Part shown: piece by piece, positions 1 to 64,000 of the stretch
How positions within the stretch are numbered: position 1 is the stretch's first letter
Layout of the letters: every line of letters begins with the position of its first letter
Assembly (NCBI GenBank): GCA_030265585.1
Contig: JAJDGJ010000001.1
Location: 2,388 to 66,387, forward strand
Direction of reading: 5' to 3'
Source of the DNA: Erysipelotrichaceae bacterium OttesenSCG-928-M19
GTDB taxonomy: Bacteria; Bacillota_I; Bacilli_A; JAJDGJ01
Length of the DNA stretch: 64,000 nucleotides
Translations under genes and position numbers: made by a program
The notes under the pieces: generated by a model
Database searches by the model: none
Told to the model about the DNA's origin: nothing
Seen by the model: only the letters and a program-made list of their open reading frames with translations

Positions 1-1
1 T

Positions 2-685
2 CTCTGGTTTATGTATGCTTTAATTGCAATCTATTTTCTTTTACCTTTGATTTCAAAAATCTTTGAAAATAAGAAACTATATTTATATTTAACTATTTTA
101 GTTTGTAGCTATTCATTTGGTTTTATCATAATTGAAACAATTTTTAATTTAACTAATAATTATGAGATGCAATTATTTCAAACACTTTATCCGTTTCAAA
201 CTCATTATTTATTTGCTTTAAGTTATTTTTTATTAGGTGGTTTAATTAGACAATATGAGGATAAAATTAAAAACTTGCAAATAAATAATATTGTTCTTAT
301 TCTTATTATGCTTTCTTCACTAGTTATTCAGGCTCTTTACTTTGTTTTTATTAATAATCTTTCTCAAGAGAATTTTGATCCAATGTATAATGGTTATTCC
401 ACTTTAACAACTGCTTTAAACGCCACTATCTTATTCTATTTACTTAAATATAGAGTAAGAGAACTCAATCATAAACACCTTGATGGTATCGCCTATTATT
501 CTTTAGGCATCTACTTAATTCATTGGCCGCTTGCTTTTTATCTAAAAAAGCAATTCTTAAGTAACTACTTTGTCTTAGATTATCTAAGTAATATTATTAT
601 CAGTTTAGTAATACTATTAATTTGTTATTTACTTTGTTATTTGCTAGGTAAAAATAAATATCTACAAAAACTAATTAAACTTTAA
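2..685 (+). CDS. Acyltransferase family 3 (OafA/YiaH-like) membrane protein, 5' truncated by window edge
   Basis: Frame is open from base 2 (LWFMYALI.., the typical LWF/Y motif); many TM segments; SLGIYLIH motif near the C-terminus. Confidence 0.75.
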   Translation, partial: LWFMYALIAIYFLLPLISKIFENKKLYLYLTILVCSYSFGFIIIETIFNLTNNYEMQLFQTLYPFQTHYLFALSYFLLGGLIRQYEDKIKNLQINNIVLILIMLSSLVIQALYFVFINNLSQENFDPMYNGYSTLTTALNATILFYLLKYRVRELNHKHLDGIAYYSLGIYLIHWPLAFYLKKQFLSNYFVLDYLSNIIISLVILLICYLLCYLLGKNKYLQKLIKL

Positions 686-699
686 TGAAAGGTGATACT

Positions 700-2718
700 A
701 TGTCGCAAATTGCTATTATTATTCCAACATATAATTCTCAAGCATATCTTATATCATGTTTAGAATCTATTAATAGACAAACTTACCAAGGTAAGATTAA
801 CCTTTATCTAATTGATGATTGTTCTACTGATAATACTGTTGAGATAATTAATAACTTTCAGTTTAGACCACATATTAAACTTAGTTTAATGATCAATCAA
901 GAGAATATGACTCAAGGCTATAGTCGTAATACAATTTTGAAAGACATTATAGAACCTTATGTCGTTTTTTTAGATAGTGATGATTATCTTGATGAAAGAT
1001 TTCTAGAAATAATGCTTGAAAAATGTCAAAGTACTAATAGTGATATTGTCTTTTCTGATTGGATTTTTTACCATGATGAGTTTCAACAATACGATTTTAA
1101 GAAAAGTGATTCATTACTACATATTGAGAAATTAGAAGGTAATGACTGCGCTAATTTATTAGCATTAAATATTTACTTTAGTACACCAGCAATTTATAAA
1201 ACTACCTTTTTAAAAGATCATAAAATTCTTTATGGTGAAGGTTATTGGTATGAAGATTTTGAGTTCATTGTCAATTGTGCTATGCATGCCCAGAAGATTA
1301 CTTTCTATCACTATCCTCTTTATATTGTCAGATCTCATGATGTTTCAACCACAAAACAAAACTATGATGGAGCTAAGCATCTCTATTCATTAGAGAAAGC
1401 TGTTTTAGCATCACTTAATTATTTATATGATCGCTCTGAATATGCTATCTATTATTTCTATCGCTATATCATTTTAAGAACATTACTTTATACTAGAACT
1501 AGAGCACCATTACGTTTTCGTTATCAATGCATTAAGCGTATTAATCAACTATTAAATAGGAATCAAAACTATAGTTTACCTGATAAAAATTCTACTTTAT
1601 TAAATTATATTTTTAATCAAGGCATCCTAAAAAATAATCAATACTTAAAGATTATTTATAAAGATTGGCGTATTCGTATGGGTAAAAAAAGAAGGCTTGC
1701 TTTTAATGAAATTAAAATGAAACTTGGTTCTCGTAGAGTTAAGCCTCACAAAATCTTATTTGTTGGTTTTGATGATGAGTTTAAAGGAAATAGCAAGTAT
1801 TTATTTAATTTAATGCGTAATAAAAAATATGATATTACTTTTTTGCCTAACTATAAGAAGAACTCAATTGCTTACTATGCTCAATTAAATAGTGCTAAAT
1901 TAATTATTTTTGAGACATGGTCTGGTTTTAGCTATCAAAAAAAGGATAACCAAGTCTATTTGCAACTATGGCATGGTTCACCCTTAAAGAAAATGGCTTT
2001 TTCATCCCTAGAAAGATATGTTATGGAAAAAAATCGTTTCAGTAAAGCTCGTCGCTTTAATGATTATCAACAATGGGATTATCTATTAATTGATAATGAA
2101 GGTGATGATTATTATTTTAATGATTGTTTCATCTACAATAATTTTAAAATACTTCCTTATGGTTATCCACGAGTTAAATGGTTAATACACAATAATAATG
2201 AACAAGTAAAGTCATTATTAAAGAAAAAATATCATATTACTAAACCTTTAATTCTCTATGTTCCTACTTGGCGTGATAGTCAATTAATTAATGATGATAC
2301 TAGTTTTCTACTTAATATAAAAACTTTACAAGCTAAATACCCTCAATATCAGTTTCTAAGTGTTGAACACAGCTATTTAAGTAATATTACTTATAATCAC
2401 GATATCCAAGAGTTACTTTTAATATGTGATTTAGTGATTTCTGATTATTCATCGATCATCTTTGATGCTCTAAAGATTAATAAAAAAATCCTTCTCTATC
2501 AACCAGATTTAGAAGAATATCGCAGCTATCGAGGTCTTTATGAAGATAGATTCGTTGCTTTTAAAGATATAATTTGTTACAATGGAGAAGAAATAGTAGA
2601 TAATATTACTAATTATGAGAATATTCCAATAATTGATGTTGATAACTATATTGATTATGATGAGTTTGAAGATAGATTTATGAACTTACTTAAGGAGATA
2701 GGATTAATTTATGAATAG
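700..2718 (+). CDS. Bifunctional GT2 glycosyltransferase / CDP-glycerol:poly(glycerophosphate) glycerophosphotransferase (TagF-like)
   Basis: N-term IIIPTYN..DDCSTD..FLDSDD (GT2); C-term QLWHGSPLKK, GYPR, ILYVPTWRD, ISDYSS (TagF/TagB family); RBS AAAGGTGA before ATG 700. Confidence 0.88.
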   Translation: MSQIAIIIPTYNSQAYLISCLESINRQTYQGKINLYLIDDCSTDNTVEIINNFQFRPHIKLSLMINQENMTQGYSRNTILKDIIEPYVVFLDSDDYLDERFLEIMLEKCQSTNSDIVFSDWIFYHDEFQQYDFKKSDSLLHIEKLEGNDCANLLALNIYFSTPAIYKTTFLKDHKILYGEGYWYEDFEFIVNCAMHAQKITFYHYPLYIVRSHDVSTTKQNYDGAKHLYSLEKAVLASLNYLYDRSEYAIYYFYRYIILRTLLYTRTRAPLRFRYQCIKRINQLLNRNQNYSLPDKNSTLLNYIFNQGILKNNQYLKIIYKDWRIRMGKKRRLAFNEIKMKLGSRRVKPHKILFVGFDDEFKGNSKYLFNLMRNKKYDITFLPNYKKNSIAYYAQLNSAKLIIFETWSGFSYQKKDNQVYLQLWHGSPLKKMAFSSLERYVMEKNRFSKARRFNDYQQWDYLLIDNEGDDYYFNDCFIYNNFKILPYGYPRVKWLIHNNNEQVKSLLKKKYHITKPLILYVPTWRDSQLINDDTSFLLNIKTLQAKYPQYQFLSVEHSYLSNITYNHDIQELLLICDLVISDYSSIIFDALKINKKILLYQPDLEEYRSYRGLYEDRFVAFKDIICYNGEEIVDNITNYENIPIIDVDNYIDYDEFEDRFMNLLKEIGLIYE

Positions 2719-3544
2719 AAAGTATTTTTTTAGCTTTTTTTTATTAGCAGTACTGCTCTTTACCAAAGATAGTCAAGCTGTAACAAATTGTCATCAAGTT
2801 TGTCCAATTAGCTCTTTTGAGAAAACAACTTTAAACAAAAAAAATATTGTAGAGAAATACAATCCCTATATTGAGTTTAAAAATGGTAATAAAAATAGTC
2901 TTATAACTAACGGTAAGCTATTTTATAAGGGCAAAGAAGTTGGCTTTAGCAAAACTAATAAAAAGAAAGAAATCATTGAAATTGATACTATTGACTATAT
3001 TTACCAAAAACAAAAAAAGTATCAACGTTATGATTGCCCCGATGATGGTGCCTTCTTAACTGATGATTTTGCGATCCATGGTTGCATGGTTTTCAATTTT
3101 ACGATGGTTAACAATGCTATTAACAACAAGCAAACTTCAATCAAAGAATTATATAACAATGGTTATCGTTGTCATTTTGATTATGAAAAGGCTAAAGATG
3201 AATTTGGTTATAGTGAATATCAAAAGATTGATATTTCAAATGAATTTACTAATGATATTAATTATGAGTTTGAAAATAAAGATGATATTGTAAAGAATGG
3301 TAAAAAAACTTTTGTTTTAAAAGACATTCTTCAATACAATAAAACACCAATTATGGTTTGGCTTGTTCCCAATAATGATACTACTTTAGATGAAGGCCAT
3401 TTAGTAACAATTTATAAATATGAGAAACAAAATCAAGAAGAGCATTTTTACTTCTATGATACCTTTAATCAAAAAACACCATCAAGAGATTTTAATGAGT
3501 TTATTACAAGATGGAAAATAGCGCAGCTTTATTTATTATATTAA
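2711..3544 (+). CDS. Secreted protein with papain-fold C39-like peptidase domain
   Basis: Signal peptide; GCMVFNFTM (Cys), EGHLVTIYKY (His), YFYDT (Asp); aligns by eye with the C-terminus of the next ORF. Confidence 0.6.
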   Translation: MNRKYFFSFFLLAVLLFTKDSQAVTNCHQVCPISSFEKTTLNKKNIVEKYNPYIEFKNGNKNSLITNGKLFYKGKEVGFSKTNKKKEIIEIDTIDYIYQKQKKYQRYDCPDDGAFLTDDFAIHGCMVFNFTMVNNAINNKQTSIKELYNNGYRCHFDYEKAKDEFGYSEYQKIDISNEFTNDINYEFENKDDIVKNGKKTFVLKDILQYNKTPIMVWLVPNNDTTLDEGHLVTIYKYEKQNQEEHFYFYDTFNQKTPSRDFNEFITRWKIAQLYLLY

Positions 3545-3553
3545 GGAGGAAAA

Positions 3554-5098
3554 ATGAGAATGAAAAAAATTATTTGTTTAGCATTAGCTTTAGTTTTTGT
3601 TTTAGGAATAAACAACAATATTAAAGCGACTGAAATTATTACGGAATTAGAAGGAGCTAATGTAAAGTACCAATTAACTGCTGATGGAAAAGTATATGCA
3701 TCAGGTCAAAATACTAATGGACAATTAGGGTTGAATCTTGCTGATAACGCTGTAGTTGAACTTGATGAAACAACAGGCCTAGGAAAACAAATTCCTTATT
3801 TACCAACAATTAAGAGTATTTCATATGATGATTACACACTTACTCTAACATATAGTGACTCAATTCAATATGTAATTGGTAAAAATGGTTATGCTCCAAA
3901 ACTAGGTTATAGTGCTAATTATAATAGTTACTTAAAAAATGAGAAAGCTAATTATCCACAAAAAATAACCTTAACTAATGGTGCGATTACTCGTTTAGAA
4001 GTCTATCAGAATTATACTTTGAAGAAATATAAAACAATTACTATTTTTAAAACAAAGCAAATTATTAGTGACATTTATGATAGCAATAATATTGTTAAAG
4101 AAAGAAGAGATTTCAAGTATAACAGTAGTGGCTCAACAATAAAATTTGATTTACGTCAGTATAATGTAAAAACAAGAAAAGAGGCAAGACATTTAGCGTA
4201 TAACTATAATAGTTCATGTCTTTTAATCAAAAGAATAGATTATCGTTATTATCATAACAAGAAAAGAATATATTCAATAAGCAATTATTCAAATGCTATT
4301 ATTAGAAATCAAACCGTTTATAATTATAAAAGTAAGAAAGCATATCGCTCAAAGATAACAACTAGACATTACAATAATAAAGGTAAATTAATTAAGAAAT
4401 ACATTACGAACTATCGTAGTAATAAAAAAGCATCATATCGTTGGTATGCTACTTATCGTCCTGATTTAAAAATTAGATTAGGTGTTACTAAGAAATATTA
4501 CAATAAAAGAGGTAAATTAACTAAAATAGATGCTAAAGTTGAAGGTATCAAGTTTTATACTCAAAAAGATTCAAGATGGCGTTATAAAAGATGTAGTAAA
4601 TCTCCATATAATGGCTCAATTGAACAAAATGGTTGTATGTTATCATCATTTTCAATGATTAATAGTATTTACAATCCAAATGTAAATCCAGGGCAATTAT
4701 TAAATTATGGTCTTGATTGTTATTTAGACCATAACTTAGCAGCTAAAAAGTTTGGCTATACTGTTCAAAACACTTATTCAACAAGAGGTTATACTCGTAA
4801 AGCTAATACTTCATTTTATAACTCTAAGAAGCTAATCAAAAATAATAAATCAACTTATACAATTAAGGATGCTATTACTACTCAACATCTACCTGTGCAA
4901 CTTTGGTTAACTCCTTCTAAAAGAATGCACCGTGGCCATTCAGTAGTGGCTTATCGCTATATTTATAAAAATGGTCGTTGGGATATTAAAATCTATGATC
5001 CATATCCACTTGGCTCACCAAGCCGTTCTCTAAAAGATTTAGCAACACGTCATTATATTGCTAAAGCACAAGTATGGGAAAGAGATTTAGTAGAGTAA
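3554..5098 (+). CDS. Secreted protein: RCC1-like fragment + Lys/Tyr-rich repeat region + C39-like peptidase domain
   Basis: Signal peptide; LTADGKVYASGQNTNGQLG (RCC1-like); YTQKDSRW..GCMLSSFSM..GHSVVAYRY..IYDP (Peptidase_C39_2-like); RBS AAGGAGG. Confidence 0.7.
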   Translation: MRMKKIICLALALVFVLGINNNIKATEIITELEGANVKYQLTADGKVYASGQNTNGQLGLNLADNAVVELDETTGLGKQIPYLPTIKSISYDDYTLTLTYSDSIQYVIGKNGYAPKLGYSANYNSYLKNEKANYPQKITLTNGAITRLEVYQNYTLKKYKTITIFKTKQIISDIYDSNNIVKERRDFKYNSSGSTIKFDLRQYNVKTRKEARHLAYNYNSSCLLIKRIDYRYYHNKKRIYSISNYSNAIIRNQTVYNYKSKKAYRSKITTRHYNNKGKLIKKYITNYRSNKKASYRWYATYRPDLKIRLGVTKKYYNKRGKLTKIDAKVEGIKFYTQKDSRWRYKRCSKSPYNGSIEQNGCMLSSFSMINSIYNPNVNPGQLLNYGLDCYLDHNLAAKKFGYTVQNTYSTRGYTRKANTSFYNSKKLIKNNKSTYTIKDAITTQHLPVQLWLTPSKRMHRGHSVVAYRYIYKNGRWDIKIYDPYPLGSPSRSLKDLATRHYIAKAQVWERDLVE

Positions 5099-5110
5099 TT
5101 TAATAAATTA

Positions 5111-5149
5111 AAAAGAATGCAAGTAATGATTAATTATTTGCATTTTTTT
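5111..5149. terminator. Intrinsic terminator, probably bidirectional
   Basis: AATGCAAGTAAT-gatta-ATTATTTGCATT hairpin followed by a T run and preceded by an A run. Confidence 0.7.
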
Positions 5150-5462
5150 ATCCTCACCATATAACATTTCTTTTTACTAATAACAGTACCATATTCAGCA
5201 CCATTGTAGTAAAACTTATATTCAATTTATTAAAATATTCATGTTGGAAATTATAAGATTAACTGCACCAAATTCCATATCATATATTTTTCATTATATA
5301 TATCCATAGACACCAACATGCCTTTTTGTATTTACAATAATTTTTGCAACAAATATCTGACTAATTGAGCATCAGTTATTTCTATCTCTTCGTTTGATTT
5401 TAATAATATAATAAATTGTGAAGTATGATTGTTAGCTATTTTACTTTGACAACACTTAACAT
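5150..5462 (-). pseudogene. Probable degraded ORF (several frameshifts) at the end of the immunity-like cassette
   Basis: ATG overlaps the stop of the upstream ORF (MLSVVKVK*); short protein-like stretches follow in alternating frames (IANNHTSQFIILLKSNEEIEITDAQLVR / FVAKIIVNTKRHVGVYGY / IEYKFYYNGAEYGTVISKK). Confidence 0.35.
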
Positions 5463-5779
5463 TCATCTTCCCATTCAATCGTTATATTTGTATCTGGAAT
5501 ATCAGCTAAAAAGCCTGAAAAATATTCCATTAATTTAATAGCATTTTCCGGAATTTTCTCCATATAATCGACACTAAAAATTATCCCCTTATGCTTTTTA
5601 AAATGATTATTAACTTGTCCACTTACCACAAATTCAATATAATTATTTAATTTTTCTTGCAATAATATTAAATGTTCATATTCATTAGACCAATCCATAT
5701 CATCAAATATCTTAATGATTACTTCCCCAGTTGGTGTTTGTCCAATAGCATCTATTTTATTTAATTCTCTTAGTCCCAT
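5456..5779 (-). CDS. DUF6572-like putative immunity protein
   Basis: Motif IDAIG..IIKIFDDMDW..EHLILLQEKLNNYIEFVVSGQ; RBS GGAGGA before ATG 5779. Confidence 0.65.
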   Translation of the reverse strand: MGLRELNKIDAIGQTPTGEVIIKIFDDMDWSNEYEHLILLQEKLNNYIEFVVSGQVNNHFKKHKGIIFSVDYMEKIPENAIKLMEYFSGFLADIPDTNITIEWEDEC

Positions 5780-5780
5780 T

Positions 5781-6461
5781 TTATCTTCCTCCAAATATTT
5801 TTTTTATAATACTTTTTCTTGGTATTTTTCTACCAAGCTTCTTTAAACAATAATCTCTAATATATTCATTGATTGACTTTTTGTCATCTCTAAATTTACC
5901 ATATTCATAATTATCAAGTAATACTGTAACAATATCTAAAGCTTCTTGATACTTTTCTTGTTTTATTAAATATAGCATTTTTACTAAATCTCGATCAATA
6001 TAGTTTTCATTATCCACTAATTTATAAAATGCATCATTATCATTTTCATATCTGGTATTAAACTTAATAATTATATCTTTAATACCCTCTAACATTTCTA
6101 CTGAATAATCAGCACTTATGTCATCACAAAATAATTTAAATTCACCAATTTCTAACGGTAAGATAGTAAATGCTCCAATTGCTCTTAAACTAGCAGGTTC
6201 ATCCTTGTTTTCTGGCATATTGAAAATCTCCCAAAAAATATTATCTATTTCAAATGGCTTTGCGTCTACAGTAGTTAATATTTCATAACCTTTTTCCTTA
6301 ACTGTAATATAAAGCATCGAATAATAAATATAATCATCTTCAACAAAATAAATTAGATAATCTCTAAATTTGAAATTTGTCTCTTTAATACTACTTTTTA
6401 TCCTTTTCTTTAGATCATTATATATTTCTTTTTTTGTTTTTTCTATATCTTTTCTATTCAT
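5781..6461 (-). CDS. Hypothetical protein, putative cognate immunity protein of the upstream toxin tip
   Basis: 226-aa ORF with RBS GAGG, starting about 10 nt after the toxin-tip stop; motif KPFEIDNIFWEIFNMPENKDEPASLRAIGAF. Confidence 0.5.
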   Translation of the reverse strand: MNRKDIEKTKKEIYNDLKKRIKSSIKETNFKFRDYLIYFVEDDYIYYSMLYITVKEKGYEILTTVDAKPFEIDNIFWEIFNMPENKDEPASLRAIGAFTILPLEIGEFKLFCDDISADYSVEMLEGIKDIIIKFNTRYENDNDAFYKLVDNENYIDRDLVKMLYLIKQEKYQEALDIVTVLLDNYEYGKFRDDKKSINEYIRDYCLKKLGRKIPRKSIIKKIFGGR

Positions 6462-6470
6462 TTTTCAACC

Positions 6471-6790
6471 TCATTTTCTCATACTTCTAACTACATCAAA
6501 CTTTGTGCCTTTTGGTATTACTGTGCCTTTTTTTAAAAATCCTTTACCTTTTCCTACAACAATTCCACCATTCTTTTCAAGATATTTTTCTGCCAACCTT
6601 TGATTAGGTGTTAATTGTGCCCCTTTTGATGCCTTATACTCTTCAACAATTATTTTTCCTGTTTTTTTATCAATACTATTCCATCCGCCACAAATCTTAT
6701 TTTTTTACCATTTTTTCCTATAAACTCTATTGTTACTTCTTCTATAGAATATGCTTTCTTTTTAAATTTTTTAGTTGTTTCTTTACCCAT
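6471..6790 (-). pseudogene. Frameshifted orphan polymorphic-toxin C-terminal domain, PD-(D/E)xK nuclease type
   Basis: Manual translation: MGKETTKKFKKKAYSIEEVTIEFIGKNGKKIRFVADG then one frameshift at ~6676-6680 into SIDKKTGKIIVEEYKASKGAQLTPNQRLAEKYLEKNGGIVVGKGKGFLKKGTVIPKGTKFDVVRSMRK*; has E..D..ExK..LTxNQ motifs. Confidence 0.7.
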
Positions 6791-7107
6791 TCATCATCAC
6801 TTGTATGTGCACAAGTTTTAACTACTTGCAATATTATTAATCTTACTGCAAGTATCTTTTTTATCTTTCATTGTTAATTTCCTTTATAAGTTATGAATAT
6901 ATATTATAGTATCATAAATCGATTAAAAATATATACTTTTTATATAACTTATTAGGATACTTTACATTAATCAGTGAATTAAGTTAATTACAACAATATT
7001 ATATGTTATCTTTAGTTTTATTAGAATGTTATATTTAATTGCTATTAACTATCTTTATTAAATATGGTATCATTATACAGTAATTAATTTATAAGGAGGT
7101 TAATTAT

Positions 7108-8226
7108 TTGTCACAGTCGACTGATCTAAAAAAAGCCAACAAATTATTAACGCTGCTCCTCTTTTTTGTAAGACTATCGAACTTTATTATGTTTACAGTA
7201 TTACTATTGTTTTTTATTTCTCTAATAAGTACTGTTCTCTTAGATAGATTTGCGATTGATAGTTATTTTACAACTCAGCTAGGCTTACTATTGGTTAAAT
7301 CTGATTATACAAGGGGTATCTTATATCCAGCTATCTGGTTATCAAAATTTAGAATGGGTAACTTTATTTTCTTTACTATCTTTACAATCATTATTATTTT
7401 ATTAAAGAGAAAGTTTAAAAAGGTTGCCTATGCTAAAGCAGAGAGCGTTGGTAATAAAATTATCGCAAGTATCTCAAATCTTATTGTTAATGCTGTAGTA
7501 ATGTTATTAATTGCTTTAGTCTTTTTGAATATCACCTTTATTAGTTTTGTCAATAACACTTTTGAAAATGTCGCTCAAAGTGATGCTAATTTGAAATATC
7601 AAAACAAAGTTGATTTCTTGCAAGCATATTTAAAACAAGAGGATAAGAAGGCTACTATTCAATTAGAGAAAATAATTAAAGATGTTAGAGAAAACAAAAT
7701 AGATATTGAACAATTATCTGATCAAGAATATATAAAGCTCGCTAAAAAAGTTAGTTCTTTAATAAATAAAAAAGCTGGTTTACCAACACTAGAGGAACAT
7801 TATTTTAGAAATAATTTTAGTCGTGCACCAGCAACCCTAGATGAGATGATAAGTACTGTTCAAAATGATAATAGTATCTTTAAATGGCATTTAGTAGCAC
7901 CACTTGATTCTACCTTTCATATGTTTAATCAAGATGGTGAGTATAATTTAAAGTTTTTATCTGAAGATGGACATTTTGAAGCTGTTTATGATATTAGAGG
8001 TCAGCTCTTAACTGAAGTAAATGACCCTATTAATATGGGGACCTTTAACTATGCTGATTCAATACTCTATCCTGAAAAACATTCTATCTATGATGTTCTG
8101 CCTTATTTTGTGTGGAACAATACTAACGATCTAGGCGAAATCTTAGATATTGATGATAGTAAATATCAAGATAATGAAGATGCCCAAAGACGTTATGAAT
8201 ATATCAAGGATTTATTAGAAAATTAA
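7108..8226 (+). CDS. Membrane protein (about 3 TM) with a conserved-looking C-terminal soluble domain
   Basis: TTG start with RBS AAGGAGGT; hydrophobic N-half; C-term HYFRNN..FHMF..NLKFLSEDGHFEAVYD..NMGTFNY..H..YDVLPY. Confidence 0.6.
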   Translation: MSQSTDLKKANKLLTLLLFFVRLSNFIMFTVLLLFFISLISTVLLDRFAIDSYFTTQLGLLLVKSDYTRGILYPAIWLSKFRMGNFIFFTIFTIIIILLKRKFKKVAYAKAESVGNKIIASISNLIVNAVVMLLIALVFLNITFISFVNNTFENVAQSDANLKYQNKVDFLQAYLKQEDKKATIQLEKIIKDVRENKIDIEQLSDQEYIKLAKKVSSLINKKAGLPTLEEHYFRNNFSRAPATLDEMISTVQNDNSIFKWHLVAPLDSTFHMFNQDGEYNLKFLSEDGHFEAVYDIRGQLLTEVNDPINMGTFNYADSILYPEKHSIYDVLPYFVWNNTNDLGEILDIDDSKYQDNEDAQRRYEYIKDLLEN

Positions 8227-8285
8227 CTTAATACTATTTATTTATGATATAATAAAAATGCACTAAAATAACAAGGAGGTTAATA

Positions 8286-8489
8286 ATGAAAAGAAAAGTA
8301 ATGTCACCTTTTACAATAATTGGTTTAGTAATGATTATTGGCTATTTAATCTATGAAGCCATTTTTAAAGCCATACCAGATTCAATTGGTATTCCACTAC
8401 TAATTATTGCCATTATCTTTATTGTGGTTGGTAATGTCCTTGTTAGAGTTCACAATAAGAAAATAGATGATAATAATAAATATGAATAG
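8286..8489 (+). CDS. Small 2-TM membrane protein
   Basis: RBS AAGGAGGT, two hydrophobic helices, own TGnTATAAT upstream, terminator downstream. Confidence 0.7.
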   Translation: MKRKVMSPFTIIGLVMIIGYLIYEAIFKAIPDSIGIPLLIIAIIFIVVGNVLVRVHNKKIDDNNKYE

Positions 8490-8493
8490 AAAT

Positions 8494-8562
8494 TAAAACT
8501 ATCTTGTTATTAGTTAATAAGATAGTTTTTTATATAAAAAAAAGATAGATCTTAATCTATCT
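8494..8562. terminator. Two back-to-back intrinsic terminators between convergent genes
   Basis: AAAACTATCTTGTTA..TAATAAGATAGTTTTTT and A-run AGATAGAT-ctta-ATCTATCT. Confidence 0.65.
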
Positions 8563-8573
8563 CATTTTCAATT

Positions 8574-9494
8574 TTAGTAAATCATTCTCTTAGCATAGCT
8601 TGGTGTAAAGCTAGATAACTTTTTAGATTGAACACCTGTGCTAGGTGTACTAGCATGTACATAACGACCATTTCCAACATAGATTCCTACATGGTATGGT
8701 GAAGACTTACTACCCCAGAATAAGACATCCCCTGGTTGTAATTTCTTTGTACTAACTTTAACATATTTACCTTTTTTAGTTTGATTATATGAAGCACGAC
8801 CAATGTTCATATTAGTTGTCTTTTTATAAACATAACTTGTAAAGCCACTGCAGTCAAATCCAGTTTTTGGATTTGTACCACCTGAACGATACTTTTTACC
8901 AACTAAAGCTTTAGCTTCTTTTGAAACAGCTAATCTTTTTCCTTTATTAGTATGATATTTTATACGATATACTTTACCTTTTTTATTATATGCAACTGTC
9001 GCATATACTTTCTTTAAAGGTGTTTTACTTTTTGTATGAGTATTATAATAATAGTAAGCTCTATATTTAACTTTTTTATTCTTATTATATTTATATACTA
9101 CAGCTAATAAGCGCTTATTGTTTTTACCATATTTTGTGGTAGTTAACTTAGTAGCTTGACCATTTGTCTTATAAGTATATAAATGAGTATAGTATAATTT
9201 ACTATTTTTATAAGTATATACTTGTTTACGATTTACTTTATTATTATTACCATATTTTGTCACTGTTTGATTATTTAATTTTCCTTTTGCATTATACGAA
9301 TACAGATTAACATTGTATAGCTTTGCACCATCTTTAGTAACTATTTTCTTTGTCTTTACTTTATTGTTACTGTAGTAAGTATACGATGTTACTGCTTCCT
9401 TCTTTGCTTTAATATGATTAGAATTGGCTACAAAAACACTTAATGCCAAACTAAACACTACTATCCCTTTTAAGTATTTGTTAAATACCATCAT
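8574..9494 (-). CDS. Secreted NlpC/P60 (C40) cell-wall peptidase with Lys/Tyr-rich repeats
   Basis: Signal peptide; GFDCSGFTSYVY, LQPGDVLFW, HVGIYVGNG, HAS motifs. Confidence 0.9.
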   Translation of the reverse strand: MMVFNKYLKGIVVFSLALSVFVANSNHIKAKKEAVTSYTYYSNNKVKTKKIVTKDGAKLYNVNLYSYNAKGKLNNQTVTKYGNNNKVNRKQVYTYKNSKLYYTHLYTYKTNGQATKLTTTKYGKNNKRLLAVVYKYNKNKKVKYRAYYYYNTHTKSKTPLKKVYATVAYNKKGKVYRIKYHTNKGKRLAVSKEAKALVGKKYRSGGTNPKTGFDCSGFTSYVYKKTTNMNIGRASYNQTKKGKYVKVSTKKLQPGDVLFWGSKSSPYHVGIYVGNGRYVHASTPSTGVQSKKLSSFTPSYAKRMIY

Positions 9495-9651
9495 ATCACC
9501 CTATAGTCATAACTTTATTGTGATGTCTCACATCACACACCATCTATTTTACAGGATATTTTTACGTTTTTTTGTTCATAATATGTTCATTTCTAACAAT
9601 ATTTTTATAGACCTATTATAATAAATTTCAATTCTTTTTTTTATTATAATA

Positions 9652-9660
9652 TGGTAGAAT
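9652..9660 (+). promoter_or_regulatory. Extended -10 promoter for the tRNA / ABC operon
   Basis: TGGTAGAAT (TGn-TAGAAT) ending 8 nt before tRNA base 1. Confidence 0.5.
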
Positions 9661-9668
9661 ACATATAA

Positions 9669-9743
9669 GCGGTTGTAGCAAAATAGGTAATGCAACGATT
9701 TGTGAAATCGTCATTAGAGGTTCGAATCCTCTCAGCCGCGCCA
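9669..9743 (+). tRNA. tRNA with anticodon GUG (His-type), non-canonical A-1 and G73
   Basis: Cloverleaf: GCGGTTG/CAGCCGC acceptor, D arm with GG, ACGAT-TTGTGAA-ATCGT anticodon arm, AGAGG-TTCGAAT-CCTCT T arm, G then encoded CCA. Confidence 0.9.
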
Positions 9744-9765
9744 AACAAAATTAGAGGTGAATAAC

Positions 9766-10467
9766 TTGAGTTATATTGAAATAAAAGATTTAAAAAAAAT
9801 ATATCAAATGGGTGACATTGAAATTAAAGCTTTAAATGGTATTTCCACATCAATTAAAAAAGGTGAATTAGTAATTGTTGTTGGTGCTTCTGGCGCTGGA
9901 AAGACAACACTGTTAAATCTAATCGGCGGTATGGATAGTGCCACAAGTGGTTCCCTTTTTATTGATGATGTTGATATCACAAAATACAATGATCGAAAGC
10001 TAACTAAATATCGTCGTGAAGATGTTGGTTTTGTTTTTCAATTTTATAATCTAATTCCTAATATCACAGCTCTTGAGAATGTTGAAATGGCTTGTGAAGT
10101 TGCATTGGAACCTTTTGATTCACAAACTGTTCTTAGTGATGTTGGTTTAGCCGATCGTTTTGATAACTTCCCTTCACAACTATCTGGTGGACAACAACAA
10201 AGAGTATCAATTGCACGTGCTATTGCTAAAAACCCAAAACTACTACTTTGCGATGAGCCAACAGGAGCTTTAGATTATGAAGCTGGTAAAGCTATTTTAA
10301 AACTATTACAAGATATGGTTGAAAACTACAATATGACTATTATTGTTATTACTCATAATACTGCTATTGAAGCAATCGGTGATCATATTATAAAAATGAA
10401 GAATGGTGTTATTTACGAAGAATATTATAATGATAATCCAGCTGATATCTCTGAGGTAGAATGGTAA
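9766..10467 (+). CDS. ABC transporter ATP-binding protein (LolD/MacB-like)
   Basis: GASGAGKTT Walker A, LSGGQQQR signature, [11 protein letters not shown]; RBS GAGGTG favours TTG 9766. Confidence 0.92.
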
Positions 10468-12827
10468 TGAGTAAGACAATTTTTAAAATACTAATTAGAA
10501 AGATCTTTAACGCTAAAGCTCAATTTTTATCACTTATAGCTATTAGCGCTGTTGGTGTGGCCATGTATGTAGGTATTCTTTCTGTTCCAACAAGTATGCA
10601 AAGTAATGCGCAAGTTTATTTAGAAAATCAAAACACTAGTGACTTAGATTTAAATAAAGTAACAGGCTTTACTAAAAAGGATCTTAAAAAAATAAAGAAA
10701 AAACATAAAAATATCGAGCTTGAGAAAAGTATAACTTTAGAAGCTACTACTTCATATAAAGATCAAGAAATAATTACCAGACTACATTCTAATCAAGAAA
10801 TCAACAAACCTTATCTTATTAAAGGAAAAGAGATTACTAAAGTAAATGATTGTTTGGTCGATAATGAAAATGAACATCTTTATGGTAAGGATATTAAAAT
10901 AAAAGCTTTGGATCAAACTAAGAAATGCCATGTTGTTGGTGTTATCTATTCACCAAGCTATCTTAGTATCAAAACTAAAGGTTATAGTAGTCTTAGTACA
11001 GGACAAGTTAAATTAATACTATATACTCATCCAGATAAAGCTTACTCCTTTGTTGAAGATATTCCTTTTATTGAGCCCTATAATACACTTAGTATTGTCT
11101 ATCCAGATAAACAAAATAAACAAATTTTTAGTGAAGATTATCGTCTTGAAATAAATAAAAAGGAAAAGGAAATTAAAAACTTATTTGATAAAGATGAGAT
11201 TACAATTATTAGTCGTGATGATAATCAAAGTATCGATGGTTTTTATAATGACTCATCTAAGATTAGAGAGATTGGTGCCATCTTTCCTGTTATCTTCTTT
11301 CTAGTAGCTGCAATGGTAGGTTCAAGTACCATGTCCAGAATGATTGAAGATGAGCGAATGCAATTAGGTGTCCTAAGTGCAACAGGCTATTCTAAAGCTG
11401 CTATTACATCAATATATATAATCTATGCTTTATTGGCAGTTGTGATTGGCTGTGCCTTAGGAATTCTCATTGGTTTCTCAATAATACCAACAGCAGTTAT
11501 TATTGCCTATCATGTTCTCTATCAATTACCACCTCCTATTATCTTCTTTGATTTTGATATTTCTTTACAAGCAATTATTATTGCGATTGTAATGATTGTC
11601 GGTTCAACTTTATTAGTGGCTCTACATCAAATAAAAGATAACTGCGCTACTTTATTACGTCCAAAAGCACCCCTTGCTGGTAAAAAAATCTTTTTAGAAA
11701 AGATAAGGTTTATTTGGACACGTCTATCTTTTATTAATAAAGTTAGTACCAGAAATGTATTCCGTTATAAAAAACGTTTGTTCATGACAATTCTAGCAAT
11801 TATGGGATGTAGTGGTCTACTAATGACTGGTCTTGGAATTAGAACTTCTGTAGCACCCATTGTTGATAAGCAATTTGATGAAATTTATCAATACGATATG
11901 ATTGCCTACAATACTAATCTTAATGAAACTGAAGTTAATAAAGAATTAAAAAAACTAAGCAAGATTAAAAACCTTGATAGCCTGATTGCTACTAATCGTC
12001 AAAATGCTATTGCTTATCAAGATAAGGATGAATATGATCTTGTTGTATTAATGGCTAATGATGCCGATAAACTAAATGATTATATTAAATTTGATCAGGA
12101 GTTTACTGATAATGATATTGTTATTACGCAAAAACTAGCTGCTGATTTCAATTTAAAGGCTGGTAGTAAGTTTAAAGTTGAAATTGATGATAAAGAGTAC
12201 ACTTTTAAAATATCTGGTATTACAACGCAGTATGTTGGAAATTTTCTTTACATTAATAAGGATGTCTATCAAGAACATTTTAATAAAGTAAAATATAATA
12301 GTTTTTTAATAAAGCATCATGGATCAACAAGTGAAATCACTAAGCAGCTTGAGAAACAAAGTTACTTTACAATGATAGATGATGATACGATTTATCAAGA
12401 TACTATTGGTGATTCAATTAATGGTATTAATCAATTGGTTTATATTATGATTGCTTTTGCAGGTATTTTAGTTATTATTGTTATGTATAGTTTAACTAGT
12501 ATTAATCTAATTGAAAGAAGACGTGAACTCGCAACTTTAAAAGTTCTTGGCTTTTATAATCGTGAAGTATCTAATTATGTTTTAAAAGAAAATATTTCTT
12601 TAACTATTATCGGTCTCTTTATTGGTTTGATTTTTGGTAAATATCTCCATATATATATTATCTCTATGGTTGAAGTAACTGATATTTCCTTTATTATGGA
12701 ACAACCACCAATTAACTATTTCTTGACCTTTGGGATTACCTTATTATTTTCTTTAACAGTCAATCTTGTTATGCAAAGAAAGATAAAGAAAATCGATATG
12801 GTTGATTCATTAAAATCAGTTGAATAA
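10461..12827 (+). CDS. FtsX-family ABC transporter permease (duplicated FtsX domains)
   Basis: MSRMIEDERMQLGVLSATGYS and ERRRELATLKVLGF motifs; two TM clusters. Confidence 0.88.
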   Translation: MVMSKTIFKILIRKIFNAKAQFLSLIAISAVGVAMYVGILSVPTSMQSNAQVYLENQNTSDLDLNKVTGFTKKDLKKIKKKHKNIELEKSITLEATTSYKDQEIITRLHSNQEINKPYLIKGKEITKVNDCLVDNENEHLYGKDIKIKALDQTKKCHVVGVIYSPSYLSIKTKGYSSLSTGQVKLILYTHPDKAYSFVEDIPFIEPYNTLSIVYPDKQNKQIFSEDYRLEINKKEKEIKNLFDKDEITIISRDDNQSIDGFYNDSSKIREIGAIFPVIFFLVAAMVGSSTMSRMIEDERMQLGVLSATGYSKAAITSIYIIYALLAVVIGCALGILIGFSIIPTAVIIAYHVLYQLPPPIIFFDFDISLQAIIIAIVMIVGSTLLVALHQIKDNCATLLRPKAPLAGKKIFLEKIRFIWTRLSFINKVSTRNVFRYKKRLFMTILAIMGCSGLLMTGLGIRTSVAPIVDKQFDEIYQYDMIAYNTNLNETEVNKELKKLSKIKNLDSLIATNRQNAIAYQDKDEYDLVVLMANDADKLNDYIKFDQEFTDNDIVITQKLAADFNLKAGSKFKVEIDDKEYTFKISGITTQYVGNFLYINKDVYQEHFNKVKYNSFLIKHHGSTSEITKQLEKQSYFTMIDDDTIYQDTIGDSINGINQLVYIMIAFAGILVIIVMYSLTSINLIERRRELATLKVLGFYNREVSNYVLKENISLTIIGLFIGLIFGKYLHIYIISMVEVTDISFIMEQPPINYFLTFGITLLFSLTVNLVMQRKIKKIDMVDSLKSVE

Positions 12828-12857
12828 AAAAAGTAATTTGTATAAAATTACTTTTTT
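12826..12857. terminator. Bidirectional terminator
   Basis: AAAAAAGTAATTT-gtata-AAATTACTTTTTT between convergent stops. Confidence 0.7.
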
Positions 12858-14485
12858 AAATTCTTATTTATTAATTTCTTTATTTTTTGGTAGTCATTAA
12901 CTTCTAATAACCTTTTTAAAATTGGATCAATTTTATAACGTACTACAATATTATACTCCTCTAAATTAACACCACGACCCTTTTTTAAAAATAGACCATG
13001 ATTAATACTAAAGTTATATTTTTCTAATATTTTATTAACATCGCTAAAGGTTTGTGCAATCCATGTCCCAAAGTTGATATCTTCAAACATATTAATAAAC
13101 TTATTATCATAAATAGCATATAATTCAAAGATTAGAATATTACTTAAATCATATTGCGAAAAGAGATTTGGTGTATTTCGTGCTGTTGAAATAGTAAAAA
13201 TATTATTAGGAATATAGTATTTTTTATCATCAAAAATAACATCTAAAGCAGCTTCTCGCTCACGATTATTATCTTCAAATAGATAGCTTATCTCCCCTAA
13301 ACTATTTTCTAAATCCATTTGATGACAACCTTCAAAAATAATCACAAAATCATCCATAGAATTATTTCGTGCTTTCTCAATAAAACGATATAATATTCTT
13401 GATGATTCATCAACCATTAATTTCTCATAAGTCAAAGAAGAATGAAGCTTAATATGAAGTATATTATCTAAAGTGCGATGCCCCATTAATAGAAAGGCTA
13501 AACGTCGTGCAAAATAAGATTTACCAGTACCCCAATCGCCAAGGATTAAAAGATTACGTTTGCTTTTTAAAAGAGCTAACGCTTCCTCAAACCAAATAGT
13601 CGGATAAACGCTATCTTTGATCGCATTTTTTACTGTATACTTTTCATTTGTATTATCAAAAGTATTACTTACTATATTTGCTTTTACTAAAGCTTTTGAT
13701 AACTCGTTTTTTAAAACTAAACAAAGATGACCATCAATTAATACTCCATTAAATAAGTTTGGTGAATATCTTCCTTCAACACTGGGAAGATTAAAACGTC
13801 TTGATATTTTTCTAGATAGAATTTCAATTGTCTCCTCAACATTTATACCATCAAAACTTTTTTGTAATTCAAAAATAGATATACCATTTGGTTGACTCTG
13901 GTAAATAATATTAAGAAACTCAACTTCATGAGGGTTGAAATGTATTCTCTTAAAAAACGCTAAATAACGCTCTACTGTAACACGAGATGGATAATTTATT
14001 AATAAGCCATTATCATCTTCATTTAAGAGAGCTTCATTAATAATTTCTTCAATTATTTGATGAGTTTCCTCTTTTTCAACTTCTCTAATTCTAATACGAT
14101 GATTGCCATCTTCAAAATCAATTTTATTAGTCGATAACCACTTTACTTTACGAGCATGGGGCAACTCCTTATTATAATTAAATTGATAATTTGATTCAAT
14201 GATTCCTACTGCCCAAATTGATTTAGAGTCAATTAAACAAACAGCATCACCTAAATTCATATCAAAAAGAAACTTTTGAAACATATTTTTTTCAGCATTG
14301 CTACTAACTCCAGTTGCTGTTAAAACCTTATCAAGCTCATGGCTAGGGTCTAAGGCATTATAAATAGCACTTAGGTCTCTTTCTGCATTACGTAGACCAA
14401 TCAAATTGTTATCGAGCATCGTACGAAAATCATTCTCATAATTAAAGAGAAAGTACTTTCTTAAATGCTTTTCTTGATTTTCCAT
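12848..14485 (-). CDS. McrB-like AAA+ protein with degenerate catalytic motifs
   Basis: KRNLLILGDWGTGKSYFARRLAFLL, LHSSLTYE, LGEISYLFE, YYIPNNIFTI parallel McrB; N-terminal GDAVCL..AVGII..RKVKWL EVE/PUA-like domain. Confidence 0.7.
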   Translation of the reverse strand: MENQEKHLRKYFLFNYENDFRTMLDNNLIGLRNAERDLSAIYNALDPSHELDKVLTATGVSSNAEKNMFQKFLFDMNLGDAVCLIDSKSIWAVGIIESNYQFNYNKELPHARKVKWLSTNKIDFEDGNHRIRIREVEKEETHQIIEEIINEALLNEDDNGLLINYPSRVTVERYLAFFKRIHFNPHEVEFLNIIYQSQPNGISIFELQKSFDGINVEETIEILSRKISRRFNLPSVEGRYSPNLFNGVLIDGHLCLVLKNELSKALVKANIVSNTFDNTNEKYTVKNAIKDSVYPTIWFEEALALLKSKRNLLILGDWGTGKSYFARRLAFLLMGHRTLDNILHIKLHSSLTYEKLMVDESSRILYRFIEKARNNSMDDFVIIFEGCHQMDLENSLGEISYLFEDNNREREAALDVIFDDKKYYIPNNIFTISTARNTPNLFSQYDLSNILIFELYAIYDNKFINMFEDINFGTWIAQTFSDVNKILEKYNFSINHGLFLKKGRGVNLEEYNIVVRYKIDPILKRLLEVNDYQKIKKLINKNLKK

Positions 14486-14497
14486 TAAATCACCTCA

Positions 14498-16642
14498 TTA
14501 ATTATTTAACATCGTTAAAGCAACATTTTGTCTCTTTTGATCTATTTCTAAAATATTTACTTTAATAATATCATTAACACTTAGCTTTTCACTTGGATGC
14601 TTAATAAAAGTATTACTTATTTTAGATATATGTAATAAAGCATCATTTTTTAATCCAATATCCACAAATACCCCAAAATCAACAACATTTCTAACAACAC
14701 CCTCTAATTCCATACCAACTTGTAGATCCTCTAATTTTAGAACATCACTTCTTAATTTAGGTTTTTCTAATTCATCTCTAACATCTAGATTTGGTTTTTG
14801 TAATGCTTGAAGAATGTCATTAATAGTATAACTATCAACTTTTAATTCAGTACTTATTTTATTACTATCGATTTGTTTTAATTTATTTTTAAAATCAGTT
14901 GAGTTAATATCTTCAATCTTTAAATCATTATTTTCTAAAATTTGATAAGTTATTTGATAACTTTCAGGATGAATTGTTGTTTGATCTAGAATCTCATTAC
15001 CACCAACAATTCTCAAGAAACCAGCTGCTTGTTCAAATGCTTTTGGGCCAAGTTTAGCAATTTTTAATAATTCACGACGATTCTCAATCCTTTTGTTTTC
15101 TTGACGATAATTAATAATTGATTCACTAATTCCTTTATTTAATCCTGAAATATGTCTTAGTAAATAAGAACTAGCAGTATTGATGTCTACACCAACTTCA
15201 TTAACAATTTTATCTACTGTAAAATCCAACTTGTTTGCGAGTTCTTTTTGATTAACATCATGTTGATATTGGCCAACACCAATTGATTTAGGATCAATTT
15301 TAATAAGTTCACCTAATGGATCTAATAAGCGTCGAGCAATTGAAATTGCTGAGCGTTGTTCTACCTTCAAATCTTTAAATTCCTCTTGGGCAATTTTAGA
15401 TGCACTATAAACACTAGCTCCCGATTCACTAACAATAGCGTAAGAAACATTAAGTTTAAACTCTTTAATCAAATCAGCAATAAACATTTCACTTTCACGT
15501 GATGCTGTTCCATTACCAATAGCGATAATATCCACTTGATATTTATTGACAAGATCCAAAACAATTTTTTTAGCTTCTTCAATTTGATTTTGATATTCAT
15601 GTGGGTAACATATACCAATATCTAGTAATGAACCATTTTTATCAATAACAGCCAATTTACACCCTGTTCTAAAAGCAGGGTCAAAACCAAGAATAACCTT
15701 GTCTTTTAATGGTGGACTTAATAATAAGTTTTCAATGTTTTTAGCAAATACATCAATGGCATCTTCGCCAGCCTGTTCAACACGCAATGAGAATAACTGA
15801 CGCACAATACTAGGAAATAATAGTCTTTTATAACCATCTTCAATAGCTTGATACAATAAATCTTTATTAACGTAGTCTTTTTTACTAAAGAAATAACGAT
15901 AAATGTTCTCAACATTATAATCTTTCTTTAATTCAAAGCTCATTGTCACTACTTTCTTATCAATGGCCCTATTTAAACCTAAAATACGATGATTAGCAAT
16001 CTTGTCAAACTTCTCATTAAAATCATAATACATCTTGAATACTTGTTGTTCATCATCATGTTTCTTTTTTTCTTTTGCCACTACATAAGCATAATTATGG
16101 ATGTTTTCTAAAACAAATTCTCTAACTTTACTATTATCACATGTTATTTGTGCAACGATATCTAAAGCATAATTAATTGCCTCAGCAATAGATTGTACAT
16201 CATCATTTAAATACTTTTTGGCTTCTTGGTTAACATCTAAATTATGGTTATTCATCAATGCTAATGCTAAAGGCTCTAATCCTAAAGAAATAGCAATACT
16301 CGCTTTTGTTTTCTTTTTATCTTTATAAGGTTGATAAATATTATCAACTTCAACAATTTTTTCTGCCTTTAAAATAGTTGCTCTTATTTCCTCATTCAAC
16401 ATTCCTTTTTCATCAATTAAACGAATTACATCTTCTTTTCTCTTTAAAAGATTCTCCTGATATTCATAATGCTTATTAATTTCAAAGATAGTATTTTCAT
16501 CTAATCCTTTGGTCGCTTCTTTTCGATAACGAGCAATAAAAGGAATCGTATTATTTTCTGCTAATAAATCTAGGACAACACTTACTTGCTGAGGACTAAT
16601 TTTTAATTGGGTAGCAACCTCAGTTATTATTTTTTCATTCAT
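14498..16642 (-). CDS. tex: Tex/YhgF RNA-binding transcriptional accessory protein
   Basis: TIPFIARYRKEAT, GFDPAFRTGCK, IDPKSIGVGQYQHDV, C-terminal S1 domain. Confidence 0.93.
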   Translation of the reverse strand: MNEKIITEVATQLKISPQQVSVVLDLLAENNTIPFIARYRKEATKGLDENTIFEINKHYEYQENLLKRKEDVIRLIDEKGMLNEEIRATILKAEKIVEVDNIYQPYKDKKKTKASIAISLGLEPLALALMNNHNLDVNQEAKKYLNDDVQSIAEAINYALDIVAQITCDNSKVREFVLENIHNYAYVVAKEKKKHDDEQQVFKMYYDFNEKFDKIANHRILGLNRAIDKKVVTMSFELKKDYNVENIYRYFFSKKDYVNKDLLYQAIEDGYKRLLFPSIVRQLFSLRVEQAGEDAIDVFAKNIENLLLSPPLKDKVILGFDPAFRTGCKLAVIDKNGSLLDIGICYPHEYQNQIEEAKKIVLDLVNKYQVDIIAIGNGTASRESEMFIADLIKEFKLNVSYAIVSESGASVYSASKIAQEEFKDLKVEQRSAISIARRLLDPLGELIKIDPKSIGVGQYQHDVNQKELANKLDFTVDKIVNEVGVDINTASSYLLRHISGLNKGISESIINYRQENKRIENRRELLKIAKLGPKAFEQAAGFLRIVGGNEILDQTTIHPESYQITYQILENNDLKIEDINSTDFKNKLKQIDSNKISTELKVDSYTINDILQALQKPNLDVRDELEKPKLRSDVLKLEDLQVGMELEGVVRNVVDFGVFVDIGLKNDALLHISKISNTFIKHPSEKLSVNDIIKVNILEIDQKRQNVALTMLNN

Positions 16643-16652
16643 CTTATAACCT

Positions 16653-17711
16653 CTATTTCAAAAATATCTTAACTAAATCATTAAAAGTCACATAAATTAT
16701 TAATGCCATTAATAGCATAAAACTAAGACCAATAATTTTAGACTCTAAACTTTCACTCATCTTTCTTCTTGTAATTGCTTCAATAGCAAGAATAAAAATT
16801 CTACCACCATCTAAAGCCGGAATTGGTAATAAGTTAAAGATTGCTAAATTGATACTTAGAAAAGCAGTAAAGTTAATTAAAGCAGCTAAACCACCACTTT
16901 CTGATATTTGTTTAGTCATATCTACCATACCTACTGGGCCAGATAAATCATCAAGACCAGCTTTACCATTAAATAACATCTTTAATGATGTAAAAATATC
17001 TTTTGAGCGATCAACACTGACATTGAAACCATTTTGTACTATAGTTAAAGGATTTGAACTCTTCTTTAAAACAGTTGATGAAAAGCCTGCAACATAATTT
17101 TTAGATTCTTGATCATACTCTGGAGTAATATCTAGCGTTTGTTCTTTACCATCACGTGATACAATCATTTCATAGGCTTCACCCTCAGTATTAAACATAC
17201 TAAATAATGATAAATCTGTGAAAGTGTTAACCTTAGTAATATCATCATCTTGAATGATTTTAAGTACGTAATCATTTTCTTGTAACCCAGCTTTTTGGGC
17301 TGGTGAATTTTGAGCTACCTCGCCAATGATTGGTTTTGTATTGGCAATATCATTTGTTGCAACAATACCACAAAATATTACGAAGGCTAGCACTAAGTTC
17401 ATAAAGCTTCCTGCAAACATAATCAAGAATTGTTTAAAGCGATTGACACCTTTTAAAGTTCTCTCAAATGGGACATGAGCTAAGTCTTCAGAAATTTCAC
17501 CTTCTTCTCCCACCATTGCAGCAAAACCGCCTAATGGTAATAAACGAATAGTAAATTCTGTTTCTTTTCCTTTATGAGAGAATATCTTAGGACCAAAGCC
17601 TAAAGAAAACTCACTAACATAGACATTGAATATTTTAGCAACAATAAAATGTCCAAATTCATGAACACTGATTAAGATTAATATTATTATTAAAAATTTA
17701 ATTATTTCCAT
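16653..17711 (-). CDS. rseP: RIP metalloprotease RseP/RasP (M50)
   Basis: HEFGH, PDZ domain, NLLPIPALDGG; conserved uppS-cdsA-dxr-rseP order. Confidence 0.93.
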   Translation of the reverse strand: MEIIKFLIIILILISVHEFGHFIVAKIFNVYVSEFSLGFGPKIFSHKGKETEFTIRLLPLGGFAAMVGEEGEISEDLAHVPFERTLKGVNRFKQFLIMFAGSFMNLVLAFVIFCGIVATNDIANTKPIIGEVAQNSPAQKAGLQENDYVLKIIQDDDITKVNTFTDLSLFSMFNTEGEAYEMIVSRDGKEQTLDITPEYDQESKNYVAGFSSTVLKKSSNPLTIVQNGFNVSVDRSKDIFTSLKMLFNGKAGLDDLSGPVGMVDMTKQISESGGLAALINFTAFLSINLAIFNLLPIPALDGGRIFILAIEAITRRKMSESLESKIIGLSFMLLMALIIYVTFNDLVKIFLK

Positions 17712-18870
17712 CAACAATCTCCTTATTTATCAAATCTGTTACATATTTTCTTGTCGCACTATCAATTGCTACTAACTGTTCAAGACTTGGATTTTCAATT
17801 ACTCGATGAGCTTTAAGAGCTTTTTCTACATACTCGACGATATCAATAAATTTTATTTTCTCAGCTAGAAAAGCTTGTGTTGCGATTTCTTTACTAGCAT
17901 TTAAGACACAGGGATAACTATGACCTTGTCGCCCTGCTTGATAAGCTAAAGCCAAACCTTTAAAACGTTTAAAATCGACCGGTTCAAAAGTCAGATTAAC
18001 TATTTTAGTTAAATCTAAAGAGCTATCACTAAATTTAGCTCGTTTAGGATAAGCTAGAGCATAAGCTATTGGCTGCTTCATATCTGGCTGTGATAATTGT
18101 GCTATCATTGAACTATCACTATATTCAACCATTGAATGCACAATGCTCTCACGATGAATAACTACTTCTATTTGATCATAATCAATACCAAAAAGCCAAT
18201 GTGCTTCAATAACTTCTAAACCCTTGTTTAACATCGTAGCACTATCAATAGTAATAGCTGCTCCCATTTGCCAATTAGGATGATTTAATGCATCTTCAAT
18301 ACTAACATTAGCTAGCTCCTCTAAACTTTTGTCTCGAAAACTACCACCGCTAGCACTAATAACCAATCTTTTAACACTCTCAATTTCGTTACTTGCTAAA
18401 CATTGAAAAATTGCACAATGCTCACTATCAACAGGAATTACTTTTGCTTGAGAGTGTTGCTCTAGTAATCTATTAATTTGCTTACCTGCTACTACCATCG
18501 TTTCTTTATTAGCTAAAGCTAGTGTTTTATTACTTTGAATAACTTTAATGGAAGGTAGCAATCCTGCAAAGCCAACAATAGCATTTAAACATAAATCATA
18601 ATTACCATTATCCAATAATTGAATAATTCCTTTTGATCCCAAATAAAAATTTATATCAGGGTAATGATCTTGTAATTCAGCTATTCTTTTATCATCGAGT
18701 AAAGCAACTTCATTGATACTTGGAAAATCATTTAAAATATCAAGCAATAGTTTAATGTTATAACCAACACTTATTTTAGTTACTTCATAATCTGTGCTGT
18801 TTTCTTTAATTACAGCTAGTGCCTGTGTTCCAATTGAACCAGTCGCTCCTAAAACAACTATTTTTTTCAT
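17698..18870 (-). CDS. dxr: 1-deoxy-D-xylulose 5-phosphate reductoisomerase
   Basis: LGATGSIG, LANKE, PVDSEH, HPNWQMG, TIDSATMLNKGLEVIEA. Confidence 0.96.
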   Translation of the reverse strand: MKKIVVLGATGSIGTQALAVIKENSTDYEVTKISVGYNIKLLLDILNDFPSINEVALLDDKRIAELQDHYPDINFYLGSKGIIQLLDNGNYDLCLNAIVGFAGLLPSIKVIQSNKTLALANKETMVVAGKQINRLLEQHSQAKVIPVDSEHCAIFQCLASNEIESVKRLVISASGGSFRDKSLEELANVSIEDALNHPNWQMGAAITIDSATMLNKGLEVIEAHWLFGIDYDQIEVVIHRESIVHSMVEYSDSSMIAQLSQPDMKQPIAYALAYPKRAKFSDSSLDLTKIVNLTFEPVDFKRFKGLALAYQAGRQGHSYPCVLNASKEIATQAFLAEKIKFIDIVEYVEKALKAHRVIENPSLEQLVAIDSATRKYVTDLINKEIVDGNN

Positions 18871-18875
18871 CTATA

Positions 18876-19664
18876 CTATCCTTTCAATAAAACAATAATT
18901 GTAAAACAAATAATTAAATTTGTAAAATGACTATCAACACGATCTAAAATACCACCATGACCAGGTAACATATTTGAGAAATCCTTGATTTTATTTGTTC
19001 TTTTGATTGCTGAGAAGATTAAATCACCAAATGCAGCACCGAAACCTAAAACAAATGAAACAAAAGCAATTTCAACCAATGATGTAAAGCCAGTTGGTAA
19101 TAATAGTCCATAAACTATTCCTACAATTACTGCTAAAATAACGCCACCAATTAAACCTTCAATTGTTTTATTTGGTGATATTCTTTCAATTAGTTTATGT
19201 TTTCCTAACATATTACCGACAAAAAAGGCTCCGGTATCACTAGCTGCTGTAACCAAAATTGAAAATATAACGACATAAAAACCATTGTCTAGTGATCTTA
19301 AATACATAGCACTATTTGATGCTAGAATAATAAACAAACTTAAACTTAAAAGATAAGCCATATCATTTGAATCAATCTTTTTATCAAAAATCATTAAAGC
19401 ACAAAAAATTAAAACTAAAATAGCAATATAACTTGCATTAACTTTTGTAAAATCTGAAATTAATAGTAATGGTAATATATTAACAATATAAATAACTAGC
19501 TTTGATAAAAAAGCATAGTCACGCTCTTTTTTTACTTCTAATAGTTCATGGGTTGCAATAGCAACAATAATAATACCAACAAATTTAAATAACTCAGCAC
19601 TTAAATAAATTACTGGCAGTAAAACTCCCAAAATTAAAAGCGCTGTGATAACTCTACTTCGCAT
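18876..19664 (-). CDS. cdsA: Phosphatidate cytidylyltransferase
   Basis: ISPNKTIEG, GDLIFSAIKR..KDFSNMLPGHGGILDRVDS; start MRSRVIT with RBS GGAGG. Confidence 0.95.
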   Translation of the reverse strand: MRSRVITALLILGVLLPVIYLSAELFKFVGIIIVAIATHELLEVKKERDYAFLSKLVIYIVNILPLLLISDFTKVNASYIAILVLIFCALMIFDKKIDSNDMAYLLSLSLFIILASNSAMYLRSLDNGFYVVIFSILVTAASDTGAFFVGNMLGKHKLIERISPNKTIEGLIGGVILAVIVGIVYGLLLPTGFTSLVEIAFVSFVLGFGAAFGDLIFSAIKRTNKIKDFSNMLPGHGGILDRVDSHFTNLIICFTIIVLLKG

Positions 19665-20364
19665 TAGACAACCCTCCAAATCGACGATCTCTTCTTTTAT
19701 ATTCCTCAATTGCTAGCGCTAATTGCTTTTCATCAAAATCAGGCCACATAACATCAGTAAAATATATTTCACTATAAGCTATTTGCCATAATAAGAAATT
19801 TGATATTCTTTGCTCCCCACTAGTTCTAATTAATAAATCCACTGGTGTATTATCCATTAAATTAGCTGCGAATATTTCTTTATTGATAGCTTCAATGTTT
19901 AAGCTTCCATCTTCAACTTGTTGAACAATCTTTTTTGTTGCTTTTACTATTTCATCTTGTGAGCCATAGTTTAAAGCAAAACAAAGTGTCATCCCGATAT
20001 TTTCATTTGTTTTTATCATTGAATCATTAATAGATTTTTTAGCACCTTCAGGAATATACGAAATATCACCTATATATTCTACTCTTATTTGGTGTTTCAT
20101 TAAATCATTTAAGTATTTATCTAAAAATATTTTAGGCAATTTAAAAATGAAATTAACTTCATCATCAGGTCGTGACCAATTCTCAGTCGAAAAAGCATAG
20201 ACAGTCATTCTTTTAATGCCTAAGTTACTAGCAGCTATCGCAATATCCTTAACGCGTCTTCCGCCTTCATAATGGCCTTTAATTCGTGGCATATTTCTTT
20301 CTTGTGCCCAACGACCATTACCATCTAAGATGATTGCTAAATGATTTAATTCTTTCTTTTGCAT
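19654..20364 (-). CDS. uppS: Undecaprenyl diphosphate synthase
   Basis: HLAIILDGNGRWA, YAFSTENW, DLLIRTSGEQRISNFLLWQ. Confidence 0.96.
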   Translation of the reverse strand: MQKKELNHLAIILDGNGRWAQERNMPRIKGHYEGGRRVKDIAIAASNLGIKRMTVYAFSTENWSRPDDEVNFIFKLPKIFLDKYLNDLMKHQIRVEYIGDISYIPEGAKKSINDSMIKTNENIGMTLCFALNYGSQDEIVKATKKIVQQVEDGSLNIEAINKEIFAANLMDNTPVDLLIRTSGEQRISNFLLWQIAYSEIYFTDVMWPDFDEKQLALAIEEYKRRDRRFGGLSNAK

Positions 20365-20499
20365 TTTCATCACCTATCTAAAATATTATATCATAATTAA
20401 ATCAAAAAGAACTTACTTTTTTATTAAGTACATAATCATATTGTAGTTAATCTACTATTAAAAAAAGTCTAGTTTTGCTAGACTTAATTACAACTAACT

Positions 20500-21390
20500 T
20501 TAATGATTATTTAGCCATTCAATCAAGGTATTATTTTGAATTGGAATTGTATAATCTTTGAGTCCATGAGTCCCATTTTGAAATAACTCATAACTTATAT
20601 CATAATTAGAGGTTTTAACTTTAACTTCATTATAATAATTAATTGTTTCTTGATAATCTACTATCTTATCTTGACAACCATGAATTAAAAAAGTTGGCAC
20701 ACGAAGATTTTTTATATAGTTTGAATTATTTTCTTTAATTAAACGATTTTTTAAGTTGGCACTTTCACCATAATAACCCTTTATTCTAGTAATTGAGTTC
20801 TCATTACTACGTTTGTTACTATTCGCAAAGAAACCATTTAAATCATAGAAACCAGCTATTCCAATAAATCCAGCAACATTACTATTAACTTCATTATATC
20901 TAATCTCTTCGTTGCCTAAAGCTTCCGTTCCACTTGTTGAAACAACCATTGAACCAAGATTTGCTCCAGCAGAATGTCCCATAATAAATATTTTATCTTT
21001 ATTGATTGCAAAGCTTTCACTATATACTTTTAGATAGCGAATTGCTGTTTTAACATCATCGACAGCTCCAGGAAATTTCATTTCACCTGTTAGACGATAA
21101 TTCATCATAATGCAAATATAACCATTACTATTTAATAGACTACAAACATTGTCTTGATACGTTGTCTTATCTCCTCTAACATAACTACCACCATGGAGAA
21201 AAATAACAACTGGGTTGCTTTTAGTCGGATTATCTGGATAAAGAATGTCCATTTTTTGAGTTGTTGATAAATCATTATAGCTAATATCGATTTTATTAGT
21301 TGTTTGATTATTATTCTCAGTTCCTACTGCATAAACTGAGACGCCAACAAACATCAAAATTATTGTCAAAACTATTGTCGCCTTTTTCAA
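20500..21390 (-). CDS. Secreted alpha/beta hydrolase (esterase/lipase)
   Basis: Signal peptide, HGGS, GHSAG nucleophile elbow, HGCQD, THG. Confidence 0.85.
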   Translation of the reverse strand: MKKATIVLTIILMFVGVSVYAVGTENNNQTTNKIDISYNDLSTTQKMDILYPDNPTKSNPVVIFLHGGSYVRGDKTTYQDNVCSLLNSNGYICIMMNYRLTGEMKFPGAVDDVKTAIRYLKVYSESFAINKDKIFIMGHSAGANLGSMVVSTSGTEALGNEEIRYNEVNSNVAGFIGIAGFYDLNGFFANSNKRSNENSITRIKGYYGESANLKNRLIKENNSNYIKNLRVPTFLIHGCQDKIVDYQETINYYNEVKVKTSNYDISYELFQNGTHGLKDYTIPIQNNTLIEWLNNH

Positions 21391-21501
21391 TTAAAAATCA
21401 CCCTTATTGCTTTTTTACTACTTAATTACTCAAAATAGTATACCATAAAAAAAAAGCATTGTAAATTAATTAAATATGTTCACAATGCCTTTTAACTGCT
21501 T

Positions 21502-23289
21502 TTATTCAACTGTGACTGACTTAGCAAGATTTCTTGGTTTATCAATATCATAACCTTTTAATAAGGCTGCATAATAGGCAATTAGTTGTCCAACAACAAC
21601 TAAAGCTAATGGACTTAAGAGATGATGAGTATTTTCAATGATAAAATCATCATCGTTATTAGCTACCTTTTTTTGAGCTATAATAATGGTTGTCGCTTCA
21701 CGTGCCTTTACTTCCTGAAGAGCACTTCTAGTATTTAAAGCAATCTTTTCTTGAGTAATTAAGCCAATAACTGGTGTTCCTTTTTCAATTAAAGCAATTG
21801 TCCCATGCTTAAGCTCACCTGAAGCAAAGCCTTCAGTTTGAATATAAGATATTTCTTTTAACTTTAAAGCAGCCTCCAAAGCCACATAATAGTCTAGGTT
21901 TCGACCAAGATAAAAACAATTTCTTGATGTGATAACTTTATCTTTAACAAGTTTTTCAATTTGTTCTTTACGGCTAATAATATCATCAATAGCAACATTA
22001 ACTTTATTTAATTCTAAGTTCATATCGATAGGATTATCAGCTAATGCATTTGCTAAAAGAGCTAATAAAGTAACTTGAGCAACATATGCCTTAGTTGAAG
22101 CAACTGCAATCTCAGGTCCAGCATGAAGTAACAAGGTATAGTCAGCCTCTCTTGATAAGGTTGAACCTTCAACATTAGTAATCGTAAGTGCTTTATAGCC
22201 CTGTTGCTTAACTAATTGTAAAGCTACTCGACTATCTGCCGTTTCCCCAGATTGTGTAATAAAAATAAATAATGGTTTTTCACTTATTAATGGTAAATGA
22301 TAACCGAATTCGCTTCCCAAATGAACTTCAACTGGCTTTTTCGCAAGTTCTTCAATTAGATATTTACCAACTAAACCAGCATGCATACTTGTTCCTGAAG
22401 CAATTATATATAAACGATCTGCTTGTTCAATTTGTTGATAAAGTTCTTGATCTATATTAAGCTTTCCATCACATAAATACTTACTTAATAATGTTCTTAT
22501 TACTGTTGGTTGCTCATTAATTTCCTTTAACATATAATGAGGAAATGTTCCCAAGTTAATATCTGTTGCGTTAACATTAGAGATAAAAGCATCTCTATTA
22601 ATACTATTACCCTCTTTATCAAAAATATTTATTTTATCTTTAGTAACAATTAAAAACTCCAAATCATTAATTTCAATAAATTTATTAGTTTCCTTAATCA
22701 TAGCCATTGCATCTGAACCAATCATATTAAAACCAGTACCAACACCAGCTAACATTGGTGTTTTATTTTTAACACAATATAAAGCGTCTTGTTGATCAGC
22801 ACATAAAATTCCTAAAGCATAAGCACCATGTAAATCATTCATCATATTAACAATAGCTTGTTTCATATCATTTGTTTTTTTGTACTCTTCTTCTAAATAA
22901 TTTGCTATAACCTCAGTATCTGTTTCACTGCTAAAAGTATAACCTTTAGCCACTAAATCATTTTTAATTTCAACATAGTTTTCGATTACACCATTATGAA
23001 CTAAAGTAATCATTTTATTCATTGATGTATGAGGATGTGAATTCTCTTTTGATGGTTTACCATGTGTAGCCCATCTTGTATGTCCAATCCCTAAATGAGC
23101 AATCGGTACATCTTTAATTAAATCTTCTAAGTTAGTAATACGTCCAACCTCACGATAAACATCAATTTTTCCGTTGTCCACAAAAGCAATTCCACTAGAA
23201 TCATAACCACGATATTCCAAAGTTTTTAATCCCGCTATAATGATATCTTTGGCATTTTTTTCACCAATATATCCGACAATTCCACACAT
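21502..23289 (-). CDS. glmS: Glutamine--fructose-6-phosphate aminotransferase
   Basis: MCGIVG N-terminus, GHTRWATHG, QSGETAD, KPRNLAKSVTVE C-terminus. Confidence 0.97.
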   Translation of the reverse strand: MCGIVGYIGEKNAKDIIIAGLKTLEYRGYDSSGIAFVDNGKIDVYREVGRITNLEDLIKDVPIAHLGIGHTRWATHGKPSKENSHPHTSMNKMITLVHNGVIENYVEIKNDLVAKGYTFSSETDTEVIANYLEEEYKKTNDMKQAIVNMMNDLHGAYALGILCADQQDALYCVKNKTPMLAGVGTGFNMIGSDAMAMIKETNKFIEINDLEFLIVTKDKINIFDKEGNSINRDAFISNVNATDINLGTFPHYMLKEINEQPTVIRTLLSKYLCDGKLNIDQELYQQIEQADRLYIIASGTSMHAGLVGKYLIEELAKKPVEVHLGSEFGYHLPLISEKPLFIFITQSGETADSRVALQLVKQQGYKALTITNVEGSTLSREADYTLLLHAGPEIAVASTKAYVAQVTLLALLANALADNPIDMNLELNKVNVAIDDIISRKEQIEKLVKDKVITSRNCFYLGRNLDYYVALEAALKLKEISYIQTEGFASGELKHGTIALIEKGTPVIGLITQEKIALNTRSALQEVKAREATTIIIAQKKVANNDDDFIIENTHHLLSPLALVVVGQLIAYYAALLKGYDIDKPRNLAKSVTVE

Positions 23290-23372
23290 AATATCCACCT
23301 CTTTTTTTAATGGTACAATTATATTACAAGATATATTTTCTGCGCAAATTTGTACTAATTATAGACACTTTT

Positions 23373-25118
23373 TTAGATGATGATTCCCGCTAACTTCAAT
23401 AGATACTTAGCATTTCTAGTTTGTGCCATTCCTGGATTAATTAAATAATCAAACTTTATTTCATCATTTTTAAAGTATTCCTTAAAGTGAAAATTAACAA
23501 CCTCAGCTAATTCACATAGTTGTGCATCATGAGTAGTGATAAAAGAAATTACAAATGGCTTACTAAGAGCTTCTATCGTTTTCTTAGCACCATAAATTCG
23601 ATCCTCAGAATTAGTTCCCTTAAAGATTTCATCTATTAAACATAACATTGGTTGTTGTTTGTTTAAGGCTTCTATCATTTGCTTAATTCTCTGAATTTCA
23701 GCATAGAAAGTTGAAATACCATCATTAAGGTTATCCTCAACTCTAATTGAAGTAAAGATTGTTAAATAACTTGTCTTAAATGTCGTAGCACAAACACTAG
23801 CTCCGGCATAAGCTAGCACTAAGTTTATTCCTAAGCATCTAATAAATGTTGTTTTACCTGACATATTTGAACCAGTAATTAAGGTTGTTTGTTGAGTGCA
23901 AGAAAAATCATTAGCGATTACTCTATCCTCAGCAATTAATGGATGATAAATTTGACATATTTCTAATTTAGGCTTAGTTTCTAAAGTAACACTAGAAGAA
24001 GTTACTATCTCTTTAGTTTGCTCAATCACACCTAAACTTAATAAAACTTCCATTTCATAAAATAATTCCAAATACTCATTAATATTCTTACCTAATGATT
24101 GCTTCCATTTATGGTAAGTCAAAACATTGCGATAATCCCACATTAAAAAGAGTTCTGCTAAAAGATACATTAAAAAATTTGATTCCGATTCAATTCTTTC
24201 CTTTAATTTAATTAACTTTTTAATTGCCTGAGTTGCTCGTTCATCTTTTAATCCCTTTAAGAGTTCTTGTAATTTATTACTTTTGGCATCATATTGTTCT
24301 AGTTGCTTTAATAGTTTTAAAATAACGCCTAGATTGCTGTTATAGGCTAGTGAATTTCCTAAAAACTCTTTGTTTTTTTTGAATCTAAGTAGAATTATTA
24401 AGGCATTTATTAAAACCATTATTAAAATACTAGCACCACTTAGAACATTAAAAATAACTAAGATTATATTTAATGCAATAAATAATGGATAAATATTTGC
24501 AAGTAGATTATAAATTAAATACTCTGTTCTGTTTAACAATTTACCATCGTTTAAGTCCAATTCACTTTTTGTACTATCATATTGATTAATAATGCTTGTT
24601 AAAATGAGATGCCATTCATTATTATTCGCTAACTCACTAATAGCTGATCCATCACTGAATAACTTCTTAGCTGTTAAACGCTGATATAACTTCTGAGCTC
24701 CACTTTTTGATTTAGTTAATGATAAATATTGAAACAAAGAATTATTTCCAACAATATCTAAGTCTTTGCTTAAATAATCATCTTCTTTTAAGAGCTCTAT
24801 TCCTGTCTTCTCAAATGATTGCCACTCATTATTAAAACGTGCTAGATAATCATTCAGAACACTAACCATTGATTTTTCAAAGGCCAAATTAGCTTCTACT
24901 TTAGAATGCTTTTTTACAATGTAAAGAAAGATTACTAAAGAGAGCAAAGCCGGTGCTAAATAAAGGATGTTGTTCTCATAAAAAGTTAAGAGAGCTGTTA
25001 GGGCAAAACAAACAAAAACAATAAATCTAACTAGACTTAACTTTTTTGATTGGCGCTCATAGCTTAAAATTTTCTTGGTTACTTCATTAGCTTTACTACT
25101 ATAAAAGTCTTTTTTCAT
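23373..25118 (-). CDS. Membrane-anchored MutS-related ATPase (domain V)
   Basis: TM segments; ITGSNMSGKTT, STFYAE, LIDEIFKGTN, TTHD; no mismatch-binding domain. Confidence 0.85.
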   Translation of the reverse strand: MKKDFYSSKANEVTKKILSYERQSKKLSLVRFIVFVCFALTALLTFYENNILYLAPALLSLVIFLYIVKKHSKVEANLAFEKSMVSVLNDYLARFNNEWQSFEKTGIELLKEDDYLSKDLDIVGNNSLFQYLSLTKSKSGAQKLYQRLTAKKLFSDGSAISELANNNEWHLILTSIINQYDSTKSELDLNDGKLLNRTEYLIYNLLANIYPLFIALNIILVIFNVLSGASILIMVLINALIILLRFKKNKEFLGNSLAYNSNLGVILKLLKQLEQYDAKSNKLQELLKGLKDERATQAIKKLIKLKERIESESNFLMYLLAELFLMWDYRNVLTYHKWKQSLGKNINEYLELFYEMEVLLSLGVIEQTKEIVTSSSVTLETKPKLEICQIYHPLIAEDRVIANDFSCTQQTTLITGSNMSGKTTFIRCLGINLVLAYAGASVCATTFKTSYLTIFTSIRVEDNLNDGISTFYAEIQRIKQMIEALNKQQPMLCLIDEIFKGTNSEDRIYGAKKTIEALSKPFVISFITTHDAQLCELAEVVNFHFKEYFKNDEIKFDYLINPGMAQTRNAKYLLKLAGIII

Positions 25119-25149
25119 AGTTAGCCTCCTTTAAAAAAAAGGATTAAAA

Positions 25150-27222
25150 TTAATCCTTAATAATTGTCTTACATTTTGGATAGTCGATACAGCATTTAAA
25201 TTTACCATAACGACCTTGTCTAATCACTACTTCCTTTTGACAAGTTGGACATTTTTCATCTGGAACTATTTCATCAGGAGTTGGTTTTATGTAACGACAT
25301 TTAGGAAAGTTAGAACAACCCTCAAATTCTGATTTTGTTTTAGCAGAATAACGTTTTACCATTGGTGAGCCACATTGTGGACAATTTTCACCTGTATATT
25401 CAACTTTCTTTTCTTCTTTTTTAATATATTTACATTCAGGATAGTTACTACAAGCGATAAACTCACCGTAGCGACCTTGACGATAAACTAAATCATGACC
25501 ACATTCAGGACATTTTTCACCAGTTGGTTTTGGTGGAATCTTCTCCATATTCTCTTTCGCATTTTCTAATAATGGCTCAAATTTTTGATAAAACTCTGTT
25601 AACACCTTAAGTGATTCTAATTCACCTTGTGATATTTCGTCAAGCTCCTCTTCCATTTGCGCTGTATAGCTGACATTAATTATCTCACTAAAGAATTTTG
25701 TTAACTCTTCATTAGTTAAAATACCTTGTTCAGTTGGTATAAACTTCTTCTCTTCATAATTAACATATTTTCTTAATTTTAAAGTTTCGATAATTGCCGA
25801 ATAAGTACTTGGACGACCTATTTTTAATTCTTCTAGTTCTTTAATTAAACTACTTTCAGTATAAGCTGCTGGCCCTTTAGTAAAGTGTTGGTTCTTGTCA
25901 ATACTTTTAGCTTGTAAGTTAGTATTTTCTTGAAGCACCGGTAATTTCTTTTCACTAGCACTCTCAAATTTTTCATAGACTTTTTTATATCCATCAAAAG
26001 TAAGAACACTGCCATTAGCATTAAAGTCGTAATTATTATTTTCTAAAATGATTGTAGTACTATTCTTCTTAGCTGGTTTCATTAGTGATGCTAAAGTACG
26101 AGCATAGATTAATTCATACAATTTAAATTGATCAGCACTTAAGTACTTTTTAATTGAATCAGGACTCATTGTTATTGACGTTGGCCTAATACCCTCATGA
26201 GCATCTTGAACATTACCTTTACTTTTTGAAAAGGCATAACTACCTATATATTCTTTACCATAAGTTTCTTCAATATATGAAAAAGTATTTTGCACAAAAG
26301 TATCATTTAAACGATTAGAGTCTGTTCTCATATATGTTATTAGTCCTACTGTTTCATCTTTTAAATCGATTCCTTCATATAATGCTTGGGCAATACGCAT
26401 TGTCTTTTTTGAATTAAATCCTAATTTAGAATATGCCTCTTGTTGCAATGTACTTGTTATAAAGGCTAACTTTGGTTTAATTGAACTGCTTTTTTCTTTA
26501 ATACTCTTGATAAGGAAATCTTTACTTAAAGCATCTAAAACTTCTTGAGCTTCCTCACTAGTTTTTAATTCAATCTTTTTGTTCTTAAACTTAGCAAGAC
26601 TTGCTTCAAAGTCTATTTTATCATGATTAAACAAAGCTTCAATTGTATAGTATTCTTCAGGAATAAAAGCATCAATTTCCTTTTGTCTTTCACAAATCAA
26701 TTTTAAAGCAACCGATTGGACACGACCTGCTGATTGTGATTTAATTTTTGATTTTAGAAGTGATGATAGTTTGAAACCAATAATACGGTCCAACATTCTT
26801 CTGGTCTCTTGACTAGAAACTAAGTCAAAATCAATTTGACGAGGATTTTCTAATGCATTAGTAACGGCATCTTTAGTAACCTCATTAAAAACAATACGAT
26901 TCTTATTATCTTTATCAAGCTCCAAAACTTGCATTAAATGCCATGAAATTGCTTCCCCCTCACGATCAGGGTCAGTTGCTAGAAAGACTTCTTTTCCTTT
27001 ACTAGCTTTCTTCAATTCTTTGATTACGTCTTTTTTATCTTTTGAATCAATGTAAGTTGGCACAAACCCATTTTCAACATCAATTCCCAAGCCACCTTTA
27101 CCTGAAGTAGCTAAATCTCTAATATGACCTTTGCTTGATAATACTTGGTAATCACTACCTAAATATTTTTCAATTGTCTTTGATTTACTTGGTGATTCCA
27201 CAATAACTAATTTTGATGCCAT
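25150..27222 (-). CDS. topA: DNA topoisomerase I
   Basis: LVIVESPSK, ATDPDREGEAI, SAGRVQS, ITYMRTDS, C-terminal Zn ribbons. Confidence 0.97.
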   Translation of the reverse strand: MASKLVIVESPSKSKTIEKYLGSDYQVLSSKGHIRDLATSGKGGLGIDVENGFVPTYIDSKDKKDVIKELKKASKGKEVFLATDPDREGEAISWHLMQVLELDKDNKNRIVFNEVTKDAVTNALENPRQIDFDLVSSQETRRMLDRIIGFKLSSLLKSKIKSQSAGRVQSVALKLICERQKEIDAFIPEEYYTIEALFNHDKIDFEASLAKFKNKKIELKTSEEAQEVLDALSKDFLIKSIKEKSSSIKPKLAFITSTLQQEAYSKLGFNSKKTMRIAQALYEGIDLKDETVGLITYMRTDSNRLNDTFVQNTFSYIEETYGKEYIGSYAFSKSKGNVQDAHEGIRPTSITMSPDSIKKYLSADQFKLYELIYARTLASLMKPAKKNSTTIILENNNYDFNANGSVLTFDGYKKVYEKFESASEKKLPVLQENTNLQAKSIDKNQHFTKGPAAYTESSLIKELEELKIGRPSTYSAIIETLKLRKYVNYEEKKFIPTEQGILTNEELTKFFSEIINVSYTAQMEEELDEISQGELESLKVLTEFYQKFEPLLENAKENMEKIPPKPTGEKCPECGHDLVYRQGRYGEFIACSNYPECKYIKKEEKKVEYTGENCPQCGSPMVKRYSAKTKSEFEGCSNFPKCRYIKPTPDEIVPDEKCPTCQKEVVIRQGRYGKFKCCIDYPKCKTIIKD

Positions 27223-27281
27223 ACTCATCACTTCCTTTGCTATATAATTATTACACTAGATTTTTACAAATGTCAACTCAA

Positions 27282-27695
27282 TTATCTTAAGAGATCATAT
27301 CTTGAACTTAAAAGATAGGCTCCTTGATTAATTAACATGCTACTATCACTAAGACTTCCATAATCATTTACAACAATGAACAAATCAGTATTACTTCCGA
27401 TATATTCATCTAAATACTTAGTTAAAGTATCTTTATTTTGCAATCCAATTGCAATTATTTTGCTTAATGTGAATGTTTTAAGGATATTGAACATCTTAGA
27501 ATAATCACTTGTCTTGCCCAAACATTGATAATTTGTATAATTGAGATTATCTAAATAGGTTTTAATATCTCGATTACCACTACCAATATTAAAAAATAGA
27601 ATTTGTTGTTTTAAATAGACTAGGTCATCAATAACTAATTTAGTTTTCTTTATTTCAGTAATGTTAGCTTTTAAGGAGATTAATAATAAAACCAT
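27282..27695 (-). CDS. Strongly reduced DprA-like protein
   Basis: Occupies the rnhB-[dprA]-topA slot; C-term LINQGAYLLSSRYDLL resembles the DprA LIxxGAxLVxxxxDIL motif; RBS GAGGTG; only 137 aa. Confidence 0.5.
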   Translation of the reverse strand: MVLLLISLKANITEIKKTKLVIDDLVYLKQQILFFNIGSGNRDIKTYLDNLNYTNYQCLGKTSDYSKMFNILKTFTLSKIIAIGLQNKDTLTKYLDEYIGSNTDLFIVVNDYGSLSDSSMLINQGAYLLSSRYDLLR

Positions 27696-27798
27696 TCTCT
27701 CACCTCAATTATCTTTATTAAGTAATTAGTAAAGTCCTAAATAATCTCTAAAATAATTATTTTAAATAAAAAATCAATTAAGCTAATTTAATTGATCT

Positions 27799-28422
27799 TT
27801 ATAACTCAAATTTAATTTGTTTATTACACATTGATTTGATTGGTTCAAAACTCTTACGATGTATATCTTCAAGATAACCATGTTTTTCTAAAGCTTCCAA
27901 ATGCTTTTTTGTTCCATAACCCATATTATTTTCAAAATCATACTGAGGATATTCTTGAGCTAAAAGGCACATTAGTTTATCACGGTAAACTTTGGCGATT
28001 ATACTAGCACAAGCTATGGCATACGATGTTTCATCACCCTTTTTGATTGCTAAATTATTATCAATATCTAAAGGCATAGCATCACTTAAAATTAAACTAT
28101 TATGCTTATTTAATTTAGTTGCAATCTCATTCATTGCTAATTTAGTTGCTTGGTAGATATTCTTTTCATCAACTGTTTTAATATCTACTTCCACGATAAC
28201 ATATTCAAGACAATTATTTAAAATGTCATCATTAAACTGTTCTCTTTTTTTTCGTGATAATTTTTTACTATCATTAACTTCCTCAAGCAAATTATCATAC
28301 TTCATAATAATACCACACACAACTAAAGGGCCTGCCAAACAGCCACGCCCTACTTCATCAATACCTATTAAATAATCATATTTTTTTAATAAAGCTAAAT
28401 CATACTTATGTAGTGATTTCAT
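27799..28422 (-). CDS. rnhB: Ribonuclease HII
   Basis: GIDEVGRGCLAGP, DSKKL, IACASIIAKVYRD, HRKSF. Confidence 0.95.
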   Translation of the reverse strand: MKSLHKYDLALLKKYDYLIGIDEVGRGCLAGPLVVCGIIMKYDNLLEEVNDSKKLSRKKREQFNDDILNNCLEYVIVEVDIKTVDEKNIYQATKLAMNEIATKLNKHNSLILSDAMPLDIDNNLAIKKGDETSYAIACASIIAKVYRDKLMCLLAQEYPQYDFENNMGYGTKKHLEALEKHGYLEDIHRKSFEPIKSMCNKQIKFEL

Positions 28423-29272
28423 AATCAAAAGTCATCCTTGCTATTGTAGCGTTTTTTACTTCTTTTAAAACAATATCATAAACCTTATCATAATCAATGA
28501 TATTACCTTTACTTAGACAGCCACGTTTTTGTCCAATAATATCCAAAGCTGCAACAATACTATCAATACTATCATTATCCATCTCAACAAGACTATATCT
28601 TTGATAAAAAGCTTCTTGATAGTTCTTGTTCATGAATTTCATAGCCTCAAAACATAAATATTCCTTTGGTAAGATTTCATCTTTAATAGCACCAGTTAAA
28701 GCTAGATTTAAAGCAACTTTCTTATCATCTAACTTAGGCCAAAGAATTCCAGGACTATCTAGTAATTCTAAATTATGATCTACTTTAATCCATTGTAATG
28801 CTTTAGTTACTCCCGCTTTATTACCTACTTTAGCTGAAGATCTTTTTGCGAGTTTATTAATTAAAGTTGATTTACCAACATTAGGAATACCAACGACTAA
28901 AGCTCTAATTGCTCGTGGTTTTAAACCTCTTTTTTGTTCTTTAAGTAATTGTTCTTTCAATTCAATTTGAATTTGTGTCACGATACTCTTCAATTCTTTA
29001 AAATCAAGTAAATTTGAAGTAATAACATAGTAGCCTTGTTGTTCATAATATTTTTGCCATTGTTTAGTTTTACCAGCATCAGCCAAATCAATCTTTGACA
29101 TGATAATTATTTTCTTTTTATTAAAAACTAATTCATCCATCATCGGATTTTTTGAAGAGTATGGAATTCTGGCATCGATGATTTCAATAACAACATCAAT
29201 TAACTTTATCTTCTCTTCAATTAATCTTCTAGCTTTAGCCATATGGCCAGGAAACCAGTGAATATCATTCAT
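28406..29272 (-). CDS. rbgA: Ribosome biogenesis GTPase RbgA/YlqF
   Basis: IHWFPGHMAKA, DARIP, VGIPNVGKSTLIN, LLDSPGILWP. Confidence 0.95.
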   Translation of the reverse strand: MNDIHWFPGHMAKARRLIEEKIKLIDVVIEIIDARIPYSSKNPMMDELVFNKKKIIIMSKIDLADAGKTKQWQKYYEQQGYYVITSNLLDFKELKSIVTQIQIELKEQLLKEQKRGLKPRAIRALVVGIPNVGKSTLINKLAKRSSAKVGNKAGVTKALQWIKVDHNLELLDSPGILWPKLDDKKVALNLALTGAIKDEILPKEYLCFEAMKFMNKNYQEAFYQRYSLVEMDNDSIDSIVAALDIIGQKRGCLSKGNIIDYDKVYDIVLKEVKNATIARMTFDYEITT

Positions 29273-29293
29273 AAGATAGCCTCCTTTTTAAGC

Positions 29294-29866
29294 TTATTTC
29301 ATTAAACCAAATGAATCTAATGGCCAAAACATTAAACCATTAACGGCTTTAACATCCTTTAGTTTAATCGGACCAATAATACGTGAATCTAGTGATACAT
29401 TACGATTATCTCCTAAAACAAATATTTCATCAGCAGCTAATTGAGTCTCACTTAAATTATCCATGACTGTTCCCTCTGCTTGATGAGGATCAGCAACCTC
29501 TTCACCATTAACATATATCTTATTATTTTCTATTTCAATTGTATCATTAGGCATTGCAAAAACACGTTTAACAATCAATTCCTCCTGATCATATTCATCA
29601 ATAAATTTAATAACAACAACATCATCATAATCTGGTTTGTTAAGTGGATTAGTGCGTAACATAATACCACGCTCTCCATCACGATAATTAGGTTCCATTG
29701 AAGTTCCATTAACTTTTACTGACATAATAATGAAATTAAAGATAAACAGCATAATTAAAAAGATAATTACTAATTCTAGTAACTCTCTAAGACGTGATTT
29801 ATGTCTAGCTTTCTTAGTATTTACTTCCTCAATAGCTTCAATTTCTTCATTAATTAATTCACTCAT
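29294..29866 (-). CDS. lepB: Signal peptidase I
   Basis: GTSMEP (Ser), IVKRV (Lys), LGDNRNVSLDSR. Confidence 0.93.
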   Translation of the reverse strand: MSELINEEIEAIEEVNTKKARHKSRLRELLELVIIFLIMLFIFNFIIMSVKVNGTSMEPNYRDGERGIMLRTNPLNKPDYDDVVVIKFIDEYDQEELIVKRVFAMPNDTIEIENNKIYVNGEEVADPHQAEGTVMDNLSETQLAADEIFVLGDNRNVSLDSRIIGPIKLKDVKAVNGLMFWPLDSFGLMK

Positions 29867-29881
29867 AAGATCATCCTCTCT

Positions 29882-30733
29882 TTAGATGTTTAAGTAGATA
29901 AACAACATTCGATCTTTACCATTAATATCTTTTAATACTTCCATTTTAGCATCCTCAAAAAAAGTTGTTGCGGCATTTAGTAAATCAGCTTTCTGTTGAT
30001 GACCGATTTCAAAAGCCAACAATGCTCTTTCATTTAAGATTTTTTTAGCATCCTTAAAGATTTCAATATAGAAATCGATACCTTTGTGACCACCAAATAA
30101 AGCAATATTTGGCTCATAATCCTTAACGCTAAGGGCAATGTTTTCTTCATTTGGAATATATGGGGGATTAGATACTAAAATATCTAATTTAATATTAGCA
30201 CTAATTAGTGGTTGTAAAAGATCGCCTTGCATAAACTTTACCTTTGCATTTAACAAATCATTGTTCTTTTTGGCAACCTCTAAAGCTACCTTTGAGATAT
30301 CACAACCAATTACTTTTGTCTTTGGTTCTTCTAAATCTAAACTAATTGAAATAGCACCACTACCACAACCAATATCAGCAACTTTAATTTCTTGATACTC
30401 ACTAAAGTAATCATCAATATGATAAAGAATATTTTCAACTAATTCCTCTGTTTCATAACGTGGAATTAAGACTCTTTTATCAACACTAAAATTACGTCCC
30501 AAAAACATTTCATAACCTAAGATATATTGTAAAGGCTCACCATCTAAATAGCGAGAGACTTTCATACGATATTCATTAATCAGTTCTGCTTCAATCTCTT
30601 CATCAAGCATACTATAAATTTGATATGACTCTAATTGCATTGTGTCTTGTAATAAATCATAGGCTGCTTTTTCTTCACGATTATTATCATATAATAGAGC
30701 AACTGTTTCCTTTAATAATTCTCTAATGCTCAT
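29882..30733 (-). CDS. prmC: Release factor glutamine methyltransferase
   Basis: EPLQYILG, LIPRYETE, DIGCGSGAI, SNPPY. Confidence 0.95.
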   Translation of the reverse strand: MSIRELLKETVALLYDNNREEKAAYDLLQDTMQLESYQIYSMLDEEIEAELINEYRMKVSRYLDGEPLQYILGYEMFLGRNFSVDKRVLIPRYETEELVENILYHIDDYFSEYQEIKVADIGCGSGAISISLDLEEPKTKVIGCDISKVALEVAKKNNDLLNAKVKFMQGDLLQPLISANIKLDILVSNPPYIPNEENIALSVKDYEPNIALFGGHKGIDFYIEIFKDAKKILNERALLAFEIGHQQKADLLNAATTFFEDAKMEVLKDINGKDRMLFIYLNI

Positions 30734-31805
30734 TACTTTCACCAGCTAATTTTAATTTTTGTTCATGAGCAATTAAAGCATCTAAAATCTCATCTAACTT
30801 ACCATCCATAATACGATCAAGAGCTTGTAATGTTAAATTGATACGATGGTCTGTGACTCTATTTTGTGGATAGTTATACGTTCTAATTTTTTCAGCACGA
30901 TCACCACTACCAATTGTTTGTTTTCTAATGGCACCTTCTTTTTCTTCTTGTTGTGACATAATATTTTCATAAACCTTAGCACGAATAATCTTCATTGCTT
31001 GTTCCTTATTTTCATGTTGAGAACGACCATCTTGACAAGTAACTACGGTATTAGTTGGCAGATGGGTAATTCTAACTGCAGAATCAGTGGTATTTACTGA
31101 TTGACCACCAGCCCCACTTGAGCGATAAGTATCTATTTTTAAATCATTAGCATTAATTTGAACATCAACTTCCTCAGCTTCAGGCATGACTAGTACTGTA
31201 GCTGTCGATGTATGAATACGCCCTTGTGATTCTGTTTTAGGAACACGTTGGACACGATGAGCTCCTGATTCAAATTTAAGTTTGGAATAAACTAAATTTC
31301 CTTTCAACATAAATGATATTAAAGAAAAACCACCAGCTTCAGCCTCGTTTACTTCTAATGTTTCAATTTTCCATCCTTGAGCTTCTGCATATCTAACATA
31401 CATACGATAAAGATCACCTGCAAAAATATTAGCTTCATCACCACCAGCGGCTCCCCTAATTTCAACAATAACATTCTTTTCATCATTAGGATCCTTAGGT
31501 ATTAATAATACCTCTATTTCCTCAATCAAAGCTTCTTGTTTTGCCTCAAGGTCTGCTTTTTCCATTTGAGCCATTTCAACGATTTCTTGATCATCTTCAT
31601 TTAATAATTCTTCCGCTTGTTTGATACCTTCTAGAATTTCAAGTAATTTCTTATAAGCTAAAAAACTAGGTTCTAAATTACTTAATTCTTTGTTTAATTT
31701 TGTCATTTCTTCAATATCACTAGTAATATTTGAATCCATTAATAACTCATTAATTTCATTATATCTTGCTTTAATAACTTCTAATCTATCAATCATTTTA
31801 TCCAT
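30723..31805 (-). CDS. prfA: Peptide chain release factor 1
   Basis: PKT motif, GAGGQSVN, ESGAHRVQRVP; RBS AGGAGTG before ATG 31805. Confidence 0.96.
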   Translation of the reverse strand: MDKMIDRLEVIKARYNEINELLMDSNITSDIEEMTKLNKELSNLEPSFLAYKKLLEILEGIKQAEELLNEDDQEIVEMAQMEKADLEAKQEALIEEIEVLLIPKDPNDEKNVIVEIRGAAGGDEANIFAGDLYRMYVRYAEAQGWKIETLEVNEAEAGGFSLISFMLKGNLVYSKLKFESGAHRVQRVPKTESQGRIHTSTATVLVMPEAEEVDVQINANDLKIDTYRSSGAGGQSVNTTDSAVRITHLPTNTVVTCQDGRSQHENKEQAMKIIRAKVYENIMSQQEEKEGAIRKQTIGSGDRAEKIRTYNYPQNRVTDHRINLTLQALDRIMDGKLDEILDALIAHEQKLKLAGESNEH

Positions 31806-31941
31806 CTTATCACTCCTAATTTCACGATACTCATTATACACTAAAAGCGGATATTTGTCATTGATTATCAAATTGTTTACAAATTAAAAGTGTCTTTAAC
31901 ATTTTTTTGCATAAAAGACACTTTATCCTAATTTCTTTCTC

Positions 31942-33183
31942 TTATTTAAGATAACTTAAATGGTTATACAAAGGATACTTAGCTGTTAAATCTTCAATCA
32001 TGGCTTGAGCCTCTTTAATAATTGCTTCATCTTGATGATTTTTTAATACATTTACCATAACATTTGCCATTGTTTGAATATCAGCTTCACTAAATCCTCT
32101 TGTTGTAATAGCGGGTGTTCCAAGTCTAATACCACTAGTAGTAGCTGGTGGTAAACTATCATTTGGAATCGTGTTTTTATTAACTGTAATATAGACTTCA
32201 TCTAATACTTTTTCGGCTTCTTTTCCCGTAATATTAAAACTACTCTTAACATCTACTAACAATAAATGATTATCTGAGCCCCCGCTTACTAAAGTAGCTC
32301 CTAGTTTTTTTAATTCAGCAGCAAGAATTTGGTTGTTTTTAATAATTTGTTGTTGATACTTTTTAAATTCTGGTTGCAATGCTTCAAAAAAGCAAGCTGC
32401 TTTAGCACCAATGATATGCATAAGTGGTCCACCTTGAATTCCTGGGAAAACTTTTCCATCAATCTTTTTAGCATACTTTTCTTTACAAAGTATCATACCA
32501 CCGCGAGGTCCACGTAATGTTTTATGCGTTGTTGTTGTCACAAAATCAGCATATAATACTGGGTTTTGATGTAGCCCAGCCGCTACTAAACCTGCAATAT
32601 GTGCCATATCCACCATGAGATAAGCACCAACTTCAGCAGCAATCTCTTTGAATTTTTTAAAATCAATCGCACGTGGATATGCTGAAGCTCCTGCAACAAT
32701 CATTTTTGGTTTTTCTTTTAAAGCTATTTCTCTTACTTTATCATAGTCAATTAATTGCGTTTGTTCATCAACACCATAACTAACCACCTCAAAAGAGAAC
32801 CCTGAGAAGTTTAAAGGATGGCCATGTGTTAAATGACCTCCTTCATTAAGTGACATTCCCAATATCTTATCGCCATAATTTAACACACTTAAATAAACAG
32901 CCATATTAGCTTGTGAGCCTGAATGTGGTTGTACATTAACGTGTTCAGCTTTAAATAGTTCTTTAGCACGATCGATGGCTAATTGTTCAACTTCATCAAT
33001 AAACTCACAACCTCCATAATAACGTTTACCTACATAGCCTTCTGCATATTTGTTTGTTAAAATGCTACCAGCTGCTTCCATTACCTGATTACTAACTATA
33101 TTTTCTGAAGCAATCAATTCAATGTTTTTTCTTTGACGCATTAATTCTCTTTCAATACTCGCAAATAATTTTTCATCTCTCAT
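31942..33183 (-). CDS. glyA: Serine hydroxymethyltransferase
   Basis: [36 protein letters not shown]. Confidence 0.97.
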
Positions 33184-33202
33184 TTTTAAAACCCCTTTCC
33201 AA

Positions 33203-33243
33203 TAAAAAAAACTAGTCTATTAGATTACCCTAACAAACTAGTT
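33203..33243 (-). terminator. Attenuator terminator in the glyA 5' leader
   Basis: AACTAGTTTGTTAG-ggtaat-CTAATAGACTAGTT then TTTTTT on the minus strand, just before the glyA RBS. Confidence 0.8.
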
Positions 33244-33282
33244 ATAATGATGATTAAATCATTAAATCATGTTATTGTTAAC

Positions 33283-33357
33283 CTAACACTCAAAAACACC
33301 TACAACTGTAGATGAAGAAGATGTTAAGTTTGTTGTAAACATATAATTCTTTTTCAT
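33283..33357 (-). CDS. Putative Ser-rich leader peptide MKKNYMFTTNLTSSSSTVVGVFEC (24 aa)
   Basis: RBS AAGGTG 7 nt before ATG; four consecutive Ser codons TCT TCT TCA TCT; lies between the promoter and the leader terminator. Confidence 0.7.
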   Translation of the reverse strand: MKKNYMFTTNLTSSSSTVVGVFEC

Positions 33358-33377
33358 TAGCCATCACCTTTTGCGAA

Positions 33378-33406
33378 ATTATAACAAATATTTTTCTTTA
33401 TTTCAA
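33378..33406 (-). promoter_or_regulatory. Sigma-A promoter of the glyA leader
   Basis: TTGAAA-17 nt-TATAAT with TG extension. Confidence 0.8.
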
Positions 33407-33556
33407 GCTCAATTTTTATAATTAGTTAAAAAACTGAAATTTACTATTTTTTTATTTATCATAAAAGAGTATCTTAGTCTAACAATTGATAATAAAAATA
33501 GACAAATTGCACAAACATTTCGATTGCTTTTATGATATAATATTAATGGTGATATT

Positions 33557-34150
33557 ATGATTAGAAATGTCTACTTACTAACTGATGATTCAGAAAAAAA
33601 AGAAAAGCTAGTTAAATACTTAAATAATAATAATAAGTATGCTATTAGTATTGAAACTCTTAATAATGGAGTTTTACTTATCAAAGAAAATTATACTAAA
33701 TTCGAACAATTGGTTGATTATAATTATATCTATCAATTGTTTGCTAATGAGATTAAAACTGATTTATCTATCTTAATTGTTAATGATGGTATTTTTACTA
33801 ATTTAGATTATTTTGCTAAAGAGTTTCTGGTAAATACCTATTGTAATGTTTATGATGCCTCTGCTCTAGTCTATTATTGTTTTGTAAAGAATGATCACGA
33901 TTATATCATAGAGGAGTTTTATGATTATTTTAGTCGTTTAGATGAAGAGCTTGTTGAATCAGTTTATATGTTTTTAGATAATAATCTTAATAGTTTAAAA
34001 ACAGCTCGTGATTTATTTTTACATCGCAATACTTTAAATTATCGTTTAAGAAAATTTCATTATATTACAGGAATTGATATTAGAACGACACGAAGTGCTA
34101 GTTTAATTCACTCTTATCGAATTAGACACCACTATCGCTTTATCAAATAA
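33557..34150 (+). CDS. PucR/CdaR-family HTH regulator (short form)
   Basis: FLDNNLNSLKTARDLFLHRNTLNYRL..ITGID motif. Confidence 0.85.
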   Translation: MIRNVYLLTDDSEKKEKLVKYLNNNNKYAISIETLNNGVLLIKENYTKFEQLVDYNYIYQLFANEIKTDLSILIVNDGIFTNLDYFAKEFLVNTYCNVYDASALVYYCFVKNDHDYIIEEFYDYFSRLDEELVESVYMFLDNNLNSLKTARDLFLHRNTLNYRLRKFHYITGIDIRTTRSASLIHSYRIRHHYRFIK

Positions 34151-34162
34151 AGGAGACTATCT

Positions 34163-36574
34163 ATGCTAAGTGCTATTGTAAAACAACTTGATCCTAGTGA
34201 AAATACACTTTTAATTGTTCCTTATAAATATCATAATCAACTTTATTCTGAGCTTTTAAAAGATAATAATATTATCTTCAATTTGAGTCTTTTAGATATT
34301 AATAGTTTTTGTGCTAATCTTCTGACTGATAATCAAATTGATTTTTATGATGAAACAACGATGATAAAAAAAATCAATATTCACAAGCAATTAAAGAGGA
34401 TTAAAAATCCTTTACATAGTTCTCTCAATTATCTTAATGAACTATTTTTATTGGAACAAGAATGTAATTTATCTAATATTGAGCTTACTAATGATTATAA
34501 TCAATGTTTAACAACCAAACAATTAGATCTGGATAATCTTCACTGTCTTTATGGTAAAATTATTATTTTAACTACTGAAGATTTCTATCCCTTACATTAT
34601 GAAATAATAAATAAATTAGCAACTAAAATTAGCTATCTTGATAAACCACAAGCACAACAACAATTAATACATGAGCATAATAATATTATTAAAATGCTTG
34701 ATTATGTTATCTATGAAATCTATGAGAACTATGATGATAATAAAACAGTATTATTGCTTTGTGATAATCTTTATCAACAAGATTATCTAATTAATAAATT
34801 TAATGAATTAAAACTACCACTCAATGCTTTAATCAATGAAAAAAGTAATGATATTTACTTATTAAGTTCTCTTTTTGCGCTATTAAACAATGATTATACT
34901 GATTTTGATTTTAATAATGTTAAGAGAAATTTCAAGGAACAAATCGCAAGGTTTTTTTCATTAGAGAAAAATAATTATCATCTTTATCTAGAGCAACTTT
35001 ATGAAATTCTAGTTGACTCTCAATTATTTGATATCTCTTTTTTAAATATTCTTTTTAAAGATTTATATTTGATTGATGATCTTGATCTTTCTTTATTGAA
35101 TAAACTGTTGTTTCAGACTTTACAACCACAATTAACAAATAAAATCAGCTTTAATAATGCTGCTATAACGTTAGCTAGCACTGATTTCAATGCCTTGTTT
35201 TTTGATAAAGTTTATATTTTAGATGCTAGTTTAACTACTTTTAAAGCTAAAAAAACATCATACTTACTTAACTATCAACAAAGAAAGAAAATAAATCCCA
35301 CTTTAATTACAAATGTCTACTACAATGAACAACATCAGGATGCTCAGCAACGTTTATTAAATTGTGGTCGTGTCGTTAAAATTCATTATTCGCTCTTAGA
35401 TTCTGATAATAAATCTCAAGAATTAGCCTATTTTATTAAAATGGCTCTAGCTCATCCTAATAGCAATGACTATCCTTTAGAAAACAACCATGATTTCTAT
35501 CACTTACTAAGCAAAAAAATAATTAGTGAATACATACCTACTAATAGTGGTAAAATAGCTTTAAATACTACTACGCTAGCTAATAAGCTTAATGATAAGA
35601 TCACTCTTTCATCATCAGCTCTTGATACTTTCTTTAACTGTCCTTATCAATATTATGTCTCTTACTTATTAAAGCCACAATCAAATCAAAGTTTTGATGC
35701 TTTATCTTTGGGGAATATTTATCATAGTCTCATTGAAAAAATAAATGACTTGTTGTTAGAAAATGATGGTTTACTTAATGATGAACTCCACAAAGACTTG
35801 CCTTTACTAATTGATGGTTGGCTTGATGAAGAATTACAGCCTATGCTTGATAAGCAATTATTAGAAAAATATCAACTTGATAACTATAAAGATGATCTTA
35901 AGGCAACAATTAAGCTATTTATTGATGCGACAATCTTTTTTAGTCAACATTCAAAGTTTAAAATTACTGCTAGTGAATTAGCTCTAACTAGTTTGTTTGA
36001 TAATAGTTATTTTAATGATGTTCAACTATACGGACGTATTGATGCTCTATTTTCTTATCAAGATAAAAGTTTCATTCTAGATTATAAATCAAGTGAAAGA
36101 ACCTTCTCTGAAAGTAAATTTCTTGAAGGTTTAAGCAACCAGCTAATTGTCTATTTGTATTTACTACAACAAAACAACTATAATTATGTCGGAGCCTTCT
36201 TTAAATCAATTAAAGATGATTATGTAACTAGTAATAATATTATAGATTTTGAAAATAACAAGCAGCTTCATTTAACGAAGAATAAACTTAATGGCATCTT
36301 ATTAGATAACTTTAATATTACTGATTTTGATAGTGCATTTTTAGAAGGTAGTGATAGTATTATCGCTAATCTTAAATTAAAAAAAATACAGACAAAAGAA
36401 CAACTTGATGAGTATTTTAAAATCTTAGAAAATCATTTTGAAACTTTATTACAAGCTCTTAAAACTGGTGAGTTTTTAATTGAACCTTATTCTGAAGCAA
36501 GTTGTCAGTATTGTAATTATAAAGTGATTTGTAAGTATCATAATAACTTGGTAAAGGAGCAGGATGATGAATAA
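34163..36574 (+). CDS. addB: AddB/RexB-like PD-(D/E)xK nuclease subunit
   Basis: LSSSALDTFFNCPYQY, GRID..LDYKS, QL..Y, CQYCNYKVIC (4-Cys Fe-S staple); overlaps addA. Confidence 0.8.
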   Translation: MLSAIVKQLDPSENTLLIVPYKYHNQLYSELLKDNNIIFNLSLLDINSFCANLLTDNQIDFYDETTMIKKINIHKQLKRIKNPLHSSLNYLNELFLLEQECNLSNIELTNDYNQCLTTKQLDLDNLHCLYGKIIILTTEDFYPLHYEIINKLATKISYLDKPQAQQQLIHEHNNIIKMLDYVIYEIYENYDDNKTVLLLCDNLYQQDYLINKFNELKLPLNALINEKSNDIYLLSSLFALLNNDYTDFDFNNVKRNFKEQIARFFSLEKNNYHLYLEQLYEILVDSQLFDISFLNILFKDLYLIDDLDLSLLNKLLFQTLQPQLTNKISFNNAAITLASTDFNALFFDKVYILDASLTTFKAKKTSYLLNYQQRKKINPTLITNVYYNEQHQDAQQRLLNCGRVVKIHYSLLDSDNKSQELAYFIKMALAHPNSNDYPLENNHDFYHLLSKKIISEYIPTNSGKIALNTTTLANKLNDKITLSSSALDTFFNCPYQYYVSYLLKPQSNQSFDALSLGNIYHSLIEKINDLLLENDGLLNDELHKDLPLLIDGWLDEELQPMLDKQLLEKYQLDNYKDDLKATIKLFIDATIFFSQHSKFKITASELALTSLFDNSYFNDVQLYGRIDALFSYQDKSFILDYKSSERTFSESKFLEGLSNQLIVYLYLLQQNNYNYVGAFFKSIKDDYVTSNNIIDFENNKQLHLTKNKLNGILLDNFNITDFDSAFLEGSDSIIANLKLKKIQTKEQLDEYFKILENHFETLLQALKTGEFLIEPYSEASCQYCNYKVICKYHNNLVKEQDDE

Positions 36575-39500
36575 TAAAATTGAATTTACTAGCGAACAAA
36601 AACAAGCTATTGAATATGATAATAATAATATTTTAGTTAGTGCTGCTGCTGGTTGTGGAAAGACGACTTTACTAATTGAAAGAATTATTAGAAAAGTTTT
36701 AATTGATAAAATTAGTCTTAATCAATTAATTGTTGTTACCTTTACTGAAGCTGCAGCGGCTGAATTGAAAGAACGTTTAGAAAAAGAATTACAAAAGCGC
36801 TTAGCTGATGATCCTATTTTCATTCAGCAACAACTTACTTTACTTGATGATGCCTATATTTCTACTTTTCATGCATTATGTTTGCGTTTGCTTGAAGAAA
36901 ATGGTGTTTTATTTAATTATGAAAATAAGATTACTATCGCTGATGAATTACAAATTAAAAATCTTAAATTAAAAGCTTTTAAACAATTAGATAAGAACAA
37001 TGCTAATAATGAAAGCTATCTTCAATTTAAAAATTATACTTCTTCATTATACGATAGTACTGGTCTTTACAATTTAATTAATAACACCTTAAAACTATGT
37101 CTTAATAAACAGAGTTTGACTTTCTTTATTGCTAAAGCTAATTCATATTTGCAACCAACATCTATTTTCGATGAGCCTAGCTTTTCACAATTACAAATTC
37201 AAACAACTAAGAATAGTCTTAATCTTATTATTAAGTTATTAGAAAATAGTCTTGATCAGGAAAACTCAGAAAAAATCAATCTTGAAATTACTAATACAAT
37301 TGCTTTATTTAATGATTTACAACAACTATTAAAGCAAAGAAACTACCAGGAAATTTATTTGAAACTTAAAGAGTTTAAACTTTTTAGAAAGCCGACTATT
37401 ACTAAGAATAACTCAAATGAAATAGCACGTCGTTATCATAGTGAAATTAAGGATGAAATAGAAAAAACATTACGTCCACTTTATTGTCTATCTAATGATG
37501 AGTATTTGTTTTTATTGAAAAATAATAATGATAATTTGCAGCTTCTTTTAGAATATGTTGCTGAATATGATGACATACTAAAACAGTTAAAAAGACAAAG
37601 TGGTATCTTAGAGTTTGATGATCTTGAACAAGAGACACTAGCTTTATTATATAATGGTGAACAAGAAAGTGAAGTTGCGTATCGTTTAAAAGAGACTTTT
37701 AATGAAGTTATGATTGATGAATATCAAGATACTAATCTAATTCAAGAAAAGATTGTTGCTGCTTTAACAAAGGGTAATAATACTTTTATGGTAGGTGATT
37801 TAAAACAATCTATCTACCGCTTTAGAAACGCTACACCACAATTATTTGCTAGTAAATATGAGCTATATCAAAATGAGACTAACTATGGTAAGCTGATTGA
37901 TTTAGGTTATAACTTTCGTTCTAAAAAGGAAGTCTTAGCATTTACAAATTATATTTTTAGATCTGTTTTCTCAAGAAATATTGGTGGGATTGATTATGAT
38001 AAAAATAATGCCTTAAAGTTTAAAAATGAAAAGCTTAATGAAATTAAAGGTGACTTCAATACTAAACTATTTTGTAATATCATTAAGGATGAGCCAGAAG
38101 AAAAGCTTTCAGCAAATCAAAAATACCTTTTAAGTGCTAAAGCTATTGTTAATGAAATTAAAAACCTTGAGAAAAATGGTGTATCCTATAGTGAAATTAC
38201 AATACTATTTAAAAATAGAAAGCGCTCTACTATTCTAACCAATCTTTTAAAGCAAGAAAACATTCCTTTTATCATTCATAATAATAGTGGCTTTTATAAT
38301 TCATATGAAATAAGAGATATCTTAAATCTATTAAAAGTATTGACTGATAAATACAATGATACGGCTCTTATCGGAGCTTTACGCTCTTATTTTTTCAAAC
38401 TTGATGATAACGATTTATTAACTATTTCACAGCATTTCGCAAATAGTTATTATGATAAACTTGTAGCAACCTATCCTCAAGTAGCAACTTTACTTGATGA
38501 TTTAATTGCTTATTCACAAAGTAATACACCTTTGAGAACAATCAACTATTGTCTTGAAAAAACAGGTTATCTAAATTATTTAACTAAGCATAATGATTAT
38601 GAACAAGTTCTTTTAAATATTAATAGTCTTAAAAAGATCATTAATGAAAATATGGATTACTATCACTCTTTAGATTATCTTGTTCAAGAACTTGAGCATA
38701 ACATTGCCACAAATTATGATAATGCTCAAGCAGCCACTCTATCACAAAAAAGCAATGTTATTAATATTATGACTATTCATAAATCAAAAGGTTTAGAATT
38801 TAACTATGTTTTTATCTTTGATGAATCACAACGTAATAATATGGATAGCCTTAATAAAGAAAATATTAAATATTATAATGATTTTCTCTTATTGAAGTTT
38901 TTTGATCGACAACAAAGAATTACCTTTGTTAAAGAAAGTAATAATCCTTTAAATAACTTAATTAAAATTGCTACTAAAAAAGAAGAGATTGCCGAGGAAA
39001 TGCGCTTATTATATGTTGCTTTAACAAGAGCCAAATTACAAGTTTATATTTTTATGAATATTGAAGAAAAGAATCTAAATAATTATAATTTGTTGTTAAA
39101 CAATGAAAATGAGTGGTTGTTAAATGAGGCCATTATCATGAAATTTAAAAAACTACTTGATCCTCTTATTTTTAGTGTTTTACGACATAAAGACGCTGTT
39201 AGCTTAAGAGATAGTCAATTGATTATTGATAATGATGCTATTTATAGTGACTCATCATTACAGTTTTCAATTGCCGATTATGACTATTCGAATTTAAATA
39301 ATGATACTGCAATTACTGAATCTAATAACTACCCTATAAAGTATCTTGATATTAGAACAACAAATGAATTAGAACAAAGCATTACAACTTATACACCATC
39401 CAAACAAGCTACCACTAAATTAGATTTTAGTAAAATTACTAGTTTTGATACATTTAAACAAGGGACTAATATTCATAAAGTTCTTGAATTACTAGATTTT

Positions 39501-39884
39501 AAATCAGCAACAATTAAAGTTGATTTAGAAAATTTAATAAATAAATATAAAATTAACGCTAAGCGAACAAGCGGTCTCTACGCTTTTATAACTAGTGATT
39601 ATTTTCAATTATTTAGAGAAAACAATTATTATAAAGAATATAGTTTTTCTTATTTAAAAGATAACTTATTAACTAAAGGTATCATTGACTTATATGTTGA
39701 AACATCCGATACAATCTATATTGTTGATTATAAAAGTGATAATCTTAATCCTCAACAATTAAAAGAGACCTATCAAAATCAATTGTTATCTTATCAAGAT
39801 GTTATAAAAAAAACAACCACTAAAAGAATAAGTTGTTTAATTTATTCAATTGTTAATGAAGAGTTTATCGAAATAGATGCCTAG
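36567..39884 (+). CDS. addA: AddA helicase-nuclease
   Basis: SAAAGCGKT, VTFTEAAA, IDEYQDTN, VGDLKQSIYRFR, MTIHKSKGLEF, YVALTRA, GIID..IVDYKS. Confidence 0.92.
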   Translation: MNNKIEFTSEQKQAIEYDNNNILVSAAAGCGKTTLLIERIIRKVLIDKISLNQLIVVTFTEAAAAELKERLEKELQKRLADDPIFIQQQLTLLDDAYISTFHALCLRLLEENGVLFNYENKITIADELQIKNLKLKAFKQLDKNNANNESYLQFKNYTSSLYDSTGLYNLINNTLKLCLNKQSLTFFIAKANSYLQPTSIFDEPSFSQLQIQTTKNSLNLIIKLLENSLDQENSEKINLEITNTIALFNDLQQLLKQRNYQEIYLKLKEFKLFRKPTITKNNSNEIARRYHSEIKDEIEKTLRPLYCLSNDEYLFLLKNNNDNLQLLLEYVAEYDDILKQLKRQSGILEFDDLEQETLALLYNGEQESEVAYRLKETFNEVMIDEYQDTNLIQEKIVAALTKGNNTFMVGDLKQSIYRFRNATPQLFASKYELYQNETNYGKLIDLGYNFRSKKEVLAFTNYIFRSVFSRNIGGIDYDKNNALKFKNEKLNEIKGDFNTKLFCNIIKDEPEEKLSANQKYLLSAKAIVNEIKNLEKNGVSYSEITILFKNRKRSTILTNLLKQENIPFIIHNNSGFYNSYEIRDILNLLKVLTDKYNDTALIGALRSYFFKLDDNDLLTISQHFANSYYDKLVATYPQVATLLDDLIAYSQSNTPLRTINYCLEKTGYLNYLTKHNDYEQVLLNINSLKKIINENMDYYHSLDYLVQELEHNIATNYDNAQAATLSQKSNVINIMTIHKSKGLEFNYVFIFDESQRNNMDSLNKENIKYYNDFLLLKFFDRQQRITFVKESNNPLNNLIKIATKKEEIAEEMRLLYVALTRAKLQVYIFMNIEEKNLNNYNLLLNNENEWLLNEAIIMKFKKLLDPLIFSVLRHKDAVSLRDSQLIIDNDAIYSDSSLQFSIADYDYSNLNNDTAITESNNYPIKYLDIRTTNELEQSITTYTPSKQATTKLDFSKITSFDTFKQGTNIHKVLELLDFKSATIKVDLENLINKYKINAKRTSGLYAFITSDYFQLFRENNYYKEYSFSYLKDNLLTKGIIDLYVETSDTIYIVDYKSDNLNPQQLKETYQNQLLSYQDVIKKTTTKRISCLIYSIVNEEFIEIDA

Positions 39885-39897
39885 CATCTATTTTTTG
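39871..39897 (+). terminator. Terminator after addA
   Basis: AAATAGATGC-cta-GCATCTATTTTTT. Confidence 0.7.
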
Positions 39898-40017
39898 ATA
39901 CTCCAAAATCATAAAGCCAGGCATAATCTTTTATAGTGATAATTATAATGATATTGCTATATCTAAAACACTTTGCTTACATTAAAAAAGTATGACCAAA
40001 GTCATACTAGTTCATTA

Positions 40018-40659
40018 TTATTTATCTTCCTTTTTTCTTTCATTATGTTTCAAATCATTTTCCAAATCATAATGAATTACTAGATGGCGGTGTTTTCCTT
40101 CACCATATGATTTAGTTTCAACATAGTGAACTTCTTTTAAGACTTTATGAATAACTTTACGATCATAATTTGGCATTGGATCAAGTTTAACATCAATCTT
40201 TGTTCTACCAACCTCAGCTGCTATCTTATATGCAAAACGTTTTAATTTTTCTTCTTTTTCTTTAAAATAATCATTAACATCTAAAGTAATAAAAAATCTT
40301 TTGTGATAAATATTACTCATTGCTTGTTTTGTTAATGTTTCTAAAGCATATAAATTCTTACCATTAACACCAATAATTAGTCCATTGTTATCAGTATTGA
40401 TATTAACATAGTAATCATTTTCCTCATAGGTAACATCGATTTCCACAGTAAAATCCATTGCTTCTAAAACAGTTGTAATATAGTCTTTAATTGAGTTAAT
40501 ACAATCTTTATAAGTGAAAGCCTCAATTTCTACTTTACTAAAAATTGAAAACCCCGATTGATCAATAACACGATATTCAATTTCAGAAACTGCAATGTCT
40601 TGTTCTTTACTAATTTCTTCTAAAAGCTGTTCAACATTTTTACCTTGATACTTTTTCAT
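40018..40659 (-). CDS. jag: Jag/KhpB (EloR) RNA-binding protein
   Basis: KH motif LIIGVNGKNLYALE, R3H motif RKVIH; follows yidC. Confidence 0.9.
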   Translation of the reverse strand: MKKYQGKNVEQLLEEISKEQDIAVSEIEYRVIDQSGFSIFSKVEIEAFTYKDCINSIKDYITTVLEAMDFTVEIDVTYEENDYYVNINTDNNGLIIGVNGKNLYALETLTKQAMSNIYHKRFFITLDVNDYFKEKEEKLKRFAYKIAAEVGRTKIDVKLDPMPNYDRKVIHKVLKEVHYVETKSYGEGKHRHLVIHYDLENDLKHNERKKEDK

Positions 40660-41506
40660 CTTTCTCAACCTTTCTCATGAACCTATCAATATAGAATGCT
40701 TGAGCAATTGAAATCAATGCAGAGACCGTTAAATATATTGACATGGCTGATATTAATGTGAATGACATGAAAACCATCATAATCGTAAATCCATACATCA
40801 TTATCCCCATTTGTTTATTCATTTTTTCTGCCTGTGGATTATAACGATATGATTTACTATCTTTTTGTCTTTGTGTTGTTAAATGGTTAGTTAATCTAAA
40901 CTGAACAAATTGCGTTACTCCAACAAGTAGCATTAAGATAAGGTAGTGAAACTCACCATTTCCTAGCGCAGTTTGCGGAGATACTCCTAATGCAAACCCT
41001 AAGAATGGTTCAGAAACTTTAATGATTTCTGACATTGATGTCGCACGCCAAACTCCCATGAATATTGGTAATGATAAGAATGGGTACAACATACCAGACA
41101 TTGGATTAACATCCATGCTTTGATATATCTTTTGCATTTCAGCTGCTTTACGCTGTTTTGAAGACTCATCAGTACGCCCACGATATTTGTCTTCAAGTTC
41201 TTGTATTTTTGGTTGTAATTCTTGCATACCTCTTGAAGCCATTTGTCCTTTTAACGTTACTGGCAATGTTACTGTTCTTACAATAATAGTTGTTAGTATC
41301 ATTGCGATTGCTGCAACGCCAATGATAGCAGTTAACTTATTAATTAAAACCCCGATTGGATAAACGATAAATCCCTGGAAGATTCCATATTGAAAACCAC
41401 CACCAAGTGTTGCATCAACAGGAATAGTGAAATTCATATTACCCGCGCATGATGTTAAAATCATCGTAACTAAGAAAACAATGAGAACATTTTTTACTAT
41501 TTTCAT
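40640..41506 (-). CDS. yidC: Membrane protein insertase YidC
   Basis: Lipobox LTSC, TIIVRTVTLP, MQELQPKIQEL, VNPMSG..LPI. Confidence 0.92.
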   Translation of the reverse strand: MKIVKNVLIVFLVTMILTSCAGNMNFTIPVDATLGGGFQYGIFQGFIVYPIGVLINKLTAIIGVAAIAMILTTIIVRTVTLPVTLKGQMASRGMQELQPKIQELEDKYRGRTDESSKQRKAAEMQKIYQSMDVNPMSGMLYPFLSLPIFMGVWRATSMSEIIKVSEPFLGFALGVSPQTALGNGEFHYLILMLLVGVTQFVQFRLTNHLTTQRQKDSKSYRYNPQAEKMNKQMGIMMYGFTIMMVFMSFTLISAMSIYLTVSALISIAQAFYIDRFMRKVEKDEKVSR

Positions 41507-41512
41507 CTTAGT

Positions 41513-41845
41513 CTACACCTCTTTTTTTATTTTTTCTGATAATTTTATTAAATCATTCAGATTTTTAGCATAACTTTGTTGATGATAGTTAGCACGTATC
41601 ATAATTACATAATCATAAGATTTTTGATAATCAAAAACTTGTGCTATCATCATTCTAATTTGTCTTTTGATCTTATTTCTTACTACTGCATTACCATGTT
41701 TTTTCCCAACACTTAACCCAAATCTAGCGTGATTTAAATTATTCTTTCTAAAATAAACTGTAAAGGTTGCATTAGTGACAAATTTCTTATTACTTATTAA
41801 TTCTTTAAAATCCCTATTTTCTAATAGTCTAAATTTTTTTTGCAT
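41513..41845 (-). CDS. rnpA: Ribonuclease P protein component
   Basis: RFGLSVGKKHGNAVVRNKIKRQIR (RNR motif). Confidence 0.95.
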   Translation of the reverse strand: MQKKFRLLENRDFKELISNKKFVTNATFTVYFRKNNLNHARFGLSVGKKHGNAVVRNKIKRQIRMMIAQVFDYQKSYDYVIMIRANYHQQSYAKNLNDLIKLSEKIKKEV

Positions 41846-41870
41846 TGTCTTTTACCTTTTTAAAAAAGTG

Positions 41871-41892
41871 AAAAAACCTCCTTACGGAGGTT
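41871..41892 (-). terminator. Terminator after rpmH
   Basis: AACCTCC-gtaa-GGAGGTT followed by a T run on the minus strand. Confidence 0.7.
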
Positions 41893-41897
41893 ATATA

Positions 41898-42032
41898 TTA
41901 CGCAGATAATACCTTACGTCCCTTTTTTCTTCTTCTTGCTAGAACATGACGTCCGCCAACTGATGACATTCTTGCTCTAAACCCATGAACTTTTTTTCTT
42001 TTTCTATTATTTGGCTGAAATGTACGTTTCAT
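41898..42032 (-). CDS. rpmH: 50S ribosomal protein L34 (not in ORF track)
   Basis: Manual translation [44 protein letters not shown]; RBS AAGGAGG. Confidence 0.97.
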
Positions 42033-42147
42033 TATTTAGCCTCCTTTTCTCTATTAAGTCATCTCGACACAAAAAATTTGTATCCTTACTTATTTTACAT
42101 AATTTCATGCTGAATGTCAATGTAAAACAGAGATAGAATGCTTGTTT

Positions 42148-42924
42148 TTAGTTATAAAGTAAGGCAAAAACAATAAATACTAATGGTGCTATTACCTCAA
42201 CCATAATAATAAAATAACCACACAAATCACCATTCATCTCTTTAAAGTGCAATTTAAAGAGGCGATTAAAATAAATTGTGTAGATTAGAGCACTACCTAG
42301 CAATGCTAAACAAAGGACAAAAATATTAATGTGTCCAAAAAGTAAAGCTAAACCTATTATGATTATTAAATATAAGAAAACAAAAATTAAGTATCTTTTT
42401 TCTATTTCTTCACTTATTAAATTATCTAACATATCATTTTTCTCTTTAGCATTATTACACACTAATAATAAGATTAAGGTTCTTGAAATAATTGGTATAA
42501 TTAATAAAATAATACCTAAATTATATTTTACAAGATAGTAATACATTATAAAATATAATAATGCTGCTACAAAGAAATAAATTAAACCAAAAGCCCCAAT
42601 TGTTGAATCCTTAATGATTCGCTTTTTTTCTTCATAATTACGATATGATTTAAAAGCATCCATACTATCAATATAACCATCAAAGTGAATGCCACCAGTA
42701 ACAACAATATTAACTAAAAATAATGCAATTGCTACTATAATAGTTTCATTTATTAAAGTAGTTAAAATTGTAAAAACAACAAAATAAATAACTCCTAAAA
42801 CTAATCCCACTAGCGGTAAACAAAAGAAAGTATATTTAGTGTTTTTTTCATTATACGCAATTTGTGGTGTTGGTATTTTGGTAAATGTTGATAGTGTAAA
42901 TAAGAAATTAGCTAATATCGACAT
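42148..42924 (-). CDS. cobS: Adenosylcobinamide-GDP ribazoletransferase (cobalamin synthase)
   Basis: TFTKIP, TGGIHFDGYIDSMDA, KDSTIGAFG, NGDLCG. Confidence 0.9.
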   Translation of the reverse strand: MSILANFLFTLSTFTKIPTPQIAYNEKNTKYTFFCLPLVGLVLGVIYFVVFTILTTLINETIIVAIALFLVNIVVTGGIHFDGYIDSMDAFKSYRNYEEKKRIIKDSTIGAFGLIYFFVAALLYFIMYYYLVKYNLGIILLIIPIISRTLILLLVCNNAKEKNDMLDNLISEEIEKRYLIFVFLYLIIIIGLALLFGHINIFVLCLALLGSALIYTIYFNRLFKLHFKEMNGDLCGYFIIMVEVIAPLVFIVFALLYN

Positions 42925-43396
42925 AGCGAGCTAAAGCTCCTTTTGCTGGTCTAAGTACAGCTACTGCAATCAATAAGTTAGCAATTGTTGCTGGAGCTAA
43001 CATTATAATTAAACCAGAATATACTTCCACACTAAATGGTTGTACAACAAACACTACCAATGGAGCAATAAAAGCATTAATTAAAAATATAACACCCATC
43101 CCAACTGCAACATTAAATTTCTTAGCTAAAATTGCTGCTAAATATAACATTATAAACATTATTGCGGCTGTCATTAAATGAATTGGTACCCCTAATGGCA
43201 TAAAACCAACCCCAGCTGCTGAAAGCAAATGTCCAAGTGCTCCAATAACAGCCCCCTTATAATCTTTAAATATAAAGACTGCTAGAAAGGCTGGTGCACT
43301 ATCTAACGCAATACTAGTTCCTGGAATTTTAACTAATCCTAGAACAAATGAAAGTGCTACAAGTAAACCAATAACGGCAATATCTTTTGTTTTCAT
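42908..43396 (-). CDS. ECF transporter S component, CblT-like (alpha-ribazole/lower-ligand uptake)
   Basis: KIPGTSIALDSAPAF, GALGHLLSA..GF.PLG.PIH; located between cobU and cobS. Confidence 0.75.
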   Translation of the reverse strand: MKTKDIAVIGLLVALSFVLGLVKIPGTSIALDSAPAFLAVFIFKDYKGAVIGALGHLLSAAGVGFMPLGVPIHLMTAAIMFIMLYLAAILAKKFNVAVGMGVIFLINAFIAPLVVFVVQPFSVEVYSGLIIMLAPATIANLLIAVAVLRPAKGALARYVDIS

Positions 43397-43400
43397 ATTT

Positions 43401-43925
43401 CTACCCCTTAATTTTTATATTTTGACCACAAACAACTAAATAAACTTCATCAACTTTATTTGCGACATAGCGATTAATTCTTCCTAATAAATCTCGATAT
43501 ACTCTCTCCACTTGATTAGTTGGAACTAAACCATTCCCAACTTCATTAGTAACTACGGTAATATTGTAGCAGTTTTCAAATAATTTATCTATTTCATTCA
43601 TCAAATACTTTTCAATTTCACTAACTTTTTCATTAGATATATCATCTATATTCTTAGTGAAATAATATAAGACATTAGAACAGAAGACACTCAAACAATC
43701 CAATAAAATATCATTTGACTTAATATCTAAAGTATAACTTACTTCCTTAGTTTGCCAGTTACTATTTCTTTGTAATTGATGCCTTTTAATACGCGCTGCC
43801 ATTTCCTCATCATTATGATCATTAATATAAGTTGCAACATAGAGAACATCATCATTTTCTTTTAAGAGCGACTCTGCAAACTCAGATTTACCACTTCGAG
43901 CTCCTCCAGTAATTAGTTTATTCAT
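43401..43925 (-). CDS. cobU: Adenosylcobinamide kinase/guanylyltransferase
   Basis: ITGGARSGKSEFAE, EMAARIKRHQ, LDCL, VTNEVG.G..P, YRDLLGRIN. Confidence 0.93.
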   Translation of the reverse strand: MNKLITGGARSGKSEFAESLLKENDDVLYVATYINDHNDEEMAARIKRHQLQRNSNWQTKEVSYTLDIKSNDILLDCLSVFCSNVLYYFTKNIDDISNEKVSEIEKYLMNEIDKLFENCYNITVVTNEVGNGLVPTNQVERVYRDLLGRINRYVANKVDEVYLVVCGQNIKIKG

Positions 43926-43967
43926 AGTTGACCTCCCTTTACTTAGATCTAAACTATTAGTCTACAC

Positions 43968-43999
43968 AAAAGAAAAACTATAACGCATGAGTTATAGTT
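43968..43999 (-). terminator. Expression-platform terminator of the B12 riboswitch
   Basis: AACTATAAC-tcatgc-GTTATAGTT followed by TTTCTTTT. Confidence 0.75.
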
Positions 44000-44012
44000 A
44001 ATAAACAAATAT

Positions 44013-44120
44013 ATCTCATACCTAGTAAGATTTTTAAATATGTTTCTGACTTAGTATAAGAATACTTTACAGTTGCTAGGACAGTTTTAGATTTTCACTA
44101 AATTCCATATATAATCTACA
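44013..44120 (-). ncRNA. Compact cobalamin riboswitch
   Basis: GGAA..TTTAGTGAAAATCTAAA (T-loop hairpin), ACTGTCCTAGCAACTGTAA, AAGTCAGAAAC B12 box; L5 CCTAG is complementary to L13 CTAGG; upstream of cobU; TTGACA-18-TATAAT promoter at 44155-44126. Confidence 0.8.
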
Positions 44121-44297
44121 TCTAGATTATACTAAATATTAGGTAGATGTGTCAAATTAACAATTGCTGTTTTGAATAAACAAGTAAAGTTAAAATAATC
44201 AAATGTGTTAGTTATTTCACCACTAAATCTTTTTAATTTCTAATGCTTAAATTTTATTGCTTAATTCCCCTTAATTTTAGTGGCTTTTAAAAAGCTA

Positions 44298-45608
44298 TTA
44301 TTTATTTAAATTACACACAAATTCACAAACATTGTTTATCATATACAAAGGTAAGTCTACTATTTTACTACCGCTATTATAATTCAGTAATGAAGTTCTA
44401 ATAGCTAATTCTGGTTGATGTATTTCAATATAACTTTTTAAACTTTTTGCTCTGATATTGAAACCAGATTTCACCTCTATAGGAATTATTTTATTACTAA
44501 TATCTACCACAAAATCAATTTCAGTCTGCGTATTTTTATTATGCCAGTAACCTATTGCTATATTTGATTGTTGTAATTGTTGGACAACATATTGTTCAGC
44601 TAAAGCTCCTTTAAACTCTGTAAATACTTTATCATCTTTTAAAAGAATATCTGCATTAACATTTAATAAGTTAGACAACAAACCAACATCTAACATAAAT
44701 ACTTTAAAGGTTGACTCATCAAAATAGAATTTTAATGGCGCTGCTATCTTTGTAGACCTTTTAATTAAAGTTATTAAGCCTGTGTTCTCTAACCACCCTA
44801 AGGCTTCTTCATGTGTTCTTGCGCGTGCATTAATCTCAACACTACTATATTTAAACTTCTTTCTTTCTTGAGCTAATTGCATTGGTATGCTTTCAAATAT
44901 TTTTATGATTTTTGGCACCAAATTATGTGGTGCATGTTTTGAAAAATCTTGTAAATAACCATTAAGCAATTCATTTTGTATTTCTTTTACTTCACTATAA
45001 TTTTCATTCTCTACAAATGATTGAACAACTTCAGGCATACCCCCAACAAGATAATATTCCTTTAACTTATTAATTAAGATATGAGAAACATTTTCAATTG
45101 TTTTATAATCGTATTCCTTTATTAGTGATGCATATCTTTCATTTCCAGTAGCCTTTAGAAACTCGAGATAAGTCATTGGATAAATATTTAAAAAATTAAC
45201 CTTTCCAACAGGAAATGAACTTTTAGCATGTAATTTTACACCTAAAAAAGAACCCGCAGCAATAATATGATATTCATTTGCTTGTTCATTAAAATATTTT
45301 AATGACTTTAAAGCATTATCTGATTCTTGAATTTCATCAAAAATAATTAAAGTATTTTCTTTATTTATTTCAATATTATTTATTAATTCAATATATTTAA
45401 TAATTTTATGCGCATCTAAGCCTTCACTAAAAATATCCTCGATATCTTTTTCTTCAAAATTCAAATAAACATAACTGTCATAATAGTTTTCGCCAAAGCT
45501 TTTCATTAGCCAAGTTTTTCCTACTTGTCGAGCTCCTTGAAGAATTAAAGGTTTTCTTCTATTACTGTTTTTCCAAGCAATTAAGTCCTTGATAATTTCT
45601 CTTTCCAT
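44298..45608 (-). CDS. AAA_14 ATPase with DUF4143 and C-terminal PD-(D/E)xK-like domain
   Basis: LQGARQVGKT, IFDEIQ, VGGMPE, DVGLL, EIDFVV..IPIEVKS. Confidence 0.88.
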   Translation of the reverse strand: MEREIIKDLIAWKNSNRRKPLILQGARQVGKTWLMKSFGENYYDSYVYLNFEEKDIEDIFSEGLDAHKIIKYIELINNIEINKENTLIIFDEIQESDNALKSLKYFNEQANEYHIIAAGSFLGVKLHAKSSFPVGKVNFLNIYPMTYLEFLKATGNERYASLIKEYDYKTIENVSHILINKLKEYYLVGGMPEVVQSFVENENYSEVKEIQNELLNGYLQDFSKHAPHNLVPKIIKIFESIPMQLAQERKKFKYSSVEINARARTHEEALGWLENTGLITLIKRSTKIAAPLKFYFDESTFKVFMLDVGLLSNLLNVNADILLKDDKVFTEFKGALAEQYVVQQLQQSNIAIGYWHNKNTQTEIDFVVDISNKIIPIEVKSGFNIRAKSLKSYIEIHQPELAIRTSLLNYNSGSKIVDLPLYMINNVCEFVCNLNK

Positions 45609-45645
45609 AGTTATCACCAAGACTATTTTACCATATATTGTTTAA

Positions 45646-45707
45646 TTTGTCCATTTTTCAGTACATAATAATGGTATATTTGACCACTTTTAAGTACATA
45701 AAAATGG
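45646..45707. repeat. Two 29-bp direct repeats (33-bp period) over the AAA_14 promoter
   Basis: TTTGTCCATTTTTCAGTACATAATAATGG and TTTGACCACTTTTAAGTACATAAAAATGG; the first overlaps the -35 of TGGACA-17-TAAAAT. Confidence 0.75.
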
Positions 45708-45733
45708 CTGTAAAGCCATTTTTTGGTAGATAG

Positions 45734-47476
45734 TTAATTATTGTTCGCTATCTTTTCTATCTTTTCATGTAATTCTAGCCATCTTTCAGTTTTATTATCC
45801 AATAGCTCACTAACTTCGTTTTGTCTTTGTTGAAGCTCGATAATTTTTTGATAATCATCTCCTGCTTTAGTCATCTCTTGTGTAATAACAAGTAATTCTT
45901 GTTGTAGTTTCTCTATTTCATCATCAATAACTGCTAAATCTTTTTGTTCTTGATATGAGAGACGCAATTTCTTTTCCTTAACATATTCCTTTTTTGAGTC
46001 TTTTTGTTTAGAACTATTTGTTTTACTATTCTTTAAATAACTAGTGTAATCATCAAAACTAAATGATATTTGTTTATTGTTAATAATCCATAAACTATTA
46101 ATAACCTTATCCATAAAATAACGATCATGACTAACTAAGACAATAACGCCATTAAAGTTTAATAAATAGTCTTCTAAGATTGTTAAAGTTGTAATATCTA
46201 AATCATTGGTTGGTTCATCTAAAATCAAGAAGTTTGGTGCCTTCATTAAAACACCTACAAGAAGTAAACGTCTACGTTCACCACCGGACAATTTTTCAAT
46301 CAAAGAATATTGTTGACTTGCATCAAAGAGAAACTCTTCCAAAAAAGCACTAGCACTTACTTGTCCATCTTTAGTTTGGATGTATTCCGCTTTATCCTTG
46401 ATGTAATCAATTACACGTTTTGAGCTATCTAAATCATCACTAAATTGTGAAAAATAGCCAATTTTAACGGTTGTTCCATAATCTAAATTACCAGCTAAAG
46501 GAGTTAATTGTTGTGCTAAAACATTTAAGAAACTTGATTTACCACTACCATTAACACCAACTAAACCTATTCGATCATCATGTTTAAAAATATAGGAGAA
46601 ATCATTAATTAAGATATTATTTTCATAACCTATTTGTAAATTGTTAAGCTCAAGAATTTTTTTACCTAAACGAGATTGTCTTGAATCTATAGTCAGTTCA
46701 GCCTCTTTTTCTACAACAACACTTTCTTTAAGCTTTTCATATCTAGTTATACGATCTTTATTTTTTGTTGAACGCGCTTTAGGACCTTGTATGATCCATT
46801 TCTTTTCATCTCTTAAAAGAGCAATTTGTTTTCTATGACTTGCTTTTTGTGATTCTAATCGTTGTGCTTTTAGCTCTAAATAGACTTGATAGTTTCCTTC
46901 ATATTCAAAAAGCTTTCCTTTATCTAGTTCAATTATTTTGGTAACAATCCTTTCCAAAAAATAACGATCATGACTAATCATTACGATAGCACAATTAATT
47001 TTTTTAAGATAATCCTCTAACCATTCAATCATATTAGCATCTAAATGATTGGTAGGTTCATCAAGTAATAGTAAATCAACTTTATTAACCAAAACTTTAG
47101 CAAGCATTAGTCTTTTCTTTTGACCACCAGATAATGCTGTTATTTTTTTATCATAATCATCTAATTCTAATTTATTTAAAATACTCTTGGCCTCAAATAA
47201 ATCAGCATCACTAGCACTAACATAATCAAGAATATTATCAGTTTCAAAGTTTGTTGTTTCCTGAGCTAAATAAGCAATTCTTATATTATTCTTTACCATG
47301 CATTGTTCATTGCTTAATTCATGATAATTATTAATTATTTTTAATAGTGTTGATTTACCACTACCATTTAAACCAATTAAACCGATTTTAGCAGTAGCTT
47401 GAATATTAAAATCAATATTATCCAAAATTATCTTGTCATTATATTCAACAAAAATATTTTTTAAACTCATCAGCAT
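45734..47476 (-). CDS. ABC-F family ATPase (Uup/YfmR-like)
   Basis: Two ABC cassettes (GLNGSGKS, LSGGQ, DEPTNHLD; GVNGSGKS, LSGGE, DEPTNDLD), no TM, C-terminal coiled coil. Confidence 0.9.
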   Translation of the reverse strand: MLMSLKNIFVEYNDKIILDNIDFNIQATAKIGLIGLNGSGKSTLLKIINNYHELSNEQCMVKNNIRIAYLAQETTNFETDNILDYVSASDADLFEAKSILNKLELDDYDKKITALSGGQKKRLMLAKVLVNKVDLLLLDEPTNHLDANMIEWLEDYLKKINCAIVMISHDRYFLERIVTKIIELDKGKLFEYEGNYQVYLELKAQRLESQKASHRKQIALLRDEKKWIIQGPKARSTKNKDRITRYEKLKESVVVEKEAELTIDSRQSRLGKKILELNNLQIGYENNILINDFSYIFKHDDRIGLVGVNGSGKSSFLNVLAQQLTPLAGNLDYGTTVKIGYFSQFSDDLDSSKRVIDYIKDKAEYIQTKDGQVSASAFLEEFLFDASQQYSLIEKLSGGERRRLLLVGVLMKAPNFLILDEPTNDLDITTLTILEDYLLNFNGVIVLVSHDRYFMDKVINSLWIINNKQISFSFDDYTSYLKNSKTNSSKQKDSKKEYVKEKKLRLSYQEQKDLAVIDDEIEKLQQELLVITQEMTKAGDDYQKIIELQQRQNEVSELLDNKTERWLELHEKIEKIANNN

Positions 47477-47535
47477 AATATCACCCTATAAAATTATAAC
47501 ACACTAACTATTATTAACAAAAAACAAATATGAGC

Positions 47536-48555
47536 TTATTCTTTTTCATTAACTAAATAATCATAAATCGTTTTATAAACAGGAATTCCCTTTTTTTGAT
47601 ATTCTTCATAGATTCTTTGCGAGTTTTCACCAGGAACATTAACTCTAGCAAAACCTTCAGCTGGACTAATATCATGTAATTCCTTAATCATTTGTGCAAT
47701 ATCATCCTTAAAATGAACATTCCCAAAATAGTTAGGATTAATAACTAAGATAAATTGTCCTAGGCTACGACCCTTTTCAAATTCATTTGAATAAGAAACA
47801 TGTTTACCAAAGTTTAAACCTAACAATGAGCCTGCAAGTATATCAATCAACATCATTAAACCATAACCTTTAGCACCAGCCATTGGTAGCATTGCATAGA
47901 CTTGATTAGGATCTGTCGTTTCTCTTCCTTCCTTATCAATAGCCCAACCCTGTGGGATTTTCTCATTCTTTAATCTAGCATTTGCTACTTTACCCCATGC
48001 CTGAATAGAGGTTGCCATATCAAAAACAATTGGTTCACCATTACTTTGTGGAATAGCATAACCTAGTGGATTGGTTCCAAAATAAACTTCTTTACCACCA
48101 TAAGGTACCACACCTGGATCAGATTGGCACATCGTTAAAGCAATTAGATCTTCCTGTGCTGCAAGGCGAAGATAATATGACATTGTTCCTGCATGATCAG
48201 TATTTTTCACTCCAACAACACCGATACCATTTTCTTTTGCAAGAGCTATGGCTTGTTTCATTGCTTGCTTTACGACAACAAAACCTAGACCATTATCTCC
48301 TTCATATAGTCCTGAACATGGTCCTGTTTGTTTAAAACTTACCTTTGGTTTAAGATTAGTCCCCCCTGCTTTAATTCTCTTACAATAGTATCTAATGCGA
48401 TTAACACCATGAGAATGAACCCCTCGTGCATCCGCATATATTAAATGATTAACAACCTCACTAGCATCATCGTTTTTAAGTCCTGCCTTAAGTAATTTTC
48501 TTAGCGCTAGTTCTCTTAGTTGTACTTCTTTGACATAAACATAATCTTCACTCAT
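47536..48555 (-). CDS. allD: Ureidoglycolate dehydrogenase-like (Ldh_2 family)
   Basis: YADARGVHSHG..RYY..RI..GGTN, MCQSDP, YFGTNP, FDMATS.QAWGK, KGYGLM. Confidence 0.8.
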   Translation of the reverse strand: MSEDYVYVKEVQLRELALRKLLKAGLKNDDASEVVNHLIYADARGVHSHGVNRIRYYCKRIKAGGTNLKPKVSFKQTGPCSGLYEGDNGLGFVVVKQAMKQAIALAKENGIGVVGVKNTDHAGTMSYYLRLAAQEDLIALTMCQSDPGVVPYGGKEVYFGTNPLGYAIPQSNGEPIVFDMATSIQAWGKVANARLKNEKIPQGWAIDKEGRETTDPNQVYAMLPMAGAKGYGLMMLIDILAGSLLGLNFGKHVSYSNEFEKGRSLGQFILVINPNYFGNVHFKDDIAQMIKELHDISPAEGFARVNVPGENSQRIYEEYQKKGIPVYKTIYDYLVNEKE

Positions 48556-48670
48556 GCTTATCACCTCACTATAATTATACAATTATTTAGCCTTTGTAGT
48601 CCCTAAAAGAGCAACTAATATCTGACTTAAGATAAAAAATGAGATTATAAAGTAACCCCATTTTATCATC

Positions 48671-49177
48671 TTATTTGTCATAACTATCAATAACCATTCT
48701 GATAGCATCTTTCTCCCAACGATAACGCTTCAATTCAGGATGTAAAGTTGCTTTCAAGACATTATCATAAAAGTCTAATGATGGTTTATTCCAACCAAAG
48801 CAAAACCATTCAATTCTTTCTAATTTGCGTTGCTCGCAGATAAGTCCTAATTGACAAAGCATTTCCTTGCCTAATCCTAATTTACGATAATCTTCCAAAA
48901 TAAATAAATCATCGAGATAAAGATAGCTTTGACAAAGAAATGTTGAAAATATTTTACAGAACACACAAAAGCCAACTGGTTTATTTTGATAGTAGCCAAT
49001 TAAAACTTCTGCTTCACCGTTTTCAAAGATACTCTTTTTTAGATCATCAACACTACCAACAACGCCATCTTTCATTTCTTCATAGTCTGCTAGAGCAATA
49101 ATAAAATCATAGACTAGCTCAACATCATCAATAGTTGCTTGCTTTAAATAATAGTCTGGTATTCTTGTAGTAATCAT
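48671..49177 (-). CDS. GNAT acetyltransferase (SSAT-like)
   Basis: LADYE, FSTF, LYLDDLFILEDYRKLGLG, WN.PS..FY. Confidence 0.85.
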   Translation of the reverse strand: MITTRIPDYYLKQATIDDVELVYDFIIALADYEEMKDGVVGSVDDLKKSIFENGEAEVLIGYYQNKPVGFCVFCKIFSTFLCQSYLYLDDLFILEDYRKLGLGKEMLCQLGLICEQRKLERIEWFCFGWNKPSLDFYDNVLKATLHPELKRYRWEKDAIRMVIDSYDK

Positions 49178-49186
49178 AGTATAAAC

Positions 49187-49711
49187 CTAGTCTTTCTTAT
49201 TAACTAATTTATGAATACCTTGTTCATCAAGTCTAAAACGAATCCATTCTGGATGTGCTTTAGCACCAATAACATCTTCATAAAATCTTATTGATGGTTC
49301 ATTCCAATCAATACATACCCACTCAAAACGAGTACAATCTTTTTCTTTTGCTAGACAAGCTAATTGATAAAAAATCTCTCTACCAAAACCACGATTACGA
49401 TATTCTTCATCAATATAAACATCTTCTAAATACAAGACACCTTTACAAGTGAAAGTTGAAAAATTAATAAAATATAGACAGAAACCAACTGGTTCATTAT
49501 TAAAGAAAGCTAACATTACTTGAGCATAATTATTATCCCAAATATTTTTCTCTAAATCACTAATTGTCCCAGTAACATCATCAGGCATTTTTTCATAGAT
49601 TGCTAATTGATTTATATAATGATAAACCATCTTGGCATCTTCTTTAGTTGCTTGTTTTAAAGTAAACCCTTCTATTCTTGTTTTAATCATCATTACCCTC
49701 TCCTTTTTCAT
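49187..49711 (-). CDS. GNAT acetyltransferase (SSAT-like), paralog of the neighbour
   Basis: LAIYE, FSTF, LYLEDVYIDEEYRNRGFG, DWNEPSIRFY. Confidence 0.88.
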   Translation of the reverse strand: MKKERVMMIKTRIEGFTLKQATKEDAKMVYHYINQLAIYEKMPDDVTGTISDLEKNIWDNNYAQVMLAFFNNEPVGFCLYFINFSTFTCKGVLYLEDVYIDEEYRNRGFGREIFYQLACLAKEKDCTRFEWVCIDWNEPSIRFYEDVIGAKAHPEWIRFRLDEQGIHKLVNKKD

Positions 49712-49723
49712 AACTATAACATA

Positions 49724-51571
49724 CTAATAAAGCTTTTTCAATTTGCCATTTGCTTTAAATTCATTAGCAGGAACATAGTATTTTTTATAATAATTTGATC
49801 GAATACTTTTCTCACTAATATCAATTGATTTTTTAATGTTCTTCTTATCAGCATCACTTAATTTATCACCATAAATAACTCCATTACGATCTATTGCATA
49901 GCCTGGACTACTATTTAGTAAATTATTTCCCATTGCTGTCTCAATGTAATACTTTTCATCAATATTCAACAAAGATAAGACAGTTGGCATTATATCAACT
50001 TGACCACCTAGTTTAGTTATTGTTTTACTATCACTAAAATCTTTATTATAAATAATAACTGGAACCTCACCATTATTAGTATATTTTAAATAATCCGTAC
50101 TTTGCTTCTTTAAAACATTATCATTATTATATTTATGAACACCTTCATGATCACCATAAATAACAATAATTGTCTCATCTAAAATACCTTGTTGATCTAG
50201 TTTATCAATAAACTTACCGATAGCATCATCTGTGTAGTGGATTGCCTGAAAATACTTTCCAAAAATATTTTTATCTAGCTCTTCACTAAACGCTAAATAT
50301 TTCATGTCATCTGGTAATTTAAAAGGTGTATGTGAGGTTTCTGTAACTGTGAATAAATAAAACTTATCATCTAGTCCCTTAATATAATCAGCAACTTGAT
50401 TTAAATGTTCTTCGTCTTTTAAACCCATAAAAAACATTTCATCCTCTTTTTCTATCATACCATCAATATCAGTATAAGTATCAAATCCTAAATGAGGCAA
50501 AAAGTTTTCTTTGTTCCAAAAATAACCCTCACCACTATGAATAGCATGTGAATGATAACCTTCATTTCGTAAGATTGATGGTAAGCTATTGTAAGTATTA
50601 TTAGGAAAACGATGACTTACTGAACCTGATTTTAAAGGTAATAGTGAAGTATTAGCCATAAAATCAGCATCCGATGAATTACCACCATTTTCTTGAGCCT
50701 TAATATTATTAAAATATAAACTATTCTTTAATAACTTATTTAAGTTTGGTGTAATCTCTTGGTTTTCCACCTCTAAATTAATAACGAAGTTTTCTAGTGA
50801 TTCAACTTGAAGGAAAATAACATTCTTGTCTTTAAAAATTCCCTCATCTTGAACATTATCATTAGCTTGACTTGCATTTTTATAAGCAAACCATTCCTCA
50901 ATATCATCATGAACATCACTTCTTTTAATAATAGTTCTTGAATCTTCTATATATGATGATAGATCATGATAATGATGACCTATTATAGAATATTTAGCCG
51001 CTGCTTCAACCTTAGTAATTGTCGTAGGAAAATAGTCATTATAATTTAAAGTAATCCCACCACAGATTAAAGGATAAATAGCCATCATAATTCTTTGACG
51101 TGAATTCATTTCTACTTCCTTAAGAGCTAATTTCTCCCAAAAACGATATGTGACAATTAAGAAAACAGGATCAATAAATAATAAAATATCCTTAAGTTGA
51201 ATTAAGGCAATAGCACTAATACCGACAACACCAAAATTGCGATATTGAGCTAAATTATAAATACTCAAATAGGAATCAAAACTGCGATAGTAAATTAAAT
51301 TTGCGAACATAAAAAGGCTTAGAATAATATCTAGGCCAATTAATATTTTTAAACTTTTCTTACCATTAAATATTAAAGCAATAGAAAAAATAGAGAATGC
51401 TGCAAATATATAAGAAACAATATATTTATTAAGGACAAACTCACTACCACTTAATGGCATACTCATTTCACTATGAACTGAGTATGTAAAATAAATCATT
51501 TTAAATAAAGTAAATATTCCTAAAACAAAGTATAATACATTAACATATCTTAAGATATTTTTTAATTTCAT
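49724..51571 (-). CDS. LTA synthase (LtaS) family protein
   Basis: N-terminal TMs; NVIFLQVESLE, EITPNLN, GNSSDADF, TSHTPF, YGDH. Confidence 0.88.
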   Translation of the reverse strand: MKLKNILRYVNVLYFVLGIFTLFKMIYFTYSVHSEMSMPLSGSEFVLNKYIVSYIFAAFSIFSIALIFNGKKSLKILIGLDIILSLFMFANLIYYRSFDSYLSIYNLAQYRNFGVVGISAIALIQLKDILLFIDPVFLIVTYRFWEKLALKEVEMNSRQRIMMAIYPLICGGITLNYNDYFPTTITKVEAAAKYSIIGHHYHDLSSYIEDSRTIIKRSDVHDDIEEWFAYKNASQANDNVQDEGIFKDKNVIFLQVESLENFVINLEVENQEITPNLNKLLKNSLYFNNIKAQENGGNSSDADFMANTSLLPLKSGSVSHRFPNNTYNSLPSILRNEGYHSHAIHSGEGYFWNKENFLPHLGFDTYTDIDGMIEKEDEMFFMGLKDEEHLNQVADYIKGLDDKFYLFTVTETSHTPFKLPDDMKYLAFSEELDKNIFGKYFQAIHYTDDAIGKFIDKLDQQGILDETIIVIYGDHEGVHKYNNDNVLKKQSTDYLKYTNNGEVPVIIYNKDFSDSKTITKLGGQVDIMPTVLSLLNIDEKYYIETAMGNNLLNSSPGYAIDRNGVIYGDKLSDADKKNIKKSIDISEKSIRSNYYKKYYVPANEFKANGKLKKLY

Positions 51572-51587
51572 TCTTAATCATCTCGTT

Positions 51588-52502
51588 TTATTTTTGAACA
51601 GTAAAGACTGATAAACATAATGTTTTAAATAATTCAGCATTGACAACCAGAGTTAAATCTATTGTTAGTACTAAATCATTATGATTGTTATAAAAATCAA
51701 TATACTCACTAATATAGTATTTATCATTAGCATCATGAGCCATTCTTACCTTAATATAATCACCATCATTAATACTAGCAACACGATATTTATTATGGTA
51801 AAGACTATCATTTGTTATTACTAAACGATCAATTTCAAAATCACCATAAGTATTATTATAATCTTTAAAAGTTGCTTCAAATTTCTTTAACGCTGCATTA
51901 TAATCATCAATAGTATATTCTTTATCTTTACCTAAAGATAAATAACGAAATCTTACCCCCTGCGAGCTAGTCATTTTACCCACAGCACGTTGTGATTTTA
52001 TTTTTGCATACGCAGTATTAATATCTTTGATCAAGACAATACTTGATTCCTTAGTTTTTGGATTTTTCAATGTTGAAGTAATTGTCTCCCAAGTCTCATT
52101 TTTATGAAAACGAAAAGCTAAAGCATCTTGCATCCCATAAGTTATTTCAGGAATACTACGATAATTAAACATTTCATCAATTTGTTTTAAAGCAAACTCA
52201 TGTTCCACATAGTTATTAACACAAAATTTAATTACTTCACCATCAAAACGAACATTCTTTCTTCTATTAACAAGCTTTTTTATTATAAATAATACTAGTG
52301 CTATTACAAAAATAGTAATTGCTACATATTTTATTAAACTATTGTATGAAGTATAGTAATTTAAAATATTAAAATGTTGCAATGAAAAAACAAGTGCTCC
52401 TAAAAAAGCAATCAGTAAAAATAATTTCGCAAAGAAACTAATAATCTTAACTCTCAAAGCAACCTTATCATAATAAATATTCATAATTATCATCACTCCC
52501 AA
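51588..52502 (-). CDS. Hypothetical membrane protein (2 N-terminal TM)
   Basis: Long ORF, two hydrophobic helices, closely spaced before the LtaS-family gene. Confidence 0.6.
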   Translation of the reverse strand: MGVMIIMNIYYDKVALRVKIISFFAKLFLLIAFLGALVFSLQHFNILNYYTSYNSLIKYVAITIFVIALVLFIIKKLVNRRKNVRFDGEVIKFCVNNYVEHEFALKQIDEMFNYRSIPEITYGMQDALAFRFHKNETWETITSTLKNPKTKESSIVLIKDINTAYAKIKSQRAVGKMTSSQGVRFRYLSLGKDKEYTIDDYNAALKKFEATFKDYNNTYGDFEIDRLVITNDSLYHNKYRVASINDGDYIKVRMAHDANDKYYISEYIDFYNNHNDLVLTIDLTLVVNAELFKTLCLSVFTVQK

Positions 52503-52633
52503 CTAAACAACATTATACCATATTTATAAAGATGGTTAAGTAAAAACATAAAAAATACGATAACTTCTTAATGGGTATGTTTAAATATACATAACTACTA
52601 TAAAATTATCGTTTATTATTATTAATACTTTAT

Positions 52634-53389
52634 TTAAAAACTAAATTCCTTATTATTGAAATCCTCAATAAAATTAATGACATCATCATTAATTGATAAA
52701 TCAAGATCTTGCATTTTTCTATCTATTTCTACTAGCATCTCTGTTGTTAAATTACGATCTAAATATGGGAATAAAATATTATCTTCCTTATAAATATGAT
52801 CTTTCAACATTAAGCAATATTCAGTAATTAATTGTGAAATCTCTTTAACATCACTTGAACTAACTAGCTTTGAGCGATACTCTCGACTTTGTTCATGTTC
52901 TTGATACATAGCCTTTAAAATATCATTTTTTTCAAATAGATAGAACAACATATCTTCTTCTTTACCATGATGAAAATCATCTGCATAATATTTAAAAAAG
53001 TAGAGTAACTTTTCTACCTCCTGGGCATACTTTATCAGAAAGTTAGGTTGTCTAATAATATATTCTGCTATATAAACTAATTCAGTTATCTTGCGATGCT
53101 CCTCAATTAACATTTCTACAATCGCACTATACTTATCTTTTTTAGTTAATGGAGTAAAGACTTTAATTTCTTTAGTTTTTTGAGTAACCAAGTCATTTAA
53201 ATTCTCAAACATCGCTATTTGATCACCACTAGAAAAATTATGGATCTCAAATAAATCTTTTAAGAGACAAGTTCCCACACTACAATCAACACAGAAGATT
53301 TCGTTTTTTTCAAGAAAGTCTCTAGTAATAGGATATTCATTAATAACTTCATTAATCGGCATATTCAGATTAAGCACTGATTTCACCAC
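52634..53389 (-). CDS. Hemerythrin-domain protein with N-terminal DUF1858/ScdA-like domain
   Basis: INEVINEYP..CVDCSVGTC; EH..HHGKEE..EH..HIYKEDNILFP. Confidence 0.85.
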   Translation of the reverse strand: MVKSVLNLNMPINEVINEYPITRDFLEKNEIFCVDCSVGTCLLKDLFEIHNFSSGDQIAMFENLNDLVTQKTKEIKVFTPLTKKDKYSAIVEMLIEEHRKITELVYIAEYIIRQPNFLIKYAQEVEKLLYFFKYYADDFHHGKEEDMLFYLFEKNDILKAMYQEHEQSREYRSKLVSSSDVKEISQLITEYCLMLKDHIYKEDNILFPYLDRNLTTEMLVEIDRKMQDLDLSINDDVINFIEDFNNKEFSF

Positions 53390-53738
53390 CTAAAGTAATA
53401 ACATAAGTTTCTAATTCGATGTCCTTATCAGCATTTTTTATGGCTCGTCGTGTTGCATCTTCAATACCCATACAACATGGTACTTCCATACGTACAACAA
53501 CTATTTTCTTAATATCATTATTACTAATTATTTCAGTTAATTTATTTGAATAATCAATATCATCTAATTTAGGACAACCAATAATTGTAACCTTATCTTT
53601 AATAAATTTATCATGAAAATCTTTAAAGGCATAGGCACAACAATCAGCTGCTATTAATAAGGTAGCTTGATCAAACGATTGATGTTGAAAGTCAATTAAT
53701 TTAATTTGAATTGGCCATTGTTTTAATTCTGATTTCAT
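53370..53738 (-). CDS. Stand-alone C-terminal domain of the hcp-associated Fe-S protein
   Basis: SELKQWPIQIKL, LLIAADC, IGCPKLD, RMEVPCC; lacks the usual N-terminal 4Fe-4S ferredoxin domain. Confidence 0.75.
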   Translation of the reverse strand: MKSELKQWPIQIKLIDFQHQSFDQATLLIAADCCAYAFKDFHDKFIKDKVTIIGCPKLDDIDYSNKLTEIISNNDIKKIVVVRMEVPCCMGIEDATRRAIKNADKDIELETYVITLGGEISA

Positions 53739-53799
53739 TATTATCTCACTCTTTTCTTTTATTATTAAATATAGTATACTACAAATAATAACTTATTAA

Positions 53800-53815
53800 T
53801 GTTGCAATTGCAACG
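53800..53815. promoter_or_regulatory. Palindromic Crp/Fnr (HcpR-type) operator
   Basis: TGTTGC-AATT-GCAACG centred at -41.5 relative to the minus-strand TATACT -10 (53778-53773); abuts the regulator RBS. Confidence 0.75.
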
Positions 53816-53820
53816 AAAGG

Positions 53821-54483
53821 GTGATGATTATGTTATTAAATAGCTTATTTAATAATAATGAGCTTTTTACAAATATTAATTTATCGACAAGGAATAAACT
53901 TGGTGAATATTTTGAAATAATAAAAGTTTCAAAAAATCAAATTATCTTTAATGAGGGTGATTGCCTTAAGAGAATTTATTTTGTTGTTGAAGGCCTTGTT
54001 GAAATATCGAAATATGATCTTGATGGTAATAAAAACATTGTCGCTTTAATAGAGACAAATGATCTTTTTGCGGAATCAGTTGCTTTAGCTACTGATACAA
54101 TCTCACCCTATCAAACAATGAGTTTAGTTGATTCAACTATCGCTACTTTGACAATTGCTAACTTGATGCAACTAGTACAATTAGAAAATCAAATCTCAAT
54201 TAATTTATTAAAAATACTAGCCACTAAAAACACTTATTTAACTTTTAAGATCGATTGTCTATCGCAAGTTAGTATTAAAGAAAAAGTCTTTGAATTATTA
54301 AGATATTACCATCTTAAACAACAACGTAGCAGGATAACACTACCTTTTAATAAAAGTCAACTTGCTGAGTTTCTTTGTGTAAACCGTTCTGCTCTATCAA
54401 GAGTTCTAACACAAATGGAACAAGAGGATATTTTTAGCTATCATAATAAAACCTATACTCTTAATCCATTTTATTTTAATTAG
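53821..54483 (+). CDS. Crp/Fnr family transcriptional regulator (HcpR-like)
   Basis: cNMP-binding-like domain (IFNEGD..LFAE), HTH LPFNKSQLAEFLCVNRSALSRVL. Confidence 0.9.
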   Translation: MMIMLLNSLFNNNELFTNINLSTRNKLGEYFEIIKVSKNQIIFNEGDCLKRIYFVVEGLVEISKYDLDGNKNIVALIETNDLFAESVALATDTISPYQTMSLVDSTIATLTIANLMQLVQLENQISINLLKILATKNTYLTFKIDCLSQVSIKEKVFELLRYYHLKQQRSRITLPFNKSQLAEFLCVNRSALSRVLTQMEQEDIFSYHNKTYTLNPFYFN

Positions 54484-54574
54484 AATAGATTGTTTTAAAG
54501 TCTCATTATGATATAATATTTCAAAATATATTACTTAATTTATTTTATAGTCTTATTTAGGAAAGGAGTTAGTT

Positions 54575-55525
54575 ATGAAAAATAGAATTAGTATTAATAA
54601 TATTGAAGAGGCAGCTAGAATAATTGATCCAATTTTTCTAAATACGCCACAATATGAAGTTGCAGCCATTAATAAAATGTTTGATAATTCGATTCTCTTT
54701 AAAATTGAAACCTTAAATCCTATTAGAAGTTTTAAGGGGCGCGGCACTTCTTACTATGCCTCTAAACTTAAAAAAGATGATACAATAGTGGTTGCTAGTG
54801 CAGGTAATTTAGGTCAAGCTTTAGCTTATGTATGTCAAAAAAATGGTATGAATGCTATTGTTTTTGCAGCAAAGAATGCTAATGAGTTTAAAATAAAACA
54901 AATGAGATTACTAAATGCTGATGTAAGATTAGTAGGCAAGGATTTTGATGAAGCCAAAGAAGTAGCTGCTGAGTTTGCTAAAAAAAACAACTATCAATTA
55001 TTAGTAGATAGCTTAGATGTTGAAACCTGTGAAGGAGCAGGCACGATTGCTAAAGAGCTTATTGCTGAACATCAAAACATTGATACTGTTTTAGTTGCTT
55101 TAGGAAATGGTGCTATGTTAACTGGAATCGGAACCTATTTTAAAGAATATTCACCGCAAACAAAAGTGATCGGTGTTGCAGCTAAAGGCGCACCTGCAAT
55201 GGCTGATTCATTTCTCCAAAAGAAAGTTATTGAATATCCTAGTTATTCAACTATAGCTGATGGTATTGCAGGAAGAACTTGCTTCAAAGAATGTCTTGCT
55301 GATATGGAACTCGTTGTTGATGATGTTATTAAAGTTAGCGATGAGACAATGATTGAGGCAATGAAAATCATTCACGAAAAGCTTGGTCTTGTCGTTGAGG
55401 CATCAGGTGCTATTTGTCTTGGTGCTATCCTTGATAATCCAGAACACTATAAACATAAAAAAGTTGCTGTTATTGTTTGTGGTAGTAATCTAAATCCAGA
55501 ACAAATAAATACCTATCTACTCTAA
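54575..55525 (+). CDS. PLP-dependent threonine/serine dehydratase-like enzyme (fold type II)
   Basis: KIETLNPIRSFKGRG, ASAGNLGQ, GNG, TIADGI, EASGA, CGSN. Confidence 0.85.
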   Translation: MKNRISINNIEEAARIIDPIFLNTPQYEVAAINKMFDNSILFKIETLNPIRSFKGRGTSYYASKLKKDDTIVVASAGNLGQALAYVCQKNGMNAIVFAAKNANEFKIKQMRLLNADVRLVGKDFDEAKEVAAEFAKKNNYQLLVDSLDVETCEGAGTIAKELIAEHQNIDTVLVALGNGAMLTGIGTYFKEYSPQTKVIGVAAKGAPAMADSFLQKKVIEYPSYSTIADGIAGRTCFKECLADMELVVDDVIKVSDETMIEAMKIIHEKLGLVVEASGAICLGAILDNPEHYKHKKVAVIVCGSNLNPEQINTYLL

Positions 55526-55544
55526 AATAAAACCTCAAAGTTAC

Positions 55545-56549
55545 TTAACTACGAGGTTTTTCTTCAATTAATAAATATTTACGATTTTTATTTACTCCTT
55601 TAGCACTTAAAATTCCTAAACTAACAAACTTGCTTAAATACCGTCTAATAGTTGAAGGACTTCTTCCACTAAGTTGGGCTGCTTTGGAGTTAGATATTTC
55701 ATTATTATCTTTTAAAAATGGATATATTTCATAAAAAAAAGCTAATTCTTTACTCGTTAATTTATCACTTAACGATAGTTTTCCGTTATCACTATTTTTA
55801 TCTATACAATATTTCGTTACTATCTCATGAATAGCTTCTAACATAAACTCAATAAACATTGTTGCATTATTTTCTTTATTTCCAATACTTAACATTTCAT
55901 AGTATTTTAATTGATTTTCATATACAATAGTTTCAACCGGTATCCATTCAAAAATAGAATGCCACTTTGCTAAAATTAAATTTTGCCACAAACGACCCAT
56001 TCGTCCATTTCCATCTTCAAAAGGATGAATCATCTCAATTTCAAAATGAATAAGACAACTCTTAATTAATTCGGGCATTTCATCATTTTTTAAACATTCA
56101 AATAATTCACTCACCAGTTTATTAATATATTGTGGTCTAGCACCAATATGAACAACTCTACCACTTTCATCATAAACACCAACATCCTTATTTCTAAAAG
56201 ATCCACTTTCTTCAACTAAATCCTTTGTTATTAATTTATGAATTGTTAAAAAATCGTCTATTGAATAAGGATCCATTTTAAAAGCTAACTCATATGCCTC
56301 ATATGCATTCTTAACCTCACAAATTTCTTTTGGTGCTCCTATAATTTTTTTACCATTAATAATATTTGTTACCTGTTCAATTGACAGTGTATTATTTTCA
56401 ATTGCTAAAGATGACTGGATTGAATAAATTCGATTATTTCTTCTTAATAATAAATTTCTTTCTTTCTCTAATTCTAATTCTGTTAGCTTTTGTGATATTT
56501 CAATTATCAAATTTAACATATTACTTGTTATCGAAAACGGGGTTATCAT
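55545..56549 (-). CDS. Fic-domain protein with C-terminal winged HTH
   Basis: SSLAIENN inhibitory-type motif, canonical HPFEDGNGRMGR, C-term SNSKAAQLSGRSPSTIRRYL..GIL...G. Confidence 0.92.
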   Translation of the reverse strand: MITPFSITSNMLNLIIEISQKLTELELEKERNLLLRRNNRIYSIQSSLAIENNTLSIEQVTNIINGKKIIGAPKEICEVKNAYEAYELAFKMDPYSIDDFLTIHKLITKDLVEESGSFRNKDVGVYDESGRVVHIGARPQYINKLVSELFECLKNDEMPELIKSCLIHFEIEMIHPFEDGNGRMGRLWQNLILAKWHSIFEWIPVETIVYENQLKYYEMLSIGNKENNATMFIEFMLEAIHEIVTKYCIDKNSDNGKLSLSDKLTSKELAFFYEIYPFLKDNNEISNSKAAQLSGRSPSTIRRYLSKFVSLGILSAKGVNKNRKYLLIEEKPRS

Positions 56550-56577
56550 AATACTACCTCCAATCTTATTTATCTAT

Positions 56578-56606
56578 ATTATATCAAAAACCATACTTTT
56601 CATCAA
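56578..56606 (-). promoter_or_regulatory. Sigma-A promoter of the fic gene
   Basis: TTGATG-17 nt-TATAAT with TG extension; RBS GGAGGT downstream. Confidence 0.7.
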
Positions 56607-56610
56607 CAAA

Positions 56611-56646
56611 CTGAGCGATAAATTGAGCGATAAATTGAGCGATAAA
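56611..56646 (+). repeat. Tandem 12-bp repeat x3 (YTGAGCGATAAA)
   Basis: CTGAGCGATAAA TTGAGCGATAAA TTGAGCGATAAA read directly; immediately upstream of the fic -35. Confidence 0.95.
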
Positions 56647-56686
56647 AAACAGTACCCTAACTTTAATTTAGTCGTACTGTTTTTTA
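56645..56686 (-). terminator. Terminator after the pck-like gene
   Basis: AAAAAACAGTAC..GTACTGTTTTTT inverted repeat. Confidence 0.7.
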
Positions 56687-56687
56687 C

Positions 56688-58412
56688 TTATTTATTTAAA
56701 AACTTCAATAATTCAATAGCTGCTGCTTTAGGGCCACTTGTTTCATAGCCTTTAATACCTAATTTAGTTTTTAATTGTCCTACTCTAATACCTTGATCAA
56801 AGAACATCTTAAAATATTTATCTATTAAAGGATCTGTTTGTTCTTGACGTTGTACCGGTCCAAAAGGATTCGCAAAATATGATTTAACTAAACCAACTTC
56901 TTGCGTTGTTCCTTTCGCAAGTCTTGCCCCATCAATAAATACTTGTTTAGCAGTAGCTAAATCATTAAAGATTTCAACTGGTTTATTATCATCATCATAA
57001 TTATTCGCATATAAGAATAAATCAATTTCATAACCTTTAGTTATCTCTTCATAAGTTGCTACTGGAATAACAATACGGGCATTAATTTTATCTGGATTCA
57101 TAAAAATTGAACGATCTATTGTTCGATAAGCATAACCAGTATCTAAGTCATCCAAGCGAACAAAAGCTCCTATTTCTGTCCCGTAAGCTTTTATCTTATC
57201 ATCTTCATCAAAGATAATTCCCATATCATCAAAAATAATCTTAATATCTCTAATTCCATTATCTTCTAATGTTCTTAATGCTTCCAAAGTCTCTGATTTT
57301 CCTGCTCCACTATCACCCATGATAACAATATTTTTAGTCTCATTGTTATCCATTGTTATTACAGCCATTGCACCATGAATTGGTAATCCACCCTGATTAA
57401 TTCCTTTAACATTATGCAATGTCAAAATCATTTTCTTCATATAGCCAAAATAATCAAATTCATCACTATATGAAGCATAACCGACAAACAAATCATTATC
57501 ACTATCATGGTAGAAACAAGTCTTTTCAACTTCATCTTTAACTCCAAAAACATAAATCATATCAGGATCACTAAATTTAACAGTATCTAAATCAGCCAAT
57601 TCAAAAAGGTTTGCTAATGTAACACCCATTGACATAAAATCTTTATGAAAATAAATCAAAGCAAAGAACTTACCTACTTTAGCTGGATAACAAAGAAAAT
57701 CGTTTTTATCCATTTCAACATCTTTAATTGGATTTTCAAATACTTCTTTAAAGATACCATCCCTTGTATTACGACGAGGATAAGTAATGAATGGTGGATG
57801 AAGAATAATTGCTTCAATAATAGGAATTGGTCGTAAAACCTCATAAATCCCTTGCTCACAATTCAAACGATATTCATTAACAACAATTCCTGCATTTACA
57901 CCAGCAATCAACTGACGATATACTCTGTTTTTCTTACCCATGATTGTTTCTGATACTTTACGATAAGTTTCCAAAATCAATGACTCAAAATCACTATGTG
58001 ACTGAATAAACTGAGCATTTTGAATTCCTTTTTGTGATTTATTATTATAGACTAAAGCATATCTTTCTAAAGAACGCCAATAGTTATACATTGTTTCAAC
58101 AAATTCTAACAAACTATCTTTAGCTTTAATATATGCAATATAATCCTTGTGAACTTTTTTAACTTCATCCAGATCCATAACTAATAGTAATTTGAACATC
58201 GTTACTAATTCATCAACTAAAGTACTATCATCAGGTTCAATTTTATTTAAAGCATAGTATAATGGTTTTCCTTTTCTTTTTAAATATAATAGATGTACTT
58301 CAACAACTTTCTTAAAGCCGCGACTATCTAACAACTCCACACTTGAAGTACAATAATACTTTGTAAAGTTTAAAACTGCATTTGTATGACTAATTGTAAA
58401 TGATTTTGCCAT
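56688..58412 (-). CDS. Phosphoenolpyruvate carboxykinase-like protein (about 580-aa Firmicute/spirochaete type)
   Basis: YFGYMKKMILTLHN, LPIHGAM, GDSGAGKSE P-loop, IFDDMG, GTEIGAFVRLDDL, FANPFGP. Confidence 0.75.
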   Translation of the reverse strand: MAKSFTISHTNAVLNFTKYYCTSSVELLDSRGFKKVVEVHLLYLKRKGKPLYYALNKIEPDDSTLVDELVTMFKLLLVMDLDEVKKVHKDYIAYIKAKDSLLEFVETMYNYWRSLERYALVYNNKSQKGIQNAQFIQSHSDFESLILETYRKVSETIMGKKNRVYRQLIAGVNAGIVVNEYRLNCEQGIYEVLRPIPIIEAIILHPPFITYPRRNTRDGIFKEVFENPIKDVEMDKNDFLCYPAKVGKFFALIYFHKDFMSMGVTLANLFELADLDTVKFSDPDMIYVFGVKDEVEKTCFYHDSDNDLFVGYASYSDEFDYFGYMKKMILTLHNVKGINQGGLPIHGAMAVITMDNNETKNIVIMGDSGAGKSETLEALRTLEDNGIRDIKIIFDDMGIIFDEDDKIKAYGTEIGAFVRLDDLDTGYAYRTIDRSIFMNPDKINARIVIPVATYEEITKGYEIDLFLYANNYDDDNKPVEIFNDLATAKQVFIDGARLAKGTTQEVGLVKSYFANPFGPVQRQEQTDPLIDKYFKMFFDQGIRVGQLKTKLGIKGYETSGPKAAAIELLKFLNK

Positions 58413-58431
58413 TATACCACTCCTTCTTTTC

Positions 58432-59433
58432 TTATAGTAATATTATATTATGTTCCTCACATTTTTCAACCATTTCTTTACTCCAGATTGAACTTTGTAC
58501 TTCTCCAATATGCATCTTCTCTAAAAAGAACATACAAAGTCGCGATTGCCCAATTCCACCACCAACGGTTTGTGGCAGTTGTCTATTTAAAACATCTTGG
58601 TGATATGGTAAAGTAGCACGATCCATAGCATCAGCTGCTTCTAATTGTTTTAATAAACTTTTTTCATCAACTCTAATACCCATACTTGATAGTTCAATAC
58701 CACTATCTAAAATCGGATTATAGAAAATGATATCTCCATTTAACTCCCAATCATCATAGTCTGGTGCACGCATATCATGAGGCATTCCATTAGAAAGTTT
58801 TTTACCAATCTGTTTAATGAAAACTGCCTTATGTTCCTTAACAATTGCATTTTCACGACCTTTATCATCTAAGTCAGGATAAAGATCATATAGCTCTTGG
58901 GAAGTAATGAAAAATATTTCGTCTGGTAACTTTCTAGTAAGTTGCGGATATAATGCATTAATATACTCCTCTGTCATCTTAAAGACTTCAAAAATATCTT
59001 TAACAATTTTCTCTAGCATTTCATCTGTTCTTTCATCCCTGTTTATTATTTTTTCCCAATCCCATTGATCGACGTATAAGGAATGAATATTTGATAAATC
59101 TTCATGTTTTCTGATGGCATTCATATCAGTATAAAGCCCCGTCCCCTTTTCAAAGAAATACCTTTTTAAAGCCTTTCTTTTCCATTTAGCAAGTGAATGA
59201 ACAATTTGTAAATTACTCATATCGGCTGTCGAGAAAGTGACTGGTGTTTCCACACCGGATAAATTGTCATTTAAACCACTATCACCCTGTACAAATAAAG
59301 GAGCTGGAACTCTAGTTAATGATAACTTTTCCGCAAAATGCTTATCAAAATAATCCTTCACCTCTTTAATTGCTTTTTGTGTTTCAATCACATTCATTTT
59401 TGGTTGATAATCTTTATCAAGTTTTAATGTCAT
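58432..59433 (-). CDS. asnA: Aspartate--ammonia ligase
   Basis: GLNDNLSGVE, VHSLAKWKR, HSLYVDQWDWE, RAPDYDDW, GGGIGQSR; RBS AAGGAGG before ATG 59433. Confidence 0.96.
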   Translation of the reverse strand: MTLKLDKDYQPKMNVIETQKAIKEVKDYFDKHFAEKLSLTRVPAPLFVQGDSGLNDNLSGVETPVTFSTADMSNLQIVHSLAKWKRKALKRYFFEKGTGLYTDMNAIRKHEDLSNIHSLYVDQWDWEKIINRDERTDEMLEKIVKDIFEVFKMTEEYINALYPQLTRKLPDEIFFITSQELYDLYPDLDDKGRENAIVKEHKAVFIKQIGKKLSNGMPHDMRAPDYDDWELNGDIIFYNPILDSGIELSSMGIRVDEKSLLKQLEAADAMDRATLPYHQDVLNRQLPQTVGGGIGQSRLCMFFLEKMHIGEVQSSIWSKEMVEKCEEHNIILL

Positions 59434-59453
59434 ATTAATATCCTCCTTTATAA

Positions 59454-59682
59454 TAAAAAAAGTCCCTTCCTTAGAAGCGACTAGCACGGTACCATTCTAA
59501 TTAATATCAAATTATTATTTGATATCATCTCTTTTTTGTAACGAGTATTCCCCGGGATAGTCTACTCTTAGTTCTCCTATCCAACTCCTAGAGTGTTCCC
59601 TTATAAACTTCTCTTAGGCTTTTCCAGCAACTAGCCCTCTCTTTAAGATACTATTTTTATAAGATTCTCTATTCACAGTTAT
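59454..59682 (-). promoter_or_regulatory. T-box riboswitch 2 (Asn specifier AAC)
   Basis: Stem I with AGAGA/GCTG loops, GGAACA specifier loop, AGTA stem II, CGTTA, AGAATGGTACCGTG T-box, terminator with U run. Confidence 0.9.
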
Positions 59683-59697
59683 TAATTATTCATTTGA

Positions 59698-59920
59698 AAT
59701 AAAAAAAACGCTTCCATCTAGAAACGTAAAGATACGCGGTACCATTCTAGTTCAAGCTTAGCTTGCCCTCTTTGTTGATAACGGATTCCATTCCGAGATA
59801 GTCTACTCTTAGTTCTCCTATCTAGCTCCTAGAGTGTTCCCTTATAAAATATTTTAGGCTTTTTCACCAACAGCCCTCTCTTTAAAAATAAGTTTTTATA
59901 AGAATCTCTATTCAATGCTT
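59698..59920 (-). promoter_or_regulatory. T-box riboswitch 1 (Asn specifier AAC)
   Basis: Near-duplicate of T-box 2; AGAATGGTACCGCG T-box, CCGTTA, terminator CGTTTCT..GGAAGCG with U run. Confidence 0.9.
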
Positions 59921-60016
59921 GAATGTATATTATCATAATAAAAAAATTAATGCAAGCTTTTTAATTTATTTAATGCTGATATATGGTATAATTAGATAGG
60001 AAAAGGATGATGAAAA

Positions 60017-61375
60017 GTGAAAGATAGAGAATTAATGGGTACTGCAAAAATCTCTTCTTTATTATTAAAATTCGCTTTACCAGCAACTGTAGGAATGTTG
60101 GTAAATGCTATTTATAATATTGTAGATCGTATCTTTATTGGTAATGCAGATTATTTAGGCTCAAATGGTTTAGCAGGAGTAACAATTGCCTTTCCAATAA
60201 TGATGGTTATCATGGCTGTTGCTTTAATGTGTGGTGTTGGTGGTTCAACCTTATTTTCAATTAATCTTGGTGAACGTAAATATGATAGAGTTAAAAGAAT
60301 AATTGGTAACTCTTTTTCTTTGGCAATTTTAACGACACTAACATGTGCTATTTTAATATTTATTTTTATTGAACCAATTTTAATTAATTTTGGTGCTAGT
60401 GAAACAGTATTACCATATGCAAAAGATTATTTGCAAATTATACTTATTGGAGCAATTTTTCAAGGTATTAATATGACTGGTAATAATTTAATTAGAGCCG
60501 ATGGTAGTCCAAAGATTGCTATGTTATCAATTTTACTTGGAGCAGGTGTTAATATCGCTCTTGACCCTATTTTTATTTACATCTTACAATGGGGTATGAC
60601 CGGTGCTGCCCTTGCGACAATTATTGGCCAATTTTGCTCAACAATATGGGTTTTAAATTATTTTATAAGAGGAAAAGCAAACTTCAAACTATCATTAAAA
60701 GATATGATTATTATTCCATCATTAGGTCTTAAGATTTTAACAACTGGTTTGCCATCATTCTTTATTCAAGTAGCAGGTAGTGTTCTAAATGTCGTTTTAA
60801 ATGCATCACTATTAGCTTATGGTGGCGATCTTGCAATTTCAGCTATGGGAATTGTTAACAGCGTACAAACTTTATTATTAATGCCTATCATCGGTTTAAA
60901 TCAAGGTGCACTTCCTATCATTGGGTTTAATTTTGGTGCTAATAACCTTAGTCGTGTTAAAGAAACAGCTAAATTTGCTACTTTTAGTGCTACAGTTATT
61001 GCAGTCATTGGTTTTATTATCATAAGATTATTCTCAGCACAAATCATAATGGCTTTCAATCAGGATCCTGAGTTAGTTGCGTTAGGTTCAAAAATGTTAT
61101 TAGCGTGGTTTTTATGTTTACCAGTAATTGGTATCGGAATGGTATTAAGCAATTTCTTCCAAGCAATTGGTAAAGTAATTCCAGCCATATTCTTATCACT
61201 TTCACGACAAATTATTATTTTAATTCCTTTGATTCTTATTTTATCAAAAAATTATGGTTTAGATGGTTTAATATATGCAGCACCAATTTCCGATGTACTC
61301 TCAACTACCTTAACATTAATTGTCTTTACCATTACTATTAAAAAACTATCAAAAAAGGCTATTCTAACTGAATAA
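60017..61375 (+). CDS. MATE family efflux transporter (MepA-like)
   Basis: FALPATVGMLVNAIYNIVDRIFIG, IRADGSPK, NIALDPIFI, GAALAT; about 12 TM. Confidence 0.92.
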   Translation: MKDRELMGTAKISSLLLKFALPATVGMLVNAIYNIVDRIFIGNADYLGSNGLAGVTIAFPIMMVIMAVALMCGVGGSTLFSINLGERKYDRVKRIIGNSFSLAILTTLTCAILIFIFIEPILINFGASETVLPYAKDYLQIILIGAIFQGINMTGNNLIRADGSPKIAMLSILLGAGVNIALDPIFIYILQWGMTGAALATIIGQFCSTIWVLNYFIRGKANFKLSLKDMIIIPSLGLKILTTGLPSFFIQVAGSVLNVVLNASLLAYGGDLAISAMGIVNSVQTLLLMPIIGLNQGALPIIGFNFGANNLSRVKETAKFATFSATVIAVIGFIIIRLFSAQIIMAFNQDPELVALGSKMLLAWFLCLPVIGIGMVLSNFFQAIGKVIPAIFLSLSRQIIILIPLILILSKNYGLDGLIYAAPISDVLSTTLTLIVFTITIKKLSKKAILTE

Positions 61376-61381
61376 CCTTTT

Positions 61382-62308
61382 TTAATATAATTCTTTCATC
61401 TCACTATTCTCAATATTTTTTAATGCATTATATTTAAACAGTTTAATATTCAAATCCTCACATAGTTGAGTTAAGATTGGTTTTAATTTCTTAACCTTTT
61501 CATGAAAAACAATAGCATCATATTTTATTGTTGATTTTTCAATTAAATCCTTTAATTGCTGATAACCAACATTTTCAAAATCAGTCTGCATTAACCATAA
61601 GCCACATAGTTGATGAGATAAGTAGATAGGATAATCTTTTGCTAAGATTGCCTTAGTATAAGTTGCTTCAAAGTGAGCTCCTCCTAAATATAAAACATTA
61701 AGTCGTTTATCATTAACATCATTAAATATTTCGAAAATTGTTTCACTGATTACTTTAACAGCTATTTCATTATTAAAAGAATCAGGATAACTACCAATTT
61801 CTAAGTCAATATTATTAACTGGATATTTTAACAATAACTTAGGATCTACATCTGTAACGATTCCAGAAAAATGAGTCGTTTCGCTTTCACAAGTAAAATC
61901 TAATAGATTATTTTCAATTCTTAATCGTTCCATATTAACTAATAAATTTGTTGCATATTGAGGATTATAAGGTAAGTAAGTCCCACTTAAAATATCACCA
62001 ACATGATGCACACTTAAAATAGGATCAGGAGCACTTGCTCCAGCATGATAATTTACATGAACAGCTGCTTCAACATCACTAAAATTCTCAATTAAGAAAT
62101 CAATGTATTTTTCAGTATAATGCATAACGTGATCATCTGTTATCATAAAATAATAGTCATGAGTATCCTTTTCAATTAAATAGATTTCACAAAGTTTAGT
62201 CTTGTAATCTATCTTTTTTAAATCATAATTATTCTTAAGATAGTTAAAAACATTATAACCAACTAAATCTAATTCAGGATTAATACATATAATATTTAAT
62301 ACTTTCAT
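61382..62308 (-). CDS. D-aminoacyl-tRNA deacylase, DTD2 (archaeal DtdA/plant GEK1) family-like
   Basis: YH.G...P..ILSVHHVGD, ESETTHFSG, LEIGS, LGGAHF parallel the DTD2 motifs SRH/LTVH.GN, EATHHGP, EIGS, GGxHY. Confidence 0.7.
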   Translation of the reverse strand: MKVLNIICINPELDLVGYNVFNYLKNNYDLKKIDYKTKLCEIYLIEKDTHDYYFMITDDHVMHYTEKYIDFLIENFSDVEAAVHVNYHAGASAPDPILSVHHVGDILSGTYLPYNPQYATNLLVNMERLRIENNLLDFTCESETTHFSGIVTDVDPKLLLKYPVNNIDLEIGSYPDSFNNEIAVKVISETIFEIFNDVNDKRLNVLYLGGAHFEATYTKAILAKDYPIYLSHQLCGLWLMQTDFENVGYQQLKDLIEKSTIKYDAIVFHEKVKKLKPILTQLCEDLNIKLFKYNALKNIENSEMKELY

Positions 62309-62392
62309 TTTACCACCTCTCTAATATTATACTGCAATTAAATTTTTTTTACTAATCATTTATGTTATAATTGCTCTGAAAGGAGTACTGTT

Positions 62393-62965
62393 ATGAATTA
62401 TTTAATTACAAATCCATTTTGTCCTTATTGTTATGGCAATGATCGTGTTTTAGAAAGGGAACTTCCAAATTTAACAGATGAGGATTTAATGCTTTTACCC
62501 TATACCTTAACACCTGATGTTCAGGAATTTGATGATCGCTTATACAATGGTTATCTAAAAGCCTTCAATAATGATACCTTACCTTACTTAGAAACCTTAG
62601 ATATTCCATTACCTAAGTATTATAAAAAAGAAAACATCTCACCTTCAAAGCTAGTTTTTATTACTTACTATTATCTTAGAGAGAAAAAACTTGGCCTAAA
62701 ATTCTATCATGAAGTTACTAGAGAGTTCTTTCAAAATGATTTAAACTATAGTGATATTGAACAGCTAAGTAAGATTGTTGAAAACTTAGGCATAAAAAAA
62801 GAGGATTATCTTCAAGCATTAGAAAATCCAATCTATGAACAACAATATCTTAACAATCTTGAGGATATTGATGATATGGATATTGAAAGTGTTCCAAGTT
62901 ATATAATCGATGATGAAATACTAGTTGGTATCAAAAAAGGGATTACAAAAATAAAAAGCCAATAG
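62393..62965 (+). CDS. DsbA/FrnE-like thioredoxin-fold protein
   Basis: PFCPYCY CxxC motif, IESVPSYII cis-Pro motif, no signal peptide. Confidence 0.8.
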   Translation: MNYLITNPFCPYCYGNDRVLERELPNLTDEDLMLLPYTLTPDVQEFDDRLYNGYLKAFNNDTLPYLETLDIPLPKYYKKENISPSKLVFITYYYLREKKLGLKFYHEVTREFFQNDLNYSDIEQLSKIVENLGIKKEDYLQALENPIYEQQYLNNLEDIDDMDIESVPSYIIDDEILVGIKKGITKIKSQ

Positions 62966-62982
62966 CTAAGCTATTGGTTTTT
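62954..62982. terminator. Bidirectional terminator
   Basis: AAAAAGCCAATAGC-taa-GCTATTGGTTTTT. Confidence 0.75.
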
Positions 62983-63075
62983 CTTTATAATTTCTATTTT
63001 AGTGAAATTCGACAAGTTAGTTTTTGTCGCTCCTATAAATAATATAAACGATGCTATAAATAAAATCATATTCAT
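62971..63075 (-). CDS. Small hydrophobic protein MNMILFIASFILFIGATKTNLSNFTKIEIIKKNQ (34 aa; not in ORF track)
   Basis: RBS GAGGTG, own promoter TTGCAA-17-TAAAAT, stop lies in the bidirectional terminator. Confidence 0.6.
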   Translation of the reverse strand: MNMILFIASFILFIGATKTNLSNFTKIEIIKKNQ

Positions 63076-63150
63076 ATCGTTCACCTCACATCTATTTTAC
63101 TACACTTTTATCATCATTGCAATAATAATGTTCTGTAGTTTTTGTGTGAT

Positions 63151-64000
63151 TTACTCATCTTCATTGTGTTTTTCAACATCTTTATTATCTAAATCATTAT
63201 CCTTTTCTTCATCTTCAACGATCTCATTTGGTAATTTTCCTGTTTCATATAATGAGTTTATCTCTTCTGCAGTAAGTGTTTCTTTCTTTAATAGCGTTTC
63301 CGCAATTAAAGTATGTAATTCACTATGCTCTGTTAAAATGTCCTTAGACTGCTGATAACATGCTTCAATAATTGTTTTTACTTCTTGATCAATTTCAAAT
63401 GCGACTGTATCAGAGAAGTTCTTTCTTGAATTAAAATCTCTACCTAAGAAGACTGAACCTTCTTGTTCTTCATATTGAACAGTTCCCAAAGATGACATCC
63501 CAAACTGTGTAACCATAGCACGAGCAATCTTTGTCGCCTTTTCAATGTCATTTTGTGCTCCTGTCGAAATATCATTAAACATTATTTCCTCGGCAACACG
63601 ACCAGATAGTAGTCCAGTAATTCTAGCTTCTAATTGTTTTTTAGTCATTAAAAAGCCTTCATCTTTTGGTGTCATTAAGACATAACCACCAGCACTACCA
63701 CGCGGAATAATTGTCACTTTTTGAACAATCTCAGCATCAGATAATACTAATCCTACAACAGCATGACCAGATTCATGATAAGCTACTACTCTTGTATCAT
63801 GTTCCTTTAGTTTACGTGATTTTTTAGCAGGTCCACCAATTACACGATCAATCGCTTCATCTAAATCATCCATATCAATACTATTTCTATCATCTCTAAC
63901 AGCGAGCAAAGCTGCTTCATTTAAAATATTTTCTAAATCGGCACCTGTAAATCCTGGGGTTCTTTCCGCAATGTACTCTAACTTTACTTCAGGAGCCAAT
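63151..64000 (-). CDS. ftsH: ATP-dependent zinc metalloprotease FtsH, C-terminal part (truncated by window edge)
   Basis: TPGFTGADLENILNEAAL, AYHESGH zinc motif, STGAQNDIEKAT. Confidence 0.96.
   Translation of the reverse strand, partial: LAPEVKLEYIAERTPGFTGADLENILNEAALLAVRDDRNSIDMDDLDEAIDRVIGGPAKKSRKLKEHDTRVVAYHESGHAVVGLVLSDAEIVQKVTIIPRGSAGGYVLMTPKDEGFLMTKKQLEARITGLLSGRVAEEIMFNDISTGAQNDIEKATKIARAMVTQFGMSSLGTVQYEEQEGSVFLGRDFNSRKNFSDTVAFEIDQEVKTIIEACYQQSKDILTEHSELHTLIAETLLKKETLTAEEINSLYETGKLPNEIVEDEEKDNDLDNKDVEKHNEDE

Follow-up and report, generated by a model that had tools for sequence, protein, structure and literature searches.

Organization of the glyA locus

The window analyzed here is a stretch of 64,000 nucleotides from Erysipelotrichaceae bacterium OttesenSCG-928-M19 (contig JAJDGJ010000001.1). 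On its minus strand lies glyA, which encodes serine hydroxymethyltransferase and is preceded by a short open reading frame (ORF) with four consecutive serine codons and by an intrinsic terminator (Table 1). The genome of the window (G000) was compared with the only congeneric genome (G001) and with a confamilial genome from a sister genus (G002). The promoter, Shine-Dalgarno (SD) sequence, leader ORF, serine run, inner hairpin, and terminator are all present where a preliminary description of the sequence had placed them.

Table 1. Features of the glyA leader and gene, in window coordinates
Feature	Position	Strand	Evidence or remark
Sigma-A-type promoter TTGAAA-17-TATAAT with TG extended -10	33378..33406	-	Score 11/12
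Leader SD, AGGTGAT	33363..33369	-	Pairs with the 3' tail of G000's own 16S (contig C45), duplex -10.0 kcal/mol
Leader ORF, 24 codons, MKKNYMFTTNLTSSSSTVVGVFEC	33283..33357	-	ORF read
Four serine codons in a row (TCT TCT TCA TCT), predicted sensor	33310..33321	-	Sequence
Segment 1, predicted anti-antiterminator	33320..33330	-	Pairs with segment 2 (33291-33280) in ribosome-free RNA
7-bp hairpin over the last serine codons (33314-33297), then U5; candidate RNA-polymerase pause	33292..33314	-	
Predicted antiterminator	33218..33288	-	33288-33279 with 33227-33218, 33277-33265 with 33239-33228; AUGAUU/AAUCAU hairpin cap
Intrinsic terminator, 14-15 bp stem (33243-33210) and U tract	33204..33243	-	-15.8 kcal/mol
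glyA SD, GAAAGGGG	33192..33199	-	Sequence
glyA, serine hydroxymethyltransferase, 413 aa, ATG 33183	31942..33183	-	NCBIfam NF000586, 632.8 bits (cut-off 335)
Hairpin downstream of glyA, possible end of a monocistronic transcript	31887..31924	-	No score in terminator scan

The leader promoter is the best of six promoter-like matches in a scan of positions 33000-33800; the number of matches alone is no better than chance, because shuffled sequences yield 7.0 on average. Two terminator-like sites scored in the scan of the region, compared with a shuffle mean of 0.0, and the terminator ends 20 nt ahead of glyA. On the minus strand, no further promoter-like site scoring at least 9/12 was found between the leader promoter and glyA, and transcription of glyA must therefore pass the terminator. 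With a hairpin downstream of glyA and a separate promoter-like site for prfA (31861-31833), glyA is probably transcribed alone. The listed TTG start of prfA at 31871 overlaps that site, and the real start is probably an ATG located behind an AGGAG about 60 nt further on. An overlapping 25-codon frame beginning at 33367/33364 was not preferred as the leader, as its SD is weaker and too close (-5.9) and it contains no residue run. On the plus strand, a divergent CdaR/PucR-like HTH gene occupies 33557-34150; its assignment lies below all cut-offs, and it is absent beside glyA in the congeneric genome.

The leader was also set against randomized sequences. When the G000 leader was dinucleotide-shuffled 20000 times, no SD-led ORF of 6-60 aa with SSSS appeared (7/20000 when no SD was demanded), and the corresponding test of SD and serine run in the congeneric genome gave 1/20000. 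The whole G000 leader folds with z = -4.65, none of 200 shuffles being equally stable. In the comparison of the leader fold with synonymous recodings, the values were 23/500 for G000 and 102/500 for G001, that is, the G001 fold is not unusual. Among the 80 terminator-bearing upstream regions of G000, only that of glyA has an SD-led short ORF with at least four identical residues in a row. The runs, SSSS in G000 and SSSSSS in G001, stand before GlyA, the enzyme that makes or uses the encoded amino acid, and nine of their ten codons are TCN, AGT being the commonest serine codon here.

Conservation in the congeneric genome

The glyA leader of the congeneric genome comprises 39 codons (MNLDTVIEIKEIYKINTTCNFNTSSSSSSLDFLGSNKIA) with six serines in a row behind the SD AAGGAGG, and the GlyA that follows is 77% identical to that of G000. 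The parts, namely the SD-led leader, the serine run, the hairpin, and the terminator, come in the same order in both genomes, and the end of segment 2 carries the leader stop codon in both. TCTTCATCTA is the exact sequence common to the two leaders; elsewhere the peptides diverge, and their lengths are unequal. At the place matching the promoter, G001 reads TGnTATAAT, and the promoter scan gave no match on that strand. Its terminator is located 29 nt ahead of glyA, with a stem taken from folding (-13.0) and unscored by the pattern scan.

The inner hairpin is kept, although two of its pairs have changed (C-G to G-C and U.G to U-A); U6 follows it, and an insertion of 3 nt in its loop preserves the frame and adds serine codons. 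The terminator stem is homologous, with two double-sided changes in its basal part (C-G to U-A and A-U to G-C), and the helix between segments 1 and 2 has an equivalent (L002 1350-1360:1404-1414). These compensatory changes were read off the predicted pair lists of two sequences and carry no covariation statistic; automatic DNA alignments place the two leaders inconsistently.

In glyA itself, 44 of 104 fourfold sites match between the two genomes (42%), compared with 37% expected from composition, which is near saturation. The neighbors of the gene also differ, being a CdaR-like regulator and prfA in G000 and yggS and a Cof hydrolase in G001. From this near-saturating divergence and the differing neighborhood it follows that the leader has traveled together with glyA. 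The run and the helices are conserved in the one congeneric genome (1/1) and not at the other confamilial glyA, that of G002 (0/1). Loss of the serine run in relatives had been named as an observation that would speak against serine control; in the congeneric genome, the SD-led six-serine leader, the inner hairpin, and the terminator are retained.

The leader in other relatives

The family and order of the window are represented by six genomes, three of which contain glyA. The gene was not found in G003-G005, and the glyA of G002 as well as a second glyA of G001 have no leader; because of these glyA-lacking genomes and leaderless copies, glyA is not required for serine throughout the family. 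The second G001 copy (L031 / L297, G001:C20) is 49% identical and is located near a cupin-sensor kinase-like gene, a response regulator, and a second folD.

Contig searches (80 of 517 from relatives and 80 of 475 from metagenomes) returned no glyA closer than 71% and no further leader. A third leader was found neither in 108 further loci (among them a duplicate, a paralog, and a mis-cut locus) nor in 67 metagenome glyA loci, 13 more having been left out as short. A class-wide pattern of serine codons, a gap, and the IASEN of GlyA, which sees two distance windows only, gave 38 matches in a first search of 401 genomes, distributed over 34 of them. Of the 30 places inspected, three were at glyA (G000, G001, and G202), and the G202 match proved to be the end of an upstream gene. 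The second search, of 400 genomes that were for the most part those of the first, gave one match in each of 28; a single match was at glyA and showed no leader. Another candidate, an SD-led ORF with SSS (L008), was rejected as it has no terminator and resembles the tail of an upstream gene.

In the sister genus, the 22 nt surrounding the start codon of glyA (L003 about 458-480) agree with the start of the G000 leader at 20 positions, which is the best match anywhere in G000; the next best reaches 18/22, and the best among called gene starts 17/22. GlyA begins with M-K-R-D in G002, with M-R-D in G000 and G001, and with M-K-D or M-R-D in several more distant loci. The G002 start pattern is the expected remnant of a deletion that joined leader codons 1-2 to glyA codon 2. 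We tentatively propose that the attenuator may have been lost in G002 by such a deletion, a reading that is unrooted.

Ribosome-position-dependent folding

To mimic a ribosome, the 5' portion of both leaders was masked during folding (13-nt mask; masks of 10 and 16 nt move the window of effective positions by one codon and leave the outcome otherwise the same). This check, which had been suggested beforehand together with folding of the unmasked leader, gives alternative structures that depend on the position of the ribosome in both genomes. The predicted antiterminator of G000 reaches -15.9 kcal/mol, with 7 of 500 shuffles equally good, and its 18-bp equivalent in G001 reaches -13.4 kcal/mol (4/500). 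The antiterminator of the preliminary description, in which 33286-33279 pair with 33244-33238, can be drawn, but when forced it attains only -6.1 kcal/mol, and this register was rejected in favor of the much stronger pairing in Table 1.

With the ribosome at codons 8-20 of the G000 leader, the energy gain of the antiterminator amounts to -7.7 to -9.7 kcal/mol, and it falls to 0.0 at the stop codon. In G001, the gain is -8.1 to -12.8 kcal/mol at codons 16-32 and -1.4 kcal/mol at the stop. Without a ribosome, the G000 RNA encloses the inner hairpin in a helix of segments 1 and 2 and forms the terminator. The 1:2 helix is predicted in both genomes, and the untranslated state favors the terminator clearly in G000 and by just 1.5 kcal/mol in G001.

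When the full G000 transcript is folded with the ribosome on the serine codons, the terminator is lower in energy by about 6-8 kcal/mol; leaders of ilvD, used as controls on the full transcript, reach +3.2 to +6.0 kcal/mol at best. Because the finished G000 terminator stays lower in energy, as in the ilvD controls, the switch must be kinetic. Three ilvD leaders of the lineage were tested and show a similar energy profile, with its peak on isoleucine and leucine codons.

Leader peptides and T-boxes in the lineage

Leader peptides of this design were sought throughout G000, where 405 of 944 called genes have free upstream DNA, 80 of them with a terminator and 24 with an SD-led short ORF. Besides the glyA leader, the scan found leucine/isoleucine leaders at leuA and ilvD and, ahead of a HisC-like aminotransferase gene, one rich in aromatic residues and histidine. 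Leaders that end in isoleucine, leucine, and valine runs, with a terminator and a predicted antiterminator, are present at all four ilvD loci (L206 in G000:C27, L205 in G001, L204 in G002, and L207 in G004). Leaders with leucine codons and a terminator precede both full-length leuA loci (L200 in G000:C6 and L201 in G002). The aromatic/histidine-rich, SD-led leaders read MDTLNVKLISNNFYFWYFQNDSVHHTILFSNTLR in G000 (G000:C9 about 250-1462, L195) and MLQVNLNHNNFSWYTIDSIHLDFYLFL in G002 (G002:C7, L194) and are followed by a terminator of -18.5, the HisC-like aminotransferase, a D-2-hydroxyacid dehydrogenase, and a membrane protein. They are candidates for an aromatic-amino-acid attenuator.

T-boxes, of which there are nine in G000 and 11 in G001, stand upstream of asnA and of synthetase-like genes, serS among them. 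The T-box that had been noticed before asnA in the window was recovered as an Rfam match at 59717-59924, and the identity of AsnA was confirmed by TIGR00669. It belongs to a tandem pair of T-boxes on the minus strand (59470-59924), and a tandem pair is likewise found on contig C21 of G001. A borderline cobalamin riboswitch match (31.6 bits, cut-off 31.5) lies on the minus strand at 44020-44151. The general statement that Firmicutes mostly use T-boxes for sensing amino acids holds here only for the synthetases and asnA, whereas ilvD and leuA use leader peptides. Labor is plausibly divided between T-boxes for synthetases and leader peptides for several biosynthetic genes.

Gene content and probable direction of the GlyA reaction

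Models for SerC and GcvT matched in none of five genomes each. In G001, which is 98% complete, no match to the SerA model and no full-length PF02826 match was found, only short PF02826 fragments. The SerA-model match of G000 is a D-lactate-dehydrogenase-like protein of 330 aa below all cut-offs and was rejected. Fhs is present in 5/5 and FolD in 6/6 genomes, and Pfl in G001 and G002; Pfl was not found in G000. Genes absent from G000 prove little, since this genome is 62% complete. Threonine aldolase is encoded in G000, and a serine dehydratase is also present.

A GlyA reaction toward serine is plausible because the gene set supplies glycine and methylene-THF, and the gene content fits a glycine-to-serine flux. 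The same direction had been proposed in advance from the presumed mode of control, and the pattern of genes (SerC, GcvT, and SerA unmatched; Fhs, FolD, Pfl, and threonine aldolase present) agrees with it. Threonine aldolase, and formate by way of Pfl, Fhs, and FolD, would here feed a GlyA reaction that turns glycine and methylene-THF into serine. It would be expected to make serine since induction on serine shortage is only sensible for a serine-producing step.

Proposed mechanism and alternative explanations

According to the folding predictions, a ribosome that reaches the stop codon would cover segment 2, upon which the terminator would form. A ribosome held on the serine region would instead cover segment 1 and free segment 2, which would pair over the 5' arm of the terminator, its loop, and the start of its 3' arm, so that the polymerase would read into glyA. 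In RNA that is not translated, the 1:2 pairing would lead to termination, clearly in G000 and marginally in G001.

The hairpin and U tract inside the leader ORF may serve as a pause that lets the ribosome load. A hairpin-stabilized NusG-type pause has been described as a hairpin 11-12 nt before the RNA 3' end together with a TTNTTT motif, and at B. subtilis tlrB such a pause allows time for leader translation (PMC12288461). The U run of G001 (TTTTTT) fits TTNTTT; that of G000 fails the motif, agreeing at 5/6 positions. NusG of G001 has the N-T pair of pro-pausing NusG, and nusG was not found in the incomplete G000. The hairpin and U run would fit a pause of this type.

Taken together, we infer, with a probability of about 0.8, that the leader is a classical ribosome-mediated attenuator, which would respond to the charging of serine tRNA and turn glyA on under serine shortage. 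This conclusion draws on two related genomes and on folding predictions. The serine-attenuator interpretation of the preliminary description is thereby supported, both by conservation in G001 and by the alternative folds in both genomes. Of the defining features of a classical attenuator, the SD-led ORF, the codon run, the terminator, and their conservation are seen in the sequence, and the mutually exclusive antiterminator is predicted by folding; a protector helix is predicted with a clear effect in G000 and a marginal one in G001, and the hairpin with its U run is a candidate for the synchronizing pause.

The leader may also be an attenuator that responds to a mixed or other signal, such as threonine together with serine or a general slowing over codons 8-20. 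The permissive window is about 13-17 codons wide and also contains threonine, valine, glycine, asparagine, and leucine codons; a Thr-Thr pair and a threonine ahead of the serine run occur in both leaders, within or beside this window, and the G000 leader has four ACA threonine codons. Mixed isoleucine/leucine/valine leaders also exist in the lineage before ilvD. However, serine forms the only run and the only exact sequence in common, and induction of glyA on low threonine would lack a clear metabolic logic, which makes a mixed signal rather unlikely. A stalling peptide of another kind is disfavored as well. In TnaC/SpeFL-type arrest peptides, a conserved motif ends at the stall site; the two glyA leader peptides share the Thr/Ser stretch only, and their lengths and C-termini differ (n = 2), which argues against a sequence-specific arrest peptide.

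Serine-specific attenuation has also to be weighed against a terminator/antiterminator switch that is independent of translation and controlled by a ligand or protein, in which case the ORF would be a by-product of a conserved RNA. Competing helices are indeed predicted, and as TCTTCATCTA doubles as the 5' arm of the conserved hairpin, its retention could be structural. Nevertheless, the SD, the frame, and the stop codon at the end of segment 2 are kept in both genomes, no Rfam family reaches its gathering score, and almost nothing else is shared in sequence, unlike in a ligand-binding aptamer. We regard such riboswitch-like control as very unlikely.

Even more improbable is nucleotide sensing as in pyrBI-type attenuation, a mechanism based on UTP-sensitive pausing, where a pause at the U run would couple ribosome and polymerase and make glyA depend on nucleotide supply. 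A hairpin followed by U5-U6 is found within the ORF in both genomes, and GlyA supplies one-carbon units for nucleotide synthesis in many bacteria. Between the stop codon and the terminator, however, there are 39 nt in G000 and 23-24 nt in G001, a distance at which a ribosome could not directly block the stem. Termination is favored when the ribosome stands at the stop codon, and the serine run would be left unexplained. Finally, a chance ORF with a leaky terminator that fixes glyA at a low level, suggested by the ready pairing of AU-rich RNA, promoter-like matches at chance level, and n = 2, is hardly credible in view of the shuffle results for both leaders, their retention despite near-saturated neutral divergence, and ilvD and leuA leaders of matching design.

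Comparison with known systems

The glyA gene is usually under the control of PurR, ZTP, or T-box elements. In the glyA leader, Rfam yielded nothing at the gathering score and only noise at the level of snoRNA (E 0.69-9.7); the models for ZTP, glycine, and THF riboswitches did not match, and the T-box covariance model (RF00230) had no match at glyA in G000 or G001. T-boxes also read tRNA charging and control a terminator; at glyA, sensing would be performed by the ribosome.

Classical leader-peptide attenuation is described for the enterobacterial trp, his, leu, thr, ilv, and phe operons (PMC1183508, PMC9413887). Like these attenuators, the glyA leader combines a short SD-led ORF, in which codons for the product amino acid are repeated, with predicted 1:2, 2:3, and 3:4 helices and a terminator before the enzyme gene. 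Unlike them, it carries a serine run, and its target is a reversible central one-carbon enzyme rather than a dedicated biosynthetic operon. The enterobacterial leaders have no sequence relation to the glyA leader, which matches no Rfam leader family, and the host of the latter is class-level kin of Bacilli.

Reports on Firmicutes describe a demonstrated leucine-rich leader-peptide attenuator at S. aureus ilv-leu (PMC5794164) and candidate histidine leaders in the B. cereus group, Eubacteriales, and Erysipelotrichales (PMC9413887) as well as before hisZ/hisS* in bacilli (PMC2965389). The glyA leader shares the design of the ilv-leu and his leaders, likewise in a T-box-rich phylum, and differs in amino acid and target. 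No serine or glyA case occurs in the passages on Firmicute leaders in these three sources, nor in those of PMC4833913. Serine limitation is sensed at B. subtilis sinR as a slowing of the ribosome at TCN codons (PMC3862929), the class to which nine of the ten run codons before glyA belong. The sinR codons lie inside the gene without a dedicated RNA, whereas glyA has a separate, terminator-coupled leader.

Our literature searches, to which most subscription papers were out of reach, returned no leader attenuator for serine or for glyA. Comparative surveys of attenuation have reportedly been made by Vitreschak in 2004 and by Lopatovskaya in 2010. The glyA leader thus likely represents a known mechanism with a new pairing of amino acid and target, that is, a serine leader on glyA.

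Implications

Considered jointly, the observations tip the balance somewhat toward a serine-specific attenuator of glyA in which serine hydroxymethyltransferase would act as a regulated serine-biosynthetic enzyme, making serine from glycine and formate in cells without a SerA/SerC route. The attenuator would be part of an E. coli-style leader regulon (serine, leucine, isoleucine/valine, and aromatic/histidine) beside the T-boxes of the synthetases in a Bacilli lineage, and the sister genus would have lost it through a deletion that joined the start of the leader to glyA.

If this holds true, serine would join the limited set of amino acids for which classical attenuators are known, and the physiological direction of a reversible enzyme could be read from its regulation. 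Moreover, the leader would constitute a compact, genetically encoded sensor of serine tRNA, and it would provide a natural case for how pausing synchronizes leader-peptide attenuation in Firmicutes.

Follow-up and report, generated by a model that had tools for sequence, protein, structure and literature searches.

The window, that is, the whole 64,000-nucleotide stretch of DNA analysed here, carries on its minus strand a fic gene (55545..56549) encoding a 334-aa protein that combines a class II Fic domain with a winged helix-turn-helix (wHTH) at its C terminus. The Fic domain is recognised by Pfam PF02661 (E 1.9e-19; 70.7 bits against a cut-off of 24), and its catalytic motif HPFEDGNGRMGR (residues 175-186; 55992..56027, minus strand) is intact and has the form HxFx(D/E)GNGRxxR taken as the criterion for class II Fic proteins. 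The N-terminal S47-L-A-I-E51-N52 (56394..56411, minus strand) matches the class II inhibitory-helix motif; S47, L48, I50 and E51 are invariant in 42 homologs. The motif definition was drawn in part from the paper on CbFic2 (PMC10628234). Judged by these motifs, the window protein is a class II Fic.

The wHTH (residues ~266-327; 55569..55754, minus strand), which we place in class A, is matched by Pfam HTH_24 (E 1.4e-4) at 21.8 bits, just below the cut-off of 21.9, and the structure model (pLDDT 88 over the whole model) shows helices at 266-282, 287-294 and 298-310 together with wing strands. The Fic-like_C domain (PF21247) present in class B is absent from the Pfam matches of the window protein, and a profile comparison of the class A and class B wHTH returned a probability of 0.5%. 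The closest structure is PDB 4RGL (E 5.6e-64 by sequence), followed by SoFic, CccR and CbFic2. The protein is not a SoFic equivalog, since it scores 53.8 bits against the cut-off of 550 of NF046030, although the PADLOC SoFic model still matches it (E 4.9e-42).

Upstream of fic, the window encodes a 574-aa P-loop protein (56688-58412) that has only weak PEPCK matches (NF006821, 26.6 bits against 369) and is 71-87% conserved across family relatives. This PEPCK-like gene was located in four of five family relatives, in none of them with fic beside it, and in G001 and G005 it adjoins a homolog of the window gene at 51588-52502. Between these two genes the window (52634-56650) carries a hemerythrin-like gene, a small Cys-rich gene (both labels assigned by reading), Crp/Fnr, PALP and fic; because the two flanking genes are adjacent in G001 and G005, fic lies in a lineage-specific block. 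Its closest relatives belong to other groups. No second class A wHTH gene beyond fic and no class B match was found in the genome of the window (assembly 62% complete), so that no regulon partner is seen in this assembly.

Three tandem 12-bp units, in order CTGAGCGATAAA, TTGAGCGATAAA and TTGAGCGATAAA, occupy positions 56611..56646 of the plus strand and form a predicted operator with the core TGAGCGATAAA that is inverted relative to fic and whose motif recurs upstream of class A homologs. The sequence agrees with the preliminary description, which had placed these 12-mers upstream of the fic -35 box and read them as three times LSDK on the plus strand. Only two period-12 arrays were found in the 1.12-Mb assembly, one of them the fic promoter array; the other (G000:C18:5373-5420) codes for an Ala-Ala-Glu-Gly repeat and is unrelated to the fic-promoter motif. 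The array ends 4 bp from a predicted -35 box, TTGATG (56601..56606), which is followed after 17 bp by a predicted extended -10 box, TATAAT (56578..56583), both assigned on the minus strand by consensus match only, and by an RBS-like GGAGG (56557..56561, minus strand). A terminator-like hairpin closing the upstream gene (56642..56687, minus strand; -17 kcal/mol, z -5.5, 0/200 shuffles) has a T-run that overlaps the outermost array copy, and it folds although the consensus terminator scan lists none.

Within fic, the linker in front of the wHTH (55749..55808, minus strand) holds decayed in-register copies of the predicted operator unit, CIDK, NSDN, (GKLS), LSDK and LTSK, which align with the intact xSDK arrays of three close homologs (L002-L004). 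The 12-bp register first proposed for it (NSDN at 55796-55785, GKLS, LSDK at 55772-55761 encoded as TTA AGT GAT AAA, and LTSK at 55760-55749) was confirmed from the sequence, as were the two synonymous third-position differences by which the best copy, the LSDK 12-mer (55761-55772), departs from the array unit in a 10/12 match. This synonymy is partly forced: two of the repeat's three forward frames are interrupted by stops, so that any copy translated in this orientation has to read xSDK. The preliminary description had taken register, position and synonymy as arguments against chance. A single 10/12 match is weak: of 16171 genome segments of linker size (69 nt), 147 (0.9%) agree with the array unit at 10/12 or better on one strand or the other, and 7 exact copies of the coding 12-mer are present in the assembly. 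The best 12-mer match between the linker and the upstream 150 nt (11/12) exceeds every same-gene control window (p 0.019). A repeat detector blind to the motif calls no array here, which is why the window linker is counted as decayed, and the internal copy, which departs from the 11-base core at 2 positions where the adjoining copies do so at 4, may no longer work. In the predicted structure, residues 252-258 of the linker have a pLDDT below 50 and LSDK adopts a short helix beside the wHTH. Taken alone, the linker match thus goes only modestly beyond chance, and it is the matching arrays of the homologs that make it real.

For the comparison, 232 loci were reduced to 155 at tblastn E < 1e-30, to 133 by requiring a complete gene preceded by 150 nt or more of sequence, and to 67, window included, by a filter at < 85% identity. 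By their C-terminal domain these fall into A1 (20), A2 (15), B (28, with PF21247) and C (4). To them were added 24 full-length non-Fic genes, chosen by hand among the loci that searches with the wHTH alone had returned (9 out of 29 and 15 out of 30), with N-terminal DeoR-like matches, Fic genes, fragments and one near-duplicate left out; SLFN_AlbA_2 is present in each of the 14 that were checked. The total is 91 wHTH-tailed genes, 67 Fic and 24 non-Fic (mostly Schlafen/AlbA_2). In a wHTH-only word search with 42 candidates, the query alone was recovered.

Across the 91 loci, the blind detector, which misses the two-unit sites of A2, found 35 with an upstream array (controls 13/257) and 31 with a linker array (controls 2/290); 6 loci have arrays at both sites, 29 have the upstream array alone, 25 the linker array alone, and 31 have none. 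No class B gene has arrays at both sites (0/28 Fic, 0/9 non-Fic). Upstream copies are spaced by 12 bp (19), 11 bp (10) or 13 bp (1) and occur in both orientations. An upstream ORF ends within 40 nt in 5/21 linker-only genes versus 0/27 upstream-only genes, a comparison that is partly circular because an upstream array needs room.

Several loci deserve separate mention. The longest promoter array seen, six reverse copies of the 12-bp class A unit, lies upstream of L146. Five AlbA_2-type genes that have no linker repeats (L263, L264, L282, L286 and L287) have upstream repeat motifs of their own, often reverse and then forward copies (L287 by eye). Frame breaks inside the class B linker array split the wHTH from the N-terminal part in L254 and L178, by slippage, pseudogene formation or assembly error, and L259 and L268 consist of the array and a class B wHTH only in open frames of 73-75 aa, either fragments or stand-alone repressors.

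The link between the two sites is clearest in L001, L002, L003 and L004, the closest homologs (57-62% identical to the window Fic), whose linkers hold intact xSDK arrays (MSDK three times in L002, VSDK three times in L004) that agree in 15-16 of 16 bases with the DNA upstream of the same gene, which leads us to reject pure chance. The A2 linkers likewise mirror their own two-unit upstream site at 14-15/16 bases. Variant units recur at both sites of one locus, namely ATCGAT (L001), ACCGAT (L086), ACCGAA (L082) and AGCGATG (A2). The best 12-mer shared by the linker and its own upstream DNA exceeds all same-gene controls in 8/20 A1, 5/15 A2, 0/28 B and 0/4 C genes, and a 16-mer version does so in 11/20 A1 and 8/15 A2, some of these matches, the window's included, lying off the motif. 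A rank test was less favourable: among 35 upstream regions, a linker's own gave the sole best match in 1/24 cases and had at most two rivals in 3/24, and for the window linker 7 of 34 other upstream regions tied with or beat its own. By this test, covariation separates lineages better than single loci, and fine covariation is modest.

Array and linker copy are inverted relative to each other in the window, and the preliminary description had also considered inversion of the ~850-bp segment between them, or the use of the array as a template that rewrites the linker. Neither idea was borne out, and we regard this explanation as exceedingly improbable. The inverted arrangement is shared by L001, whereas the upstream copies are direct relative to the linker in L002-L004, and orientation is not conserved among the 35 class A loci (12 have forward copies alone, 5 reverse copies alone, 11 have copies in both orientations and 7 have no copy). 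Among 155 loci, the wHTH is in the same frame as the Fic core in 145, in another frame in 3, without match in 7 and on the opposite strand in 0, and we reject inversion of the inverton or shufflon type on these two grounds. In addition, the homology in the window spans just 10-12 bp and is imperfect, and a reading of the ORFs between 48 and 64 kb showed no recombinase. In favour of rewriting, the variable first bases agree between promoter and linker in L001-L004, so that occasional copying between the sites may have taken place.

Which motif is repeated depends on the wHTH. AGYGATRW occurs at least twice upstream of 9/20 A1, 2/15 A2 and 0/28 B genes and CAAGAWA at least twice upstream of 6/28 B and 0/35 A genes, both motifs having been chosen after the data were seen, and CAAG or GATA cores are also found in the linkers of Schlafen/AlbA_2-HATPase_c_4 proteins with the corresponding wHTH class. 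By this distribution, the repeat motif tracks the wHTH class and not the enzyme domain.

Codon choice in the linkers bears on whether the DNA or the peptide is conserved. Serine codons of linker SD dipeptides are AGY in 28/29 cases against 10.2 expected from the gene's own usage, Asp is GAT in 45/50 (32.4 expected), the third base of T/P/I codons is C in 20/28 (8.4 expected) and class B linker Gln is CAA in 20/23 (14.0 expected), an excess that is overstated because neither related loci nor the copies within one tandem array count as independent; with one codon per locus it is 13/14 against 4.9. The SD dipeptides of the Fic core, which served as control, show a mild excess of AGY (15/28 against 9.6) and GAT at 20/28 against 18.7. 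The constraint holds across proteins that are just 40-60% identical. Exceptions are L006 (CAG in 3/3 units), L278 (TCC, 12/18 bp spacing) and L283 (15 bp spacing), and the 15- and 18-bp spacings do not fit one helical phase. Four AlbA_2 linkers repeat one DNA motif at 10-14 bp spacing in two alternating frames (L285 with 6 copies at 13/14 bp, L289 with 5, L280 with 4, L281 with 4 at 10-11 bp), which translate as SGDK/AAIK, as IVDK/SLIK or, in L281, as no peptide repeat. Such two-frame repeats are predicted by a DNA site and not by a peptide function, and on these sequence patterns the conserved entity is the DNA motif rather than the encoded peptide.

The same data decide against the proposal that the tetrapeptide helps the wHTH to read the very DNA that encodes it, in a code whose peptide and target would diversify together. 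Covariation between peptide and upstream unit, as anticipated in the preliminary description, is indeed seen in L001, L002-L004, L082, L086 and A2, and the modelled LSDK helix beside the wHTH would suit a role in DNA reading. However, 29 of the 91 loci have an upstream array without a linker array, no class B Fic has both, one motif is read in two frames, and constrained synonymous sites are unexpected from a function at the peptide level. We therefore reject a peptide-DNA code, which appears highly improbable. What stands of the original idea is the operator, for which position, class-specific motifs and the precedents of CccR and SoFic speak; the coupling would be from DNA to DNA, not from peptide to DNA.

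The reading that we favour, as probably correct on the basis of sequence comparison, is that the promoter repeats serve as an autorepression operator for the wHTH, that the LSDK 12-mer is a second, now decayed copy of this operator and that the tetrapeptide is a by-product of the DNA site. Its status as a by-product would follow from the LSDK 12-mer being a decayed copy of the operator motif, and the site would read xSDK because its units are spaced by 12 bp (or by distances that add up to a multiple of 3) and have one frame free of stops. The Fic protein, probably as a dimer, would bind the 12-bp repeats through its C-terminal wHTH, and copies bound at the promoter would block RNA polymerase and thereby repress the protein's own promoter. 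Intact linker copies could halt elongation as a roadblock immediately ahead of the part that encodes the wHTH, or could anchor a loop, and roadblock or loop would limit how strongly a potentially toxic AMP transferase is expressed. In the window genome the promoter array may carry most or all of the control. Such control of dose would be useful, since Sofic is described as an anti-phage toxin in one report (PMC12249575).

Several observations are at odds with autorepression: the array lies upstream of, and not on, the -35 box, a position that activators use too, and 31/91 loci have no detectable array. The modest fine covariation, the departures of L006, L278 and L283, tandem motifs away from any wHTH gene and the high-affinity binding of random DNA by CbFic2 (PMC10628234) also count against it. 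That the array-bound protein activates, or that the linker array is an internal promoter or start for a stand-alone wHTH, nevertheless seems very unlikely. In favour of such a start, class A units begin with NTG codons, the A2 copy contains TTGATG, and three short, fragment-like wHTH-only ORFs exist (L254, L259 and L268), but the copies overlap the -35 box or spacer in L003, L005, L086 and most A2 loci, and CccR represses (PMC9755527).

Another explanation accepts the promoter array as a real operator but regards the linker copies as non-functional relics of a fusion of operator plus wHTH, in which slippage varies the copy number and linker variation is tolerated. The decayed linker of the window, the 4-residue indels by which relatives at 80-85% identity differ, the occurrence of SD[KINE] in only 37/120 homolog linkers and the confinement of class B Fic linker repeats to 7 genes of one clade (support 84, quick tree) would all agree with it. 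Relics would hardly be expected to keep their synonymous constraint over such distances between proteins, to be the only array in 25/91 loci, to retain the DNA motif while the peptide changes as in the two-frame repeats, or to mirror the upstream site as the A2 linkers do, and we consider this explanation unlikely.

The tandem motif also occurs away from wHTH genes. A DNA-first scan of viral contigs gave 10 matches, all 10 without an adjoining wHTH gene (ORFs judged by reading); at about position 1500, the phage genes L233, L234 and L236 start with 2-3 MSDK repeats made of the same DNA unit with no wHTH nearby. The same type of scan matched 3 of 351 genomes, of which one was already known and two (L306 and L307) are without a class A wHTH gene. 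In genome G547, where the best wHTH match has E 2.5e-5 and no class A wHTH was found, a class A site with two reverse and two forward copies and a TATAAT precedes a methionine aminopeptidase-like gene, flanked by the duplicated 3' end of a Fic gene with an N-terminal HTH and by one further motif copy (L316:7248-7370 and 8303-8376 together); this site is possibly an orphan operator.

A wider proposal is offered tentatively, as something that falls short of being probable: operator array and wHTH may form a portable, self-limiting C-terminal cassette, in which linkers reading xSDK, xTDI, TPQV, TDQV or SGDK/AAIK would be functional translated operators. Fic and Schlafen/AlbA_2 toxic or defence genes could then throttle their own transcription by roadblock or looping wherever they have landed, even without a promoter of their own, with copy-number slippage tuning the effect and the site shifting between promoter and linker across lineages. 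By its decayed linker, the window is a worn example of this putative general arrangement. Self-repression by Fic-wHTH proteins is already known, and no description of operator arrays inside the linker-coding part of Fic or AlbA_2 genes was found in the literature searched, which mostly excluded subscription journals; new would be tandem operator arrays that are translated as a linker, are common to Fic and Schlafen/AlbA_2 and alternate between promoter and linker. If true, this would account for the tetrapeptide repeats before the C-terminal wHTH in many Fic and Schlafen/AlbA_2 proteins, would make the binding site of an uncharacterised wHTH readable from its own gene, would provide a clear bacterial case of one sequence being both code and operator, would suggest how solitary toxic or defence genes set their dose after horizontal transfer, and would supply a motif-level hypothesis for the promoter binding of SoFic, which was left unmapped.

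Auxiliary operators such as lac O2 are regulator sites downstream of the promoter that act by looping or roadblock, and C.Kpn2I reportedly exerts a roadblock from a site in such a position as well (PMC6237814). Unlike either, the arrays described here would be tandem, lie inside the regulator's own coding sequence, be translated as a tetrapeptide-repeat linker and span several wHTH lineages and two enzyme families. Among Fic proteins, Dde_2494 (PDB 4RGL) is the closest solved structure (Foldseek rank 1, 34%), with a sequence match over residues 4-246 that covers the Fic core only. CbFic2 is, like the window protein, a class II Fic with a C-terminal HTH, and its activity is tuned by DNA binding, but in contrast to the predicted class A operator the accessible part of its description reports high-affinity binding to random DNA and no specific site (PMC10628234). 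SoFic shares the class II Fic domain and the wHTH and binds, as a dimer, the first 100 bp before its own start, while the main text of that study maps no binding motif and speaks of no repeat, operator, linker or intragenic site in this sense (10.64898/2026.07.09.737422). CccR of Yersinia pseudotuberculosis, whose structure (PDB 7XUX) matches that of the window protein at 18% structural-alignment identity, likewise joins an N-terminal Fic domain to a C-terminal HTH and, as a dimer, represses its own promoter through this HTH (PMC9755527). According to the available part of that paper, which mentions no intragenic copy, its operator consists of two 10-bp boxes in inverted arrangement, 26 bp apart (PMC9755527). 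The fic locus of the window also has a repeated site at its own promoter, but unlike this spaced inverted pair it is tandem, and the class A sites in general are tandem 11-12-bp arrays accompanied by coding copies.
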